Source: Nitrosopumilaceae archaeon (GTDB lineage Archaea; Thermoproteota; Nitrososphaeria; Nitrososphaerales; Nitrosopumilaceae). Taken from it: a stretch of DNA of 64,000 nucleotides. Each line of letters starts with the position of its first letter. The stretch's first letter is position 1. The notes under the pieces were generated by a model that worked only from the letters and a program-made list of their open reading frames with translations, did not search any database and was not told the DNA's origin. A program made the translations under genes and the position numbers. Shown here one piece after another: positions 1 to 64,000 of the stretch. Location of the stretch: the NCBI GenBank assembly GCA_965214835.1, contig CBDCCK010000002.1:2272001-2336000 (forward strand), read 5' to 3'.

Positions 1-1
1 A

Positions 2-628
2 GAGCGCGCCGAGAGCGCATTTGCCAAGTCGGTATCGTATCGGCGTGCGATTCAAAGCGAGCGGCAGGTGGCCGGCATTGCCAAGCTTCCGCACGTCATT
101 AACTTTGTAAAGAACATCATGGAGATTGAGGAGAGCGTCGTGGTTTTTTGCCACCACCTCTCCATTCATACGCTGCTCCATGAGAGCCTTCGGGAGTTCT
201 CCCCCGTCTCCGTAATCGGTGGACAGAGCGACAAGGAAAGGCAAAGAAACATAGACATGTTTCAGGCAGGCCGGTCAAAGCTGATGATTGCAGGCCTTCG
301 CGCAGGCAACGTCGGAATCAACCTTACCAGGGCGCGCTATGTCATATTTGCCGAGCTGGACTGGAGTCCTGCAATACACCGGCAGGCAGAGGACAGGCTT
401 CACCGAATCGGACAAAAAAACACCGTGTTTGCGTATTACCTGATTGGCAACGGAACCCTAGACGATCACGTTGCAAACGTACTCGTCGACAAAAGCTACG
501 AGATTGACGCCATAATGGATGAAAAGGTCGAGTCCTTTGAAAACAAGGAAAAGGCAAAGCTCATTCTGGCACAGATTCATGACAAGGTCAGAAGCAAGTC
601 ATATGTCCAGCCTCGCCTGAACCCTTGA
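2..628 (+). CDS. SNF2-family helicase, C-terminal part (5' end outside the window)
   Basis: Frame is open from the window start. Helicase_C motifs AGNVGINLT, ELDWSP and QAEDRLHRIGQ are present. Confidence 0.9.
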   Translation, partial: ERAESAFAKSVSYRRAIQSERQVAGIAKLPHVINFVKNIMEIEESVVVFCHHLSIHTLLHESLREFSPVSVIGGQSDKERQRNIDMFQAGRSKLMIAGLRAGNVGINLTRARYVIFAELDWSPAIHRQAEDRLHRIGQKNTVFAYYLIGNGTLDDHVANVLVDKSYEIDAIMDEKVESFENKEKAKLILAQIHDKVRSKSYVQPRLNP

Positions 629-1186
629 GACTTTTCCCAGGATCTCACTCTTGACATTTTCGTCCAGCTTTGAGTTTTTTATGGTGCCTGCTATGTCCTC
701 TAGCAGCTCAAAGACCTCCGAGTCGTCCGGCAAGTCCGCACCAGCCTTCCCGATCACCCTTCTTCCCTCTGAGGTGATCTCAAATACCTGCTCTATGCCC
801 CGCCCGGTTCTCAGCGCCGACATTAACACAAGCCGGTTCCTCCTCAGGCCTTCGATCTCCGATCCTATCTTTTTGTCGTCCTCGTCAAGGTACTCTGCAA
901 TCTTGTCGGCGCCAAGCGAGCTGATTTCCAAAATCCGAAGGATTTTTACCCGCACTGGAATGCCGTCGCCCCAAAGAATCTGCCTTGCCAAGTCGGTGAC
1001 CTGAAACGACTTGTCTTCGTTTAGCTTGAGCAGGCCCCTCTCGATCATTGACGCAAGATTGTCCAGTATCCTTCCGGTACCTGCGCTGCCGACCCCGGAG
1101 CCCTCTAGTACCTGCTCGTCAACTCGGTTGCGATTCCTTACTCCCAAGGCCAGAATCTTCACATCGAGTATCCCCACCTTCATCAT
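599..1186 (-). CDS. Hypothetical protein with probable tandem winged-helix domains
   Basis: Likely start is MMKVGILDV, downstream of an AT-rich TATA-like stretch. Two wHTH-like segments end in FQVTDLAR and FEITSEGR. Confidence 0.55.
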   Translation of the reverse strand: MMKVGILDVKILALGVRNRNRVDEQVLEGSGVGSAGTGRILDNLASMIERGLLKLNEDKSFQVTDLARQILWGDGIPVRVKILRILEISSLGADKIAEYLDEDDKKIGSEIEGLRRNRLVLMSALRTGRGIEQVFEITSEGRRVIGKAGADLPDDSEVFELLEDIAGTIKNSKLDENVKSEILGKVSRVQARLDI

Positions 1187-1278
1187 GATAAGCCTTGCCG
1201 CCTTGAATATATACAATATTGCCGCTCTCCTGTGCAAGTTCCGCCGAGGCCTGGATTCGGCGACGATGGCAGACTGCT

Positions 1279-1737
1279 TCAACTTTGAGGCGCTTGGCCA
1301 GATGCGCGCCAACCCCAAGCCATAGGATCACCTCTGGTGTCAGATTCCGGCGTGGAGCTTGCCGGAGTGTACTCGAGCCGGACGGACATGCCGTTTGCGG
1401 TTGGGATCTTTTCGGCAATGTTGGTGTGGCTCAGGCGCCCTTTTGCGGGGTACTCATAAAACGTCAGATAGTCGCCGTCGGTGCCTGCTGCGTTTATGTC
1501 GACTGTGACCTTGTCGTTTGTGGTCACGCCTATTGCCCTGTTCTAGGCTGTGGGTGCCTGGTTTCTGGTTGTGATGTTGTCACAGTCAAGCGACGTTATG
1601 GTTCCTGCGATAAACGAGTTACCCCGGCATTCTTTGCCGATGTACCCCTCCGAGACGGACGGCTGGGACAGGGATGGCCATATGCAGCAATGCACAGTGA
1701 AGACTGCAAAAAACAAAACGGGAAGCTTGGTCATCAC
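1279..1737 (-). pseudogene. Degraded secreted protein with a cadherin/Ig-like repeat
   Basis: ORFs 1543-1737 and 1279-1527 share one frame, separated by a single TAG. The joined text NQAPTA*...VTVDINAAGTDGDYLTF...PAKGRL...YTP fits an Ig/cadherin-like repeat, and the N-terminus is hydrophobic. Confidence 0.55.
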
Positions 1738-2331
1738 TTTACCAACAGGCTGTTAAAGACGGGCAGCAGCTCATCAAGCGTGTGATAACGTGAATTTACG
1801 CCCATCGACGTATGTTCATCATGATGGAAGCTGATGCCTGCACGATAGTGATTCAGAGCATTTCCGCCCTCAAATGCGCTTACCGTTTTCCCGTCACGCG
1901 TCATCTCCCTGAAGCCCTCCCCGTAGTTGCCGTACTGAGAACCAAAAACTTCTTTGATATATTCTATCTCATCTTCAATCTCGTCAAGAGGAACAACACG
2001 ATACTCGGCCCAAACCACAAATCCCTCGGAGTGCTTCAATTCGTAGTTGGTCACGTTTTCATTTAATACAAAGGTAGTCGGAACAAACTGCATCCTCATC
2101 TTGCAGCCTGAAGGTTTGCAGACATTGTCTGCATACAGCAGTCGCTGTCCGTCGGGAATGTATGTGGGCATCCAGTCCTCAATGTGGAACCCTGTTCCGG
2201 GGGTTATGGAGTATTTTTCATGCTGCGTTGCAGGCAGTCTTATCAGGTTGTCAGGGCCGACATCATCGGGGGTTATATCGCTGCCCATGATCTTTTCATA
2301 GTAGGGCCACGGGGGAGGGTATCTTGCAAGT

Positions 2332-3747
2332 CAGTACTTCCTAGATGTACTTTTGCAGACCCGACACGGCACCTCCGCTACTTTCCGCGATCGTTTACAA
2401 ACGAGTCGGCCGCATCGACAATGCACGCGACAAACAGCATCATGGTAAACCCCTTCCCTCCTGCAAATCCGTCCCACTTGGATTCCACGTCTATGAACAC
2501 GGCAGTCCTCCACAGGTTGTACAGTATGACAGACATATAGAACAGCAGCAGCCTGACGACCGGGGAATTGCTGCACGTCTTGCCCATTATCCCCTTGATC
2601 ACCCTGAACCCGGTCTCGATTCCCCACCGACTGCGGTACTCCTCCGGTATCTGCTCAATGACTGCCTCTGCACTTTTAGCAGACATGTTGGTGGCAAAGA
2701 CCAGATACCTGTCGGCTATGGTCTCTTCTGCCTTGTCCTTCTTTGCTGCTGCCGTGCCGTCCTTTTCTACCTCGTCCTTTTCCACAATGACTAGCCTGAA
2801 TGTGGCGCTCTTGCCGTCCTTGTTGGTCATTGTATATTTTGATACCGCACCGCGTTCTCCGCGGTCATGCTCCTCTATTGCCGCCACTATCCTCCTGTTC
2901 TTGACGGCAGGCATGATGTAGCTGCCCGTGCTTGTTTCTGCAGCCCTCATGCAGTCCACGTTAAAGAACCCGCGGTCATACAGGAACGTCTTGATCCTCA
3001 TCCCTGATCTGGACGCCTTGCGGATCATTTTAGGCACGAAATCGGCCAGTTTTGCCTCTTTTGGAAGCTGCAGCGAGGAAAGCACGAGGTCAGACCCGTC
3101 ATCTGATCCTATTCCGTGCATGGTAATGTGCGAGAGAAACGTCGACGTGCCGTTCTTGGGCTTTGACTTTCTGGCGATATCCTCCAGGCCCTTGCCATAG
3201 TATTCCACGTCGGTAACGTCCACTGCCACGACGTCCGTGTTGTGCAGCATGCCTGACCTGCGGGCGCACCTTACCGTATGCTGCAGCATGGAGCTGCACC
3301 ACTTTTGCGCATCATCCAGGCTGACGCCCCGGATCGCCTTTAGGATCCAGTCCGGACTAGGCGTACGGCAACTATACGCGCCGCCCTTGGAGGCAGCCCC
3401 GTCGTCATGCTGCTGCCTGCTGCATTTTGAGGCCCGCCTGCGAAGGTGCGTCACGGCAGATTCTGCAAACATCCTCCTCTCAGACATGAAATATAGAACG
3501 CGCAGTGCGTCGATGTGGTCATACACTGCGTTGCGACTCTTTGAGACGGCCAGCCCGAGCTTGGGAAACCGCCGTCGCAATGTTTTAAACTGTCTCGATG
3601 TTATGTCAAACTGGTGTGCAAACACGTCGTTTTGTGTTACTGACATGATGATGGTTGGCACACCGCCTGATCTATAGTATGATGGTCAAAAAATCTCGGC
3701 AAATTGCGTAATTATCGTGCCTGCAAAAGTACATCGAGGAACTACTG
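2332..3747 (-). mobile_element. ISH3-family insertion sequence, copy A1 (1416 bp)
   Basis: TIRs CAGTACTTCCTAGATGTACTTTTGCAG and CTGCAAAAGTACATCGAGGAACTACTG, a 4-bp TSD (AAGT), and a DDE transposase. Confidence 0.93.
2378..3661 (-). CDS. ISH3/IS4-like DDE transposase (427 aa)
   Basis: Motifs VAVDVT, YDRGFF and YRSRWGIETGFR (Y-x2-R-x3-E signature). Confidence 0.93.
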   Translation of the reverse strand: MPTIIMSVTQNDVFAHQFDITSRQFKTLRRRFPKLGLAVSKSRNAVYDHIDALRVLYFMSERRMFAESAVTHLRRRASKCSRQQHDDGAASKGGAYSCRTPSPDWILKAIRGVSLDDAQKWCSSMLQHTVRCARRSGMLHNTDVVAVDVTDVEYYGKGLEDIARKSKPKNGTSTFLSHITMHGIGSDDGSDLVLSSLQLPKEAKLADFVPKMIRKASRSGMRIKTFLYDRGFFNVDCMRAAETSTGSYIMPAVKNRRIVAAIEEHDRGERGAVSKYTMTNKDGKSATFRLVIVEKDEVEKDGTAAAKKDKAEETIADRYLVFATNMSAKSAEAVIEQIPEEYRSRWGIETGFRVIKGIMGKTCSNSPVVRLLLFYMSVILYNLWRTAVFIDVESKWDGFAGGKGFTMMLFVACIVDAADSFVNDRGK

Positions 3748-4348
3748 AAGTGTGGATCTTTTGATCTCCCGCCCGTCATCGACAAACTCCACGGGAGACG
3801 AGGCACTCAGCACCACAAAGCCATCGCCCTCTCCTCCGGCATCGGGGCCGTCGATGCTGCCGCCTCCGGTTTTTGCCGCCTCCGGCTGCTGTCGGTCATG
3901 GCGTTCTGTTGCCTGTGCTACCGGCACCCATCCTTTTTGCAGCAGTTTTTGCACCGAGCCCTCGCTGATGCATGCAGGCGTTCCGCGCGTGGTCTCCATC
4001 AGCGTCTTTGAATCCCGGCACTGTATCTCGTGTATCGGCACCCCCGCCTCATGCTGTGCCATCGGAGACGGCACCTCTGCCATTGCGCCGAGCGACAGCA
4101 TGCCCGCGCCTGCGACAGAGAGCAACGCAAGGGCAGCCACTACCGTATTCATTACCGTTCTTCAATACTGAAATATTTAAGCGATCCAGAGAACCGGCCT
4201 CCTAGAAATCATCAGCCAAACTATGGATGCGGCGGCAAAATACGTCGAGAAGAGCCGAAAACGTACCAGCAAGCTCAATGATGGCGAAACCATCTAACTT
4301 GACAGCTCCCTCATTTGATTGGTATAGCTGATAAAACACCGTTGTGAC

Positions 4349-4478
4349 GGGGACTGTCGCCTAATTCACCAGAATTCCTGAAAATCATGAGGTGCCAAAT
4401 GGATCAGGCGGACAAAAGGGCGGAAATTCATAAAGACGTGCAGATTGAGTCAGATGGATGGAATTAGGCGACAACCCC
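4349..4478. mobile_element. MITE family 3 (about 130 bp)
   Basis: TIRs GGGGACTGTCGCCTAATT and AATTAGGCGACAACCCC. An inverted homologous copy lies at 59159-59287. Confidence 0.8.
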
Positions 4479-4489
4479 GCTCACACCTG

Positions 4490-4715
4490 ATTTTACGGAG
4501 GATCTGATGTTGTGCAAATTATCTAATTAGGCAACAGCTCCGGTGTGCGCAGATGCGCCGTCTGTTATTGTCAAGACCTTTCCAAAGTGACTGTGCAGAT
4601 CTCTCGGATACTTGAGTAATGTCGGGCCGTCAAATTTATCGTACGTCCGGAAGAAGCGGCGTCCGTCCGTGGCAATTGCGCCGTAGGCCACAATCCTGCG
4701 GTGGTTTCCCTTCAA
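4490..4715 (-). pseudogene. IS630-family transposase remnant
   Basis: YGAIATDGRRFFRTYDKFD...FGKVLTITDGASAH matches the IS630 DDE region (DNAxxH-like). Confidence 0.7.
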
Positions 4716-4867
4716 AGTTTAAAATGTAATATATCCTATAATCCTTGGGTTTCGGTCAGGCAGTGCTAGCATTGTACTAGCCTTTTTTTTAATTAAAAAT
4801 AGCAGGAAATTCTAGCTGGATCACCTGTAACGGCCAGCCCCCGTCCGGTTTTTTCGGCCTTTAAAGC

Positions 4868-4976
4868 GTAACAGCTCAGGCTCTGGAAGTTCAGGCATGA
4901 ATTTTATCGCCAAAGGGATCTTCGCAGATGTAATTTGTGCCTAAAATCATAAATCACTTCGAGCCCGAGCTGTTAC
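4868..4976. mobile_element. MITE family 4 (IS66-type ends)
   Basis: GTAACAGCTC...GAGCTGTTAC ends and a perfect 8-bp TSD (TTTAAAGC). Homologues at 32332-32442 and, partially, 28391-28448. Confidence 0.85.
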
Positions 4977-5121
4977 TTTAAAGCAGCGCGGTTTTTTGCT
5001 TGGCCAACGAAAACCACGGGGCCGCACCCTAATTGATCTGTTTGCATCTGCCGGTGTTGTCAAGATGGCCTAAATTCCTTGATTTTCTGCCTAGATGGGG
5101 TACTTTTCACTTAGCTGAATT

Positions 5122-5209
5122 GTAAGAGCTTACCCCCTTCCGAAAATGCGAGTGGTGGGCACAGTGATCAAGGTTCTGGACTGTAGTGTCGCCCAGGGGG
5201 CAGACTCAC
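5122..5209. mobile_element. MITE family 1 (about 90 bp, IS66-type ends)
   Basis: GTAAGAGCTTACCCCC start, flanks GCTGAATT/GCCGAATT (7 of 8 match). Homologues at 9733, 9833, 15787, 16194 and 33751. Confidence 0.8.
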
Positions 5210-5257
5210 GCCGAATTTGGAGCAACGCTTTTAACCAAAAATTGGGGCCGATCCACA

Positions 5258-6523
5258 ATGAAGACGATTTTCAAGTATGTGGGATTGCTTGCAATCCTAC
5301 CCATACTGGCAGTGGCCTTGACAAGCGAACCATTTACAGATGCCAGTGCCCTAAAGTCCAAGGGAACAAGCGTGGGCAATTTTGGCTCCTCTACTGCAAG
5401 CATTGTTTGCGGTGACAGGCTCTGCTCAGAATACCTGGGCGGAAGGGCCGAATTTGAGGAATCCATGCGTATGGCTTCTCCCACGAGAGCCGCCGCAGAG
5501 ACCTCTGAGGAGTCCATGGCTCATGACGAACATGAAAAAAAACATGTTGATGAGGGCGACCTGGATTCCGTACTTCGACTGTCAAGGGCAAGCGTTCCTG
5601 CAACAATTCCAATGCACATGGGATACTATGACGGCCAGCCGGTATATTATGTCATTACCGATGCCAGTGACGAGGCACATGCCGACGTAATCACCGAGCA
5701 GCAGGGCTGGCGGGTTGAGCTTGCACCTGTCCTGAGTACGGCTCCTGATTCCGCACTCTCCAAGACATACTTCTTTACTAACGGAGTGTCTGGGGACGGA
5801 ATCCACGGATTCCAAAACCAGGTCTTGACAAGCATTCCCGGACAGGAAGGCTACAGCGCACTGACCTACCACGTTCATGTGGCCTGGGTCGATCAAAGCA
5901 ATGTCCGTGAACTGACCTCAGAGTCTGAAATCATGGATGCCGCGCAAAACGGTGAGGTGGAGCTGTTGGATCTGCCCGTCGTAGTCAACATGCCGCAGAT
6001 TGTCTGGCCTAGCGGACAGATGATGGTGGCTGACAAGGTTTTGGAGGATGACACCCCGTACGGCGGTGGCCAGGTCTTGGATATTGACATCGAAGGGATG
6101 GAGGTAACGTTCATTGCGCACAGGGGCTGGGGACCGGATGGCAGGACCATCTACTATATTGTAACCGATGCTACCCCCAGCGGCCCGGCCGACATGATGG
6201 GCGTTGTGAGCACCCCCTCATCTGCCAACCTGATAAACAGCGGTGCCGCAGTAAATCTGTTCCAGTTCCGTAACGGGATTGGCGGCTCGGGTCCATTGGG
6301 ATTCCAGCCTGGAATTGCCGCCGGTGCCCCGGGAGACGCAAACTACAGTCCGATGTGGAGAATATTCCTGATCGACTGGGAAGATCCCGAGGATGCAGCT
6401 GTTTTGGAGACCATTGGTGACATCAATGCCTACAGGGATGCAGGGTTGATTCAGATCGACATAGCAAGGCCCATGGACAGTGATCACATCGTAAACTGCC
6501 CGTTCATCGATCCCTTCCAATAG
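5258..6523 (+). CDS. Secreted thaumarchaeal protein with two internal repeats
   Basis: Signal peptide and a VCGDRLC motif. The YY(V/I)(I/V)TDA...YS(A/P) and VN(M/C)P domain occurs twice. Confidence 0.8.
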   Translation: MKTIFKYVGLLAILPILAVALTSEPFTDASALKSKGTSVGNFGSSTASIVCGDRLCSEYLGGRAEFEESMRMASPTRAAAETSEESMAHDEHEKKHVDEGDLDSVLRLSRASVPATIPMHMGYYDGQPVYYVITDASDEAHADVITEQQGWRVELAPVLSTAPDSALSKTYFFTNGVSGDGIHGFQNQVLTSIPGQEGYSALTYHVHVAWVDQSNVRELTSESEIMDAAQNGEVELLDLPVVVNMPQIVWPSGQMMVADKVLEDDTPYGGGQVLDIDIEGMEVTFIAHRGWGPDGRTIYYIVTDATPSGPADMMGVVSTPSSANLINSGAAVNLFQFRNGIGGSGPLGFQPGIAAGAPGDANYSPMWRIFLIDWEDPEDAAVLETIGDINAYRDAGLIQIDIARPMDSDHIVNCPFIDPFQ

Positions 6524-6844
6524 GGAAAACCCCCTCTTTTCTTTCTGTCTTTCTAGGCGTAGCCTGCCCCTTGGCAGTCCGGACGGCAGCGTACGAGTCT
6601 GCAGGAAATCCAAGTGGTGGAATGCCCCCCGACAGGCCGCCCCCTGCCAGCGCATCCATGATGATGCCCGTCACGCTGCTGGGGCCTGTCATGTTACACC
6701 CCGGGCCTGCCGATAGCCACCGTGCAGGGCAGCGTCTCTGGCTTGGAAGCGTCGAGCTCGATGCAGGGGAGAGCCGGGACGATATTTACCTGCCTGTTCC
6801 CGGGCCTTGCAAAGGCGCCTGTCGCAGTCCAGGTTCATCATGAT

Positions 6845-6920
6845 GGGATCCTGCCATCTCCAGAGGATGCTGCATGGTGATCAAGGCTGGCCCGGTGTAG
6901 CCTAGAGGGCAGCCTCCTGC
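6845..6920. repeat. Degenerate MITE family 1 copy
   Basis: Shares the core GCATGGTGATCAAGG...G.CCG and a G-rich end with the other copies. Confidence 0.45.
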
Positions 6921-6963
6921 AAAGACTGTCTATACAGGTTAAAATAAAGCAGCACGCACTTTC

Positions 6964-7221
6964 TTGGGTATGGATTTCATGCTAGAGGAGGAGATGATTG
7001 ATCTTTTTACGTTTTGCCTGCAAAATCCCGACTCCAACGAGGCTGCCGAAAAAAAGTCCAGGATTGCCGAGATTGGCAAAGAGCTGCACGCCGATGGCGG
7101 CGTTGACGCGATGGAGAACTTTTTCTTTGTGGTAAGGAATCGAATAATTGGAGAGATCGAAAAGGATCCAGAGTCGTTTCGCAGGCTGTGGAACGGCATA
7201 GATCCTCAATGGGATTATTGA
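6964..7221 (+). CDS. Hypothetical protein
   Basis: Clean 85-aa acidic ORF downstream of an AT-rich promoter-like stretch. Confidence 0.7.
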   Translation: MGMDFMLEEEMIDLFTFCLQNPDSNEAAEKKSRIAEIGKELHADGGVDAMENFFFVVRNRIIGEIEKDPESFRRLWNGIDPQWDY

Positions 7222-7239
7222 TCCTAAAAAAAGAGATGA

Positions 7240-7386
7240 TTATTCAGGCCTGCCTATCCTGAATATTGGAGTACTGCATGTCGGACAGGTTCCCCTTACT
7301 GCAGGTTTTCCATTCTTGAGAGTTGTCGGCTTTACTCCCTTGATCTCTCTTTTGTCTCGGCATTTCACACAATATCCGATTACCAT
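7240..7386 (-). CDS. Small Zn-ribbon protein, DUF5679-like (48 aa, not in the ORF track)
   Basis: Manual translation MVIGYCVKCRDKREIKGVKPTTLKNGKPAVRGTCPTCSTPIFRIGRPE contains two CxxC motifs. Confidence 0.85.
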   Translation of the reverse strand: MVIGYCVKCRDKREIKGVKPTTLKNGKPAVRGTCPTCSTPIFRIGRPE

Positions 7387-7683
7387 ACAGTATTATGCGC
7401 CCAGATCCTATTAGCGAGAATTTGTGAATATTTTTTTACCATCTGGCAAACTGCCAATCCAGTTTTGTCGGCTTGCCTGGTTTTTGGTGTTCTGGCAACA
7501 ACACCAAAAAATGAGCCATGATTTTGTCATGTCGTGCATATTTCGACAAGGAAATAATCGCTTTTCAATTACGCATACTGGCATCATTAGCTTTGCCTAA
7601 ACCTTTGGAACAATTGGGCTGATAACTGCTTTGTAGAGGATATGCCTGCAAGCTTTAAATGCGTTGCAATACATTTTGAACCC

Positions 7684-8100
7684 ATGCTGCTCCCTGCAGA
7701 AATTGAGTCAAAGACCTTGATTCCTGCACTTCGTGCAATTTTGGCAAAAAAGCTGGCACTGGATCATAAAATCCGCGAGGACGAAATCTCGAAAATGCTC
7801 GGCGTAACACAGGCTGCAATCAGCAACTACATCAGGGGGACGCGCGGCAACCCCTCCCTGATTGCCAAGCTGATGGCAGAAGAGCAGGTGGCAAAAATGA
7901 TAAACGAGCTAAGCGATAACCTAGCGTCGGATATGGCATACACCCCATCAAGCCTTTCCAAGTTCATAGGTCTGTGCAACTATGTCAAGTCAAGCCTGCT
8001 GATTTGCGATATCCACCACAATCTTGAAACCGACATTGATGAGCAGGTCTGCAAAGAGTGCGAAAACATGCTGCTAAGGGGCCCCGGCAGCGTATACTAG
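7684..8100 (+). CDS. Archaeal HTH transcriptional regulator (COG2522-like)
   Basis: MLLPAEIE...IPALRA start, HTH ISKMLGVTQAAISNYIRGTRG, and a C-terminal C..H...C..C motif. Confidence 0.85.
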   Translation: MLLPAEIESKTLIPALRAILAKKLALDHKIREDEISKMLGVTQAAISNYIRGTRGNPSLIAKLMAEEQVAKMINELSDNLASDMAYTPSSLSKFIGLCNYVKSSLLICDIHHNLETDIDEQVCKECENMLLRGPGSVY

Positions 8101-8405
8101 TCCCTGACAAGAACAATCTCTATGGTGGACGTCATCCTTCCGATTCCGGGCGGCGCCTCGCTGTCCACCGTAATGTCTTGCGTCCTGGCATCGTTTTTTA
8201 GCATGTTCTCTGTCAGGATGTTTGCTACTGCGACCGCGTTTGGGATCGAGCTGCCGCTTGCCCTTAGAATGAGCTTTTTCCCCCTTGCAAACTCCTGCAG
8301 CAGATCCATTGCCACCTGCATGACCGGATCACGCTTTACATAGACTACAATGTCGCCGGCCGAGCCCGTACGACTAGCCACGGATGTCTGCACTCCCTCT
8401 TCCAT
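8097..8405 (-). CDS. Alba DNA/RNA-binding protein
   Basis: LILRASGSSIPNAVAVA and a C-terminal STIEIVL fit the Alba fold. Confidence 0.85.
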   Translation of the reverse strand: MEEGVQTSVASRTGSAGDIVVYVKRDPVMQVAMDLLQEFARGKKLILRASGSSIPNAVAVANILTENMLKNDARTQDITVDSEAPPGIGRMTSTIEIVLVRD

Positions 8406-8463
8406 ATGCGTCAGCTACCATGAGGACTTGCTGGCTTCTTAAGTCTTGTCGACGATTCATACA

Positions 8464-8958
8464 TTACTGGAAATAACCGATTGGGATGTTTTGATGGTCG
8501 CCGTTTGGCAGTACCCTCTTGATTATAATCGGAATGATTCTCTGATCCAACTCCTCCATCGCAATGTCCAGCGAGGTCCTGGCCGTGGCGGGAATTTCAA
8601 TGAATGGGGGGGCGCCTTGCGATAGCTGTAATGCGCGAGCGCCCATTATCCTTGCCTTTTCAAACCTTGTCAGTACGGGGGGACCGATTGTAACGTTGCC
8701 ATCCTCTGCGGGGATTTCCTGCGGCGTGTGCTCCGAATTGGCCTCAATAATGTCCCTGTCCTCAATCTCCTTGATCTTCTTTTCCAGGTCGTCTTGCTCC
8801 TTTTCGGAAAGCTCCTTTGCCTCCATCAACCTCCTGTATGTGTCTACGGCCTTTGTCAGCCCAGCATTTGATAGCGCCTCCTCGTCGCTGATCTCCCGTT
8901 CTTCGGGCGGGGGCGCCGATACCTCTTCAACTGAAGCTTCGGACTCTGTAGTAGGCAA
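8464..8958 (-). CDS. rpoK: DNA-directed RNA polymerase subunit Rpo6 (K) with acidic N-terminal extension
   Basis: LTRFEKARIMGARALQLSQGAP motif. The start codon is uncertain. Confidence 0.92.
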   Translation of the reverse strand: MPTTESEASVEEVSAPPPEEREISDEEALSNAGLTKAVDTYRRLMEAKELSEKEQDDLEKKIKEIEDRDIIEANSEHTPQEIPAEDGNVTIGPPVLTRFEKARIMGARALQLSQGAPPFIEIPATARTSLDIAMEELDQRIIPIIIKRVLPNGDHQNIPIGYFQ

Positions 8959-8993
8959 GTAATGTGTTGTCCTAAAAGCGGTTATATAATCCA

Positions 8994-9398
8994 ATGACTC
9001 TAAACTACGAATTGAGCTTGCATTCTGTCTCAAAATCCAGCCTAATATTGGAGGTTAGGGGAAAGTCAAGGATCCCAGTTGAGCTAAAGCGGCACCTGGC
9101 CCCCCGGACGGTTGGAATGCTGCTAAGATCCATCCCGCTGGACGGCAATGCCCACCTTCTTGGAGGTGGCATCATCTATCTCGAGTCCCCGATTGACTCT
9201 GGACTTGAGCGTGCAAGAAGGGATTTCAAGAGGGGCGATGTTGCGTTTTATCCCGGGGGGAGGAGCATCTGCTTTTTTGCAAGAGCCGTCTATGCTGGAA
9301 AGCAAATGTCGCCGATTGGAAAGATAATCTCCGGCGTTGAGGATCTTGATAATGCAAAGCCCGGGGATGTCCTGTCCCTGCATCAGGATGCCGGCTGA
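8994..9398 (+). CDS. Cyclophilin-like fold protein
   Basis: LAPRTV and GDVAFYPGGRSICFF motifs. Confidence 0.7.
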   Translation: MTLNYELSLHSVSKSSLILEVRGKSRIPVELKRHLAPRTVGMLLRSIPLDGNAHLLGGGIIYLESPIDSGLERARRDFKRGDVAFYPGGRSICFFARAVYAGKQMSPIGKIISGVEDLDNAKPGDVLSLHQDAG

Positions 9399-9682
9399 TA
9401 TATGTGGTGGCCGCTGTGGCCGCCGATTTTTTTAACCTGGCCCTTTTCAAGCGCCTGCCTGAGATACGTGTTGGCAGCTGAGATCTTTACGCCTGTCTGC
9501 CTTGCCAGCTCTTGAACCGTGATTACCTTTGCGCCCTTGACTGCCTTGGAGGCCTGCTCTTCGGTCAGCACCACGGTAATCTCTGCCCTTGGGCCCCCTC
9601 CGCCTTCCTTGTCTTTTTTCTTTGATCCCTTGGAGTCCCTTCTCCTGTCCTGCGAGGATAACGGCTTGTTCTTTGCTACCAT
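9383..9682 (-). CDS. rps25e: 30S ribosomal protein S25e
   Basis: Basic N-terminus followed by KVITVQELARQTGVKISAANTYLR. Confidence 0.85.
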   Translation of the reverse strand: MVAKNKPLSSQDRRRDSKGSKKKDKEGGGGPRAEITVVLTEEQASKAVKGAKVITVQELARQTGVKISAANTYLRQALEKGQVKKIGGHSGHHIYQPAS

Positions 9683-9732
9683 TTGCTGGTTTTCAGTCGT
9701 AATCCTGTTATAAACTATAACAAGGGCCGGCG

Positions 9733-9919
9733 GTAAGGGTTTGCCCATTGGACGATACTGCCGATCAGGATCCTCATGATCATGCCCATCTATGCTGCCT
9801 CTTCGGGATGGGGTGAACTCTTACTGCCGGCGGCAGGATCTTGCCCCTTGGGCGACGCTGCCGGCCAATGCCCTGATCACCATGCCCCCACACCGTATTT
9901 TCTGGAGGCAGGCTCTTGC
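9733..9919. mobile_element. Tandem pair of MITE family 1 copies (9733-9824 and 9833-9919)
   Basis: GTAAGGGTTTGCCC...GAACTCTTAC with flanks GGCCGGCG/TGCCGGCG, followed directly by a second, diverged copy. Confidence 0.75.
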
Positions 9920-9965
9920 GGCAGCAAACTTTCAACTATAAATAACATCCCCTACAAGAAAAATC

Positions 9966-10178
9966 ATGGGAATCGTATCCAAGGGTGCAAAGTGCAACGT
10001 GGATGGGTGCGATGACGACGGCGCACGCTCTCTTAACACCGCAAAGGTGGAAAATGCAGGACTGCAGGTAAACTCTGCCGGAAAAAAGACCGTCCTGTGC
10101 AAAAGGCACTATAAGGAGTACAAGAAAGAGTCCAAGGATGATCGTGAACTAGAGCGGGCACGGTTTGACAGGTTCTGA
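9966..10178 (+). CDS. Small conserved archaeal Zn-binding protein
   Basis: CNVDGC...LCKRHYKEYKK pattern. Confidence 0.8.
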   Translation: MGIVSKGAKCNVDGCDDDGARSLNTAKVENAGLQVNSAGKKTVLCKRHYKEYKKESKDDRELERARFDRF

Positions 10179-10343
10179 TCAATCCCGCCGCACTCGGGGA
10201 TGCAGCAGTATCAATAGGCCGGCCAAGCCAAGGGAAAGGCATTGGGGTACCAGCGCGGTACAAGACGCACGAGTAGCGATAAGGGACGGTTCCATCCTGC
10301 TTGCATCGGCCACTGTGGAATCAGCAGCTGCGACGGCTGGAAC

Positions 10344-11435
10344 CTACCTTCCTGGCCTTCCCGCGTTTAGTTTTTCCATTCCCCTAAAATAGTCCCTGCT
10401 CAGCCCGTCGTAAAGCGCACCGAGCCTCCCATAGAGCCGCTTGGACCTTCTCTTCTTTTGGCTGCTCAGGACATACAGCGCCAAGATTGGAAACGCAATT
10501 GTCGCGTCTGCGTATACCGTGACATTGTCCCTGTGCGCATCCTGGATCTTGCCCCAACTCTTGCCCTCCTGCAGAGTTGCACCCGACAGCCCCCCGGTGT
10601 CCGGCCGCGCATCCGTAATCTGGATGACATAGTCCTGGCCACCGTCGTTTCTCCTCAGTATCTGATCAAGCAGCGGCCCCGTCTGCTGGGCCGTGTTCTT
10701 TGGAACCCCCCCTCCCAGCTCGACAATACCTGACTTTTTTGAGTTGTACAGGATTGCCCCCTGCTCCAGGATCTCCCTTACAAAGTCCAGGCTGTATACC
10801 CTGTTCTCTAGCCTGTGTACTGCCAGGTTCAGTGCAAGGGACGAGTCCTTGAGCGTGGATATGTAGACCGGCACATCACAGTCATATGCGGCAGTCAGGA
10901 AGCTTTTTTCTGGATGCTTTGACTTTTCCTTGCTCATCTTTCCCAGAAAGTTGCAAAACTCCGCAGTGGTAAAGGGCTTTTCTACGAACTTGTCTCTGTA
11001 TAATTTCTGAATGACTTGATCCTCTGCCTCCAGGGTCTCGTAGAACTTTATGTACACGTCCCTAATCCTGACGATTTCGTTGTCGTACAGCTTTGCATCG
11101 TCAACGTCAAAATGGCCCTGCTTTACGGGCAGCCCCCAGGCAAAGTGATCCTCGTGATACACGTTTGCCCCGGTAGTTATGATCCAGTCTACGAACCCCC
11201 GCTCGATGAGGGTCTTGAAGATCCCGCCAAAGCCTACCGGCGTCATGGCCCCCGCTATCGTAAGACAGATAGTCGCGTCGTCCCTGATCATCTTTGCGTA
11301 AAGTTTTGCCGCATCCCCAAGCTGCCTTGCATTGTACCCTGAGGCCGCAAACATCTCGACTAGATCCTCGATCTTCATTCCAGGATCCAGCCTGATGTGC
11401 GGGATGTTCTTTCCCGTAAACCTGTGATGATCCAT
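10344..11435 (-). CDS. dys: Deoxyhypusine synthase family protein
   Basis: Motifs TTGAN, LGGGVPKN, TGGLSGATLQEGKSWGK and DATIAFP. Confidence 0.92.
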   Translation of the reverse strand: MDHHRFTGKNIPHIRLDPGMKIEDLVEMFAASGYNARQLGDAAKLYAKMIRDDATICLTIAGAMTPVGFGGIFKTLIERGFVDWIITTGANVYHEDHFAWGLPVKQGHFDVDDAKLYDNEIVRIRDVYIKFYETLEAEDQVIQKLYRDKFVEKPFTTAEFCNFLGKMSKEKSKHPEKSFLTAAYDCDVPVYISTLKDSSLALNLAVHRLENRVYSLDFVREILEQGAILYNSKKSGIVELGGGVPKNTAQQTGPLLDQILRRNDGGQDYVIQITDARPDTGGLSGATLQEGKSWGKIQDAHRDNVTVYADATIAFPILALYVLSSQKKRRSKRLYGRLGALYDGLSRDYFRGMEKLNAGRPGR

Positions 11436-11507
11436 CACCTCCCTTGGCGATTCTCGACTAGATAATAATTACGATACCCAAAATTACCGGCAGGTATACT
11501 AGTTGTC

Positions 11508-11846
11508 ATGAGGTTTGTAGACGTCCCTGATCCGGGCAGGGTTGCAAGTGGGCCCTCCCGGGTTTCGGTGATCCTTGAGGGCGGCAGCTTCTGGGAGCGG
11601 GGCTTTGAGATAACTCGCGTCGAGCTTTGCCTGTACGAGGAAAAAGCCGATGAGAGGCTTGGCACCTATTCCCTGATTACGTCCGTCGTTCATACCGACA
11701 GGGGCTCAATTGAGATGGTCTATGACGAAGGGTTCAGGGGGGAGGATCCCTTGGGGCGCGCCAGCCGGTTCCTTTCTGCCAACCTGGGAATATCCGGAGT
11801 CGTCCTACGATCCATTATTGCACTGGAACAGCTCACCAAGACATAA
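11508..11846 (+). CDS. Hypothetical protein
   Basis: Clean 112-aa ORF co-oriented upstream of thrS. Confidence 0.65.
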   Translation: MRFVDVPDPGRVASGPSRVSVILEGGSFWERGFEITRVELCLYEEKADERLGTYSLITSVVHTDRGSIEMVYDEGFRGEDPLGRASRFLSANLGISGVVLRSIIALEQLTKT

Positions 11847-11877
11847 CATTTAATTTCAAAATTTCCAGTGTGAAACC

Positions 11878-13734
11878 ATGCGGATCCTGCAGCTTCACTG
11901 TGACAGCATAGACTATGTCCCGACAAAAAAGGAGATCAGGTCTGCCGAGGACATTGCAAGCCCCGGGCCCCGGCACTTTGAGGAGGTGGTGGTGGCATTT
12001 GTGGCAGTAGAGGACGGCGATGACTCATCAGTGGCACAAAGGGCGGTATCCCAAATCAGATCCTCGATGGAGAAGATCGGCTGCAAAAGGCTGCTCCTAT
12101 ATCCTTATGCCCACCTCAGCTCCGACCTTGCGGCCCCCTCCACTGCAATGCCCCTGCTCAAGGAAATGGAGTCAGCAGCATCTGATCTTGAGGTGTCTTG
12201 CTCCCCGTTTGGCTGGACAAAGTCCTACCAGGTCAAGGTAAAGGGGCATCCGCTAGCCGAGAGCTTCCGGGTCATCACCAAGGATGATGCCGGGGGGGAG
12301 GTGACGTCTGACGCGCTGAGGGGCGAGTCCGGGATCGAGTCCTGCTGGAACATCCTGTCCCCCGACGGGACGATGATCCCAGTCGAGGAGTTTGATTTTG
12401 GGGATCACAAAAAGCTGGAGGTTCTCTCAAGGTACGAGGCGGCCAAGAAAAGAAGCACGGACGAGCCTCCGCCGCATGTAGCCCTGATGAAGAGGATGGC
12501 GATTGCAGACTATGAGCCGGCGTCTGACTCTGGAAACATGCGGTTTTATCCCAACGGGCGCCTGATAAAGTCTCTGATCGAGCAGTACGTCACAAACCGC
12601 GTCAGGGAGTATGGCGGATACGAGGTGGAGACCCCGATCATGTATGACTCCCACCATCCCAGCATGGAGAGCTACTTTAACCGGTTCCCTGCAAGGCAGT
12701 ACAGCATCGACTCTGAAGGAAAGCAGCTCTTCTTGAGGTTTGCCGCATGCTTTGGGCAGTTTTTGATGGCAAACGACTTTCAAATGTCCTACAAGAACCT
12801 GCCCTACAGGCTGTACGAGCTGACCAGGTACAGCTTTAGGCGTGAGCAGTCCGGCGAGCTTGTGGGGCTGAGGCGGCTGCGCGCATTCACCATGCCTGAC
12901 TGCCATGCCTTTTGTGCCGACATGGACCAGGCGGCCGGTGAGCTTCAGGCACGGTTTGATCTGTCAAAGAGCGTAATCAGGGAGCTTGGAATAGGGGAGG
13001 ACGGCTACGAGATGGCAGTCCGGTTTACGGAGGACTTTTACAGCCAGAACAGGGAGGTGGTCTTGGAGCTTGTCAAAAAGCACGGCAAGCCGGTACTCGT
13101 TGAGATGTGGAAGGAAAAGTTCTTTTATTTTGTCCTAAAATGGGAGTTCAACTATATCGACAACCTTGGAAAGGCGTCCGCACTGTCCACTGACCAGATT
13201 GACGTCGAGAACGGAGGCAGGTATGGAATAGAGTTCGTCGACGAAAACAACACCCAGAGGCATCCCCTCATACTTCACAACTCCCCGAGCGGGGCCGTAG
13301 AGCGCGTAATCTACGCCCTTTTGGAGGAGGCCGCAAAGGATGCCGCGGAGGGCAGAAAGCCGGAGCTTCCGCTGTGGCTTGCCCCCACACAGGTGCGAAT
13401 AATCCCACTCAAGGAGGAGTTTGCCGAATTCTCAAAGAACCTAGCCGACGGGATCTCCTCCCACAACGTCCGGGTCGACATCGATGACAGAAACGAATCC
13501 ATCGGAAAGAGAATCCGGGAGGGCGAAAAGGAGTGGATCCGCTACATATTGGTCATAGGTGCAAGGGAGGCGCAGTCTCACAGCCTGAGCATTCGTGACA
13601 GGAGGACCGGAGACGTGCGCGAGATATCCTTTGACGATTTTATCGCAGAGATCCACGAGGAAACCAAGGGAAGGCCATACTCTGCACTGAACCTTCCGCG
13701 GTACCTCTCAAAGAGGCCCCAGATCATGGTGTGA
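11878..13734 (+). CDS. thrS: Threonine--tRNA ligase, archaeal type
   Basis: Archaeal editing domain (MRILQLH, YPYAHLSSDL, PFGW) and class II motifs FRREQSGEL and HNSPSGAVER. Confidence 0.97.
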   Translation: MRILQLHCDSIDYVPTKKEIRSAEDIASPGPRHFEEVVVAFVAVEDGDDSSVAQRAVSQIRSSMEKIGCKRLLLYPYAHLSSDLAAPSTAMPLLKEMESAASDLEVSCSPFGWTKSYQVKVKGHPLAESFRVITKDDAGGEVTSDALRGESGIESCWNILSPDGTMIPVEEFDFGDHKKLEVLSRYEAAKKRSTDEPPPHVALMKRMAIADYEPASDSGNMRFYPNGRLIKSLIEQYVTNRVREYGGYEVETPIMYDSHHPSMESYFNRFPARQYSIDSEGKQLFLRFAACFGQFLMANDFQMSYKNLPYRLYELTRYSFRREQSGELVGLRRLRAFTMPDCHAFCADMDQAAGELQARFDLSKSVIRELGIGEDGYEMAVRFTEDFYSQNREVVLELVKKHGKPVLVEMWKEKFFYFVLKWEFNYIDNLGKASALSTDQIDVENGGRYGIEFVDENNTQRHPLILHNSPSGAVERVIYALLEEAAKDAAEGRKPELPLWLAPTQVRIIPLKEEFAEFSKNLADGISSHNVRVDIDDRNESIGKRIREGEKEWIRYILVIGAREAQSHSLSIRDRRTGDVREISFDDFIAEIHEETKGRPYSALNLPRYLSKRPQIMV

Positions 13735-13738
13735 CAGG

Positions 13739-14617
13739 TTGAGCTTCATCGACCTCTATCTTAACCGAAACCCCCTGATATCTGCCCCCGGGGATGGCTC
13801 GGAGCCCGTAGCCACCGTGTTTGGGATTCCCTTTGACTCTACTCACTCTTACAAGCCCGGATGCCGGTTTGGGCCCGATGCAATCCGCGAGGCCTTTAAC
13901 AACATCGAGATCTTTCACCCCGATCTGCAGGTTGACTTGGAGTCTGCCGGAATCGAGGATCTCGGAAACACCACCCACACCGTGGCCGCATCCGAGATGA
14001 TCAACATGGCAAGAAAGGTCACGGGGGAGCTTGTCGGCCGTGGCAGGCAGCTGCTCATCCTGGGCGGCGAGCACTCTATCACGTATGGAACATACACGGG
14101 CTTTCCAAGGGAGACCGGATACATTGTATTTGACGCGCACTATGACCTGCGTGACCAGTATGCCGGCACCAAGCTGAGCCATGCGTCCTATCTGAGGCGC
14201 ATTGTCGAGGAGCGCGGTGCCGACAGCATCGTCCATGTCGGTGCCAGGGCATTTGTCAAAGAGGAGCTTGCGTTTTTGACGGAGCATCGCATCAGAACAA
14301 TCACCGACAGGGACATCCGTGGCGGCAGCGGCCCGAGACTGGTAAGGGACGCGGTATCTGTATTTGATGAGACGTATGCAAGCTTTGATCTGGACGTGCT
14401 GGATCCGGCCTTTGCCCCCGGGGTCGGAAATCCGGAGGCCGAGGGCATAACCTCGCGGGAGCTCCTTGACATGGTCCGCTCCATGGACGGCACCATGCTG
14501 ACCGGCGTTGACATTGTCGAGCTGAACCCCCAGAATGATACCGGGGCCACTGCCGCCATGGCTGCCAAAATCGCCTCCACCGTCATTGCTATGGGCCTCG
14601 CAGATGGCAGCGCCTGA
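13739..14617 (+). CDS. speB: Agmatinase
   Basis: Ureohydrolase motifs GGEHS, DAHYD and DLDVLDPAFAPG. Confidence 0.92.
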   Translation: MSFIDLYLNRNPLISAPGDGSEPVATVFGIPFDSTHSYKPGCRFGPDAIREAFNNIEIFHPDLQVDLESAGIEDLGNTTHTVAASEMINMARKVTGELVGRGRQLLILGGEHSITYGTYTGFPRETGYIVFDAHYDLRDQYAGTKLSHASYLRRIVEERGADSIVHVGARAFVKEELAFLTEHRIRTITDRDIRGGSGPRLVRDAVSVFDETYASFDLDVLDPAFAPGVGNPEAEGITSRELLDMVRSMDGTMLTGVDIVELNPQNDTGATAAMAAKIASTVIAMGLADGSA

Positions 14618-14877
14618 CCCGTGCACGGATCCTGCCTTTTTTTCAGCCACGGTTTCCGTGTGCCCCGGCGTGCGTTCATGCCGGCACCCGGGGATCAGAC
14701 TCGCGCAGTGGATGCGGCAGTTATCGGGACGGCACGCATGAGATGTCCCGGCCCGGCCAGATTCGTCACAGTGGCCGTCGTTGTTTGGCAGGCGGCCCGG
14801 CCCATGCCGGACGTGCAGACTTGGGGGATCTCCTGGCCGTCGTTATTTTATATATGCATCGGGACTGGTGATTTTGC

Positions 14878-15450
14878 ATGCTCAACAACCTAAGAGAGCG
14901 CCTCAGACCGATCCTTGAGGGCATAGGACGCAGTTTTGCATCGACGGGACTGTCTCCTAACACTTGGACGTCCGTAGGACTGGCGTTTGCATTTGCCTCC
15001 GCAGCTGTCTATGGCACCGGCTATGAGTTTGCCTTTGTTGTTGCCGGAGTCCTGCTTTTGGTCTCTGGATTCTTTGACATTGTTGACGGGCAGGTCGCGC
15101 GCGTAACCAAGAAGGCATCCCAAAGGGGATCGTTTCTTGACTCAATGTCAGACAAGATTGCAGAGGTCGCAATCTTCATGGGAATCCTAGTGGGAGGATA
15201 TGCCGAGCCTTATCTCGTACTGCCTGCAATTACGCTGTCTCTGCTGGTAAGCTATGCACGCTCCAAGGCCGAGTCCCTGGGAGTGAGGCTTCAGGGAATC
15301 GGAATTGGGGAGAGGGCCGAGCGGCTGCTGGTAATTGCGATTCTGGGCATAATCCCCGGAATGATGGAGATTGCAATGGTCATCGTGATCATCATAGCCG
15401 CAATAACGCTGGTTCAAAGGATGATCTTTACTGCAAAAAGACTGGACTGA
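14878..15450 (+). CDS. CDP-alcohol phosphatidyltransferase (archaetidylinositol-phosphate synthase-like)
   Basis: Signature DIVDGQVAR...GSFLDSMSD. Confidence 0.9.
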   Translation: MLNNLRERLRPILEGIGRSFASTGLSPNTWTSVGLAFAFASAAVYGTGYEFAFVVAGVLLLVSGFFDIVDGQVARVTKKASQRGSFLDSMSDKIAEVAIFMGILVGGYAEPYLVLPAITLSLLVSYARSKAESLGVRLQGIGIGERAERLLVIAILGIIPGMMEIAMVIVIIIAAITLVQRMIFTAKRLD

Positions 15451-15738
15451 CTATCGCAGCCTGCCGCGCTTTCTCCTGTTGTCTGCAGACCGAATCTTCA
15501 GAATCTTGAAGTGAATTGCGCACGAAATGCAGTACCAGTTGAGAACCTTTGGCGATGCAATGTAGGCCCCCTGCGCGCGTAGCTCCTTTGCCAGCGTGTG
15601 CTCTACGAGATTCAGCCTGGAGGTGACCTTCTTGGCCTTGTCCTTGGGTACAGTCTGTGCGCAGTTTGAGCACTGGACTACGCCTGTGGAGCCCTTTCCC
15701 CCCTTTGTACGGCCCCTGCTGGCACGCTTGAGTGGCAT
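15451..15738 (-). CDS. rps26e: 30S ribosomal protein S26e
   Basis: CSNC...VPKDKA and YCISCAIH motifs. Confidence 0.97.
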   Translation of the reverse strand: MPLKRASRGRTKGGKGSTGVVQCSNCAQTVPKDKAKKVTSRLNLVEHTLAKELRAQGAYIASPKVLNWYCISCAIHFKILKIRSADNRRKRGRLR

Positions 15739-15786
15739 GGGCTAACAGGGTTATCCCCTACTTATAATCTTGCAGTTTGGCAGCTG

Positions 15787-15875
15787 GTAAGTTTACCCCT
15801 GGGAGACACTGCGGGCTAGAACACTTGATCACCATGCCTACCATGTCGTATCTTCCGGAGGGGGTAAGCTCTTAC
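15787..15875. mobile_element. MITE family 1 copy
   Basis: Reverse complement aligns with 5122-5209 and ends in GGGGGTAAGCTCTTAC. Confidence 0.8.
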
Positions 15876-15956
15876 GGCAAAGGGGATGCGGCCACACACC
15901 AGATGATCAGAGCCCCCTAATCACCCTTGGGTGCTTGGCGGCATTGTCGTATGGAT

Positions 15957-16038
15957 AAAACGAGGGCGGCGATGGAGCCGTGACGATTAGATCGTCCCTG
16001 CGACGGGATGATCCTAATTCCATCAGAGCCCTCGTTTT
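15957..16038. other. Long imperfect hairpin (candidate structured RNA or palindromic element)
   Basis: Nested arms AAAACGAGGGC/GCCCTCGTTTT, GATGGA/TCCATC, ATTAG/CTAAT and GATCGTCCC/GGGATGATC. Confidence 0.6.
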
Positions 16039-16076
16039 TTGATTCCTTTTACTTCATTTTAGCCTTTCGAGATTGG

Positions 16077-16187
16077 CAGCTAGGTGAAATGTAGATGGGA
16101 TTGTTGTTTTTGTCTTGATGTTGAGGCGTCATGTTTCCTGCCTGATTTTCTGTTTTTGCTCGATTTTTGGTACGTTTCACCTGCCTG
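16077..16187. mobile_element. Putative degenerate MITE with CAG-type ends
   Basis: Imperfect inverted ends CAGCTAGGTGAAATGTA and TACGTTTCACCTGCCTG. A similar end lies at 5097-5117. Confidence 0.4.
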
Positions 16188-16203
16188 TTTGAGGTAAGAG
16201 TTT

Positions 16204-17619
16204 CAGTAGTTCTTCGATGTACTTTTGCAGGCACGATAATTACGCAATTTGCCGAGATTTTTTGACCATCATACTATAGATCAGGCGGTGTGCCAACCAT
16301 CATCATGTCAGTAACACAAAACGACGTGTTTGCACACCAGTTTGACATAACATCGAGACAGTTTAAAACATTGCGACGGCGGTTTCCCAAGCTCGGGCTG
16401 GCCGTCTCAAAGAGTCGCAACGCAGTGTATGACCACATCGACGCACTGCGCGTTCTATATTTCATGTCTGAGAGGAGGATGTTTGCAGAATCTGCCGTGA
16501 CGCACCTTCGCAGGCGGGCCTCAAAATGCAGCAGGCAGCAGCATGACGACGGGGCTGCCTCCAAGGGCGGCGCGTATAGTTGCCGTACGCCTAGTCCGGA
16601 CTGGATCCTAAAGGCGATCCGGGGCGTCAGCCTGGATGATGCGCAAAAGTGGTGCAGCTCCATGCTGCAGCATACGGTAAGGTGCGCCCGCAGGTCAGGC
16701 ATGCTGCACAACACGGACGTCGTGGCAGTGGACGTTACCGACGTGGAATACTATGGCAAGGGCCTGGAGGATATCGCCAGAAAGTCAAAGCCCAAGAACG
16801 GCACGTCGACGTTTCTCTCGCACATTACCATGCACGGAATAGGATCAGATGACGGGTCTGACCTCGTGCTTTCCTCGCTGCAGCTTCCAAAAGAGGCAAA
16901 ACTGGCCGATTTCGTGCCTAAAATGATCCGCAAGGCGTCCAGATCAGGGATGAGGATCAAGACGTTCCTGTATGACCGCGGGTTCTTTAACGTGGACTGC
17001 ATGAGGGCTGCAGAAACAAGCACGGGCAGCTACATCATGCCTGCCGTCAAGAACAGGAGGATAGTGGCGGCAATAGAGGAGCATGACCGCGGAGAACGCG
17101 GTGCGGTATCAAAATATACAATGACCAACAAGGACGGCAAGAGCGCCACATTCAGGCTAGTCATTGTGGAAAAGGACGAGGTAGAAAAGGACGGCACGGC
17201 AGCAGCAAAGAAGGACAAGGCAGAAGAGACCATAGCCGACAGGTATCTGGTCTTTGCCACCAACATGTCTGCTAAAAGTGCAGAGGCAGTCATTGAGCAG
17301 ATACCGGAGGAGTACCGCAGTCGGTGGGGAATCGAGACCGGGTTCAGGGTGATCAAGGGGATAATGGGCAAGACGTGCAGCAATTCCCCGGTCGTCAGGC
17401 TGCTGCTGTTCTATATGTCTGTCATACTGTACAACCTGTGGAGGACTGCCGTGTTCATAGACGTGGAATCCAAGTGGGACGGATTTGCAGGAGGGAAGGG
17501 GTTTACCATGATGCTGTTTGTCGCGTGCATTGTCGATGCGGCCGACTCGTTTGTAAACGATCGCGGAAAGTAGCGGAGGTGCCGTGTCGGGTCTGCAAAA
17601 GTACATCTAGGAAGTACTG
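16204..17619 (+). mobile_element. ISH3-family insertion sequence, copy A2 (1416 bp), inserted in a MITE family 1 element (16194 to about 17703)
   Basis: Essentially the same TIRs as copy A1 and an identical transposase, with a GTTT TSD. The flanks rejoin to GTAAGAGTTTGCCCCTCCCGAA. Confidence 0.93.
16290..17573 (+). CDS. ISH3/IS4-like DDE transposase (identical to 2378-3661)
   Basis: Identical 427-aa translation. Confidence 0.93.
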   Translation: MPTIIMSVTQNDVFAHQFDITSRQFKTLRRRFPKLGLAVSKSRNAVYDHIDALRVLYFMSERRMFAESAVTHLRRRASKCSRQQHDDGAASKGGAYSCRTPSPDWILKAIRGVSLDDAQKWCSSMLQHTVRCARRSGMLHNTDVVAVDVTDVEYYGKGLEDIARKSKPKNGTSTFLSHITMHGIGSDDGSDLVLSSLQLPKEAKLADFVPKMIRKASRSGMRIKTFLYDRGFFNVDCMRAAETSTGSYIMPAVKNRRIVAAIEEHDRGERGAVSKYTMTNKDGKSATFRLVIVEKDEVEKDGTAAAKKDKAEETIADRYLVFATNMSAKSAEAVIEQIPEEYRSRWGIETGFRVIKGIMGKTCSNSPVVRLLLFYMSVILYNLWRTAVFIDVESKWDGFAGGKGFTMMLFVACIVDAADSFVNDRGK

Positions 17620-17891
17620 GTTTGCCCCTCCCGAAACTACGGCGTGGTGGGCATGATCATGAAGGCCGCGATCGGCGCCGTCGTCTGAGGAATAATCCCC
17701 TACGGCAGTTTTGAGGCATTTCTGCCATATTCCTTTAATCTTAGATCGTCGTATAAGGTTATGATGCGTGGATTGTGTCATCGCTGCCTGAGCTCAAACG
17801 CCGAGCTTGTGGTGGACAGGGGAAGGATTATGTGCACTGGCTGCCATGAAAAGCAAAACACTAAATCCTGATCCCTGCCACCCTTGGCTAA

Positions 17892-18764
17892 ATGAAGCTG
17901 GACATATACGCACACTGTGCAATCGATACGATTTCAATCGGCCAATCGCGATACCGGCAGGCCGGCGGCCCTGCCTGCTATTGCGGCCATGCTGCAAGGA
18001 AGCTAAAGTTTGACGTAGGCCTCCACACAAAGTTTGGAAGTGATTTTCCACATTCTGAGTGCCTGGACGACCTTGGAATTCAATACGACGAGGCGCTGTC
18101 TGATGCACCTACAACAAAATTTCGAATCAACGTCAGGGGCGCAGAGCGTGATCTCTTCCTCGAAAGCAAGTGCGAGCCCCTAGCCTTTTGTGATTCAGAA
18201 TCCGATGGCGTCCTGATCAGCCCCGTCTTTGACGAGGTCTCCGCTGAGACGTTTGCAAGGGTTAAGGACGGCTCGAAGTCCGTCTTTGTGGATCCACAGG
18301 GGTTTCTCCGACGCGCAGACGGTAAAGGCATGGTGTACCTGGAAAAGACCGACGTTGATCTGTCCGGGGTGCGCGCGATCAAGTCCAGTCCCGATGAGAT
18401 GGAGCGGCTGGTCGGAAGCTCGGATCTTGGGGGCATGAGGATGCTTCAGAAAAGGGGCGTGGACTATGTTCTCAGGACAAACGGGACGGAGGTCTCCCTG
18501 CTAGACGGTGACAGGCTGTACTCGCTCAGGCTGCCAAACAAGAAGGTCTATGACACGACGGGCATCGGGGATATCTTCAGTGCGACATTTGCATGCACCA
18601 TGCTAAGGGAAAGGGACTCGCTGTGGGCGCTGTGCTTTGCCGGCGGCTCTGCGCAGGCCGCACTTGAGACGGGGGACGTGGGCCTGCAAAAGGTTCCAGA
18701 AAGGGGCGCCACCGCCACGAATGCGTCGTATTTTTACAATACGGTTGATTTCAAGCAGGTATAG
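17892..18764 (+). CDS. PfkB/ribokinase-family kinase
   Basis: Motifs QAGGPACY, VDPQG and DTTGIGDIF. Confidence 0.88.
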   Translation: MKLDIYAHCAIDTISIGQSRYRQAGGPACYCGHAARKLKFDVGLHTKFGSDFPHSECLDDLGIQYDEALSDAPTTKFRINVRGAERDLFLESKCEPLAFCDSESDGVLISPVFDEVSAETFARVKDGSKSVFVDPQGFLRRADGKGMVYLEKTDVDLSGVRAIKSSPDEMERLVGSSDLGGMRMLQKRGVDYVLRTNGTEVSLLDGDRLYSLRLPNKKVYDTTGIGDIFSATFACTMLRERDSLWALCFAGGSAQAALETGDVGLQKVPERGATATNASYFYNTVDFKQV

Positions 18765-18801
18765 CTTGTAGGCTTTTATTGCACATTTTCGACATTTCCT
18801 T

Positions 18802-19803
18802 GTGCAAATCGGGATCTACACATCAGGTGCCTCCGAATCCTCAATCAAGAGGATAAGAAAGGTTCTAGACTATGCAGACATTGCCAATTTTATCATCGGG
18901 CCCAAGTCAAAATCCAAAAAGGCCGACTGTGTCCTGGTCTTGGGCGGAGACAGGGGCGTCCGGAACTACTTTCACAGGACCTTTGATGCGACCACCCCCG
19001 TTGTCGGGATGAGCGAAGGCGAGTCCAGCGGCTTTTTGGCCCAGATCGACTATAAGGAGTTTACATCCCACGTCTCCCGCCTGAAGACGAAAAACTACAA
19101 GATAGAGGAGGTTCCCAGACTCGGCGTCAAGGTGGATGGAAAAAACGTGTACCCCGTCCTCAACGATGTGGCAGTCTTCTCCTCAAAAAGCGCAATGCTG
19201 ATGGAGCACACCCTGAGGGTAAACGGCCAGGAGGTGTGGCACGACAGCGGCGACGGCATAATAGTCTCCACACCCATCGGCTCGTCTGCATACTCGATGT
19301 CTGCAGGCGGCCCCGTGATATTTCAAGAGTCACCGGTGTTTGGCATAATCTCTGTGAACTCCCTTGACGTCACGCGCCGCCCGCTGGTCGTCTCAAACGA
19401 CAGCTGCATAGAGATAGACGACATCTATGCAAGGCTGCACTGTGAGGTGGTGCTAGACGGAATCGACCGCTACAGCGTCAAAAAGCTGGTAGAGTGCGCC
19501 AAATTCTCCCCGCCTGCAAGGATAATCCGGCTAAAGGAGAACTCCACTGCGATCTCCGCACTTGCAAAGAAGGTCAACCTTGCAAAGGAGCTGCTCAGCA
19601 TGCCCCCGAGCTCCAAGCTGCTGCTCAAGACGCTAGAGTACGAGGGCGCGCTTACGCAAAAGGATCTTGCAAACAAGACCCTGCTTCCGGAGAGGACCGT
19701 GCGGCTGGCCCTCAGCCACCTCCTGGAGAAGGGATACGTCAAAAGGAAGATCTCCATCCGGGACGCCCGGCAAAAAATTTACGAGATACCGGAATTGGAA
19801 TAA
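18802..19803 (+). CDS. NAD(+) kinase fused to a C-terminal winged-helix domain
   Basis: Motifs GGD, LND and GDGIIVSTPIGSSAYSMSAGGP, followed by a wHTH (LTQKDLANKTLLPERTVRLAL). Confidence 0.88.
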   Translation: MQIGIYTSGASESSIKRIRKVLDYADIANFIIGPKSKSKKADCVLVLGGDRGVRNYFHRTFDATTPVVGMSEGESSGFLAQIDYKEFTSHVSRLKTKNYKIEEVPRLGVKVDGKNVYPVLNDVAVFSSKSAMLMEHTLRVNGQEVWHDSGDGIIVSTPIGSSAYSMSAGGPVIFQESPVFGIISVNSLDVTRRPLVVSNDSCIEIDDIYARLHCEVVLDGIDRYSVKKLVECAKFSPPARIIRLKENSTAISALAKKVNLAKELLSMPPSSKLLLKTLEYEGALTQKDLANKTLLPERTVRLALSHLLEKGYVKRKISIRDARQKIYEIPELE

Positions 19804-19816
19804 ATAGCAGGCTGGC

Positions 19817-20251
19817 ATGCAGGACAGCATGCCTGAAAAAGTCTGGGTGGGCTCGATCTTCATCAAGGACGAGGGCGGGTTTGACATCATCATGCGCGCC
19901 CTGAACCACTACAACCGCCGCCTGCACCGCATCTCTGACAGCCCCGAGATTGCCGGTGCCGGGGCGATGTTTGCCTCCATCCTGCAGTCCGAGTCCGTGA
20001 GGACTGCCCCCCGGCTCAGGCCGATTGCCGACAGACTGCGTGCTGGACTGGCCGACGCATCGGCGCTTGCCGCACTGGAGGACGACATTGAGATCATCGA
20101 AAAGGCAATGGTCTGCTACAGGTCTGACTCCCAAAAGGCCATCGAGAATGTCGACGGGTACTACACAGGGCTGGCAGAGGGAAACAAATACTATCGGCAG
20201 GACGTCAAAATTCTGGACGACTGCATCGCGAGGCTAAAAAGGTACGACTAG
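19817..20251 (+). CDS. Hypothetical protein
   Basis: Clean helical ORF in operon-like position after the NAD kinase gene. Confidence 0.7.
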   Translation: MQDSMPEKVWVGSIFIKDEGGFDIIMRALNHYNRRLHRISDSPEIAGAGAMFASILQSESVRTAPRLRPIADRLRAGLADASALAALEDDIEIIEKAMVCYRSDSQKAIENVDGYYTGLAEGNKYYRQDVKILDDCIARLKRYD

Positions 20252-21846
20252 CCTGCCGAGGCTGCCACAAACGCCTCAAATGCCCCCTCGGGATATCCCG
20301 GACGGCTGTTGAACTCGGGATGGTACTGGACCCCAAGGTAGAACCTGTGATCTGGAATCTCAAGTATCTCCATTCTCTTGCCCCCGTCGCTCTCGCCGGT
20401 AAACTGCAGCCCCTTGTCTGAGAACTCCTCGATGAAATCCCGGTTGATCTCGTACCTGTGCCGGTGCCGCTTTGATATGACCTCAGAGTCGTAGATTTTC
20501 CTTGCAAGCGTGTTGTCCCTGATCTGAATGTCGTTTGCACCCAGCCTCAGTGAGCCCCCCATCTCTGATACGCCCCTTTGCTCCGGCAGCAGGTCTACCA
20601 CCGGATGGCTTGTCTGGGGGTCGATCTCAGTGGAGTTGGCATCGGCGTATCTGCATACGCTTCTTCCAAAGGCCACCGCGGCCAGCTGGAATCCAAAGCA
20701 GATTCCAAGATACGGCGTGTTGCTCTCCCTTGCAAAGTCTGCGGCCCGTATGATTCCCTCCGATCCACGGGTTCCAAACCCTCCGGGCACCAGGATTCCG
20801 TGGTGGCCGCTTAGCTTTGAGAGGTCTCCTAGCTCGTCTGAGTCAATCCAGTCGATTGACACTGATCTTCCCACCTTTGCACCCGCGTGCCTGAGGGCGT
20901 GGTTTACGCTGACATAGCTGTCTGCCAGCGTAACGTACTTTCCGACCATTGCGATGCTTATCTCCCCGTTGGAGTGGTTCGTCATGTCGTGTACAATCCT
21001 TGCCCATCGCTCCCACCCATCGGCGGTGCCTACCAGGCCCGCCTTGCCGAACTTTTTGAAGATTGCGTCTATGACTCCCTGCTCGTACAGGATCTGGGGC
21101 ACCATCAGGATGGACTTTACGTCATGGCACGATAGGACGTCCCCTGTACCTACGTTGGTAAACAGTGCGATTTTTTGCTTGGTCTTGTCCTGCAGTGGCT
21201 CGGCGCACCTGACTGCCAGCAGATCCGGCTGGATGCCGATTCTCCTCAGTTCCTGAACGCTGTGCTGCGTGGGCTTTGTCTTTTGCTCCCCCACCACGTC
21301 TAGCGACGGCGCCAGTGTGACGTGAACGAAAATCACGTTTTCTGCCCCCTCCTCGACCCTGATCTGCCTTAATGCCTCAAGAAACGGCAGGCTCTCGATA
21401 TCGCCCACGGTTCCGCCGCACTCTACGACTAGGACATCCAGTCCCTCGTTGCATGCGACCGTCCTGACGCGCCGCTTAATCTCATCAGTTACGTGTGGGA
21501 TGATCTGAACGCAGGCTCCAAGGTACCTTCCCTTTCTTTCTGCCTCTATCACGCTTGAGTATACCTGTGCTGTGGTTATGTTGTGGGACTTTGGAATGTC
21601 CTGGTTTAGGAACCTCTCATAGTTGCCTATATCCATGTCGCACTCCCCCCCGTCGTCGGTTACAAAGACCTCTCCGTGTGCAACGGGATTCATGGTTCCC
21701 GCATCATAGTTCAGGTACGGATCAATCTTGATGCATGACACCCTTTGGTTTGATAACTGCAGCAGCTTTGCAATCGAGGAGGCCGTGACGCCCTTTCCGA
21801 GGCCCGACATGACGCCGCCTGTTACGAAGATGAACTTTGTCTGCAC
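20248..21846 (-). CDS. pyrG: CTP synthase
   Basis: Motifs TGGVMSGLGKG, GGTVGDIES, GICFG, RHRHRYE and QYHPE. Confidence 0.98.
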   Translation of the reverse strand: MQTKFIFVTGGVMSGLGKGVTASSIAKLLQLSNQRVSCIKIDPYLNYDAGTMNPVAHGEVFVTDDGGECDMDIGNYERFLNQDIPKSHNITTAQVYSSVIEAERKGRYLGACVQIIPHVTDEIKRRVRTVACNEGLDVLVVECGGTVGDIESLPFLEALRQIRVEEGAENVIFVHVTLAPSLDVVGEQKTKPTQHSVQELRRIGIQPDLLAVRCAEPLQDKTKQKIALFTNVGTGDVLSCHDVKSILMVPQILYEQGVIDAIFKKFGKAGLVGTADGWERWARIVHDMTNHSNGEISIAMVGKYVTLADSYVSVNHALRHAGAKVGRSVSIDWIDSDELGDLSKLSGHHGILVPGGFGTRGSEGIIRAADFARESNTPYLGICFGFQLAAVAFGRSVCRYADANSTEIDPQTSHPVVDLLPEQRGVSEMGGSLRLGANDIQIRDNTLARKIYDSEVISKRHRHRYEINRDFIEEFSDKGLQFTGESDGGKRMEILEIPDHRFYLGVQYHPEFNSRPGYPEGAFEAFVAASAG

Positions 21847-21912
21847 ATATGGGAAACGGCTGTCGGGCTTTTGTATGTTTTGTCTTGGCTGGCCTGCTGC
21901 TTCATATGAAAA

Positions 21913-22161
21913 TTAGTTCCGCCCCTCACTGGCATACTTCATTTTGAGTCGCTTTTCCTGATCGCCTCGGGGGCCTCCCGGCTCCGACGGATCAGTCAGC
22001 TTCAATATGCCTGGATTGATCTGACCGTGCTCGTCAAAGAACCCGTCGGACTCATCCACATACTCGGGATCTGCATACAGTTTGTCATATTTTTTATTCA
22101 GTTCGGATATCTCGGACTTTGGTACCCGGCTTACATGTTCCAACAGATCACTGCGGCTCAT
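21913..22161 (-). CDS. Hypothetical protein, possibly a 5'-truncated remnant
   Basis: Lower-GC ORF whose frame extends upstream to a stop codon without a clear start. Confidence 0.35.
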   Translation of the reverse strand: MSRSDLLEHVSRVPKSEISELNKKYDKLYADPEYVDESDGFFDEHGQINPGILKLTDPSEPGGPRGDQEKRLKMKYASEGRN

Positions 22162-22499
22162 GCTTCCCAGGCGCTTTACATGTTCAATGTATTCCTCGAC
22201 GGTTCTTATGATATTTCACTCCTTGTATAATATGTGTCCAGCTCTTTTGAGCCTTTTCGTCCGGTGGGACGGGACATTAACTGGTGTTTATTCTCCTTGG
22301 GACACGTCGGGTGCTGGAAATCGGCTATTTGAAGACTTAACTGGATAATTGCATTGGAATCATCGGCGTGGTGGCCTTAACTGGTCAATCAGGTGTTGTG
22401 GATTTACACAACATCCATTGTTTTTAGTTAATAGACATTATGTGTAATCGACCTGAATGAGGCGAATCTGTTCGTAATAATCCCAGATCTGAACCTACT

Positions 22500-22590
22500 A
22501 CGCAAAGTCTAATGCCGTCAAGCTCAAACCTCGCGATCCACACCTGTACGGTACGCCGTGTCACGCCGGCAGTCTCCGCGGTCTGCGGTG
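22500..22590 (-). pseudogene. Transposase HTH remnant (IS630-like)
   Basis: TAETAGVTRRTVQVWIARFELDGI resembles the N-terminal HTH of IS630 transposases. Confidence 0.5.
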
Positions 22591-22778
22591 GTGCTGCCAG
22601 GCAGCACGGAGCGCACCGCCGGGATTCTGGTGTGAGTCTTGAGATCCTTTTCGACACGCGTGGCATCAGTGAGGATTTTCGTCTCGTCCATGCAATGGTG
22701 CCATGGCGGAGATCTGTAAACATTCGCAAGACGCGTAATCAGGCAAAGTCTTCAATGAGCATCAGTATGGGCCTGATC

Positions 22779-24134
22779 TCATGGCTGCCTGGAAAAGTTG
22801 TCCATGATCATGCAGACGGACTTTGTGGTCTTTTGCAGCAGGTCAACCCTGGCAAACTCGTTTGGGGAGTGGATGCGCCCAAAGATGTAGGTGCCCCCAA
22901 AGGAGATGCATGGGGCCCCCAGCACCTTGACGAAGGAGTGCATAGGCCCGGTTCCCGCGTTTGAGACGTTGAGGACGGATCTGCCAAAGATCCTGTCCGC
23001 TGCGTCCCTGACGCTCCGAACCATCGGATCCCCGGGGTCTGTCCTGGCCGCAGCCTCGCCGTGAAATATCCTGATCTTGACGTCGCCGAACCCCCCGTCC
23101 CTGAGGTGCCGCCTCAGCCTTGAGGCCTGCCTTGAGGGAATCATTCCGGGGGTGAGCCTAAAGTCAATCTTTGCCGTGGCGCTGCCGGGCAGGACGGTCT
23201 TTGCGCCCTCCCCCGAGTACCCGGAGTGGAGCCCGGCAATGTTGCAGGTGGCACCCCCGACCAGCGCCTTTTTTGCATCAAGCCCGGTCATGCCTCCGAC
23301 AAACTGCCGTATCCCAAATTCCCTCTTGAACGAGCCGGCATCAAAGGGCTCGGCACTGATCAGCTCGATGTCCTGCCTTGTAAGCGGGACTGCCTCCCTG
23401 TACCAGTCCTTGATGAGGATTTTTCCGTCAGGGCTCCTAAGCGTCCCTATCGCCTCTACCAGCCGCCATGCGGGGTTTTTGATCAGGACCGCCAGGCTGG
23501 AGTGGGCGTCCCGGACGGACTCGCGTACGGACAGCTCTACGAACAGCAGTCCCTTCATCCCAAGTCCGATTATCGGCCGGTTCTTGGCATCGACATAGCC
23601 AAACTCCCAGATCACGCCGTCGCATGCGAATTTTTTCCTGTACCGTACAAGATAGCGCTCGATGTGCTCGCTGCCGGTCTCCTCCTCGCCCTCGATGACG
23701 AACTTGACATTGCATGGAACGTCTCCGGCAACCCTGAGAAATGCCTCGACTGCCTTGATCCGGGTGATCAGCTCGCCCTTGTCGTCGGCTGCCCCGCGGC
23801 CAAAGATCCTGTTTCCCCGGATTTTGCCCTCAAAGGGTGGATCGTCCCACAGGTCAAGCGGCTCGGCAGGCTGGACGTCGTAATGGTTGTAAAACATCAG
23901 GGTTCTGCCAGGGTTTGACTTTGATTTTACCTCGCCGAAGACGACGGGTGCGGCGCCCCTCATGCGCAAAATCCTAGAGGGTATCCCTGCGTCCCTGAGC
24001 ATTTTTGAGACGAGTGCGGCGCACTCTTGTATCCCCTCGTTTTTTGCAGAGACGCTTGGCTGCCGGATCAGGGTCTGAAGGTCTGCAAGCAGGCCGTCCA
24101 TGTTTTGATCAACATGTCTGAGGATTTTTTTCAT
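22779..24134 (-). CDS. M20-family metallopeptidase/deacylase
   Basis: Motifs YNHYDVQP, GRGAADDKG, EGEEE and IHSPNE. Confidence 0.92.
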   Translation of the reverse strand: MKKILRHVDQNMDGLLADLQTLIRQPSVSAKNEGIQECAALVSKMLRDAGIPSRILRMRGAAPVVFGEVKSKSNPGRTLMFYNHYDVQPAEPLDLWDDPPFEGKIRGNRIFGRGAADDKGELITRIKAVEAFLRVAGDVPCNVKFVIEGEEETGSEHIERYLVRYRKKFACDGVIWEFGYVDAKNRPIIGLGMKGLLFVELSVRESVRDAHSSLAVLIKNPAWRLVEAIGTLRSPDGKILIKDWYREAVPLTRQDIELISAEPFDAGSFKREFGIRQFVGGMTGLDAKKALVGGATCNIAGLHSGYSGEGAKTVLPGSATAKIDFRLTPGMIPSRQASRLRRHLRDGGFGDVKIRIFHGEAAARTDPGDPMVRSVRDAADRIFGRSVLNVSNAGTGPMHSFVKVLGAPCISFGGTYIFGRIHSPNEFARVDLLQKTTKSVCMIMDNFSRQP

Positions 24135-24994
24135 TTTATCACATCAAATGGTCTCATTGCGGCAGGAATCTCCGGGATCAGATCCATGGATGTGATGTGC
24201 AGGCCCATCTTTTTCTGTGCAAGCCTTCCGGCATTGCCGTTTACCAGCGCGGCGGCTGCTGCAGACTCTACAGCCTTTCTGTTTTTGGCAAGCAGCCCGG
24301 CGACGAGTCCGGACAGGACGTCCCCGGTACCGCCGACTGTCATCGCCGGGGTTTTTTTGGGGTTGATGTAGGTAGACCTGCCGTCTGTGACGATGTCAGT
24401 CGCCCCCTTTAGAAGGATTGTAATCCCGTGTTCCCTTGCGAGCCTCTCGGCTGCGGGTATTCTCCGCCCCAGGCCCTCGGGGGGGCTTTGCCCGAAGAGC
24501 CTCTTGAACTCCCCGGAGTGGGGCGTTACTACCACGTTTCTGCCCGAGAGCAGCGGCAGGACGTCGGGAATCAGCGCGCCGGCATCCAGTGACAGCCGCA
24601 CGTCGCCATCCAGCAGGGACTTTACCAGGTTCTTCAGTGCGACTGCCTCGTGAACTGCCAGGCCCATGCCGATGGCCGCAGAGTCCAGGCTCTTGGGGAC
24701 CAGTCCCAGCAGCTTGGTGACAGAGCCCCGGGTGAGCTTCTGGTCGGCCATCGGCAGGACTATCAGGTTCGGTGATACTGCGCGGGCCGCGCCGGCGTGG
24801 ATCTTCGGTACTGCTGTATAGACCAGATCGGTGCCGCTCCTTAGCGCGGCCAGCGAGGACAGTATCGGCGCGCCATGATATATGTGGCTCCCGCCCACGA
24901 CTAGGACCGTCCCGTTGGCGCCTTTTCGGGAGCAGGCCACCCTGGCAGGAATGAACTTTTTGACGATTGAGGGGGTCAGTTTAGTGCCTTTCAA
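24131..24994 (-). CDS. nnrD: ADP-dependent NAD(P)H-hydrate dehydratase
   Basis: Motifs VVGGS...GA, DAGAL, TPHSGEF and GGTGDVLSG. Confidence 0.9.
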   Translation of the reverse strand: MKGTKLTPSIVKKFIPARVACSRKGANGTVLVVGGSHIYHGAPILSSLAALRSGTDLVYTAVPKIHAGAARAVSPNLIVLPMADQKLTRGSVTKLLGLVPKSLDSAAIGMGLAVHEAVALKNLVKSLLDGDVRLSLDAGALIPDVLPLLSGRNVVVTPHSGEFKRLFGQSPPEGLGRRIPAAERLAREHGITILLKGATDIVTDGRSTYINPKKTPAMTVGGTGDVLSGLVAGLLAKNRKAVESAAAAALVNGNAGRLAQKKMGLHITSMDLIPEIPAAMRPFDVIK

Positions 24995-25017
24995 CTTGGA
25001 TCATCGCAGGGGCCGTC

Positions 25018-25345
25018 TTATTTTGATTTTTTCGTCCTCTTCAGCCTTTCGTCAAAGAACGCCTTTCGTCCAAAGCACAGGTATGTGGTATGGCCTATGC
25101 CCTGGAAGGAGTGGCGCGTCTTTCCCTCACGCGCATCAATGTGTCTGAGGATAAGCTCGGTGGACTCGATGTCCGTAAACTCGCTTTGCGTCAGGGCCGC
25201 CGTCAGCCTTTCGAGCTGGTTCATCGTGGGACAGACCGCACCGCTGCCCCTGAGCATGTACCTGATCTTGGGGATCACGGTTCAGGGGTCGCCGAGATCG
25301 ATTAGCGCGACGTCGGCGTTTCTGACCGGCGTGATGTTTGCAGCC
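25018..25345 (-). pseudogene. trmI: 3' fragment of tRNA (adenine-N1)-methyltransferase (TrmI-like)
   Basis: ADVALIDLGDP*TVIP (W replaced by a stop), CPTMNQL and GHTTYL. The 5' part is absent. Confidence 0.8.
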
Positions 25346-25368
25346 AGTATAAATAGAACCTGACGTTG

Positions 25369-25392
25369 TACATAAAATATATATTTTATGTA
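25369..25392. promoter_or_regulatory. Perfect 24-bp palindrome upstream of the AbiEi-like gene (probable autoregulatory operator)
   Basis: TACATAAAATAT|ATATTTTATGTA, 24 bp before the ATG at 25417. Confidence 0.7.
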
Positions 25393-25416
25393 TACATACT
25401 ACCTTTGAAAGACAGG

Positions 25417-26238
25417 ATGGTTACATATAATATAAGACTCGGGCCACAAGAGACCAAGCTTTTGTTCAGTCTGGAAGAGAATGGAGTAAGCGTCTTTACT
25501 ACAGAAGATGCCAAAAAAATACTTGCTTCAGGATCAGCATCGACTTGGTCGGTAGTTAGCGGCCTTAAGAAAAAAGGCCGGGTCAGGCAAGTCGAGAGGG
25601 GAAAATACCTGCTTATACCTGCAAGAGCAGGGGTGGAAGGTTACTGGGCCGAGTCGCCATGGGTCATAGTCCCACACCTAATTGACGTCTACTATGTTGG
25701 ATTTTGGACGGCTATGAATTACTGGGGGATGACAGAACAAATCCCCTACACGGTTTTTGTGGCAACAACAAAAAGGAAAAAGAAAAGGATCTTAAAATTT
25801 GGAAATCAAAAATTTGAATTTGTAACTTTATCAAAGAAAAAGTTCTTCGGGTTTGTTGAACAAAAAGCAAGCAAAGCAGAAACCTTCAACATCTCTTCAA
25901 AAGAAAAGACAATCATTGACGGCTTAACGCATCCTGAATATTGTGGTGGCATGCCTGAGGTCGCAAAGGCGATGTGGAATGCAAGGGATGATGTAAGCTG
26001 GTCAGCAGTGTTAGAGATGTCAAAGAGATCCGGGGTTGGTGCAGTCTTGAGGAGGCTGGGATACCTTCTAAGCATTTTAGATATCGAGCAAGGAATTGCA
26101 AATGATCTAAAAAACACCTTCAAAGGATATCACTTTCTTGATCCGAACGCGACAAAGGAAATACTGGATTATTCTAAAGAATATGGACTGATCATCAACA
26201 GGAGCAGGAATCGGCTATTGGGTTGGAGGGAATACTGA
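25417..26238 (+). CDS. Type IV TA antitoxin, AbiEi/COG5340-like
   Basis: wHTH (LKKKGRVRQVERGKY), YYVGFWTAMNYWGMTEQIP and EKTIID. AT-rich. Confidence 0.88.
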   Translation: MVTYNIRLGPQETKLLFSLEENGVSVFTTEDAKKILASGSASTWSVVSGLKKKGRVRQVERGKYLLIPARAGVEGYWAESPWVIVPHLIDVYYVGFWTAMNYWGMTEQIPYTVFVATTKRKKKRILKFGNQKFEFVTLSKKKFFGFVEQKASKAETFNISSKEKTIIDGLTHPEYCGGMPEVAKAMWNARDDVSWSAVLEMSKRSGVGAVLRRLGYLLSILDIEQGIANDLKNTFKGYHFLDPNATKEILDYSKEYGLIINRSRNRLLGWREY

Positions 26239-26330
26239 TGGATGATAAAACGATGCGAAAATTAGCTACAAAAAAAAGAGTCCCGATTGGAACAATCGAA
26301 AAAGATTACACAGTTACAGGTATTCTTTTA
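26238..26330 (+). pseudogene. 5' stub of an AbiEii-like nucleotidyltransferase toxin, cut by IS630
   Basis: MDDKTMRKLATKKRVPIGTIEKDYTVTGILL overlaps the antitoxin stop (TGATG) and carries the EKDY motif. Confidence 0.8.
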
Positions 26331-27460
26331 GTATTCACGTCAGCCATTTGTTCATCTCCACCACCTTTATCTCGCCCCTGCGCAGCATGACGCGCAAGGA
26401 TTTCTGCATTGTGTCGACTGTCTTGTAAAGGCAGTTTGCAGTCGCCTTTTTCAGCCCGCGCCACTGTCCCTCCGGATTGTTCAGCTCCGGCGTGTACGGC
26501 GGCAGGTACCGTATCACCACATCCCCGTTCCACCCGGCCATCTTTCTCTTGAGTTCTGTAGACTTGTGGTACGATGCATTGTCCACGAACAGCAGCACCC
26601 TGCCGTACTTGCGGCGTAGCGCCTTGAGAAACTTGAAGAATGTGTACCTGTCGGCCTTTTTGTAAAAGCGGCAGTCAAAGCCGTTCTTTGAGAGGGATCC
26701 TATGGCATAGAACCTCTTCCTCGACAGGTTGGACGGCGTAAAGACAGGCTCTCCTACGGGGTACCAGCTGTTCTTGACGTTCCATCCCAGGATGAACGAG
26801 GACTCGTCCCCTATCATTACCGTGTACCCCTTCTTCGAATAGTACCTCGCGCACCGCCCAGCTTTTTTTTGAACTCCTCTTTCTCGGATTCCGTGGCTGA
26901 TTTTGGGTGTTTTGGGCGCGGCCTTCTGCACGAAAAGCCGATTCTGTGCAGCAGGTCGCATATGCCCATGGACGCATACGTGATGCCGAACCTCCTTTTG
27001 ACGTGGGCGATGACCAGCGTCCCGGTCCATGTTGCCACCTCAAAGCCGCAGTTTTGCGGGCCCTCAATCAGGTCTGCGCGCAGCTGCTCAAGCTGCTTCC
27101 TGTCGAACCTGCACGGGGCGCCGTGCCTTATGTCAAACCTGCCCTCCAGGCCGTGCTCGTGTGCGCGCACCAGCCAGTACCGTATGGTTCCATATGGCCT
27201 GTCCAGATTCTCGGCAATCTGGTATATGCTCATGCCGCACTTTCTCATATAATAGACCAGAAGCTTGATGGCTGCCTTGCCGTTCTTCTCGGACTTGTGC
27301 ATCCTAAAAAGCTCGTCCTTGCTTGCTATCCCGTACAGGAACTGCGTTCCCGTCGGTAGTTCCTTTTTTCCTTTCATGTGTATGTATGGGACTGGCAGAT
27401 CTTAGATCCTTTGGTTGAAAAAAATTCTCTTTTTTGTAATCAATTGGTAGCAGTGAATAC
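26331..27460 (-). mobile_element. IS630-family element (1130 bp) with a frameshift-encoded transposase
   Basis: TA|GTATTCAC...GTGAATAC|TA ends. The HTH ORF (26817-27377) and DDE ORF (DES, DNASYH, LPPYTPELNNPE) join at an A8G slippery run near 26862-26870. Confidence 0.92.
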
Positions 27461-27462
27461 TA

Positions 27463-28304
27463 CGGCATTCTGGAGGAGATACGGCACTCAGAGTCCAGAG
27501 GCGACGAGACGGGCTGGTTTTTCAACGGGGCAGGCCACTGGGTATGGGTGCTTGTGACAAAATTCTCCGTATTCTACCACATAGCGCCGTCCCGCTCGGG
27601 CGACGTCATAGATTCCTTGATGGCATCATTTGAAGGCATAGTGACATCTGACTCGTACTCGGCGTGGAACCGCATAGGATGCATGCGCCAAAAGTGCCTG
27701 CTGCACTACCTTCGGGACATGCACCTGACGCTGGATAAAAACGGTAGCGCCGAGTTTGCCACGCTGTTTTACAGGCTCCACTGTATCCTAAAGGACACAA
27801 TAGACGCGGGCAGGGCCACGCCCGAGGAGATGCAGTGCCTAAAATATCGCGTGTACAAGCTTGCCTCGGCCGCATACACGGACACGGACTGCATCAGATA
27901 CACAAAGCGCCTCAAAAGGGAGGTCGACGACCTGTTTACGTTCCTGGAGCATTACGACGTCGAATATCACAACAACGGCAGCGAGAGGGCGCTGCGCATG
28001 ATGGCCGTGATACGAAAGATCCTGTACGGAAACAGGTCAGAAAAGGGCATGAAAATGACCGAGACCATGTGTACCGTATACGCCACGTGCGAGATGCGCG
28101 GCGTCAGCTTTTACTCGTTCGTAACGGACTATCTTGACGGAAGGGTCACGGAGATCCCGATGCCTGCTCAGTGCGTCGGTGCAGTGGCAGCATAAACAAA
28201 GGCACGACAGGCCCCGCCGGCACGCCCTGAAATCGATCCAGATGCGCAGGACTGCTGCCATGGCACGGTTATACAATGATGGCAGTGACGGCGGTAGACG
28301 TTAC
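27463..28304 (+). mobile_element. 5'-truncated IS66-family element (transposase C-terminal half to 28195)
   Basis: Motifs DETGW, VTSDSYSAW, QKCLLHYLR and NNGSERALR. Probable right end ...GACGTTAC at 28304. Confidence 0.85.
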
Positions 28305-28544
28305 GCCGTACATTCGGCTCCGGCCCGGCACCGCTACAGTTCGGATTCCCAAAAACACGGCAGTTTGTGCCAAAATCCAGCTTCCAGAGCCCGATCAAAC
28401 AGATTCGTGCTTGGAATCAGGAACAGCTTCCAGAGTCCGAGCTGTTATTGATCAAGGAATTTCTGTTGATCATGGAAAACCGACCAGATCTGGTCAGAAA
28501 TACATGATTAAAAGTATAAAACATGACCAAAAGCATACCAGAAT

Positions 28545-29147
28545 GTGCCAAGTTTCAAATCCCGATACGCGTATCCTTTGATGTATTACATGCTGTCTCA
28601 CAAGCAATTCAAGCAACGCCAGATGGCACGCGATTTAGAATATAGGCAGGGGGGAAGCATTAGTGGTTTTGTAAACTGGTTGGAGGAATTGAAAATGGTT
28701 GAGAAAACCAAAGATACCCTACATAGAACCCTCACCTACAAAGTTCCATCACCGCTGAGTTTGATAAGATTTTACAGTAATTTTCGAAAAATGAGTGACT
28801 TGCGAATAACTAGAGACATGGGGGACGATAGAGACGCAGCAGTTGAATTTTTCAAAAAAAATAACGGTATTTTTTGTTTAACATCTGCCCTGGAGCACTA
28901 TACGGAATATGTAAGGGATCTCGCAATTCACGTTTACGTTGATGAAAAATACTGGAATGAAATGGCAAATACAAACACGGAGGGGAGTGTACGAGTAAAT
29001 TTGTATGCATTTAAGCCGTGTAGAGAAGACAACATCACTAAAATCAATGGAATGAAACTAACTAATCGTTTACGGACATTGATTGATCTGTATTGTGATG
29101 ACAAAGCTTATGCTGCAGAACCGTTAATCAAAGAGTTATGGGCCTAA
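28545..29147 (+). CDS. wHTH protein, probable AbiEi-like antitoxin
   Basis: N-terminal HTH (FKQRQMARDL...SGFVNWLEE), TSAL...Y, HVYV and RTLIDLY. Its stop overlaps the start of the downstream NTase gene. Confidence 0.7.
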   Translation: MPSFKSRYAYPLMYYMLSHKQFKQRQMARDLEYRQGGSISGFVNWLEELKMVEKTKDTLHRTLTYKVPSPLSLIRFYSNFRKMSDLRITRDMGDDRDAAVEFFKKNNGIFCLTSALEHYTEYVRDLAIHVYVDEKYWNEMANTNTEGSVRVNLYAFKPCREDNITKINGMKLTNRLRTLIDLYCDDKAYAAEPLIKELWA

Positions 29148-29162
29148 CATCTGATGATTATG

Positions 29163-30880
29163 AGACCTTATGCGTAAACGAAATTAGCGGCGATGCCCCC
29201 GGCGCACGGGCTACAAATGAGGCAAGTCAGGGCCGGCGCACGCGCGACTGTACCTTACAACGTTGAAAATATTTGATCAAAACCACAACTATTTTCAGAC
29301 GATTGATTTAGATCCGGGATCCATTCTCGCATAAGAGTAATGGCAAAGTCCGAGACCGAGCAGATACGACTGCTGAAGAAGAGAATCGAGCAGTACGAGA
29401 AGGAGAAGGTACAGGACAGGAAGGAGAAGGCGCGGGACAAAAAGAAGATCAAGAAGTATGAGAAGAGGATCAAGAGGCACGAGAAGAAGAGCAGGCAGGA
29501 CAGGAAGGAGAAGGCGCGGGACAGGACGGAGAGGATGCAGTACAGGAAGGAGATCAGAGAGTACGAGAAGAAGAGCAGGCAGGACGGCAGGAGGCAGGAG
29601 CGGGATCAGGAGAGGATAGGGCAGCTGGAACAGCAGCTGGACGCCGAGCGCCGGATGTGGCCCGCAACCTGGGATGACGACAGGCGCTCCGCGGACAACG
29701 CCGCCCTCATGCACAGGCTCGAGGTGCTCGATGACATAATCGGTGGCGGGTCCCTGCAGCCCACCACGTCGATGAACCTCCGCCAGTTTGACTACATATA
29801 TGACCGGTTTACGAAGCTTGCCAAAAAGCACACAGAAGGCCCCCTGTTCTCAGAAGACGAGGACAACTTGCCCGGAAACCGGTGCAAGCTGTCCTACCGC
29901 CACGCCCTGCTGATGTCGCTGATGCGCAAGTACGGAAACCCGACACAGGAGCAGCTTGCGGCGTTCTTCGGCATAGACCAGAGCACCGTATGCAGGTACC
30001 TCAGGTATTGCGACATGATATTTCTCAAGATACTGCCCACGCCGGACGCCGTATCGCGAAAGATACGAAACGCCCGCACGATCAAGGAAGTCAAGAAGAT
30101 CGTCCCGGATCTGACCGTGATTGTAGACGGCACGCACATCGACATACAGCGCCCCACAGACAAGGAGCCAAGAAAGGAGGCATACTCTGGCAAGAAGAAG
30201 AGCTTTACGCGCAACACCCAGGTGATTGCCGACAAGAAGGGACTGGCGATGTATGCAAGCAAGTCGGCGCCCGGAAGCACGCACGACCTCACCATGATAA
30301 AGAACAACCCACCGGATCTGGGAATCCTGACTGCCAGGATGCGCAGCAACAGAAAGCACCCCGAGGACGAGAAGGTAAAGATGTTCTCTGATCTGGGATA
30401 CATGGGAATCGAGGAGGTGTATCCCGGGGCCACATCCGTGCAGCCCGACAAGAAGCCAAGGAAAGGCAAGCTTACAAAGAAACAGAAAGCGCAGAACAGG
30501 AGGATAAGCAGCAAGAGGGTGACAGTAGAGCACGCCATAGGACGGATAAAGCAGTACAAGCGGATGCGTGATCCGTACGACGGGACCGCCGAGGAGTTCG
30601 ACAGGGAGTTCCAGGTGACGGCCGGGCTTGCCAACTTTAGGCTGCTGTGGGACAAGCGGAACAAGAAGCTCATGCATGGGTTCTGATACCACGATACGGA
30701 GCGCATTGCGGCGCCACACGATGCCGCACTATACTGTAGTTTTTACCAGCTGTAATGGCTCGTAGCTGCACTATATACGGACTCTGCCGCCCTCATACAC
30801 GTCATGTGATGCCGTCAGCCTTGCATGTATGGCCGGCCACCGTCGGAATATTTCGATCCGGTCGATTACGCATAAGGTCT
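29163..30880 (+). mobile_element. IS5-family (ISL2/DDE_Tnp_4-like) element (1718 bp)
   Basis: Perfect 15-bp TIRs AGACCTTATGCGTAA and TTACGCATAAGGTCT, with a 3-bp TSD (ATG). Confidence 0.9.
29340..30686 (+). CDS. DDE_Tnp_4-like transposase with a charged N-terminal extension
   Basis: Motifs LAAFFGIDQSTVCR, IVDGT, YSGKKK, DLGY and RVTVEHAIGRIK. Confidence 0.92.
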   Translation: MAKSETEQIRLLKKRIEQYEKEKVQDRKEKARDKKKIKKYEKRIKRHEKKSRQDRKEKARDRTERMQYRKEIREYEKKSRQDGRRQERDQERIGQLEQQLDAERRMWPATWDDDRRSADNAALMHRLEVLDDIIGGGSLQPTTSMNLRQFDYIYDRFTKLAKKHTEGPLFSEDEDNLPGNRCKLSYRHALLMSLMRKYGNPTQEQLAAFFGIDQSTVCRYLRYCDMIFLKILPTPDAVSRKIRNARTIKEVKKIVPDLTVIVDGTHIDIQRPTDKEPRKEAYSGKKKSFTRNTQVIADKKGLAMYASKSAPGSTHDLTMIKNNPPDLGILTARMRSNRKHPEDEKVKMFSDLGYMGIEEVYPGATSVQPDKKPRKGKLTKKQKAQNRRISSKRVTVEHAIGRIKQYKRMRDPYDGTAEEFDREFQVTAGLANFRLLWDKRNKKLMHGF

Positions 30881-31668
30881 ATGGTACTGAGATAATATCT
30901 CAGAGCATGGTTGAACTTCAGGAGTTGACAAAATGGCAAAAAGTACATCAGGGGGAATGGACTACTGTCATAGGCGGATGGGCAGTTTGGGCCTATTATC
31001 AAGAAAGTTTTGGTTCAAGAGACATTGACATAGTACTTCCCGAGGATGCTGTAAAACGGGTTGAGATAACTGATACTTATTTTCCAGCACATAAAATAGA
31101 GAAAAAATTCGAAGATCCCTTTCAAACAAAGTATCACTATGGAAAATACATCACTACTCCGACAGGAAATGATGAAATTATTTTTGATTTGTTTTATCCG
31201 GAAAATCCACGGCCAGATCCCGATGGATTGGGGGTCACAGTCGATTGGAAATGGATGTCTGAATTTTCAAAAGAACAGCCAATTGAAAATGATGTCTTTA
31301 TTCAGGTGCCAGATCCAGAATTGCTTTTACCCGTTAAAATGGTGGCAGCGTTATCAAGAATTGAAGAGTTGCAAAGAACGGATAATCGAGAAAGAAAACA
31401 ATCAAAAATTTGGAAGGACTATTACGATGTAGCAATTTTGGTAAAACATGTGGATTTCAACCAAGAACATCTGTTGGGGCATATGAATCGGATCGGCTTT
31501 ACACGAGATTTGGTCACTCGATTCTTGGATGGTTACGTGCCTAGGCCTGATACTTTGGAGCAGGCAGAAACCACGCTCATGGACGTAACTGACAAGATTC
31601 CCTCGTTGGAATAGTCGTTTTGACCAAACTCCAGATTTTAATTGAATCTGGATTAAAAATCAAATTTT

Positions 31669-31908
31669 ATGATGAAAAATATGATCAAATTCCAGCAAAG
31701 CCCTGCTGAAAAAACTGACTACCTTGTAGGCGGTACGTGGTCTTCGCTAACAAAAACCTGGAAGAAATATGATCAAGCAAAAAAAGACATGAACGTCATG
31801 TTGATGAAGCAATATTCTAAAAAAATAAAAAATTCACAGAAAAAACTAGGCTTGGAGGAATCAAATTTTGACGAACTTTCTGAATATCCTGATTCGGAAT
31901 TCGCATGA
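31669..31908 (+). CDS. Small Lys-rich hypothetical protein
   Basis: 79-aa ORF downstream of a TTTTAA element. Confidence 0.6.
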   Translation: MMKNMIKFQQSPAEKTDYLVGGTWSSLTKTWKKYDQAKKDMNVMLMKQYSKKIKNSQKKLGLEESNFDELSEYPDSEFA

Positions 31909-31961
31909 GATGTTATACCAAATCTTATCCGTAGCGGATGCCATGTATTTCATGTTGGATC

Positions 31962-32080
31962 CAGTCTTCCCGGAAGTAACCAACCCGTGGAGGTGCAGAT
32001 GACTGTGCCGATCTGCAGGCAGCTTTGCTTGAACCGTTTCGAGTTTGGAGCCGTCTTATGGGGAACTTCTGGGAAGACTG
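31962..32080. mobile_element. MITE family 2 (about 120 bp, ISH3-like ends)
   Basis: CAGTCTTCCCGGAAGT and ACTTCTGGGAAGACTG ends. An inverted homologue lies at 33771-33891. Confidence 0.82.
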
Positions 32081-32331
32081 GCCCAAGAGCCGAAGTAACC
32101 TTGCCACGTATGAGGGCGTGTATGAGACTGGCTCAGAGTAGGCGGACAACAAAATGCCACATCAAGGGCGAATGGGAGTTTTCCGTTCAGTTGGGCACAC
32201 ACACTTTGATCAACAAGGAGGTGATGTAATGATCAACATCGGAATAGACGTTCATAAAAAGTCGTGCGTAGTAACCGTCAAGGACGATACTGCAAGGATC
32301 CTGGAACAGACGGAGTTTTCCAACACGGCCG
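32081..32331 (+). mobile_element. IS110-family left remnant: non-coding region plus recombinase N-terminus (ATG at 32229)
   Basis: AGGAGGTGA ribosome-binding site, then MINIGIDVHKKSCVVTVKD (GIDVHK, start of the DEDD domain). Truncated by MITE family 4. Confidence 0.8.
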
Positions 32332-32442
32332 GTAACAACTCGCATTCTGGAAGCCGTTCCAGACTTTAGGCACGAATGTGCTCGATCGGGGTTTTCGGGG
32401 CGACAAAATCCACGCCTGAACTTTCAGAGCCCTAGCTGTTAC
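32332..32442. mobile_element. MITE family 4 copy
   Basis: GTAACAACTC...TAGCTGTTAC. Reverse complement aligns with 4868-4976. Confidence 0.8.
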
Positions 32443-32467
32443 CCGGTGTGGCTATGCGGGATGCAGT

Positions 32468-33699
32468 CTATGGTGGCTTTGTCCCAGCTGCCATGCCGCG
32501 GTTCACTACGAGATCCTTGATGTCCCAGATAATCAGCTGGAATACTGCGGGCGGCAGATGCGGATCCTCAGCATGGGCGTCGTAACCGAAGTCGGCTAGG
32601 GCCGCCTCCAGTATTTCGCGGTTTTTTGCGATTACAAAGTCCTCGCGTCTTAGCCGTGAGATCCCCTCCACCCAATTTTTTCCAGTCCGATCCGGATCTC
32701 GTCTGCCAGGGCAAGAATCCGGCGGCGGATTGGGTCAAGGTGTGCATGAGGGTTGATTTTGAAGGCAATGCTGGTGCCACTGATCACGATCCACATGTTT
32801 TCTGGCTGCATCACATACGGGGGTTGGATCTTTGCCTGTCAACCTCCATTTCCACTTGCAGATGTTTGGGCTCGGTTTAGCAAATCAGATCTTATCGTGC
32901 CCACCTCCTTTTCAATTTCCCCGAATTTGGATCGTATTTTGTATGCGTATCCTTCCATTTCCATCAAGCCAGATCTTATGGCGCCTGCGCTCTTTTCTAA
33001 CTCCCTGAGCTTGGGTATTGCCAGATCAACCCACTTTTCCATTTCCACCTGGTCAGATCTTGCTGTGCCTAAAGGGGACGGTTTTTTGGTGATTTTATGA
33101 GACATCTCTCTCATCCTCTTGCACGCAGCACTTGCCATCTCGACCTCCCTTTCAATTTCATTATAATTGGACCTTCCCATCTTGATCGCCGCATTTATTT
33201 CCCTGAACCCGCTCCAAATTTTATTATAGTCAACTCTTAGTTTGTCTGCGATCTGTTCTACCACCGCGAAGACATCTTCCCTCATGCCTACATCCTCTCC
33301 CTTCTCAACGTCAGATCTTACCGAGTCTGAAAACTTTGCAAATTCCATTAATCTGTTCACTTCCATGTCTGTCATCTCTTTTATCTCATGTAGGTTGGCC
33401 CTTACTATTCCTGCATTCTTCTCTGCACTCTTAAAGTCAAATCTTGCCATGCCGGTATGTGATATTATTTCCTTAAAGTCAAGTCCTGCCCTGCCGGCAT
33501 CCCTTCTCATTTCCTTGATCCTTGATCTTATAACCTCGTTCTCTCCCCTCATCTCCTCAAACCCACTTCCAATTTTCTCAAAGTCAGATCCTGCCTTGCT
33601 GATCCCTTTTCCTATTTCCTCAAAGGCAGACTTTATTCTGCAAGATTTCTTCTCTATCTCCTTTATGGACTCGAGGTCTGATTTCTTGTTTTTTGGCAT
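32468..33699 (-). pseudogene. Frameshifted paralogue of the coiled-coil protein at 42118-43410
   Basis: MPKNKKSDLESIKEIEKK start, TGA at 32839 and indels. Downstream frames give HLDPIRRRILALADEIR and EDFVIAKNREILEAAL, identical to the paralogue. Confidence 0.85.
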
Positions 33700-33750
33700 A
33701 TGAAACCAGTTAAACACATTCAAATTAAAAACTATTTGGGGGTGTGGTTG

Positions 33751-33966
33751 GTAAGAGTTTACCTCCCCCTCAGTCTTCCCAGAAGTAACCCAGAAAACGG
33801 CCCCGGATTTGAAACAAATCAAATTATGATGCCTGCAGATTCGCCTGCCGTCGTCTGTACAGTCATGAATCACGTACTTCTGGGAAGACTGCCCCTGAGA
33901 TATAGCATGGTATGCGTGATCATGAAGGCTCCGGCCCGCAGTATCGCCCAGGGGGTAAGCTCTTAC
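33751..33966. mobile_element. MITE family 1 element carrying a nested MITE family 2 element (33771-33891)
   Basis: Outer ends GTAAGAGTTTACC and GGGGTAAGCTCTTAC, flanks TGTGGTTG/TGTGATCG. The inner element has a 5-bp TSD (CCCCT). Confidence 0.85.
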
Positions 33967-34023
33967 TGTGATCGGGCAAGAGTTTGCCACTTGGCAACGC
34001 TGTCAATCAGGGCCTTTATGATG

Positions 34024-34095
34024 TGTGAGGCCACGTCCACTTGCTGGCTCGGCATGAAAATCACAGCAACGCACAAGCTTGTGCCCGGTTGCTTG
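34024..34095 (+). repeat. Dispersed repeat, also at 40578-40650
   Basis: Both copies share TGTGAGGCCACG...GGCT(C/A)GGCATGAAAA(T/C)CAC(A/G)GC. Confidence 0.6.
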
Positions 34096-34319
34096 GGGAA
34101 GGTGACCTAGTGCCAGCAGGCTAACTTGAGATAATAATGCAAGAAGCCTACTGCAGTACGTCCACTAAACAATGGATGATAATACTGCCACACCGTGCCT
34201 ATTTTGACACAAGAATATTCGGTTTTTATCTATGCGTACTATGGAAGGCGAGTCATAATATCCACTACACGATCACATTGTACCGATTACGCAAAGCCTA
34301 CTGGTTGTTCAAGGGAGTG

Positions 34320-34805
34320 TTATTTTGCCGAGTCTGGAATGGAGATGTCCACGTAAAAGTCGGCATTTCTGTCCTGCTCCAGGGCGTTTTTGACGTTAAG
34401 AACTGTGGTAATTGAGACGTTTTTGTAGATCTCAAACCCGTCCATGGCCTCTACTACCTCCGCCGGTTTCCATGGAACCAGCATGTTCTGGATCTTGGCC
34501 CTGATCCTGTCCTCGTTGGGGTTCAGCTTGTGGGCAAACTTGTTCCTGATCTCGTTCATTATTCTTGCATTATAGTACAGCACGTCTGAGAGAAACCCCG
34601 TCCCGTGCAGCACCCTCAGCTTCAGGTCCGTCGAAAAGTAGGGCACGTCTAGGAGGTGAACCTGCCTTGGAAAGTACCTCTCGATTGCCAGATCCAAAAA
34701 GTGCTCCAAGTACAGGTGGGCCCTGATGAACAGGGTGACCTTCTTTTCGGCAGTCAGAACCTCCTTGATTATCTCGTCTGTAAGATCCTGCATGTCCTCA
34801 CTCAT
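34320..34805 (-). CDS. MtlR-like/HEPN-like protein coupled to trpA
   Basis: RAHLYLEHFL, KLRVL and an IRNKFAH (R-x4-H) motif. ATGA overlap with the trpA stop. Confidence 0.75.
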   Translation of the reverse strand: MSEDMQDLTDEIIKEVLTAEKKVTLFIRAHLYLEHFLDLAIERYFPRQVHLLDVPYFSTDLKLRVLHGTGFLSDVLYYNARIMNEIRNKFAHKLNPNEDRIRAKIQNMLVPWKPAEVVEAMDGFEIYKNVSITTVLNVKNALEQDRNADFYVDISIPDSAK

Positions 34806-35602
34806 CGCTTGGTCTCCTCTTTCAGGGCTTTTGTAAATGCAGCAACCTTTGACTCGATTTTTGCCTGCGGTGTCCTCTCAATCAACTTCAAAAACGCGCT
34901 TCCCACAATCACCGCATCGGCTCCAGCCGAGACATACCTCCTGACATCCTGCGGCGTCGCGACCCCGAATCCAACCCCTACCGGAATCCTGCCGCCCGTG
35001 GCCCTCTTGACGTCCCTGATTGCCCTGATCGTATATCTTTTCACCCCCGTCCTGAGGCCCGTCGTCCCGTATACTGCCACAAGGTACAAAAACCCCGATG
35101 ACGCCCCCGCGATCCTTTGAATTCTTGCCCTGTCTGTGTTTGGGGATACCAGGAAGATCGTGTCTGCCCGGTTCCCTGCGGCCTCTAGGTATTCTGCTGC
35201 CTCCTCTACCGGCATGTCTGGCAGGACAAACCCGTCAATTCCGGCCCTTGTTGCCTCCCTGATGAACCTCGAGTATCCCCTGCGGTACAAGATGTTGGTG
35301 TACGTCATCATGACCAGCGGAATGTCCGTCTGCCCCCTCACCCTTCTTACAAGCTCGAGGAACCTCTCCATCCCTGTACCGCCCTCCAGTGATGCAATGC
35401 CTGCGTTTTGAATCACCGGGCCGTCTGCCAGCGGGTCTGAGAACGGAAAGCCCAGCTCTATGATGTCTGCACCACCCCTGATGAGGCCGTTTATGGCCAA
35501 AACCGTGGCCCTTTGGCTGGGGTGGCCTGCCATGATGTATGAGATCAGCGCACACTCGTTGCGGGCAGACAGCTCCCCAAACTTGCTGCTAATTCTTGAC
35601 AT
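34802..35602 (-). CDS. trpA: Tryptophan synthase alpha chain
   Basis: Motifs [18 protein letters not shown] and VGFGV. Confidence 0.97.
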
Positions 35603-36779
35603 TTTTGCCTAGGTACTCCTGTACAACCTCCACATCCTTGTCTCCCCTTCCCGACAGCGTGACTATTACCGATTCGGACTTTTTCCCCTTCCTGGCCACC
35701 TTGATTGCCTCTGCAATCGCATGCGATGACTCTAGGGCCGGTATGATTCCCTCCGTCTGCGCCAGCCTCAAAAACGCGCCTACGACCTCCCTGTCGGTGG
35801 CACTGCGGTATCTGACCCGGCCGGCGTCCTTGAGGTAGGCGTGCTCGGGCCCGACCCCCGGATAGTCGAGGCCTGCTGAAATGCTGTGCGTCTCCTTTAT
35901 CTGCCCCTCCTTGTTCTGCAGCAGGTACGTCATCATCCCGTGCAGGACTCCCATGCTTCCCGCAGACAGTGTGGCCGAGTGGTGCCCGCTTTTCAGTCCC
36001 CGGCCTGCGGCCTCCACACCTATGATCTGGGCATCCGTGTCTGCAAGCGGGTAAAACGTGCCGATTGCATTAGAGCCTCCACCCACGCATGCAATTACCG
36101 TGTCGGGGGTTCTTCCGGATGCGGCCTTTATCTGCGACTTTATCTCCCTCCCTATAATGCTTTGAAAGTCCCTGACCATCACCGGGTACGGGTGCGGGCC
36201 TACTGCGGAGCCCAGCATATAGTATGTTGATTTGACGTTTGTAATCCAGTCCCTTATTGCCTCATTGATTGCGTCCTTTAGGGTCTGGGAGCCTGACTTT
36301 ACCGGATGAACCCTTGATCCCAGCAGGTTCATTCTAAAGACGTTGAGCTTTTGCCGCATGGTGTCCCTGTAGCCCATGTATACCTCGGCCCTCGTGCCAA
36401 GTGCCGCACATGCCATTGCGGCAGCCACCCCGTGCTGCCCCGCACCCGTCTCTGCAATGATGCGCTTTTTCCCCATCCTCCTGGCAAGCAGCGCCTGGCC
36501 CAGGGTGTTGTTGATCTTGTGCGCACCCCCGTGGAGCAGGTCCTCCCTTTTGAGGTAGATCCTGGCCCCGCCTAGCTGCTCTGAGAGGTTTTTTGCATAG
36601 TACAGCGGCGTGGGCCGTCCTGCGTATTCTCGCAGGTAATAGTCTAGCTCCCGCCTGAACCCCTCGTCGCCTTTGATCCTCAGATAGCTCTCCTCCAGCT
36701 CCTCGATTGCCGGGACCAGAGTTTCTGGAATGTACCTTCCCCCAAACTCACCGAACTTTCCGTTTTTAGGATATCTCAA
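35589..36779 (-). CDS. trpB: Tryptophan synthase beta chain
   Basis: Motifs [20 protein letters not shown] and [11 protein letters not shown]. Confidence 0.98.
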
Positions 36780-37552
36780 TACGCATTCACCAGCCTTTTC
36801 ACGAATTCTTCGATATTATCGCTTTTCATTATGCTTGAGCCTGCCAGGAACGCATCGGCACCGCATCCTTTGAGGTACCGGATGTCCTCAGGAGTCCTGA
36901 TTCCACTCTCCGATAAAACAGGCCTGGTTTTGCCAAACCCCGAAAGGACTCGCTCCGTAGTCCTTAGATCTACCTCTAGCGTGTCAAGATCCCTGTTGTT
37001 TATCCCGATCAGGTCTGCCTCGGTTTTTAGCGCATTTTCCAGTTCTGACCTTGTGTGAACCTCAAGTAAGACCCCCAGCCCCCTCTTGTGCACATAGCCT
37101 ACAAACTCGTCAACCTCACTGAGATGGCCCCTGTCAAACAGTGACTGTATCAGCAGGATATAGTCTGCCCCGATTTTTTGCCCCGCATCAATCTGGGCCC
37201 TGTCTATGACGATGTCCTTCATCAGCAGCGGGACGTCGACTGCATCTCTGGCCCTCAGAAAGTATTGCGGCGAGCCGTTGAACAGGTGTGGTTGCGTGAG
37301 GACAGACAGCGCCTTGGCGCCCCCCCTGACCATCTGGTTTGCAATGCTTGCCGGATCTGATGCCGTACGAATCTTGCCAAGCGAGGGGGATGAGAATTTT
37401 ACCTCCGCTATCAGCGTGGCGTGCGGGTTTGTACTGATTGAATGCAGCAGATCGTGGCCGGATCCCTCCCTGTTTGCGTCAACCTCATAGGTGCCGTCGT
37501 CTATGGCTGCCTGCGAGTTGTTTACCAGCCTTTTTAGTACGTCTCTAGCCAT
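36776..37552 (-). CDS. trpC: Indole-3-glycerol phosphate synthase
   Basis: Motifs [22 protein letters not shown] and SESGI. Confidence 0.96.
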
Positions 37553-38591
37553 CTGTCATCTCCCTCAGTCTTGCAACATCCCCCGTGTCCTGCACAAATC
37601 CCTCCAGGGTTTTGAATGCTTTGCCGTCCCTGATGGCAGACAGCGCAGTCTCTACTGCCTCCTCAAAGCTGTCTGCAATGCCTGCGACAATCAGCCCCCC
37701 CGCCGCATTGAGCGCAGTCGTCTCGATCATTGCCCGGTTTGCCGTGTTGTCTAGTACCCCCACAAAGGACTCTACGGCCTGCTGCCCCGTCTCAATCCGG
37801 ATGTCACTCAGGGACGATCTGTGCAGCCCAACGGCCTCTGGATCAACCGTACTTGTCGTCACCTTGCCGTTTCTTAGCACCGCAACCCGGTTAACGGCGC
37901 TAGTTGAGAACTCGTCCATTCCGTCATCTGATCTGACTGTCATGACGCTTTGTGCCCCCCTCTGCCTTAGTAGCAGGGGCAGCCTTTCTAGAAGGTCTGT
38001 GGAGGATACCCCGACCAGCTGGTTTTTTACCCGTGCAGGATTAGACAGCGGGCCCAGCAGGTTAAACGCCGTTCTTCTGCCCAGCTGCCTTCTTGCCGAG
38101 AATACGTGTCTCATTGCCGGGTGGAATTTTTGCGCAAACATAAAGCATATCCCGTGTCTGTCCAGGATGTCTGCGATTTGCGACGGCTCCTGACTCAGAT
38201 CATATCCAAAGTACTCAAAAATGTCCGCACTGCCTGAGACGCCGGAGCTGGAGCGATTCCCGTGCTTTGCAACGGTTCCTCCTGCGGCGGCGACTACGAA
38301 CGAGGCCGTTGTGGATACATTAAACGTCTGAAGCATGTCCCCACCTGTACCGCACATGTCAATCGGCGTATCATGCGTCCTGGGCCTGACCTCTAGTGAG
38401 AACTCCTGCATCTTATCGAGCATTCCCAGCAATTCCTCATCTGTCTCCCCCTTTGCAGTCAGCGCGCCTAGAAAATCGATGTTTTCCCGCTCTGACGTAT
38501 TTCCAGACAGCATCTCTTCCATGGCCGAGCTTGTCTGCTCGCGGGTCAGATCGGCCCCCCTCTGAAGCCTTAAAGCCAGCTCTGCAATCAC
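37545..38591 (-). CDS. trpD: Anthranilate phosphoribosyltransferase
   Basis: Motifs DMCGTGGD, FNVST, KHGNRS and FNLLGPL. Confidence 0.97.
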   Translation of the reverse strand: MIAELALRLQRGADLTREQTSSAMEEMLSGNTSERENIDFLGALTAKGETDEELLGMLDKMQEFSLEVRPRTHDTPIDMCGTGGDMLQTFNVSTTASFVVAAAGGTVAKHGNRSSSGVSGSADIFEYFGYDLSQEPSQIADILDRHGICFMFAQKFHPAMRHVFSARRQLGRRTAFNLLGPLSNPARVKNQLVGVSSTDLLERLPLLLRQRGAQSVMTVRSDDGMDEFSTSAVNRVAVLRNGKVTTSTVDPEAVGLHRSSLSDIRIETGQQAVESFVGVLDNTANRAMIETTALNAAGGLIVAGIADSFEEAVETALSAIRDGKAFKTLEGFVQDTGDVARLREMTDG

Positions 38592-39178
38592 TGCCTTCTC
38601 ACCTGCTCAATAAAGTTCGAGAGGATCCTCTTTCCGTCCTGGGTCATTATTGACTCTGGGTGAAACTGAACCCCCTCGATCAGGTACTTTTTGTGCCGGA
38701 TGGCCATTATCTCCCCGTCATCTGACGCCGTTGCGGTGACCTCCAGGGCGTCTGGAACCACCGTTTTGTCACCTACTAGGGAGTGATACCTGGTGGCTCT
38801 GAATGGGTTCCTCACCCCACGGAATAGTCTGCCGTCCTTGTGCTCTACGGGACTGGTCTTTCCGTGCCTTACGCATCCTGCATTTGTCACCCTGCCACCG
38901 AACGCGTGAATGATGCCCTGGTGCCCCAGGCATACTCCTAGTACCGGCTTTGAGGGCCCAATCTCCCTTATCACGTCGCTGCAGACGCCAAAGTACTTTT
39001 TGTCTTCGGGGGTTCCCGGACCCGGGGAGATGATTATCGCATCGTAATTTCTGGCCCTGATGTCCCCCAATGTGACTTTGTCGTTCCTGATTACGTCGCT
39101 TTTTACTCCCAGCTCCCCCAGATACTGCGCTATGTTGTATACGAATGAATCATAGTTGTCAATGATCAGGAACCTCAT
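38588..39178 (-). CDS. trpG: Anthranilate synthase component II
   Basis: Motifs IDNYDSF, SPGPG, GVCLGHQ and QFHPES. Confidence 0.96.
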   Translation of the reverse strand: MRFLIIDNYDSFVYNIAQYLGELGVKSDVIRNDKVTLGDIRARNYDAIIISPGPGTPEDKKYFGVCSDVIREIGPSKPVLGVCLGHQGIIHAFGGRVTNAGCVRHGKTSPVEHKDGRLFRGVRNPFRATRYHSLVGDKTVVPDALEVTATASDDGEIMAIRHKKYLIEGVQFHPESIMTQDGKRILSNFIEQVRRQ

Positions 39179-40527
39179 GACGCCGCCTCCCTGACTGCCT
39201 GGATCATTGCACCTGCCTTGTGCTCTGTTTCCTTGAACTCGTTTTCAGGGACCGAGTCCGATACTATTCCAGCACCTGACTGGACGTACCCCCTTGTACC
39301 GTCGATGAATATGCTCCGGATTGCAATTGCAAAATCACAGCATCCGTTAAATGAAAAGTATCCAACTGCCCCCGCATAGGCTCCCCGTGATTCCGGCTCT
39401 AGCTCGTCAATTATCTCCATGGCCCTGACCTTGGGTGCGCCAGATACCGTTCCTGCAGGAAACACTGCCTTGAAGGCATCAAACATGTCTTTTTGGGAGT
39501 CAAGCGTGCCTGCGACATGCGTGACGATGTGCTGAACGTGGCTGAACCGCTTGATCTGCATCAACTCCTCTGTGTGTACGGTGCCGTACCTGCATACCCT
39601 GCCTATGTCGTTTCTCCCCAAATCCACCAGCATGGTGTGCTCTGCCAGCTCCTTTTCATCACGCAGCAGCTCCTCTGCCAGCTCCCGGTTTGTTTTTTCA
39701 TCGGCTGTGATCTTTTTTGTCCCTGCAATTGGGAATGTCTCTACCCTGTCTTGCGTGATTCGAACAAGCATCTCGGGGGATGCCCCGATTATTGTCCTGT
39801 CCCCGTGATTGAGGTGATACATGTATGGCGAGGGATTGAGATCTCGCAGCGTTTTGTACAGTGTTAGTTTGTCGCCACCTGCCTCGAACTCAAACCTGCG
39901 GGACAGGACAACCTGAAAAACATCCCCGTCATGAACATACTGCTTTGCCCTTTGCACGATTCTTGAAAATTTGGATTCGTCCATGTTTGGCTTGATTTCA
40001 GTTGAGGTAAAACCCCCAAACCCTTCCTCTGAAATCTTAAACCGATCAAAGCGGTTCTCCTCATAGTAAAAGTAGAACAGCTTTTCATGTATGTTGTCAT
40101 AAAGGATTCCGTCATCATAAATCCCGAACTCCATCAGGGGTTCCGGGGCGTTATGCCGGTTTGGGATGTCCTCGACAAGCCTGATTGAGTCATAGCATAC
40201 CACTCCTACTGCCCCTCCAAGATACCGGTATGACTGATCACCGTTGCTTCCTAGCAGTTTTTTTAGCTCTGAAAACGGATCCTTTGTGGGAACCGTTTCT
40301 GTGTTTTCTTCACTGTCAATGATCTCCACCCTGTCAGAGTACCCCCTTAGTACTATCTTGGGATCAAATCCCATCACCGAGGTCTCTGCAAGCTTTTCAG
40401 GGCCGGTCAGGGATTCAAAGAGAAACGAGTGTGAATAGTTTCGCGATATCTTGTTGTAGATTTGAAATTGGTTTTCAGACAGGTCTAGGGGCACTATTTT
40501 CGGCTGAGAGCTTCCAAAGGCGTCCAC
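39175..40527 (-). CDS. trpE: Anthranilate synthase component I
   Basis: Motifs NPSPY, SPE, EHTMLVDLGRND and GTVSGAPK. Confidence 0.96.
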   Translation of the reverse strand: MDAFGSSQPKIVPLDLSENQFQIYNKISRNYSHSFLFESLTGPEKLAETSVMGFDPKIVLRGYSDRVEIIDSEENTETVPTKDPFSELKKLLGSNGDQSYRYLGGAVGVVCYDSIRLVEDIPNRHNAPEPLMEFGIYDDGILYDNIHEKLFYFYYEENRFDRFKISEEGFGGFTSTEIKPNMDESKFSRIVQRAKQYVHDGDVFQVVLSRRFEFEAGGDKLTLYKTLRDLNPSPYMYHLNHGDRTIIGASPEMLVRITQDRVETFPIAGTKKITADEKTNRELAEELLRDEKELAEHTMLVDLGRNDIGRVCRYGTVHTEELMQIKRFSHVQHIVTHVAGTLDSQKDMFDAFKAVFPAGTVSGAPKVRAMEIIDELEPESRGAYAGAVGYFSFNGCCDFAIAIRSIFIDGTRGYVQSGAGIVSDSVPENEFKETEHKAGAMIQAVREAAS

Positions 40528-40704
40528 CCATAACCGAGACTCTAGTTGAATGTTATTTAAGTTGTAGCTCGCCGAGTTGTGAGGCCACGCTCCCCCAACC
40601 TAGGCTAGGCATGAAAACCACGGCTGCATGCAGCTCGTGGCCGATTTCAAGGGGGATGAAGGAAATCCCGTACGCTGAATTTTGAGGTCTGAGCCAGTTA
40701 CCGT

Positions 40705-40911
40705 ATGGTACGGTACCTTTATATCATATTTGATCGTACGTATGGCATGCAAAATACAGTATCTATTAGGAGAACAGTCCCAAGATCCTCTGCTCGCGAG
40801 GTTGGCTGCGATGTCTGCGGGAGGGGATTGGAGGATGGATTTTCAGTTACCGCAAAATCACTGCGAAACGGCACCGCAATGTTTTGTGACATTCATTATG
40901 AGATGCAATAA
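40705..40911 (+). CDS. Small Zn-finger-like protein
   Basis: CDVC...FCDIH pattern. The real start is probably the internal MQNTV. Confidence 0.65.
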   Translation: MVRYLYIIFDRTYGMQNTVSIRRTVPRSSAREVGCDVCGRGLEDGFSVTAKSLRNGTAMFCDIHYEMQ

Positions 40912-40936
40912 ATAACTAAGACTAGTCCAACGTGCA

Positions 40937-42025
40937 ATGGATGATCTCTACCGACTTCTTCCGGAGGAAATGGAGGACATGGTAACCAGCATGGGCGAGA
41001 GGAGGTTCCGTGCTGATCAGATACTGCTTCCCCTGTATTACAAGTATACCGAAAAAATCGGAGACATAAGGCAGCTGTCCAAGACCTTTCGCGAGGAGCT
41101 AGCGGGCAGGGGCTATACCATCGGCTCTGCAAGAGAAACCCACCGCATTGTCAGCGAGGACGGACGTACCGTAAAGTCGCTGCTTGAGCTGCCCGACGGG
41201 GCCCCTGTCGAGACCGTCCTGATGCAGTACGACCCCGGCTCTATCCTGGAAAAGCATCCCCGGTCCACCGTCTGTGTGTCCACCCAGGTGGGGTGTGCGA
41301 TGGGATGCGTGTTCTGTGCCACCGGGCAAATGGGGTTTGGCAGGCAGATGAGGGCCGAGGAGATCATCTCCCAGGTAATCCATTTTGCAAAAATCCTCAA
41401 GGAGAAAGGACAGCATGTCACGAACCTGGTATTCATGGGCATGGGCGAGCCCCTTGCAAACTATGACGAAACGGTACGCGCAATCAGAATCCTGACACAT
41501 CCAAGGGGGTACGGGATGGGGCAGCGGCACATTACCGTCTCGACGATCGGGCTGGTTCCTGCAATCGACAGGCTTGCAGACGAGGATCTTCAGATCGGGC
41601 TGGCCATTTCGCTGCATGCCCCCGGCGACGAGCTTCGGAGAAGGCTGGTCCCAACCGCCCGCCCAAGCTCCGTCTCCGAGCTGGTGTCTGCCGGAGTGCG
41701 GTATTTCAAAAAAACCGGGCGCCGTGTAACCATCGAGTATGCCCTGATTGCCGGCGTAAATGACGCCCCTAGAACTGCAAGAGAGCTGGCAGAACTGCTC
41801 AAGGGAAACGGATTCCATGTTAATCTGATACCGCTGAATCCAACTGCAGGTGACTTTTCAAGGCCTGTACGAAAAAGAGTGCTAGAGTTTGAAAAAATCC
41901 TACAGGCTGCAGGCGTGAACTGTACCGTTAGGGTGGAAAAGGGCAGTGAGATTGCCGCCGCATGTGGCCAGCTCCGAACGGATGCCGCAAGTCGGCAAAA
42001 ACCCGGCAGTGCTCACCCGGCCTGA
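40937..42025 (+). CDS. rlmN: Radical SAM RNA methyltransferase RlmN
   Basis: Motifs STQVGCAMGCVFCATG, MGMGEP, ISLHA and AACGQL. Confidence 0.93.
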   Translation: MDDLYRLLPEEMEDMVTSMGERRFRADQILLPLYYKYTEKIGDIRQLSKTFREELAGRGYTIGSARETHRIVSEDGRTVKSLLELPDGAPVETVLMQYDPGSILEKHPRSTVCVSTQVGCAMGCVFCATGQMGFGRQMRAEEIISQVIHFAKILKEKGQHVTNLVFMGMGEPLANYDETVRAIRILTHPRGYGMGQRHITVSTIGLVPAIDRLADEDLQIGLAISLHAPGDELRRRLVPTARPSSVSELVSAGVRYFKKTGRRVTIEYALIAGVNDAPRTARELAELLKGNGFHVNLIPLNPTAGDFSRPVRKRVLEFEKILQAAGVNCTVRVEKGSEIAAACGQLRTDAASRQKPGSAHPA

Positions 42026-42117
42026 TCACCGGCAAAGCCTGGACAGAAGCGGGGGCTGCTGTACCAAGGCAATCCAACAATGCAGACGGCAGATGCGGGA
42101 TGGCCCCTGACACCTCA

Positions 42118-43410
42118 TCACGCGTCTGGCCCGGAGTCGGGGGGAACGTCTCGGCGCATCTGTACCTGATGCTGCCTATGGCGATTTCGTCCCGGCCGCC
42201 CGCTATGATCCGTCAGAAGATCCTTGAGTTCCCAGGCGATCAGCTGGAATGTCGCGGGCGACAGGTGCGGATTCCCGGCATGGGCGTCGTAATCAAAGTC
42301 GACCAGGGCGGCCTCCAGGATTTCGCGGTTTTTTGCGATTACGAAATCCTCGCGCACTGACCGCGGGGCCCCTTTCGCCTCCATTCTCTTCAGCCCGACC
42401 CGAATCTCGTCTGCCAGGGCAAGGATCCGGCGGCGAATCGGGTCGAGGTGTCCCTCCGGACTGATCTTGAAGACGGTGTCCGTATCCCTGATCACGACAC
42501 GCAGGTTTTCTGGCTGCAGCTCGTATGGGGGGACGGATCCCTGCCTCTCAGCCCCTGACTCTTGCGGATGTTCGGGTTTTGCCAAACGGTTTAGAAAATC
42601 AGATCTTATCCTGCCTGCTTCCCTTCCTATTCCCTTGAACTCAGATTGTACCCTGTATGCGTGTTTTTCTATTTCCACAAAGTCAGATCCTATGACGCCG
42701 ATGTTCTTTTCTAGCTCCCTGAGCTCGGATCTTGCCAGCTCTATCCCATTTGCCATTTCATCATAGTAGGATCTTGTGCCCAGAGGCGGTTTTTTGGTGG
42801 TCTTGCGAGACGGACCTTCCAATTTCTTGAACTCGGATCTTGCCAGCTCCGCCTCCCTTTCAATTTCCTTGTAGGCGGATCTTGCAAGCTTGACCATCGC
42901 TTTGAACTCCTTGAGCAGCCCCCCAAGTTTCTTGTAGCCATCTCTTAGTTTGCCGGCCCTGTTTTCTAACAACTCGAAGACATTTTTTCTCATGGAGGCG
43001 TTTTTCCCCCCTTCCCCGAGATCGGCTCTTAATTCGCCGGCAAGCCTTGTCCATTCCATGATCCTGGCTCTTTCTATGCTGATCTCTTCTTTTAACTCAT
43101 CAAAGCTGGATCTTACCTTGCCAAGATTCCTTCCTGTCTCCTCAAAGTCAAACTCTGCTATGCCGGTACGCGATATTACCACCTCAAAGTCAAATCCTGA
43201 CCTGCATGCATCACTTCTCATTGCCTTGAGTTTTGATCTTGTCACCTCGGCCACCCTTCCCATTTCCTTGACCTTGCCTTCCATTTCCACAAGGTTGGAT
43301 CTCGTCATGCCTGTCTCCCTCCCTATCTCCTCAAAATCGGATTTTATTTTGTGAATCTTCTTTTCTATCTCCTCTATGGACTCGAGGTCTGGTTTCCTGT
43401 CTTCTGACAT
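42118..43410 (-). CDS. Uncharacterised protein with a long repetitive coiled coil and a C-terminal globular domain
   Basis: Recurring RS(D/E)F(E/K)E(I/L) units with about 14-aa spacing. A paralogue lies at 32468-33699. Confidence 0.8.
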   Translation of the reverse strand: MSEDRKPDLESIEEIEKKIHKIKSDFEEIGRETGMTRSNLVEMEGKVKEMGRVAEVTRSKLKAMRSDACRSGFDFEVVISRTGIAEFDFEETGRNLGKVRSSFDELKEEISIERARIMEWTRLAGELRADLGEGGKNASMRKNVFELLENRAGKLRDGYKKLGGLLKEFKAMVKLARSAYKEIEREAELARSEFKKLEGPSRKTTKKPPLGTRSYYDEMANGIELARSELRELEKNIGVIGSDFVEIEKHAYRVQSEFKGIGREAGRIRSDFLNRLAKPEHPQESGAERQGSVPPYELQPENLRVVIRDTDTVFKISPEGHLDPIRRRILALADEIRVGLKRMEAKGAPRSVREDFVIAKNREILEAALVDFDYDAHAGNPHLSPATFQLIAWELKDLLTDHSGRPGRNRHRQHQVQMRRDVPPDSGPDA

Positions 43411-43629
43411 GTGGAATCAGTTGAACGCATTCAAATTAAAAGATATTTGAGGGCGTGATCGCAGTTGGATGATCCCGGCAGTGCGGCGGCATCTACAGTT
43501 GAAAGCCAGCCGGCTTTGCCAGGACAGCCACGATATGCCAAAGTAATGATCCATTCTTTGGTGTGATCACTGACGGGATCCCATGCCCTGGTGCAAGTGC
43601 CTCCTTTGCACGGTACTCTACGAAATCCC

Positions 43630-43791
43630 CTACGCGGCATTGGCCACCTTTGGCTTTTCATGAAAATGCGTCTGTACTAGTGCAATGTTTGCACAGCAAT
43701 TGCATATTGTGGATATGACCAGCCGGCATACGCAGCATCTTTCAAACTCCTGTATCTCACAGCCGCATTTCCTGCACATCTTGACGTTCAT
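43630..43791 (-). CDS. Small Cys-rich Zn-ribbon protein
   Basis: MNVKMCRKCG...CCVCR...CNCC...QTH pattern. Confidence 0.65.
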   Translation of the reverse strand: MNVKMCRKCGCEIQEFERCCVCRLVISTICNCCANIALVQTHFHEKPKVANAA

Positions 43792-43819
43792 GAAGACACA
43801 CCTCAAAAAATAACCGATG

Positions 43820-44128
43820 CTAGCGTCTTTCTGCCAGCACAGACAGTATCGGCATGGCATCCCACTGGTACATGCTATACTCCAAAACGCCCGAGCAATA
43901 GCGGTCGTACTTTGCAAAAAACTCTCTTGCTTCTGGCTCGGTTGCTTCAAAGACGGCCATGGATGAGGCCTCGTTGTCAAATGGCCCAGACCACATGATC
44001 CTTCCCCTGGACTGCCAGTCATCCACGAGGGATGCAACCTGCGAGGGAAGATTCTGCATCCTTTCTGCATCTGGATCATCCTTGACGTTGCTGATGATGA
44101 CCCAGGGCTTGACTTCTGTTTGACTCAT
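43820..44128 (-). CDS. Hypothetical protein (YciI/muconolactone isomerase-like fold possible)
   Basis: GRIMWSGPF...SMAVFEA pattern. Confidence 0.65.
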   Translation of the reverse strand: MSQTEVKPWVIISNVKDDPDAERMQNLPSQVASLVDDWQSRGRIMWSGPFDNEASSMAVFEATEPEAREFFAKYDRYCSGVLEYSMYQWDAMPILSVLAERR

Positions 44129-44434
44129 GTGTGGTGTATCGCCGTTTTGATTTTAAAGATAGGAATCGTTTCAATATACTACTCCAAACCCTTGTTTCCA
44201 AAACCAAAGCAGCCAGATTTCAGTACCGTATAACAACAATTTGAAATCTTAGCCACCTATAATAATTTCAAAAGACTGCTCTACCCTTGATGAGTATGAT
44301 GCGTCTGACACAACTCATGCAAATCAGATCAATGGAGGGGGCAATCAGAGCAAAACCATTTTACACAGCTCCGAGTACGGAGCACTGCTATTGGCATATT
44401 GCAGTCACCCGACACCTCCCATTGATCCTTTTAT

Positions 44435-44878
44435 GTGGTTGATATGGGTAAGGAAATACTGTTTGCAGGCACCGCAGATGCAGAACACGTTGAAATGTAT
44501 CTAAAGGCCATTTGGCACATTACAGAGATGGGTGAAAGATGCAGGATCCGCTCCATGGCAGGAATGCTCCACATCAGGGAGCCCAGCGTCATTGAAATGC
44601 TCAAAAAGCTCCGAGACGGGGATCTGGTAGTCTACAACAAAAACCAGATATCGCTTACCGATTCGGGCCAAAAGATTGGCTCGGCGATGATGCGCAATAG
44701 TAGGCTGCTAGAAGTCATGATGTCAGATGCGCTGAAGATCGACGTTGACGGGGAGGCGGCATGCGGCATTGAGCACCACATGAACAGGCAGTTTGCCGAC
44801 GCGCTGTGTGCCATGCTGGATCATCCCAGAAAGTGCCCGCACGGCCATGACATCCACCGGGGCCCGTGCTGTGCTTAG
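44435..44878 (+). CDS. DtxR/MntR-family metal-dependent regulator
   Basis: Motifs EMYLKAI, RLLE, ACGIEHH and CPHG. Confidence 0.92.
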   Translation: MVDMGKEILFAGTADAEHVEMYLKAIWHITEMGERCRIRSMAGMLHIREPSVIEMLKKLRDGDLVVYNKNQISLTDSGQKIGSAMMRNSRLLEVMMSDALKIDVDGEAACGIEHHMNRQFADALCAMLDHPRKCPHGHDIHRGPCCA

Positions 44879-44880
44879 AC

Positions 44881-44994
44881 ATGCACGCGTGCTCATACTG
44901 TGATCAGCTCTTCGATACCAAGGAAAAGCTGTATGACCACATGGAAATCCATTCACCTTCAGACAGGAAAGCCACATCCGATTGTGGCGGTTAA
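44881..44994 (+). CDS. 37-aa C2H2 zinc-finger microprotein (not in the ORF track)
   Basis: Manual translation MHACSYCDQLFDTKEKLYDHMEIHSPSDRKATSDCGG fits C-x2-C-x3-F-x5-L-x2-H-x3-H. Confidence 0.75.
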   Translation: MHACSYCDQLFDTKEKLYDHMEIHSPSDRKATSDCGG

Positions 44995-45091
44995 AGACCC
45001 TAGATCACCAAGAGGCGCCCCTCTGCGCAGTCCATGCCCGCGCATACCCGGGAGTCCCCGGTCGTCACTGCGTGGTGCAGTCTGGAACCGG

Positions 45092-46774
45092 CTAGTCCCA
45101 CCTTGGTCCGGTGATGGCGCCCTGTGCAGACGAGCCCACCAGCGATGCGTACTTTGCTAGGGCCCCAGACGTGTAGTTGGGCTCCGGCCTTTCCCACCCC
45201 TGTCTCCTTTTTGCCAGCTCGTCCTCTGATACGTGGAGATCGATTGCCGAGGTTTCGGTGTCTATCGTAATCCCGTCGCCGTCCCGGATCAGTGCGATCG
45301 GCCCCCCGACGTAGGCCTCCGGCGCAACATGGCCAACCATAAAGCCACGGGTTCCGCCCGAGAACCTGCCGTCGGTCACCATGGCCACCTTTTTGCCCAG
45401 GCCCTGGCCCACCAGCGCCGCAGTCGTTGCAAGCATCTCCCTCATTCCGGGACCCCCCTTTGGCCCCTCGTATCGAATGACTACCACGTCTCCCTCCACT
45501 ATCTTCCCCCTGGATACCGCATCAAACGCATGCTCCTCCCTGTCAAACACCCGCGCCCTTCCGGCAAACCTCGCCATCTCGACCCCGGCAGTCTTGATGA
45601 CTGCGCCCTCGGGGGCCAGCGTTCCCTTGAGGATGACTGCAGTGCCCGTGTTGTGAATGGGGTTCTCGACTGGACGGATGATGGACTGCTCGCCGGCTGG
45701 AATGCTTGCAGAGTCAAGGTTCTGCCGGATTGTCCTGCCTGTTACTGTGATACAGTCCCCGTTTAGCAGCCCGTTGTCTGCCAGCTTTTTCATTACAAGC
45801 GGTATGCCGCCGATCCTGTCCAGGCTGTTCATGACATAGCTTCCGCCCGGCTTCATGTCTGCAATGTGCGGCGTCTTTTTCCTGATTCTCTCAAAATCCT
45901 CGTAGGTTAGCCTTATCCCCGCCTCGTTTGCCATCGACAGCAGGTGCAGTATTCCGTTGGTGGAGCCGCCCACGGCGTTTAGCATCGTAATTGCGTTCTC
46001 AAACGCCTCGTAGGTCATGATGTCGCGCGGCCTGATGCCGGTCTTGAGCAGCTTTGCGCATGCGGCGCCCGTATCATACACCATCTTTTGCCGCCGCTCG
46101 TCCTCGGCCGGCGGGCTTGCACTTCCGGGCAGTGCCAGCCCTATGGCCTCCGAGATCGAGGCCATCGTGTTTGCAGTAAACATCCCCCCGCAGGATCCTG
46201 CGTTGGGACATGCGGTGTTCTCGATGTCCTTGAGCGCCTCCAGCGAAATCTGCCCCGCATCATATGCCCCGACTGCCTCGTAAACGTCAACTACGGTAAG
46301 CTCCCTCCCATCAAGGACTCCGGGCATTATGGTTCCGCCGTAGACGAACACCGAGGGCAGGTTAAGCCTGGCCATTGCCATCATCGTACCGGGAAGGCTC
46401 TTGTCGCATCCCGCTATCCCTACTAGCGCATCGTACTGGTGCGCGCGCACCATCAGCTCGATAGAGTCTGCAATGACCTCCCTTGAAATCAGGGAGGACT
46501 TCATGCCCTCGTGCCCCATCGCGATTCCGTCACTTACTGCAATCGTTGAAAATATTCTGGGCGTGGCCCCGTTTTGCGCCACCCCCTCCTTGGCATTCTC
46601 TGCGAGGCCGGGCAGCAGTATGTTGCACGGCGTGGCCTCGTTTCCAGTATGGCATACGCCTACCATCGGCCTGTCTAGATCCTCGTCGCTGAGTCCCATC
46701 GCCTTGTACATTGCCCTGTGCGGGGCACGGGCCGTTCCGCCGACTACGTTGCGGCTGGAAATCTCCATGATCAC
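45092..46774 (-). CDS. ilvD: Dihydroxy-acid dehydratase
   Basis: Motifs [19 protein letters not shown] and TDGRFSGGT. Confidence 0.97.
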
Positions 46775-46809
46775 AACACCCCGTTTCTGTAATTTAACCT
46801 TGTTTTTGG

Positions 46810-47409
46810 CTACCTGATGTCCAGGATCAGGTTGTTTGCCTCCCTTAGCTGATCCTCGATCTCCTCTGGGGTCTCAGATCCGTATGACACCAGGATCCTG
46901 TCGTCGTCCCGGACGACATAGTCTGAAATGCTTGAAACCTGGTCTCCGTTGATGTAGAATTTCAGGGAATAGGTGTCATCCGTACAGAACTGCCTTCCGT
47001 CGGGGAATATGTAGCAGTCATCTGTGACCCCTATTGACAGCGAGTCAAAGAGGTATTTCAGCGTGACACCTGTCGCGTGCCTGTGTATGGTGTCCCCGTT
47101 TTGCCCCTCAAAGTGTATCCACGGTGTCTTGATCTGGTATGCGGGCAGCGAAAAGTCAAACTTGTCACCGAACACCTTTACCAGTATGCCTGCGTGTACG
47201 TGTGCGCTTCCCAGCGCCCCTGCGTCCTCCGGGCCGCCGGGGGTATCGACTGTAAGTGTGGCAAATTCATAGCCTGCATAGGCAATAATCGCAATGACTA
47301 CGGCAAACACCGCCCCTGCAATCAGCTTGTTCTTGCTGCTTTCCTTTTGCTGTCTTGCGGCATATCTCTCGCGCTTTTCCTCGCGATCACGCTGGTGCTT
47401 CTTTCCCAT
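46810..47409 (-). CDS. Membrane-anchored conserved hypothetical protein
   Basis: Single transmembrane helix and His motifs HVHA, IHFE and IHRH. Confidence 0.75.
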
Positions 47410-47503
47410 GGGTAACCCAAACTCTGGAATTTGCCCTAATTAATGATTCGATGCATTTTGACACCAAGCGTAGCGTTGAAATAAAATAACAAACCAAAGT
47501 TTT

Positions 47504-47911
47504 TTGATGGACTGCATCTTTTGTGACATCCTAGACGGCAGGACAACTGCATACGTAATCTACGAGGACGAAAGACACGTGGCGTTTTTGGACAAGTACC
47601 CCATTGATCACGGCCACAGCTTGGTGATACCTAGATCCCACCATGAAAGAATCACCCAGATGGAGCCCGGTGCGGTAGGCGATCTGTTCTCCCGGGTTCC
47701 GAAAATAGCTGGCGCCATCCTTGATGCTACCGGTGCCGACGCGTTCAGCCTGGGGCAAAACAACGGGCGGGAGGCAAAGCAGATCGTGCCGCACGTTCAC
47801 GTGCATATCATCCCCCGGTACCGGGACAGGGGGGCCGTCTGGACCAAGCGGGGCATTGCAGGCGAGTCCGAGCTATCCGAGCTTGCCGTCAAAATAAGGT
47901 CACACATGTGA
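47504..47911 (+). CDS. HIT-family hydrolase
   Basis: Motifs CIFC and HVHVH. Confidence 0.93.
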   Translation: MMDCIFCDILDGRTTAYVIYEDERHVAFLDKYPIDHGHSLVIPRSHHERITQMEPGAVGDLFSRVPKIAGAILDATGADAFSLGQNNGREAKQIVPHVHVHIIPRYRDRGAVWTKRGIAGESELSELAVKIRSHM

Positions 47912-49192
47912 CTATTTCACATGTCCCGGATTGTATCTCAGGATGGCCCCTACCTTGCCAAGGCTTGCAAGCATCGAGCCGTGCTCTGCGGTTCCAGAGA
48001 CCACCTCGATTTTCGAGCCCGTCTTTGCAGACAGCAGCGACAGATAGTCCACAATGTCCTGTTCGCGTATCTCCGAGCCCGCGGCCTTGCACTCGGGACA
48101 CGGCAAGCTGGCAAACTCTGTCTTTTTGGGGATCACCTGTGGTCTTTCGATGATTGCGTCCTCCACGTGGCCACATCTCTTGCATGTAGACTCTACGCGG
48201 TACAGGTCTGTATCATCGGTGATGATCAGCGTCCCAACGACGTTGTTTTTTAGCAGCTCGACTACCTCCTTTAGGCCGTATGCGCCCAGGCCAGTATGGG
48301 AGTTTACATGCCTGAACAGCTCCTCGATGATCCTCCTCTCCTCTACCATCCTAAAGTCCGAAAGAATGTCGCCTGACTTTGTAAACGCCTCCCTGATCCC
48401 TTCTGCGCCTGCATAGGATGAGTCAATCGTTGAGATTATCATCTCCTGCAGGCGGTACTCGAGGTACCCTCCGTTGATAAAGTCCTCCTTTGTCGGACCC
48501 GGCCCTGAGATTATCAGCCCCTTGATGGGGTAGATGTCGATGAAAAACTCCCTTGTCACCCCTGCCACCCTGTTAAAATAGTACGTCAGCTCCATCTCCC
48601 TTAGCCTCTGGAATCTCTTTGCTGACTGTCCCCCCTGCCTGTGCTTTCCTGCGACCCCGGAGGACGTGTGTGTCAGAACCTCGATCTTGTCCCCGTGCAG
48701 CAGGCCCCACCCGGCATCCTTTGCATCAAGGGCCAAAAACCCAACCAGGTTGTCATCCTTTAGCATATCCTTGAGGATGTCGACGTGAAAGTGATCATCG
48801 CACCGGTACAGATACTGCTTCAAGTCCTTTGGCGGGTCGATCTCCCACGCCCTTACCACCTCGCTCCCGAGAGGGCCCCCGTCCTCGGGCGGCAGGGCCC
48901 CGCAGAATATCACCAGCCCCCTCTCGGGGGTCTTTTTGTATAGCTTTAGCCTCTGAATCACCTTTCCAAGCGAGTCGACCACGTGGCTTCGGGTCAGATC
49001 TGACTTGATATTGCCCGCCGTACCCTGCTCCTGCTGAAGCGTGCCTATGATCTCGTGAAGCTGCCTTCCCTTGGGTATGTATACGCTGATCAGCTCAGTG
49101 CCCCTGCCTGACTTTTGAGACAGCTCATCAAGCGCCTTTCTGATTTTGTACATCTTAACCGAGTCCTGTTTTTCAATGTTGATCCTGCCCAT
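47912..49192 (-). CDS. prf1: Peptide chain release factor aRF1
   Basis: Motifs NIKS, YRCD and GGQS. Confidence 0.97.
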   Translation of the reverse strand: MGRINIEKQDSVKMYKIRKALDELSQKSGRGTELISVYIPKGRQLHEIIGTLQQEQGTAGNIKSDLTRSHVVDSLGKVIQRLKLYKKTPERGLVIFCGALPPEDGGPLGSEVVRAWEIDPPKDLKQYLYRCDDHFHVDILKDMLKDDNLVGFLALDAKDAGWGLLHGDKIEVLTHTSSGVAGKHRQGGQSAKRFQRLREMELTYYFNRVAGVTREFFIDIYPIKGLIISGPGPTKEDFINGGYLEYRLQEMIISTIDSSYAGAEGIREAFTKSGDILSDFRMVEERRIIEELFRHVNSHTGLGAYGLKEVVELLKNNVVGTLIITDDTDLYRVESTCKRCGHVEDAIIERPQVIPKKTEFASLPCPECKAAGSEIREQDIVDYLSLLSAKTGSKIEVVSGTAEHGSMLASLGKVGAILRYNPGHVK

Positions 49193-49232
49193 GCCACAAC
49201 CATCCCGTCCTGTTCATATTAAGCTTGATTGG

Positions 49233-49889
49233 CTACAGCCCGTCGATTGCTTTTTCAAAAACCTCCAGGGGCTGGTTGCCCCTGATCTTGATTACTCTCT
49301 CGTCGTTGAAAATGAAAAACGAGGGCGTTGCATCCACCCCGATCTCCTGGCCTGCCCTGTACATGTCAAGCACCGCCCCTCTGTACCTTTGCCGATCTAG
49401 GCAGTCACTGAACTCTTCTAGGTTCAGCCCTACCGAGCCTGCAAATCCTGCGACAGAGTCCCGTGTCACCCAACCGGTCCTCTCCCCTCCCCAGTTCTCG
49501 TATATCTCGTCATGATACTGCCAGTACCTGCCCTGATCACCTGCGCAGTGTGATGCCTCTGCTGCCAGAACCGAGTCCGGACCGTTGAGCGCAAAGTCCT
49601 TGAAGATGACGTTCACCCTTCCGGCCTTTACGTATTTTTCCTGGATGGCATTCAGGGTCGTCTGGTGAAACCTGTAGCAAAACGTACACTGATAGTCCCC
49701 ATACTCCAAAATCGTAACCGGGGCCTTTGGATCGCCCATTACAGGCGAGCCTCCGGACTTTAAATTCGAGGCTGTGAGCTTTGAGGAATGCCCCGGATCT
49801 GGATTGGCCTGCTGGTTGTAGTGTACGAGAAACGCTCCCACTGCAACCCCGATGATCAGTGGAACTGCAATCAGAACCCACCTGTTCAT
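49233..49889 (-). CDS. DsbA-family thioredoxin-like oxidoreductase
   Basis: Motifs DYQCTFC and ATPSF, with an N-terminal membrane anchor. Confidence 0.9.
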   Translation of the reverse strand: MNRWVLIAVPLIIGVAVGAFLVHYNQQANPDPGHSSKLTASNLKSGGSPVMGDPKAPVTILEYGDYQCTFCYRFHQTTLNAIQEKYVKAGRVNVIFKDFALNGPDSVLAAEASHCAGDQGRYWQYHDEIYENWGGERTGWVTRDSVAGFAGSVGLNLEEFSDCLDRQRYRGAVLDMYRAGQEIGVDATPSFFIFNDERVIKIRGNQPLEVFEKAIDGL

Positions 49890-49926
49890 GGTTTTCTGAG
49901 CTGCCTTTGGCGTAATTAAGCTTGTT

Positions 49927-50481
49927 TTAGGATGCTGCCACGGTACACAGTGCTGCGTTTTTTACGGATAGCTCGGCCACAAATGGATCGTCGGCCGATG
50001 TTATTATGACTACGTCGTTGTCTTGTGGGCACATGCCCATTAGGACCTTGCGCGTCTTTTTGTCGCCTGCCAGGACATCCTTTTCCTCGCCGGGAAAGAA
50101 AAACCTACCTTTGCCGTAGATCAGCGTCAGTGCAGCAGATGCCCCGTACCGGACTGCAAAGTCCCTCTGCTCCAACCCCGTTCTTATCACGCGTGCAAAG
50201 TTCCTGATTAGGATCGCGTGGTTATGCCTGCCGCTAAAAATCCTTGACTTTTTTACTGCCGTCTCCCCGGTAATTGTACCCAAGACCACCCCGGTGAATT
50301 TCCTCCCCCTTTCGGTAAGAAAGGTACCTGCTCGCGTTGAATCTGCCATCCTTCCTGCCTTCATGTGCAAAATCAGCGTCTTGGCCGCACCCTCCCCTAT
50401 GTGCAGCTCCCTGCAAAAGGTGGCCCTACTCACGAAGCGATCCCTGTCTAGCAGCTGCAGCGCCTTGAAGACATGTGGCAT
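49927..50481 (-). CDS. DUF4443-like wHTH protein
   Basis: SRATFCRELHIGEGAAKT and GLEQRDFAVRYGA. The start may lie further upstream. Confidence 0.75.
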   Translation of the reverse strand: MPHVFKALQLLDRDRFVSRATFCRELHIGEGAAKTLILHMKAGRMADSTRAGTFLTERGRKFTGVVLGTITGETAVKKSRIFSGRHNHAILIRNFARVIRTGLEQRDFAVRYGASAALTLIYGKGRFFFPGEEKDVLAGDKKTRKVLMGMCPQDNDVVIITSADDPFVAELSVKNAALCTVAAS

Positions 50482-50634
50482 GCCAAATGTCAGGATCTTG
50501 CTGGAGCCTTTCCTGGATGCGATGCTTTGCAGTGACCGGATCTCTCTTTTCAGATCGTGTTTTAGGTATGTCCAATATAAAAATTGGACAATTTATCCAA
50601 GTGTTTAAATAATTACCTTCAGGGTTACCACTAG

Positions 50635-50850
50635 ATGTCTCAATCCAGACTACTGACGCTCTCAAGGAGCAGGACTCCGGTATTGTCAATCATTGCCCTG
50701 TCTGCAGTATTTGCAGTTGGAATGTTTGTTGCCGGTTTTGACCAGGGACAGATTATCAACATGGCTTTTGCCGAGACTGGAATCGATCCACTGGTTATTC
50801 ATGAACTGACTCATGACATGAGACATGCAGCAGGCTTCCCCTGCCACTAG
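50635..50850 (+). CDS. cbtB: Probable cobalt transporter subunit CbtB
   Basis: One transmembrane helix and a C-terminal HELTHDMRHAAGFPCH. Confidence 0.92.
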   Translation: MSQSRLLTLSRSRTPVLSIIALSAVFAVGMFVAGFDQGQIINMAFAETGIDPLVIHELTHDMRHAAGFPCH

Positions 50851-50859
50851 GCACCTGTC

Positions 50860-51588
50860 ATGAAGGCATTACTTTTTATTGCAATAGTTTTACTCTCCGG
50901 CTCACTTGCAGGACTGATTCACGGCGGTATTAATCTCGTACTCGTTGAGCCGTATCTGGACGTTGCAATAGGCATGGAGAACCAGAACCTCTTTGCGTCC
51001 GGCGAGGAGGAGGATACCGCGGAGTTTTGGAATTCATATTATTCTTACCGCGACTGGCAAAAAAGCGGGCAGATACTGGCAGGGGTAACTCTCGGCCTGG
51101 CCATGGGCTCGTTGTTTGGAATCGTGTTTGCATTATCGCAAAACATGCTGCCCGGAGGCCACAGCATCAAAAAGGCGATGATCCTGGCCGGAATCATGTG
51201 GCTGGTCGTATTCTTCATCCCGTTCTTAAAGTACCCCGCAAATCCCCCTACTGTGGGGGACGCCGAGACCATACAGCTGAGAACCATCCTGTATGTCTCA
51301 TTCATTGCGATTTCGGGGTTTGGGGCAGCGGGTTTTTATCAGATTGCCAAGCGTGCAAAAAAGGGCAAAAAGGCCATTGCCATAGTGGGGTATGCGGCAT
51401 TGATGGCCGCTGCATTTGTTTTGATGCCTGGAAACCCCGACGAGATTACGGCACCCGCGGATCTGGTGGGTGGATTCAGGGTAATGTCCGTTTTGGGCGT
51501 CTCGTCGTTTTGGACATCCATCCCGCTGATCCTTGGGGCCTTTTGGCAGAAGTTCAGGCCAGATGTTGATGTAAAGCTAAAGCCGTGA
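50860..51588 (+). CDS. cbtA: Probable cobalt transporter subunit CbtA
   Basis: Multi-pass membrane protein with PFLKYPANPPTVG, directly after cbtB. Confidence 0.9.
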   Translation: MKALLFIAIVLLSGSLAGLIHGGINLVLVEPYLDVAIGMENQNLFASGEEEDTAEFWNSYYSYRDWQKSGQILAGVTLGLAMGSLFGIVFALSQNMLPGGHSIKKAMILAGIMWLVVFFIPFLKYPANPPTVGDAETIQLRTILYVSFIAISGFGAAGFYQIAKRAKKGKKAIAIVGYAALMAAAFVLMPGNPDEITAPADLVGGFRVMSVLGVSSFWTSIPLILGAFWQKFRPDVDVKLKP

Positions 51589-51663
51589 CTTTCAATTCTC
51601 AAACCATGGAACGAGAACAACACCATGGCGTTTAAATAACTCGTGGTATGACGAGTCTTGTAA

Positions 51664-51993
51664 ATGACAAAAAGACACACGCTGCCACAACTAAAAAAAT
51701 ACGACATCAACCAGAAGGTCATCGAGGCGTTGGCAGATGCCGAGTCCAGGGCAATTCTGTTTTCGGTGATCAGAAGAGGAAAGACTGCCGCAGAGCTGTC
51801 CGAAAAACTGCGCATTCCACTGAGTTCGGTATACAAAAAGTTATCAGGATTGGAAGAATTGACACTCATACAGGTAGAAAAGTGGATGCTTTCTGACAAG
51901 GGACGGCGCTACAAGGTGTATCGTAGCAGAATCAGCAAGGCAGAGATCTCCATTAAAAAGCCCGAACCCGTTCTCAGCTTGGTACCAAACTGA
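51664..51993 (+). CDS. ArsR-like wHTH regulator
   Basis: KTAAELSEKLRIPLSSVYKKL. Confidence 0.85.
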   Translation: MTKRHTLPQLKKYDINQKVIEALADAESRAILFSVIRRGKTAAELSEKLRIPLSSVYKKLSGLEELTLIQVEKWMLSDKGRRYKVYRSRISKAEISIKKPEPVLSLVPN

Positions 51994-51999
51994 TCCCCC

Positions 52000-52338
52000 A
52001 TGTCCAAGCCAAACATCATCCAGCTAAGCGAGTTTGACATCACCCAGAAGATCATCGAGTCGCTGACAAACGTGTGTACGCGCGCAGTGCTGTTTTCTGT
52101 CAAAGAAAAGGGCAAGGATGCAACGCAGATTGCCGACGAGCTGCAAATCTCGATATCCACCGTATACAAGACGCTGTCTACGCTTGAGGATCTTGCCCTG
52201 GTTGAAATTGAAAAATTCGTCATTACAGAGGAGGGCAAAAAAATCAAGCAGTACAGGAGCCGGATCGGGAAGGTGGAGATCACCATGACGAACATGGCAC
52301 CGGTCTTGAACCTGTATCCCAACAAGCATGAACCGTGA
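52000..52338 (+). CDS. ArsR-like wHTH regulator (paralogue of the preceding gene)
   Basis: DATQIADELQISISTVYKTL. Shares DI.QK.IE.L and YRSRI.K.EI with the neighbour. Confidence 0.85.
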   Translation: MSKPNIIQLSEFDITQKIIESLTNVCTRAVLFSVKEKGKDATQIADELQISISTVYKTLSTLEDLALVEIEKFVITEEGKKIKQYRSRIGKVEITMTNMAPVLNLYPNKHEP

Positions 52339-52415
52339 TTCTAGATACGTGGAATGAGATCGTGGAATCAGGTTTTCGTTTAAATAATTAGCTTCAACTA
52401 ACCCCAACATCCGAG

Positions 52416-53534
52416 ATGAACAAGAATACAAAAATCACGATCCTGGCAATTGCCGTATCTGCAATTGCCGCCTCTGCAATTGCCGCCTCTGCAATTGCCC
52501 CGGGCGTGGCAGCACAGAGCTCGATGGTACCAACCTGGATCAAGACCCCAATACAGGCCTGGTCACAGGGCATCGTGTCTGAGGAGGAGTTTCTTGACTC
52601 AATAACGTTCCTAGTTGAGAATCGAATAATCGAGGTCGGGGGACGCTCCGATGATGCAATGGTAGGTCCAGACGTTGATACTCTGACGATTGGCTTTATC
52701 CCGGTCGAAAAGGCAGAGGAGCTGACGCCGAGGGCAGAGGCATTAGAGGGATTTCTGGAGGATCGTCTGCCCGGAGTGGATGTCAAGCTGGTAATTCCCA
52801 CAAACTATGAGGCAATAATCGAGGGGATAAAGTTCGGCCACATTGACGGCGCGTTCATGGACACGGGTCCTGGCTGGATTGCACATCAGAGATCCGGCGC
52901 AGAGGCAGTCCTAGCCGAGGTCGTCAACGGCAAGATCAACTACCAGGCAACCGTCTGGACAAAGGCAGACAACGACTCGCTGCAGACAATAGAGGATACA
53001 GTTGGCAAGCGCGTGGCCTTTACCAGCATCACCGGCTCTTCTGGATTCGTCAGGCCGATGGGAACCCTGGTTACCAGCGGCGCCGTTGAGATTCAAGGGG
53101 ACGATCTTGTCGCCTTGGAGGGTGCACTGGCAGACTCGTTTGAAAGCCACACCTTTGCAGGGGGCTACAAGGCAGCGCTGACCCTGCTTCTTGAAGACAG
53201 GGTGGATGCAGCGTTTGCCTCAGACATTGCACCTGCAAAGTATCTTGAGCCAGAACAGCAAAGACAGCTGCGCCCAGTAGCCGCGATTGGCCCGGTGCCC
53301 TCGCACGTCTTTATGGTCTCATCGGAAATGTCTGATGGTACGCAAAAAGCCCTGGTGGATGCGCTCATTGAGCTCAACTATGACGAGAACAACGAGATTC
53401 TAAGAGGCCTGTACGGTGCCGAGGCGTTGCTGCCGACTAGTACCACGCTGCACATCGGCGAGTTTGGCACCTTTATTGACGCGCTGACCGGCCTTGACCA
53501 GAAGATCCTCGACAAGTACGACAAGAGCAAATAA
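52416..53534 (+). CDS. phnD: Phosphate/phosphite/phosphonate ABC transporter substrate-binding protein
   Basis: IGFIP, YEAIIE, TGSSGFVRP and GPVP motifs, upstream of phnC and phnE. Confidence 0.88.
   Translation: MNKNTKITILAIAVSAIAASAIAASAIAPGVAAQSSMVPTWIKTPIQAWSQGIVSEEEFLDSITFLVENRIIEVGGRSDDAMVGPDVDTLTIGFIPVEKAEELTPRAEALEGFLEDRLPGVDVKLVIPTNYEAIIEGIKFGHIDGAFMDTGPGWIAHQRSGAEAVLAEVVNGKINYQATVWTKADNDSLQTIEDTVGKRVAFTSITGSSGFVRPMGTLVTSGAVEIQGDDLVALEGALADSFESHTFAGGYKAALTLLLEDRVDAAFASDIAPAKYLEPEQQRQLRPVAAIGPVPSHVFMVSSEMSDGTQKALVDALIELNYDENNEILRGLYGAEALLPTSTTLHIGEFGTFIDALTGLDQKILDKYDKSK
52447..52500 (+). repeat. 15-bp tandem repeat in the PhnD signal peptide
   Basis: GCAATTGCCG(TA/CC)TCT about 3.6 times, encoding AIAVS-AIAAS-AIAAS-AIA. 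Confidence 0.85.
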
Positions 53535-53550
53535 AAATCAGGGCTTGGTA

Positions 53551-54384
53551 ATGGAAGTGCAGGCAATGGCGTCCTCCACCACATCTCTACCATCTATCTC
53601 CATTAGAAACATAGTCCAGATGAATGACGTGTGGGCATCGTATGACTCAAAGAACTACTCGCTCAGGGGGGTACATCTCTCAATCGAGAGGGGGACAAAC
53701 TATGCCATAGTCGGCGTCTCCGGTTCTGGAAAATCCACCCTGCTCAAGCTGCTCAACGGAATGATGAGGCCAAGCAGGGGAGCCGTAAGGGTCGGCTATC
53801 AAACCCCGGACATAAACTCAAAGGAATTCCGCAAGATGCTGCACGGGATAGGGTACATTCCACAGAACCTGGGACTGGTGAGGAACCTTTCGGTCAGGGA
53901 GAACGTCCTGATTGGCGCTCTTCCAAGGCTTGGAGTGCTGCAGTCCCTCCTAAAGTCCTTTCCAAAGGCGGAGCTTGATGAGGCCGGAAGAGTCCTAAGA
54001 CTGGTCGGGCTGTCTGACAAGACAGAACGCAAGGCATACATGCTAAGCGGCGGCGAAAAGCGGAGGGTGGCCATCGCGCGCGCACTGATGCAGAGGCCAG
54101 ACATTCTGCTTGCCGACGAGATTGTCTCCGAGCTGGATCATGTCACTGCCAGGGAGATCATGGATCTTGTTGCAGATGCGCAAAAAAGCATCGGGCTGAC
54201 TGCCGTCATGGTCCACCACGACATGAACCTAGCCCTGGAATATGCAAACAGGGTCGCGGTGATTCAGAACGGCAGCAAGGTGCTGGAGATCGGAGTCGAG
54301 GGAGACAGGATTGTGGACTTTCAGACGGGAAACCTGTCACAAGAGGAGATTTTGGAGATGTATCCTGGTGAGTCCAAAGAATAA
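53551..54384 (+). CDS. phnC: Phosphonate ABC transporter ATP-binding protein
   Basis: Motifs GVSGSGKST, LSGGE and LADE. Confidence 0.88.
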   Translation: MEVQAMASSTTSLPSISIRNIVQMNDVWASYDSKNYSLRGVHLSIERGTNYAIVGVSGSGKSTLLKLLNGMMRPSRGAVRVGYQTPDINSKEFRKMLHGIGYIPQNLGLVRNLSVRENVLIGALPRLGVLQSLLKSFPKAELDEAGRVLRLVGLSDKTERKAYMLSGGEKRRVAIARALMQRPDILLADEIVSELDHVTAREIMDLVADAQKSIGLTAVMVHHDMNLALEYANRVAVIQNGSKVLEIGVEGDRIVDFQTGNLSQEEILEMYPGESKE

Positions 54385-55156
54385 CCTGCTGGTGGGGGTG
54401 ATAGTAGCCCTGGTGATTGCCATTTCGATAAACATGGAGGCCGATCCTGCGGAGTTTGTCGGCGGATTCTCAAATATCGCAATCGTAATAGAGGAGATGT
54501 CCATAGAGGCATCTGACCTCGGCCTGTTCAAGACTGCGTTTTTTTCCATGTTTGAGACGGTTCAGATGGCCTTTGTGGGTACAATTGCCGGCGTTGCAAT
54601 ATCCATGCCCCTCAGTCTGCTTGCCGCCCGAAACCTGAACAGCAAGTGGGTCTATGCGCCGATGCGCGCCGTTTTGGCTGCAATCCGCACGTTTCCCTCC
54701 ATACTGTGGGCGCTGCTGTTTGTAATCATGATAGGGCTGGGGCCGTTTGCGGGAATCCTGGCCATCATCATGTATACAATAGGATTTGTGGCAAAGCTGC
54801 AGTACGAGTCGATTGAGACCATAGACTCAGATCCCGTCGATGCCGTGACCTCCATCGGGGTAAGCAAGAGCCAGCTGATCCGCTATGTCGTGATTCCCGA
54901 GTCCGCATCCCACCTGCTAAGCCAGGTTCTGTACATGTTTGACTATAACGTGCGGCAGACCAGCATCTTGGGAATCGTCGGCGCGGGGGGAATCGGCTTT
55001 TACATCATCAATTACATAAAGTTCTTCGAGTACGGCAAGGCGGTAGTCTTCATGCTGGTCGTGCTGGCAACCGTGCTGGCAATTGACTGGGCCAGCGTAA
55101 AGATCCGCGACAGGTACATCATAAAGTCGCAGCGCGGCACGCAGGTCAGAACATAA
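54368..55156 (+). CDS. phnE: Phosphonate ABC transporter permease
   Basis: Motifs ETVQMA, GLGPFAG and NVRQTSILGIVGAGGIG. Confidence 0.92.
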   Translation: MSPKNNLLVGVIVALVIAISINMEADPAEFVGGFSNIAIVIEEMSIEASDLGLFKTAFFSMFETVQMAFVGTIAGVAISMPLSLLAARNLNSKWVYAPMRAVLAAIRTFPSILWALLFVIMIGLGPFAGILAIIMYTIGFVAKLQYESIETIDSDPVDAVTSIGVSKSQLIRYVVIPESASHLLSQVLYMFDYNVRQTSILGIVGAGGIGFYIINYIKFFEYGKAVVFMLVVLATVLAIDWASVKIRDRYIIKSQRGTQVRT

Positions 55157-55187
55157 GTTTTAGTAATCCCGTGCCCTAGTTGCAGGC

Positions 55188-55685
55188 ATGAGGGTTGCGC
55201 CGGTGCTTGCATTGGCTTTGATCGGCGGTGCCGTCCTGCCTGCATATGCGCAGTCAGATCCGTACCGGATATCAGTCGACGGGCACTCCTTTGACGTTGC
55301 CTACTCTGTGGACGCAGATGTCGTTGCCATGGAGATCGACGTGGAGCTGAACTCCCTGCTGGTGGGCCTTGAAGGCACCCGTGACTCTGTGTTTGAGATA
55401 CATCTGCCAGACGAGATGATCTCGGCAGAAGACGATGATTTTGTCGTCCTAGTTGACTGGGTGGAAGTAGATCATCGGATAGTAGAGCCCTCGCACACCA
55501 GCGCCCCCGAGGCTCCAGTGACCGTGGTGCAGTTCCCGGTTCAGGATGGCGCGCTGGAGGTCGAAATCATCGGAACGCATGTCATCCCAGAGTTTCCAGT
55601 AGCCATGATTGCCCTTGCAGCAGTCCTGACTGGGGTGGTCGTCATGTCTAAAAGGCGTGGTCTTCTAGGTCGTAACCCTGTCTAG
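55188..55685 (+). CDS. PEFG-CTERM-type sorting-domain surface protein
   Basis: Signal peptide and a C-terminal EIIGTHVIPEF, transmembrane helix and basic tail. Confidence 0.85.
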   Translation: MRVAPVLALALIGGAVLPAYAQSDPYRISVDGHSFDVAYSVDADVVAMEIDVELNSLLVGLEGTRDSVFEIHLPDEMISAEDDDFVVLVDWVEVDHRIVEPSHTSAPEAPVTVVQFPVQDGALEVEIIGTHVIPEFPVAMIALAAVLTGVVVMSKRRGLLGRNPV

Positions 55686-56690
55686 CTGGCCGGATTCTGC
55701 TGCAAGCCTTACCTCCCTTGCAATTCTTTTTCCCATGCTCATCGGCTCGTCATAGAACAGCGTGGAATACGGGGAGCCGTCCATGTAGATGTTGGTTCCT
55801 GCAACGATTCTTGCCGAGAACTCAAAGCTTGTAAACCTAGCATCTTCGTCATAGACGCCCTCGATGCAGAACGGGCCGTTCATGCCCGGCTCTACCAGCC
55901 GTGCCGATGCCTTGACAAAGTTCTCGCCCATCTCGTATACCTTATCAAGCAGGGACTCGCGCAGCACCATCGGGCTGTTTCCTATTACGTTAAACGAGGG
56001 CACCTTGCTGCCCTGAAGCTGCTGTCCTGCAGGGATTCTTGCCAGCCCCTCGATGTCGGACTCGTGTCTTTGGTCGATTCCGTAAAACTCCAGCTCCTCT
56101 TTTAGCGGGGAATAAAAGTACTGCAGGTATGCCAGAACGCCTGCGGCATACTCTTGGATGTACAGTTTTTCATCAGGCGAGATTAGTCCGTTCCCGATCA
56201 AGCTCGCTCTTTTTTCGTTATAGTCTCCCTCACTGGATGCCATAAAGTAGCCCTTGCCGCCTGCGGCACCCTGTCTTTTTACGATTGACAGGTTTTTGAT
56301 CTGGCTGGGATCCGACACCGGCGTTGGAACCGGCAGGCCGGACTCCCTCATCAGCTTTTCCTTCATTTCGCGGTCGGACTCCCACCGGAGGATCCACTTG
56401 TTTCCAAACACCGGAGTCTTGATGGACTCTATCTGCTCGGAGCTCATCTGTGCAACCAGGGTTCCGTGAGGCACCAGGACGGCGTCATTTTGCTCCAAAA
56501 CCTGCAGGCATCTTTGCTCAAGCAGCTCCAAAAACGAGTCTACGATCACAAACTCGTCAATGAATGGAAACCTGCGGTATAGCTTCTCACGCCTTTTCTC
56601 GCATACCAGGATTGTCCTCAGGCCCTCGTCCTTGGCTCCCTTTAGAACCTGCAGCGAGCAGTGCGATCCCAGCGTTGCAATTGAGGCCAT
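55665..56690 (-). CDS. purP: PurP-family ATP-grasp ligase
   Basis: Motifs IATLGSHCSLQ, GGKGYF and FEFSARIVAGTN. Confidence 0.93.
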   Translation of the reverse strand: MASIATLGSHCSLQVLKGAKDEGLRTILVCEKRREKLYRRFPFIDEFVIVDSFLELLEQRCLQVLEQNDAVLVPHGTLVAQMSSEQIESIKTPVFGNKWILRWESDREMKEKLMRESGLPVPTPVSDPSQIKNLSIVKRQGAAGGKGYFMASSEGDYNEKRASLIGNGLISPDEKLYIQEYAAGVLAYLQYFYSPLKEELEFYGIDQRHESDIEGLARIPAGQQLQGSKVPSFNVIGNSPMVLRESLLDKVYEMGENFVKASARLVEPGMNGPFCIEGVYDEDARFTSFEFSARIVAGTNIYMDGSPYSTLFYDEPMSMGKRIAREVRLAAESGQLDRVTT

Positions 56691-56717
56691 CTTCTGATCA
56701 CTTGTCCCCCGCTGTCC

Positions 56718-56924
56718 TTATGAATGTGCTCCAGAGACATAATTGAAGACCTCGTCGATGATCTCCATGTTTACCTTTGGTTTTAGATCCTCAGGCATCG
56801 CTCCTAGTATAAAGTCAAACATGGTGGCACCTTCGGGAATCCTCCCCTTCTCCGAATATAGGGAGTATGCGGCAATCCCGTTTGCAATTATGGCCACCAG
56901 CTGCTCCCTTTCCGTCAGAGCCAT
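56718..56924 (-). CDS. Small hypothetical protein
   Basis: Clean 68-aa ORF upstream of purP with a TTTAA promoter-like element. Confidence 0.65.
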   Translation of the reverse strand: MALTEREQLVAIIANGIAAYSLYSEKGRIPEGATMFDFILGAMPEDLKPKVNMEIIDEVFNYVSGAHS

Positions 56925-57746
56925 GTACTGAATAGGACTTGAGGGGGATTAAAATGATGGTACGAGGCCAGTCTTCCAATCTGTGTTAAAACGCCCGGGC
57001 CCTTTAGCGGTGGCAAACTGTGTCTCTCTGATCCACGCCTAGTTTGATATGGGCCGCCTTATGGCTTACGCTAGGTACAGGGGTCTGTTCCCCGGGTGGG
57101 AATGGTGCGCATTACTCTGCTGTCTTCTTCCCGGCCTCGGATGGCGGCTCGGATGATGCTGCAGTAGTAACAGCGGTAGCAGCCTCTGTCCTGCTCAGTT
57201 TGAGGCCGTACGTCCTGGGATCGTGTCCGGAGTATGGCGTCTTTGTCACGAGCATGGATCAGATGATCCTGATCATCTTGGTTGCCGCGTGCGTCCTGGC
57301 CACCATGGGCCTTGCGCTGTTCCTCTTGGATCCTGCATTGATCCTTCCAATCCTCTCGTCGTATATGGCGGCCGTGCGCGCAGCCTGAAGCATCGCCCGG
57401 TTGCACCTGTGGTTGGATGTCTTTCTCATCTTGCCGCAGTACTCCCTGTCGCCGGACTGGTGGACGGTCGGACACATGCCGAACCACGCAACAAGCTTGC
57501 CCGGGGTCTTGAATCTGCCAATGTCTCCGATCTCAGATACCGGCAGCATGGCCGCAGGCGAGTCGATCCCCGGAATGCTCATCGGGATCCTCGCATCCTC
57601 GCTGGCGCCGGCTTGTGTGGCTGTCTTCGTCTCGATATCTGCAATCTCCTCCGTGGGCTGCCTGACCCTTCTGGTATGCACGCCGAGAACCGCCCCGTCG
57701 TTGGGATCATCAAGTGCCATGTCTGTCAGCTGCCTGAGTCCCTTGT

Positions 57747-59114
57747 CAGTAGTTGAAAATGTACCCCATAAATCCGTCTAGCCGGGATCATGCCGCCGTC
57801 GCCCCACCCCGATCCTGTCGGCATCCGGCGCACGGAGGCAGCACGAATACAGGACCACGGCATACATCAGAGTCAGCAGCGCCATGACGCGGGTCTTTGG
57901 GTCTCCCGAGTCCCTCATTGTCAGCCATATGTTGCATACTGCAAGCGACATGTAAAACAAAAGCACACGCAGGACAGGATTCCTGCTGACGGTCCGCGGC
58001 CTGACGCTCTTGGCACAGCGGTATCCGGTCTCTATGCCCCACCTGTTCCGGTACTCTCTTGTCACATGGCAGAACAGCTGCCGATAGCTGCAGCAGCGCA
58101 CCGTGGTCGCAAACACGTGGTATCTGTCAAAGACGTTCTTTGCCTTGGACCTTGGGATCTTCTTGATGACCAGCGTGAACGTGAACTCTTTGCCGTCTGA
58201 CGACCTCATGGTATACCTTGATACTGCCTTTCTCTTGCCGCGGGCGCGCTGCACTATGGCCCTCTTTATCCCCGGCGTCTTGACTGCGGGCATGATGAAT
58301 GCAAACCCGGGTTCGGATATGGCATCCATTACATCGACCGAAAAGAACCCCCTGTCAAGCAGGATGATGCTGCGCCTTGACCCGAGCCTGGGCGTAATGC
58401 CCAGATCGGCGCATTTTTTGAGCATATTACGCACCAGATCGGCCTGTTTGTCGCCCTCGGTCACCATGCGGCAGGCCGTATGCACGTCGGCGCCGGCCTT
58501 GGATGTCAGCTTGCATGTCATGTACTGCTCATAGTTGATGGTGCCCCTGTCGCGCTTTGACTTTACCAGGTGCTTTATGTCGGTTTTCTTGTCGTATCTG
58601 GGCAGCTTGGTCGCGTCTATGGCAAGGACAGGCGCCTTGTGGCTCCTTTGGAGGGAGCAAAGCTGCCTGCCCACCGCCTCGGCGGCCGTGTAATGCAGCA
58701 TTGCATCGCACCTTTTCTCCATCGTGGACAGTCTTGCGTGCCCCAGCTTTGCAAGAAGCCAGGCCGAGCTGGGCACCGCGGCCCCGGCGCCTTCTGATGC
58801 AAGAAGTGCAAGCTTTTGGGCGGTATAGTGCGCACATGCGGAACGCTCCGACATGGATGCAATCAGGCGGGAGGCGTCTTCCAAGCCCCACATGGCGTTG
58901 TGTCTTGAGGAGAACTTGATTTTCAGCATGCCTACTGCGGTAACCAAGAATTTAAATCCGGCCTCACCGTACCTTGTGTGGTGTTTCTGTTGGGTTTGGT
59001 TCATTATCAAGGTAGACAGGAACACCGCTGTTTATAGCTCGATTGGTGAAAAAATCATGTCAACTTGTTCAAAACATTCAGACACTTAAAAAGGGGGTAC
59101 ATTTTCAACTACTG
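57747..59114 (-). mobile_element. ISH3-family insertion sequence B (1368 bp)
   Basis: Perfect 21-bp TIRs CAGTAGTTGAAAATGTACCCC and a 5-bp TSD (CTTGT). Confidence 0.93.
57778..59025 (-). CDS. ISH3/IS4-like DDE transposase (415 aa)
   Basis: Motifs LAIDAT, LDRGFF and YRNRWGIETGYR. Confidence 0.92.
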   Translation of the reverse strand: MFLSTLIMNQTQQKHHTRYGEAGFKFLVTAVGMLKIKFSSRHNAMWGLEDASRLIASMSERSACAHYTAQKLALLASEGAGAAVPSSAWLLAKLGHARLSTMEKRCDAMLHYTAAEAVGRQLCSLQRSHKAPVLAIDATKLPRYDKKTDIKHLVKSKRDRGTINYEQYMTCKLTSKAGADVHTACRMVTEGDKQADLVRNMLKKCADLGITPRLGSRRSIILLDRGFFSVDVMDAISEPGFAFIMPAVKTPGIKRAIVQRARGKRKAVSRYTMRSSDGKEFTFTLVIKKIPRSKAKNVFDRYHVFATTVRCCSYRQLFCHVTREYRNRWGIETGYRCAKSVRPRTVSRNPVLRVLLFYMSLAVCNIWLTMRDSGDPKTRVMALLTLMYAVVLYSCCLRAPDADRIGVGRRRHDPG

Positions 59115-59158
59115 CTTGTTGGAGTATGCGTGTGACGAGTCGATCCTCCCGTCATACC

Positions 59159-59287
59159 GGGGTTGCCGCCTAATTCCACTTGTTTGACCCAATCTGCACG
59201 TTTTTCTGAATTTCCGCCCTTTTGCACGCCTGATCATATGGCATCTCAACGGTTTTCGGGGATTCTAGCGAATTAGGCGACAACCCC
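59159..59287. mobile_element. MITE family 3 copy
   Basis: GGGGTTGCCGCCTAATT and AATTAGGCGACAACCCC ends. Homologous to 4349-4478. Confidence 0.8.
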
Positions 59288-59707
59288 CGTACGGACTGCA
59301 TATTATCAGCTTCTTGATCGGTTTTACAGGCTCACTCAACATCCAGCATCCTCATGATCTCGCGCCCGGCCCAGTCCATCACCTTTGCGGCGATCCTTTT
59401 TGGCTAGCCGGTGCCGCCCTCTGCCGGCCTGAGCGGCTGCGACCTCGTCTGCCTGTGTGCCTCCAGCTTGTCTGCGTCTATGACGGCCTTGAGATCCTTC
59501 AGCATAATGCGGTACAGATTATCTCCGAAGCTTCTGGGCATGGGAAAGAAGACCCGCCGCGGATGCATGCAGCGGCCACGCCGTATGACCGGGATGTGGC
59601 AAACTCTATCAGCCGGAATGTCGCAGCCGCCGACAGGCGTCCGTCCTATCGTTAGGCACCAACTAGATTATACAATCATCAGGTTTGCCACATTGAAGTA
59701 TCCCCTT

Positions 59708-60862
59708 CTAATTCAAACGTGTAAGATTCTTTGGTAGCATACCCTTATTCATATCTGACACAGCATGAATGGATGAAAATTGCATGCTGATCGCATCTAT
59801 TTTGGCCATGTTACATAGCAACTTCTTCATGCCCTCAGTTAATGACTCCATGCGTTGATCAAAGAAGTCACTACCGATATCCATTATTATCGAACCTCGA
59901 ACCTTTTCATAATCACCCAGACCAATATCATGTTTGTCAATTCGATCTATTGCCTCTTTGGCAAAATACTGGATGAAAAATGGATATTGATCGGCATCGT
60001 CTATAATCAAAGAAATCAGATCGTCTGAAAATGTCCAGTATGTTTTTTCCAGTGGTTTGGTTATGGCCTCCTTTGATGCCGGTTTTGTCAGATTGGAGAT
60101 TTGTAGGAACTTGAACATTCTTTCAGAATAGGATCGTGCATTTTTGACGTTGATTGACATAGGCAAGCCAGACAGAACAAGGGAGTACCTAAAGCCCTTG
60201 GCCTGCACCTGATTTATTGCCCAATAAAGGCCGAAAGCGTATACCATCCGTTTTGTTTCATGTTCTGGATTGTATGAAATTCGTCTAACAGAAACACTGC
60301 GCCTTCATAGTTTTCCCGTACAAACTTTGATTTTTTGATCAAATAGTCTGCAATCTGATCCTCCACCGGTGCATTGGAATCCGGGTTGCAAGAGGGCTCG
60401 TAGGATATCACTCCTAGAATCCCTATGTTTTTTGACTTTAGATAGCTGACAGCTGATTGGATCTTTCCCTTGGTTCTTTCCGTCTTTGAAAATTCCTAGA
60501 TTGCAGTGTCAGGATCATGCCTTATTGTCTTGAAAAATTCTGTCGGATCAGAGTGCTGTTCGCTGTACTGCAGACGCAGTATGGGCAAAAATCCCTTATC
60601 GGTACAAATCTCTGCAAACTTATTCAGCAGTACAGTCTTTCCCATACCCCTGATGCCCTGCATCAGCAGGTTTCCAACCTTCCCTGCTTTGACGTCTTTG
60701 GATTCCAGCTGGCCGCGGTGGCCTTTGGAACTGCATCAGCAGGTTTCCAACCTTCCCTGCTTTGACGTCACGCAGTATGTGAGAGAACTTGTCAATCTCA
60801 TGGTCACGCCCTGCCAGATATGGCGGCATGAGTCCAGATCCTAGATTAAACGGATTGTGCAT
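59708..60862 (-). pseudogene. Archaeal ATPase (AAA/STAND-like) pseudogene
   Basis: NPF...PPYLAGRD, Walker A GIRGMGKT (restored when the 73-bp insertion is removed), Walker B FLLDEFH and YPFFIQ. Also an internal TAG and a frameshift. Confidence 0.85.
60658..60769. repeat. Repeat-spacer-repeat unit: two identical 39-bp direct repeats around a 34-bp pyrG-derived insert
   Basis: CTGCATCAGCAGGTTTCCAACCTTCCCTGCTTTGACGTC at 60658-60696 and 60731-60769. Bases 60696-60730 are the exact reverse complement of 20664-20698. Confidence 0.9.
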
Positions 60863-61098
60863 GCTTTCTGTTGTGCTCTGCCTAGATAAGCTTGTGAATC
60901 CCTGGTTTGTGTGGGGTGGCGTCCCCTGCCTGCCATGTATGAAAATCATAAATCCGCGCCTAGCCGGTCGGGGACAGGCGACACCGCACCTTGCTTTCCA
61001 AGCAATGCCTAAATACCCCCACAGTAGCGATCAGATATATCGGGAGACCGGTCTCCCCTTGAGGACACCCCCCTCAGTTCCCGGTCTCTTGATTATCC

Positions 61099-61932
61099 TT
61101 ATACTATCCTTTCAAACTCGGCTAGCTTGTCTTTGATTTGATCCTTTGTCTTGCCTGATATTTTCTTGGGATCAAACAACCCCTCCCTTGTGTTATTTTT
61201 GACAAACTCCAAATCAAACGTGCAGAGGCATCCCTCCTCTCCGGTTACCAGTCTTGCATCGTCAATTAGGACAGAGCTTGTCTGGTACGTCTCCACAAGC
61301 AGACTGTCCAGCTCGTCAAACAGATCCTGCTTCTTTTTTGCCATCCTCTGAAAATCCTCGTCGGCCGAGTCATGGATTTCGGAATAAATTTTCTCCCGCA
61401 GGCTGTCATTTTCAAACAAGACCTCAAATAACCTCTCGTGATCCAGATCCGCATATCCTGACTCCCTTAGCCGGTTCAACACGAACTGATCGCTTTGATC
61501 CGCCAGTGCGGCCTCTCTTTTCTTTGTCACATCCATTATTTCTGACAGTTCTTTTTGTGCCTCCACGACCCTGTGATCCGTCCTATAGTACAGCAAGACA
61601 TGGAATTGAATCGAGACGTGTCCTGAAAGCAAATAGTTGCCGACCTTGGTCTCAAACTTTGCAAAAATCCTCCTTATATCCTCATTGTTTGTGGTTGTAA
61701 GATCCTGCACCGACCACCCCTCAAGCTTTTGGATGATTCCCTTAAAGTAGCCCTGGACCAGGCCGGGATCAAACGTCATCTGCTCCGTTACCGTGGCGTC
61801 CCCCAGCATGACCTTTAGAGGAACCGATCTCGTGTGCACCTTCATCCTCGCAACGAACCCTTCCTGAATCCTTTCATTCAGATCGCCTAGCTCGGACATG
61901 AAGGCATCGGAGGATCTGCTGCCTATCCGCAT
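61099..61932 (-). CDS. Conserved hypothetical protein
   Basis: Clean 277-aa ORF with host-like codon use. Confidence 0.8.
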   Translation of the reverse strand: MRIGSRSSDAFMSELGDLNERIQEGFVARMKVHTRSVPLKVMLGDATVTEQMTFDPGLVQGYFKGIIQKLEGWSVQDLTTTNNEDIRRIFAKFETKVGNYLLSGHVSIQFHVLLYYRTDHRVVEAQKELSEIMDVTKKREAALADQSDQFVLNRLRESGYADLDHERLFEVLFENDSLREKIYSEIHDSADEDFQRMAKKKQDLFDELDSLLVETYQTSSVLIDDARLVTGEEGCLCTFDLEFVKNNTREGLFDPKKISGKTKDQIKDKLAEFERIV

Positions 61933-62007
61933 GGCCTGAATCTGATCACTCCCACATTAAACCTTGAGCATCCTATCTTAAATATGCCAAAATCGTATCA
62001 TGGGTGT

Positions 62008-62124
62008 ATGAGCAAGATGCTGTGCAATAACTGCAATGGCGATCTGACCGAGTATTATCACCACGGATACGGGGGAAGGCGGGGAAAATGCCCCGACTGC
62101 AAGGTTGATTTCCCCCTAGAATAG
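62008..62124 (+). CDS. Small Zn-ribbon protein (not in the ORF track)
   Basis: Manual translation MSKMLCNNCNGDLTEYYHHGYGGRRGKCPDCKVDFPLE. Confidence 0.75.
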   Translation: MSKMLCNNCNGDLTEYYHHGYGGRRGKCPDCKVDFPLE

Positions 62125-62125
62125 G

Positions 62126-62929
62126 GTGATTGTCATGGGTGATTCTGAAGAGCGTCCAATTCCAACCGGAAGAGACGCCCCCGACGTGGTAGACATGATG
62201 CTGGGCAAAAAGGACGGCACGGTAGTTGATCACGATACCATGATACAGGAAACCCAGACCAGGGTGTGGGGGGCACTGAAAAAGGGATACGAGTATGCCG
62301 GCCCCACGGATAACTCCGAGGAGTTTCTCCGGAAGAACGTATTCAAAAGAATCCAGATGGTTTCCCTGTATGTGGATCTGGTTGGCTCCACCCAGATGAC
62401 ACTGGAGCTGCCAAGCGAAAAAATCGCGATAATCATCAGCTCGTTTGCCCAGGAGATGGCATCTGTCGTGCACCAGCACGAGGGCTATGTCCTAAAGTTT
62501 GTGGGAGATGCCGTGATCGGGTATTTTGTTGCCGAGAAGAACTCGCTGCGCGCCGCAGACAATGCCGTAAACTGTGCAAAATCCATGATTACCGTAATAG
62601 AGAAGGGAATCAACCCGATCCTGAACCAGTATGACTATCCTGATCTGCTGGTAAAGATCGGCATAGACTATGGACAAAACATCATTGTTCGGTATGGCGC
62701 AGATGCCGAGCAGTCCCATGTGGATGTCATGGGGCCTGCAATGAATATCGCAGCCAAGATCCAAGGCATGGCAAAGCCAAACCAAATCCTGATCGGGGAT
62801 GACGTCTTTGCAAGGCTGCATCCTGAGACCCAGAAGGAGTTCAGGCTGATTGAATGGAAGAACAACGAATGGCGGTATCGCTCAAGGGTTACTGGCCAAA
62901 TTTACCCCGTCTACGAACACCTGCCTTAG
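62126..62929 (+). CDS. Class III adenylate/guanylate cyclase
   Basis: Motifs YVDLVGST, KFVGDA, KIGID.G and DVMGPAMNIAAK. Confidence 0.92.
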   Translation: MIVMGDSEERPIPTGRDAPDVVDMMLGKKDGTVVDHDTMIQETQTRVWGALKKGYEYAGPTDNSEEFLRKNVFKRIQMVSLYVDLVGSTQMTLELPSEKIAIIISSFAQEMASVVHQHEGYVLKFVGDAVIGYFVAEKNSLRAADNAVNCAKSMITVIEKGINPILNQYDYPDLLVKIGIDYGQNIIVRYGADAEQSHVDVMGPAMNIAAKIQGMAKPNQILIGDDVFARLHPETQKEFRLIEWKNNEWRYRSRVTGQIYPVYEHLP

Positions 62930-63072
62930 ACGGTAAACCTATCCGGACACTCAACGTGCTCATAGTGGTGTTCGGTGAGCTTTTCCCTGACCACATAGAT
63001 CACAATCTTGTGTAGATCCGTGTACTTGATCTCCTTTTTGCACCTTGTGCAGTGCTTCTTTGTTTGGGCCAT
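62926..63072 (-). CDS. Small Zn-finger-like protein (not in the ORF track)
   Basis: Manual translation MAQTKKHCTRCKKEI...YEHVECPDRFTV (CxxC...HxxC). Confidence 0.7.
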   Translation of the reverse strand: MAQTKKHCTRCKKEIKYTDLHKIVIYVVREKLTEHHYEHVECPDRFTV

Positions 63073-63269
63073 TTGCGTAACTGCGATCAAAATGCCCTGT
63101 AGTATAAGGATCTGCGATCAGCTGTTTTTAACAAAAAATGACTCCAAGCTAGCTCTTGGGGTATATCTAGTGAATGCAATCAGCAGTCTGTTGCACGATC
63201 CTGGTTTTAGGCACGAAAGACCGGTAGCCTTTACGCGTCCAGACACGGCCATGCAAGACTGCTGTTTCC

Positions 63270-64000
63270 CAGTGACGGAAATGTATCCCCTTTAAATACA
63301 CCTGACAGACGGCAGCATAAAAAAACCCACCAAAAATGTAAGCAAATCTCTTACCATCACAGGCGGGGGCAGAATCAAGTTCTACAAACAGCATAACGTG
63401 CTATACGGACTGCCCCTAGTTTGTGATGGTTCTGGCCTCCATGTGCAGATCGGGCCAGACTGCTACAGGGGCGGTGCTGGAGTTCGAAGACAGTGAGAAT
63501 CTGCCCATTGCCAGATGGTTTCACGGGAAGGTCAGAACCGCGGGCCTTGACGGGACAAGGGAGATCTGCGCTGACATGGTGAAGACTGCAATCAAGGCTA
63601 CCAAAAAGGGCGGCATTCACAAAAAAGGCCCGGTCATGATTGCAATAGACCAGGCACGAGATACCTAGATACGACAAGGACAACATAAAGTACCTGATAA
63701 GATCAAAGCCCAAAAAGGGAACAAGCAGGTTCGAGGCGATGCGACCATGCAGGCAGTCGATTCCCCTGTCAACGCCACGCTCGGATGCATTCTGCTCGCA
63801 AGGGGGGGGATTTTGACGCCGACTTCGTGCGTAAATTCGTGGATATTCTCAGGAAATTAAACACAAGGCAGCGCCTTTTTCTACCGGATCGGGAGTTCTA
63901 CTCGGTCGACATAATGACAGAAATGCGCCATGCAAGAAAAGTTTTTGATGCCTGCAGTCAAGAACATCTCTATTGCCTTTTTTACGGTGATGGCACACGA
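63270..64000 (+). pseudogene. Degenerate ISH3-family element
   Basis: TIR-like CAGTGACGGAAATGTATCCCC. Frameshifted fragments IAID, PRYDK, DREFYSVD and FLMPAVK resemble the 57778-59025 transposase. Confidence 0.8.

Follow-up and report, generated by a model that had tools for sequence, protein, structure and literature searches.

Within a 64,000-nt stretch of DNA from a Nitrosopumilaceae archaeon (GCA_965214835.1; hereafter the window, C2:2272001-2336000 of a 3.22-Mb genome), a short piece of pyrG recurs inside a P-loop NTPase gene, and its donor in pyrG begins right after the triplet TTC. The locus raises the question of whether this triplet is the footprint of a protospacer-adjacent motif (PAM), left when a CRISPR adaptation complex selected its prespacer, or a coincidence of three bases. 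As set out below, the former is very probable, the resident type I-G Cas4/1-Cas2 machinery having captured a piece of the cell's own pyrG and integrated it off target.

The pyrG donor and its ectopic copy

CTP synthase (PyrG) is encoded by an intact 532-aa frame on the minus strand (20248..21846), which is single-copy in the genome (one tblastn match) and whose 582 relatives by tblastn all belong to Nitrosopumilaceae and other ammonia-oxidising archaea. The protospacer of 34-35 nt lies at 20664..20698 on the plus strand, opposite minus-strand codons for FGFQLAAVAFG in the glutamine amidotransferase domain, and TTC stands directly upstream of it at 20661..20663 (+); the plus strand of 20659-20698 thus reads GC TTC TTCCAAAGGCCACCGCGGCCAGCTGGAATCCAAAG. 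The 35-nt string has two exact matches in the window, at 20664-20698 (+) and, as its reverse complement, at 60696-60730 (-), with 0 mismatches, and 100 shuffles put the expected number of matches at 0. In a side-by-side alignment, the donor goes on with GAA on the TTC side and the insertion site with CTG, so that the match ends exactly at TTC, without ambiguity; the reading of the first-pass annotation, that the donor runs GC-TTC|sequence and the match stops right at the triplet, is borne out. On the far side, one extra base (C at 60696; 20698 in the donor) is also the last base of the duplication that surrounds the insert, which leaves an insert of 34 or 35 nt and a duplication of 39 or 38 nt. 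The same annotation had cautioned that a 3-bp match may be due to chance, and rightly so: TTC occurs on either side of a random 36-mer in 2.85% of 200,000 draws. Taken alone, the triplet is weak evidence, and it is the other ectopic events in the genome that make it strong.

The copy of pyrG sits between perfect direct repeats of 39 nt with a start-to-start spacing of 73. Copy 1 of this target-site duplication, or pseudo-repeat, occupies 60658..60696 and is 100% identical to copy 2 at 60731..60769; the integrated spacer fills 60697..60730 on the minus strand, with its PAM-proximal end at 60730, and reads TTCCAAAGG... on that strand. Both lie in the remains of the target gene (60214..60949, minus strand), which encodes an AAA_16/STAND-like P-loop NTPase with the Walker A motif GIRGMGKT and a wHTH tail; a paralog at C2:1.728 Mb matches AAA_16 with 37.6 bits (cut-off 32.6), and an overlapping open reading frame adjoining that paralog matches a MarR-type HTH. 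Besides the interruption by the 73-nt unit, the gene contains a frameshift and an in-frame TAG, both of which persist when the 73 nt are removed in silico. An empty site was identified in a genome of the same genus (G002, contig C39), where an ortholog of 79% identity holds one copy of the 39-mer, lacks the insert and continues into the downstream flank. Unitigs that cross both insert junctions were found in sequencing runs of three studies (X1, X3 and X7), which rules out an assembly artefact; these Logan unitigs are built at k = 31, shorter than the 39-nt duplication, and the empty allele is accordingly not visible in them.

In its dimensions, the unit lies at the margin of what the resident array contains, a point against the reading favoured here. 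The insert of 34-35 nt falls at the lower edge of real spacers (35-41 nt, mode 37/36), 7 of 147 of which are 35 nt long and none 34 nt, and the duplication of 38-39 nt is 2-3 nt longer than the 36-nt CRISPR repeat. The best ungapped likeness of pseudo-repeat to CRISPR repeat is 17/36 positions, and the hairpin predicted for the former is unlike the 7-bp stem of the latter. The pseudo-repeats are not the resident CRISPR repeat, and the unit is no member of a functional array or of a self-targeting crRNA locus.

The window also carries mobile and repetitive sequences. A perfect pair of 21-nt inverted repeats (57747-59114), 1.5 kb from the ectopic unit, surrounds a 415-aa frame (57778-59025, minus strand) and is probably an IS element. 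Two 100% identical 1424-nt elements in inverted orientation, at 2326-3749 and 16202-17625, have terminal inverted repeats of about 34 nt and bracket 12.4 kb, in what looks like a composite-transposon arrangement. At 29377-29628, a repeat rich in lysine, glutamate and arginine shows periods of 84 and 21 nt; this element occurs in at least 15 places on the chromosome.

The resident CRISPR-Cas system and its PAM

A Cas4/Cas1 fusion and Cas2 are encoded at C2:2480012-2482006, 146 kb beyond the end of the window and upstream of the array. The fusion matches the cas4g_cas1g profile (NF049935) with 754.8 bits (cut-off 560) over positions 2-546 of 546, and the same frame is also matched by a Cas4 model. 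Downstream of the array, an IS630 transposase is followed by Cas3g (TIGR02621, 630.3 bits, cut-off 400), a Cas8g2-like frame (Csx17-type large subunit), Cas7g/Csb1 (TIGR02570, 140.7 bits, cut-off 38) and the Cas5/Cas6 fusion Csb2 (TIGR02165, 210.7 bits, cut-off 45). The score of the Cas8g2-like frame (TIGR04106, 100.8 bits) is below the cut-off of 125, this being the sole match for the frame, which stands at the expected gene position. The genome holds one Cas1 only, and searching it returned no Cmr2, no stand-alone Cas6, and no second Cas1 or casposase. Taken together, these gene assignments mark the resident system as type I-G and as the only one in the genome, and so supply the cas subtype that the first-pass annotation had called for, with profile matches above curated cut-offs for the Cas4/Cas1 fusion, Cas2, Cas3g, Cas7g and Csb2.

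The array (C2:2482178-2492954) is composed of 148 identical 36-nt repeats ending in ATTGAAGC. Its 147 spacers measure mostly 37 nt (54) or 36 nt (45), followed by 38 (18), 39 (16), 35 (7) and 40 nt (4), with one each of 26, 41 and 51 nt; repeat-spacer units are correspondingly 73 nt long in 54/147, 72 nt in 45/147 and 74-75 nt in 34/147. The cas4/1-cas2 genes and the array directly follow a ribosomal-protein operon (L3 ... L6; locus L001, C2:2470879-2482006), and it is the IS630 transposase that stands between array and cas3g. An orphan mini-array at C2:135821-136373 has 8 variant repeats and one duplicated spacer.

That annotation had also proposed that the PAM be derived from protospacers of the real spacers. 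One spacer, sp71, has a perfect 36/36 protospacer with a TTC flank on a 3.1-kb contig of the same-genus genome (G002:C129), in agreement with TTC/TTN. Spacer sp41 matches contig C1 at 36/37 positions (C1:6366-6401), with TTC beside the matched part, or GTT if the mismatched first base is counted; sp50 has a match of 87% identity flanked by TTT. The last spacer of the orphan mini-array, b7, matches the chromosome at 34/36 positions 5.5 kb away and is flanked by TGC, not TTN. Self-matching spacers that persist in an array are expected to be defective, which leaves sp71 as the only unbiased, foreign protospacer (n = 1). Among the 147 array spacers, none matches the chromosome perfectly at a site whose PAM is correctly placed. 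A TTN PAM on the non-target strand, a trait of type I-G, is thus seen for sp71 (TTC), for sp41 (TTC beside 36 nt), for sp50 (TTT) and at 7/9 of the ectopic donors described below, with b7 as the exception.

Wider searches added little to this set. No match to a phage collection was obtained with the whole array and contig C1, and the protein targeted by sp71 had no relative among viral contigs and, among genome contigs, only its own record. The array as a whole and its first 2.7 kb, each searched against 120 family genomes, returned other arrays and the single sp71 match, with only 2 candidates per genome scored, so that misses are likely. The first 1.8 kb of the array, searched against 4 same-genus genomes, gave no further protospacers, other arrays and sp71 being the only matches across these searches. 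The 329 spacers of a genome from another genus (G088), compared with G000 and the retrieved loci, yielded one perfect self match (TTA, on the opposite side only) and two partial matches and were left out of the PAM evidence. The perfect match is that of spacer g88_10 (38/38, G088:C1:975632-975669), whose sole TTN is the TTA opposite the expected side.

Spacer sp41 targets a glycosyltransferase gene of contig C1 (13 kb, with IS66 and IS110 transposases) and looks like a slipped, tolerated self-targeting spacer, one base off TTC. Contig C1 was considered as a plasmid or virus and rejected as such, given its glycosyltransferases, IS66 and IS110 transposases and laminin-G repeats.

Ectopic units across the genome

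The chromosome was scanned for two-copy exact repeats of at least 28 nt at short distance. Periods of 72-76 contained 48 pairs, whereas nearby periods not divisible by 3 had 0-2 pairs each. Low-complexity and tandem-coding repeats were removed, as were both arrays and a cluster of palindromes at 34-36 kb; with copies in duplicated DNA collapsed, 42 unique ectopic units were left between C2:204691 and C2:3161274, the pyrG unit being E32 among them. The palindrome cluster (C2:34438-35720) comprises about 22 copies of a perfect palindrome of 24-26 nt (AAAATGTGGCAA(T)ATTGCCACATT) at irregular spacings of 48-74 nt and is not a I-G unit. All 42 units are single-spacer units and none has expanded to an array. 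Their duplications are most often 36 nt (14) or 37 nt (11), the rest spanning 31-42 nt; their inserts are 36 nt (14), 37 nt (7) or 38 nt (5), the rest 30-43 nt; and their periods are 72 (15), 73 (9), 75 (7), 74 (3), 69 (3), 71 (2), 76 (2) and 79 (1). A handful of edge units with duplications of 31-32 nt may be background. A second empty site was found in G002 for E59, and the loci of E41 and E57 are rearranged in that genome.

The junctions have a signature of their own. Among the 68 junctions of 34 core units, T is absent at -2 (0/68), G occupies +1 in 32/68 and C occupies -4 in 31/68, a common bias that argues for one enzyme. The target sites are only marginally like the CRISPR repeat (mean 13.9 vs 13.5 matches, P = 0.049), and their slightly higher hairpin propensity (P = 0.004) is confounded by a GC content of 56.7% vs 52.6%. 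In-frame periods are enriched (25/42), and since the excess is not specific to coding sequence (13/26 coding vs 12/16 non-coding), we make no claim of selection.

Several distributional features were recorded alongside. At E03, E09, E15, E22, E23, E36, E40, E49 and E58, an in-frame unit adds 24-25 codons and no stop to a long open frame, and some proteins may, to judge from these frames, carry spacer-derived inserts. Directly upstream of cas4/1, a stretch of 150 kb (2.33-2.48 Mb) contains 10/42 units where 2 are expected (permutation P = 0.003 for any 150-kb window), and the first 700 kb only 1 of 42; this crowding may reflect either nearness to the cas locus or a greater tolerance of the region for insertions. 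Beyond this genome, 400 kb around a 330-repeat array of G088, whose repeat is 31/36 identical to the resident one, contain 4-5 candidates, whose duplications measure 34-39 nt and whose periods are 70-73.

Donor flanks and competing explanations

For 12 inserts, the chromosome offers a match of 28 nt or more besides the insert's own copies. Three of these donors, all without TTN, are doubtful, that of E20 because repeat-like sequence of its own surrounds it and those of E16 and E50 because they are partial or resemble paralogs. TTC lies directly 5' of the protospacer on one strand in 5/9 credible donors, namely E32 (pyrG), E41, E52 (a multi-copy IS), E57 and E59, and TTG in 2/9 (E40, and E38 with a first-base mismatch), so that TTN is directly adjacent in 7/9; a TTG displaced by one base fits 2/9 (E15 and E09). 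TTN is found on either side of a random genomic 36-mer in 11.9% of draws, and the probability of 5/9 TTC by chance is P = 2e-6, or P = 1e-5 if the doubtful donors are counted as misses (5/12). The first-pass claim that TTC supports PAM-dependent acquisition therefore holds up on wider ground than the single triplet, being backed by 5/9 donors with TTC, by the TTC of array spacer sp71 and by the type I-G assignment.

Of the 9 self-donors, three (E40, E38 and E09) map no more than 6 kb from cdc6/orc1 and the gene for a DNA polymerase small subunit (C2:902180-906409, locus L093). The region is likely a replication origin and possibly a hot spot of prespacer supply. A provirus was considered for the 902-906 kb self-donor region and rejected, as the region holds cdc6/orc1 and the DNA polymerase small subunit.

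The insert could be a real product of off-target Cas1-Cas2 integration and its TTC still coincidental, the prespacer having been taken without PAM selection. Such a coincidence starts from the 2.85% a-priori chance of TTC, and it gains from the Geobacter sulfurreducens I-G system, in which only about 50% of unique new spacers carried TTN (PMC6547450). It gains as well from E16, E20, E50 and b7, none of which has TTN and which, with the one-base slip needed by two of the 9 credible donors, also count against a PAM footprint. The 8 credible donors other than E32 speak against it, since 4/8 have TTC (P = 4e-5) and 6/8 TTN (P = 6e-5), which implies a high prior of PAM selection for each donor; so does the pyrG match itself, which stops exactly at TTC. 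We regard a coincidental triplet as improbable.

A distinctly smaller probability attaches to a near-identical pyrG on incoming DNA of a close relative as the donor, in which case the flank read here may differ from that of the true source. The inserts of E38 and E40 each differ by one base from their resident donors, and pyrG is conserved enough for the protospacer to be found at 33/35 positions in the same-genus genome G002 and at 31/34 in a Nitrosopumilaceae MAG contig (L022). Against this, the resident gene matches at 35/35 and the nearest other available genome at 94%, and TTC would in all likelihood also flank the protospacer in a conspecific donor. Least credible of all is a non-CRISPR process such as template switching in repair or the insertion of a mobile element that duplicates a long target, with TTC meaningless: although the duplication is 38-39 and not 36 nt, the target resembles the CRISPR repeat only weakly (17/36) and the window has many IS elements, the 42 units with unrelated inserts share a CRISPR unit length, a 36/37-nt duplication mode and a junction bias, ectopic donors are enriched for the I-G PAM, and the genome has no second Cas1 or casposase.

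Probable course of integration and survival of the self-derived spacer

The anatomy of the unit, its empty counterpart in G002, the subtype of the cas genes and the enrichment of the PAM over independent events are shown by the data and fit a PAM-selected capture of the cell's own pyrG, for which we infer the following order of steps. The type I-G adaptation complex, consisting of the Cas4/Cas1 fusion and Cas2, would capture a fragment of pyrG, in which the Cas4 domain would recognise 5'-TTC (on the 3' overhang, 5'-GAA-3') and make its cut directly on the inner side of the triplet. Next, the Cas1 domain would insert the prespacer of 34-35 nt in the P-loop NTPase gene rather than at the leader-repeat junction, by staggered strand transfers 38-39 bp apart (the repeat-length ruler being 36 bp), and gap repair would duplicate the intervening stretch to yield the 73-nt repeat-spacer unit.

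On the minus strand, the unit reads pseudo-repeat, TTCCAAAGG..., pseudo-repeat, and the host NTPase gene is likewise on the minus strand, so that its transcript would contain the spacer in the orientation of a crRNA directed at pyrG, where the protospacer has a correct PAM. The unit is nevertheless presumably harmless, Csb2 being unlikely to cut a crRNA from it, because its pseudo-repeat is not the CRISPR repeat. It had been proposed in the first-pass annotation that a spacer against pyrG would be lethal in a real array and harmless at an ectopic site. Self-derived inserts make up 9/42 ectopic units and 1/147 array spacers (sp41, displaced by one base; Fisher P = 5e-6), counts that fit autoimmune purging in the real array only and agree with the proposal; its other part, that the ectopic unit escapes processing, keeps the standing of a presumption drawn from the pseudo-repeat.

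Relation to known adaptation systems

Off-target, or 'neo-CRISPR', integration by over-expressed Cas1-Cas2 of the type I-E system of E. coli was reportedly described by Nivala, Shipman and Church in 2018 in Nat Microbiol. The pyrG unit resembles that case in having a spacer-sized insert and a duplication of about repeat length at a non-array genomic site, made by the resident integrase, and differs from it in that the natural units number 42 in a single archaeal genome, with a Cas4-containing I-G system and a PAM at the donors. For natural off-target cases, one report speaks of 'circumstantial evidence ... in two other species' (10.1101/148544), and off-target Cas1-Cas2 integration is also treated in a citing paper (PMC7054753).

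The selection of TTC has closer parallels in two I-G systems. In G. sulfurreducens, the type I-U/I-G Cas4/Cas1 fusion selects TTN and produces spacers of 36 bp, and interference is licensed by each of the four TTN triplets (PMC6547450). The fusion architecture, the TTN PAM, the mostly 36-bp spacers and the origin of most of them in non-chromosomal DNA are shared with the present system; the difference is that the G. sulfurreducens spacers went into an array carried on a test plasmid in E. coli (PMC6547450), whereas the sites here are ectopic, chromosomal and in the native host. In Methanosarcina barkeri, another archaeon with a I-G system, Cas4/1 cuts just upstream of 5'-GAA-3' on the overhang, equivalent to TTC, with a slip of +/-1 nt, and the PAM end is placed by the leader-proximal repeat (PMC10504553). 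GAA/TTC cutting and one-base slips would be common to both archaea; the M. barkeri study was conducted in vitro with a leader-repeat plasmid, and smears of non-specific integration are mentioned in it and left unmapped (PMC10504553). These accounts of I-G Cas4/1 fusions are in line with the annotation's statement that TTC/TTN is a PAM of type I systems, I-G included (PMC6547450, PMC10504553).

Like self-targeting array spacers, the pyrG insert is copied from an essential gene of the cell and has a correct PAM; unlike them, it lies outside an array, without CRISPR repeat or leader. The event is thus of a known kind, off-target spacer integration, and its natural abundance is undocumented in the literature searched, where no report of dozens of natural ectopic units in one genome, or of any in an archaeal I-G system, was found.

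Implications

Natural cases of off-target integration have until now been few and circumstantial. With somewhat more confidence than doubt, we read this genome as a natural archive of I-G Cas4/1-Cas2 captures and missed integrations, made up of at least 42 units, largely free of interference and common to at least one other large-genome genus. The archive would be largely free of selection because its units are probably never made into crRNA. If so, it reports a PAM preference of TTC over TTG with slips of +/-1, a 36-bp ruler and a junction bias without T at -2 and with G at +1, together with a self fraction of about 21% (9/42), donors clustered near cdc6/orc1 and an integration-rich 150 kb upstream of cas4/1 (10/42). 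Dozens of clean units, with two empty sites confirmed, would amount to a field record of adaptation before interference filtering, covering the rate and source of self-DNA uptake, PAM fidelity and the target features tolerated by the integrase.

For the organism, the units show that coding genes can acquire insertions through CRISPR adaptation itself. If the archive is real, ectopic integration gives rise to in-frame insertions of 24-25 codons and to gene breaks, and could seed new arrays; with the trait present in at least one other genus of large-genome relatives, it would be a steady mutational force in these archaea.

Follow-up and report, generated by a model that had tools for sequence, protein, structure and literature searches.

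A repeat-insert-repeat unit within an archaeal ATPase gene is very probably the scar of an off-target spacer integration, made by the genome's own type I-G Cas4/Cas1 fusion together with Cas2. The unit lies in what we call the window, the whole stretch of 64,000 nucleotides that was analyzed (C2:2272001-2336000 of a 3.22-Mb genome). A naturally fixed off-target acquisition by Cas1-Cas2 had been proposed in a preliminary description of this DNA, and the proposal is supported by the geometry of the unit, the cas genes, the PAM, a class of similar units in the same genome, an empty allele in a relative and the recovery of both junctions. The features are given below in window coordinates.

59708-60949, minus strand: AAA_16/archaeal-ATPase-type (STAND-like) gene, now a pseudogene (by homology to a paralogue)
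60731-60769, minus strand: duplicated target copy (39 nt), leader-proximal in the PAM-defined sense orientation (copies 100% identical; orientation from the PAM)
60697-60730, minus strand: inserted spacer, 34 nt (35 with the shared base 60696)
60658-60696, minus strand: second duplicated target copy (39 nt; copies 100% identical)
20664-20698, plus strand: protospacer in pyrG, the source of the insert
20661-20663, plus strand: TTC immediately 5' of the protospacer (TTN-type PAM)
20248-21846, minus strand: pyrG, intact CTP synthase gene (532 aa; TIGR00337)

The perfect 39-bp duplication with a 34/35-bp insert derived from pyrG, as claimed in the preliminary description, is confirmed by direct comparison. 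The identical 39-mers stand 73 apart from start to start, and the 34 bases of the spacer-like insert between them are the exact reverse complement of 20664-20697. One base (60696/20698, C/G) fits both repeat and source, and the unit can be partitioned as 39/34 or as 38/35. Throughout the genome (3,222,539 bases in two contigs, with an archaeal AmoA gene among its genes; the organism is an archaeon) the 39-mer is found at two places only, both in the unit, and the 34-mer insert is found at the unit and in pyrG only. The latter is an intact gene (532 aa, E 4e-219 for TIGR00337) in which the protospacer remains in place, thus the unit arose by copy and paste. The inverted repeat AGCAGG-N12-CCTGCT and GTTTCCAA, both of which had been reported for the duplicated target, are present in it. 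The pyrG protospacer has TTC directly 5' on the plus strand. Read in the minus-strand sense, the copy at 60731-60769 begins with a G and is followed by the insert, whose PAM-proximal end comes first and abuts the 3' end of this upstream, leader-proximal copy, which is the order of a canonical array. The insert is hence a copy of a PAM-bearing protospacer in the canonical orientation.

A complete type I-G system stands 150 kb from the unit. The sole Cas1-family match in the genome is a Cas4g/Cas1g fusion (NF049935, E 4.5e-227), after which Cas2 follows; the fusion (566 aa, free of stops) and Cas2 (96 aa) form an apparently intact cognate pair. The order is Cas4/1, Cas2, the array (C2:2482178-2492954) and then Cas3g, Cas8g2, Cas7g and Csb2, all of them open. 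The array contains 148 repeats, all identical and 36 nt each. Its 147 spacers measure 37 nt in 54 instances, 36 in 45, 38 in 18 and 39 in 16, with the rarer lengths 35 (7 instances), 40 (4) and 26, 41 and 51 nt (once each). The modal period of the array is 73, the very period of the pyrG unit. The cas1, cas2, cas4 and array that the proposal called for are accordingly at hand, as one Cas4/Cas1g fusion, Cas2 and an array of 36-nt repeats with 35-41-nt spacers. The array repeat is similar, at its 3' end, to the usual crRNA handle motif, and on this basis the leader is placed on the Cas2 side. We also considered read-through from a ribosomal-protein operon as a route to high expression of Cas4/1; the idea is weakened by a T-run, an AT-rich stretch and a gene for tRNA-Asn that separate the operon from cas4/1.

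The pyrG unit is one member of a class. The whole genome was scanned at periods of 30-160 for perfect direct repeats that stand isolated and measure 25 nt or more. The scan returned 111 repeats, and periods 71-76 hold 48 of them (2, 22, 9, 5, 8 and 2, respectively). The background is 0-2 at most other periods, with 3 at period 69 and 4 at period 79. The four at period 79 are copies of one unit inside a multi-copy element, and the peaks of 13 at period 84 and of 16 at period 156 are repeated gene families. So sharp an excess at periods 71-76 over the background excludes chance. With the repeat length limited to 30-45 nt and the period to 68-80, the count is 48 units; 44 of them are unique, and 43 fall at periods 69-77. 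Besides the one in the ATPase gene there are thus 42 further repeat-insert-repeat units. Of the 43, the one at 1668572 looks like a tandem duplication and the one at 1973493 (44/28) sits in a repeated gene family; as these two are doubtful, the firm count is about 41. A mismatch-tolerant scan adds approximately nine more units, whose copies differ at 1-4 positions and which are for that reason taken as older events.

The lengths within the class follow those of the array. Duplications (n=43) are of 36 nt in 15 units, 37 in 11, and 35, 38 and 39 in three each, the rest being 31-34 and 44. Inserts (n=43) are of 36 nt in 15 units, 37 in 6, 38 in 5 and 35 in 4, the rest being 28-43. The mode of the class is 36/36 (repeat/insert), and the duplication has the length of the cognate repeat (36 nt, with a class range of 31-44). 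At 38-39 bp, the duplication in the pyrG unit exceeds the class mode by 2-3 nt; a length of 38 or 39 is seen in 6 of the 43 units. Its insert of 34-35 nt has a cognate spacer length at the low borderline, at or just under the range of the array spacers (35 in 7/147, 34 in 0/147).

A chromosomal source was mapped for 10 units. Several other apparent sources were dropped before the PAM count: those of e8, e9, e26 and e36 (one unit in a multi-copy element, the "sources" being each other), of e16 and e17 (two copies, again each other's "sources"), of e13 (a paralogous copy of the unit), and of e0 (87% over 38 nt), e11 (a 28-nt partial match) and e18 (a repeated gene family). In one orientation, TTC or TTG immediately precedes seven of the ten mapped sources, and it does so at an eighth when one ambiguous nucleotide is counted as part of the spacer. 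Of the remaining two, one shows a TT that is out of register by one base and the other lacks the motif. TTC or TTG at 8/10 sources compares with 6.7% of random sites in either orientation (p 1.6e-8). According to the available passages on type I-G, Cas4/1 selects for a TTN PAM and for a spacer length of 36 bp, and the Geobacter sulfurreducens CRISPR repeat ends in AGC (PMC6547450), as does the array repeat here.

Self-derived inserts distinguish the units from the array: a chromosomal source is mapped for 10/43 units, whereas 0/147 array spacers match the chromosome. One array spacer matches the 13-kb contig C1, beside a TT. The excess of self-derived inserts in the units would be expected if array spacers make crRNA, with autoimmunity as the consequence, and the stray units do not. 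As to a foreign origin of the source-less inserts, two 27-mers (from 2 units of the approximately 30 without a source) gave no exact match in viral_contigs.

Comparison of the duplicated sites with the CRISPR repeat indicates how little the integration depends on sequence. In the best register, the sites are identical to the repeat at a mean of 13.3 positions of 36, against 13.1 in random 36-mers (p 0.29), which rules out repeat likeness as a property of the class. The target of the pyrG unit is identical at 17/36, a value that 2.3% of random 36-mers reach. The palindrome in the target, to which the preliminary description had drawn attention, does not carry over to the class either: the longest perfect stem averages 4.2 in the 43 sites and 4.0 in 3000 random 36-mers (p 0.06), and a 6-bp stem like the one in the pyrG-unit target occurs in approximately 6% of random 36-mers. 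We rejected the palindrome as a determinant of the site. The ends of the sites do have a signature. The terminal base of the repeat is G or C at 68/86 strand ends (p 4e-7), and position -2 is G or C at 70/86. In the PAM-defined orientation the first base of the duplicated site is G in 8/9, and a 5' G is found on at least one strand in 28/43 units (expected 46%, p 0.008). No site signal beyond G/C at the junction was found among the 43 units, with repeat likeness and stems tested. With G/C at the junction as the sole signal, the choice of site is almost sequence-blind, and the spacing is set by a ruler. As a class, the duplicated sites lack the likeness to the cognate repeat, in sequence or structure, by which a processing nuclease could recognize them.

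The pyrG unit can be accounted for by the following course of events. The complex would capture a 34-35-bp fragment of pyrG adjoining the TTC PAM. The first attack would take place at the G at window position 60769 on the minus strand, and the PAM-side 3' end would be joined to the other strand 38-39 bp away, a distance presumably set by the molecular ruler that normally spans the 36-bp repeat. Gap filling would then duplicate the 39 bp between the attack sites. The outcome would be the geometry of repeat-spacer-repeat without the sequence of a CRISPR repeat, and a frameshifting insertion of 73 bp. We infer this order of strand transfer from the biochemistry of type I-G systems. In vitro, spacer-side integration in type I-G is less exact than leader-side integration, in the available passages of PMC10504553; this fits a duplication of 38-39 bp rather than 36 bp. 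We infer as well that the event depended on Cas1 and that the unit has no crRNA function. Lacking the sequence of a CRISPR repeat, it most likely escapes processing into crRNA, and the dissimilarity of the duplicated sites to the CRISPR repeat argues for a non-functional scar.

The empty allele is preserved in a relative. G002, a genome of the same genus (76% complete), has on contig C39 a homologous locus, approximately 77% identical, with a single copy of the target and without the insert. The insert is matched at 94% over 35 bases by the pyrG of G002 and at 100% by that of its own genome, which indicates that the spacer came from this lineage. Both junctions are found in Logan contigs, assembled from 31-letter words, of three samples in two studies: run X1, possibly the source sample, and runs X3 and X4 of another study. 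In each of these, a 59-nt contig covers 60667-60725 and a 60-nt contig covers 60701-60760. Their depths (left, right) are 21.9 and 13.3 in X1, 23 and 22.6 in X3, and 5 and 5 in X4, with flank depths of approximately 29, 27-30 and 5-6, respectively. The right-junction contig in X1 is at about half the depth of its flank (13.3 vs 28.6), the other junction depths are comparable to those of the flanks, and the repeat contig is at approximately twice the flank depth. As these are de Bruijn contigs and the 39-nt repeat is longer than the 31-letter words, they are compatible with a minority of empty alleles. Run X7 yielded one 151-nt piece, located away from the unit.

Three further relatives were sampled as 366-396 kb each. 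G070, from another genus (386 kb read), has four isolated units with periods of 70-71, the mode of its own array being 71; one site there, 5.7 kb from cas4/1, holds two spacers. G059, from another genus as well (366 kb read), has three clean units with periods 73, 70 and 73, and its array modes are 73 and 72. G004, of the same genus and with nearly the same repeat, showed no clean unit in 396 kb around its I-G locus; the candidate at 1838588 was rejected as a diverged tandem duplication.

Four other explanations for the unit were weighed. It could be a working one-spacer CRISPR locus, a nascent array as the preliminary description had also suggested, with a transcript processed into a crRNA that would target or regulate pyrG. 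Such a locus would have just this geometry, with the PAM-proximal end of the insert by the upstream copy, its target is closer to the repeat (17/36) than all but 2.3% of random 36-mers, and one such site in G070 has gained a second spacer. But the sites as a class are no nearer to the repeat than random 36-mers (13.3 vs 13.1, p 0.29), their stems are not enriched (p 0.06), and a 6-bp stem is at hand in approximately 6% of random 36-mers. Moreover, autoimmunity would follow from a working crRNA against the cell's own pyrG, which has a TTC PAM, and the cell nevertheless has an intact pyrG and open effector genes; and self-derived spacers are found in 10/43 units vs 0/147 in the array. We consider a nascent array highly unlikely, and that part of the earlier proposal does not stand. 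More unlikely still is polymerase template switching or repair, by which 34 nt would have been copied from pyrG and 39 nt of the ATPase gene then re-copied. An insert whose template lies inverted on the same chromosome at a distance of 40 kb, with a one-base microhomology (C) at the left junction, could have such an origin; that single nucleotide is, however, all the microhomology there is, with 0 nt at the right junction. Template switching predicts neither TTC/TTG at 8/10 sources nor duplications that peak at 36 and inserts that track the lengths of the array spacers, nor would it place the periods of the relatives' units at or near the modes of their own arrays (70-71 vs 71 in G070, 70-73 vs 72-73 in G059).

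Cas1-family integrases besides the CRISPR one also produce target duplications, which gives some ground for another enzyme, a casposase-like Cas1 or a transposase with a long stagger. A casposon-type element has its own integrase gene, terminal inverted repeats and a short target duplication of approximately 14-15 bp. The 34-nt insert has no gene, the genome has a single Cas1-family match, the inserts of the class are spacer-sized and unique and show neither genes nor terminal inverted repeats, and the duplication has the length of the CRISPR repeat. The casposase had been rated the less likely candidate from the start, and these findings agree; we give an integrase other than the CRISPR one a very slim chance indeed. 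An assembly or library chimera, raised here for an assembly that is nearly closed (two contigs), is scarcely credible: both junctions occur in contigs from runs of two studies and three samples, and the PAM of the class, its bias toward in-frame periods and its depletion in long open frames (below) are not expected of artefacts.

The ATPase gene, the type of which (AAA_16/archaeal ATPase) was assigned via a paralogue, bears at least three lesions: the unit itself, a stop codon in frame (60496-60498) and a frameshift near 60220. On the upstream side of the unit the ATPase homology lies in frame -2 and on the downstream side in frame -3, the shift that a 73-bp insertion predicts. Removal of the 73 bases in silico rejoins the Walker A codons with the N-terminal part in one open frame, in agreement with the preliminary description. 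The copy of the ATPase gene in G002 and the paralogue are also broken. Given the stop and the frameshift, a knockout caused by the insertion cannot be claimed, and the "Cas1-driven knockout" suggested earlier is not supported.

The class bears signs of selection. Its in-frame periods are enriched, being divisible by 3 in 27/43 units vs 62/147 in the array (binomial p 0.005, Fisher p 0.0135). The empty sites fall in open frames of at least 150 aa in 25/43 units, a depletion against the 76% of 1500 random 36-mers that do so. In 17 of these 25 the frame is still open (at least 150 aa) across the whole unit, and it is usually 23-25 residues longer. Eight in-frame units in open frames of at least 200 residues were scanned against Pfam. 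Six were matched, as a GT2 glycosyltransferase, a PMT/laminin-G protein, a sulfotransferase, an HtrA-like protease, an IS3-type transposase and an IS630-like transposase; for the other two the Pfam scan gave no family match.

Off-target integration has so far been a laboratory phenomenon with thin natural evidence, and approximately 42 fixed events are presented here along with candidates in two other genera. Nivala, Shipman and Church are said to have described in 2018 how off-target integration gives rise to "neo-CRISPR" loci in E. coli type I-E with overproduced Cas1-Cas2; sites near IHF-like motifs were reportedly favoured, and the evidence from two other species was reportedly circumstantial only. 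As far as these accounts go, the present units are like the E. coli loci in that a spacer-sized fragment sits at a non-CRISPR site within a repeat-length duplication, as repeat-spacer-repeat. Unlike those laboratory loci, they are natural, fixed, archaeal and of type I-G, with approximately 42 in one chromosome. The sites here are without repeat likeness, and many are in frame inside genes.

Adaptation by type I-G (formerly I-U) Cas4/Cas1 and Cas2 has been studied in G. sulfurreducens (PMC6547450) and Methanosarcina barkeri (PMC10504553), with which, in the passages available, the present system shares the NF049935 fusion, the TTN PAM, spacers of approximately 36 bp and a repeat ending in AGC. 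The same passages describe integration at the leader-repeat junction, with some incorrect or nonspecific positions in a plasmid assay. No chromosomal off-target sites are reported in the type I-G passages of the two papers, and the term "off-target" occurs 0 times in PMC10504553. Cas1-Cas2 of Pyrococcus furiosus integrates off target on plasmids in vitro, according to the passages available (PMC6698737). It is similar to the present case in being archaeal, in acting on non-CRISPR DNA and in its repeat-length spacing; its off-target sites share features with the repeat, whereas here there is only the G/C signal at the junction. Viruses and proviruses contain one-spacer mini-arrays, again as far as the available text goes, with repeats identical or similar to host CRISPR repeats (review PMC8616872). 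As in the present units, one spacer lies between two repeats at a distance from cas genes; the difference is that the "repeats" here are duplicated host gene sequence, as the empty allele of G002 demonstrates. A literature search confined to main texts, with the natural examples of Nivala 2018 and Shmakov 2020 outside the comparison, found no report of dozens of fixed natural events, of a type I-G off-target case or of in-frame coding insertions with this origin. The scale of off-target integration in a natural genome appears to be new.

It is possible, if somewhat short of probable, that the CRISPR integrase is a standing genome-wide mutagen in this archaeal lineage, with more than 40 insertions bearing the 36-bp duplication set by its ruler. 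Were this so, the units would be a source of gene knockouts and of variation in protein length. Many of them would persist as 23-25 in-frame residues in open genes, such as those for the glycosyltransferase, the sulfotransferase and the HtrA-like protease, an unexpected by-product in which an immune enzyme writes into proteins. Each insertion could be undone, its two perfect copies recombining with each other. As two more genera with this I-G system show the signature, it would count as a trait of the system and not an accident. The units would also amount to a record of naive adaptation that interference has not filtered, in which the sources cluster at the probable origin and have TTN PAMs. 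The units make several questions testable: what CRISPR adaptation costs the host; what the integrase chooses without a leader, the answer here being ruler length and G/C junctions with no likeness to the repeat; what is naively acquired without the filter of autoimmunity (10/43 vs 0/147 chromosomal sources); and whether new arrays can start from stray integrations.

The units themselves are unevenly placed. Proximity to the array was set aside as the cause of a local cluster, since it is inseparable from a reading based on the GC-skew minimum and the same cluster surrounds both: in post hoc tests, 11/43 units are found no more than 150 kb from the array, against an expectation of 4.0 and with 10 of them upstream and 1 downstream, and 6/43 lie within 40 kb of the GC-skew minimum at 2,358,514 (expected 1.1).

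We scanned the chromosome of the Nitrosopumilaceae genome under study (contig C2 of G000) for isolated perfect direct repeats, and the scan provides, beyond the duplication that flanks the pyrG-derived insert, 42 sites at which an isolated repeat-insert-repeat unit presents array-like geometry (modal 36/36). Several of the 42 lie in open genes as in-frame insertions of 23-25 residues. Examples of these stray units are at the following chromosomal positions, the unit at 2336271 being only 271 bases past the end of the window:

204691, 558201, 717492, 1033730, 1625426, 1849910, 1921439
2336271, 2360350, 2366624, 2445029, 2950434, 3127496, 3161274

The peak of the scan at period 84 has another cause, as it is due to a multi-copy element or gene family that carries an internal 84-bp repeat at many chromosomal sites, such as:

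272770
379241
751149
2301412 (window 29412)

Six integration sites fall within C2 2332658-2394950, at most 40 kb from the GC-skew minimum at 2358514, where 1.1 would be expected (p = 7e-4, post hoc). The first of the six, at 2332658 (window 60658), is the insertion in the ATPase pseudogene. This cluster is also located within 150 kb upstream of the main CRISPR array, and it may represent an effect of the terminus, an effect of proximity to the array or a region that tolerates insertions, in no order of preference. The genes adjoining the ATPase pseudogene in the window are:

57778-59025, DDE transposase gene
61099-61932, conserved 277-aa gene without family match, found also beside the copy in the same-genus relative G002
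62126-62929, adenylate/guanylate cyclase-domain gene

Three of the self-derived stray spacers have their source in a single stretch of 4.2 kb (C2 902180-906409; 6180-10409 of stretch L078), which adjoins orc1/cdc6 (C2 900127-901338) and the gene for the PolD small subunit. Since the cumulative GC skew of the chromosome has its global maximum at C2 900498, this region is probably the replication origin.

In G070, a genome of another genus, one stray site (C1 2989807-2989990, stretch L068) holds two spacers (40/30, then 30/39) and thus may have served twice; it is 5.7 kb from the cas4/1 gene of that genome. At C2 2478837-2480012 (L002 14837-16012), the cas4/1 gene of G000 starts 320 bp past the final open frame of a ribosomal-protein operon, with a tRNA-Asn gene in between, compared with a distance of 19 kb in the same-genus relative G004.

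Spacer 41 of the main array matches positions 6365-6401 of the plasmid-like 13-kb second contig (C1) at 36 of 37 bases; the one mismatch is the first spacer base, and TT stands just 5' of the match. The leader-proximal spacer (C2 2482214-2482239) measures 26 nt and is the sole one so short among the 147. A second small array of about eight repeats, on the opposite strand, is seen at C2 135841-136353; its repeats vary, and one of its spacers occurs twice.
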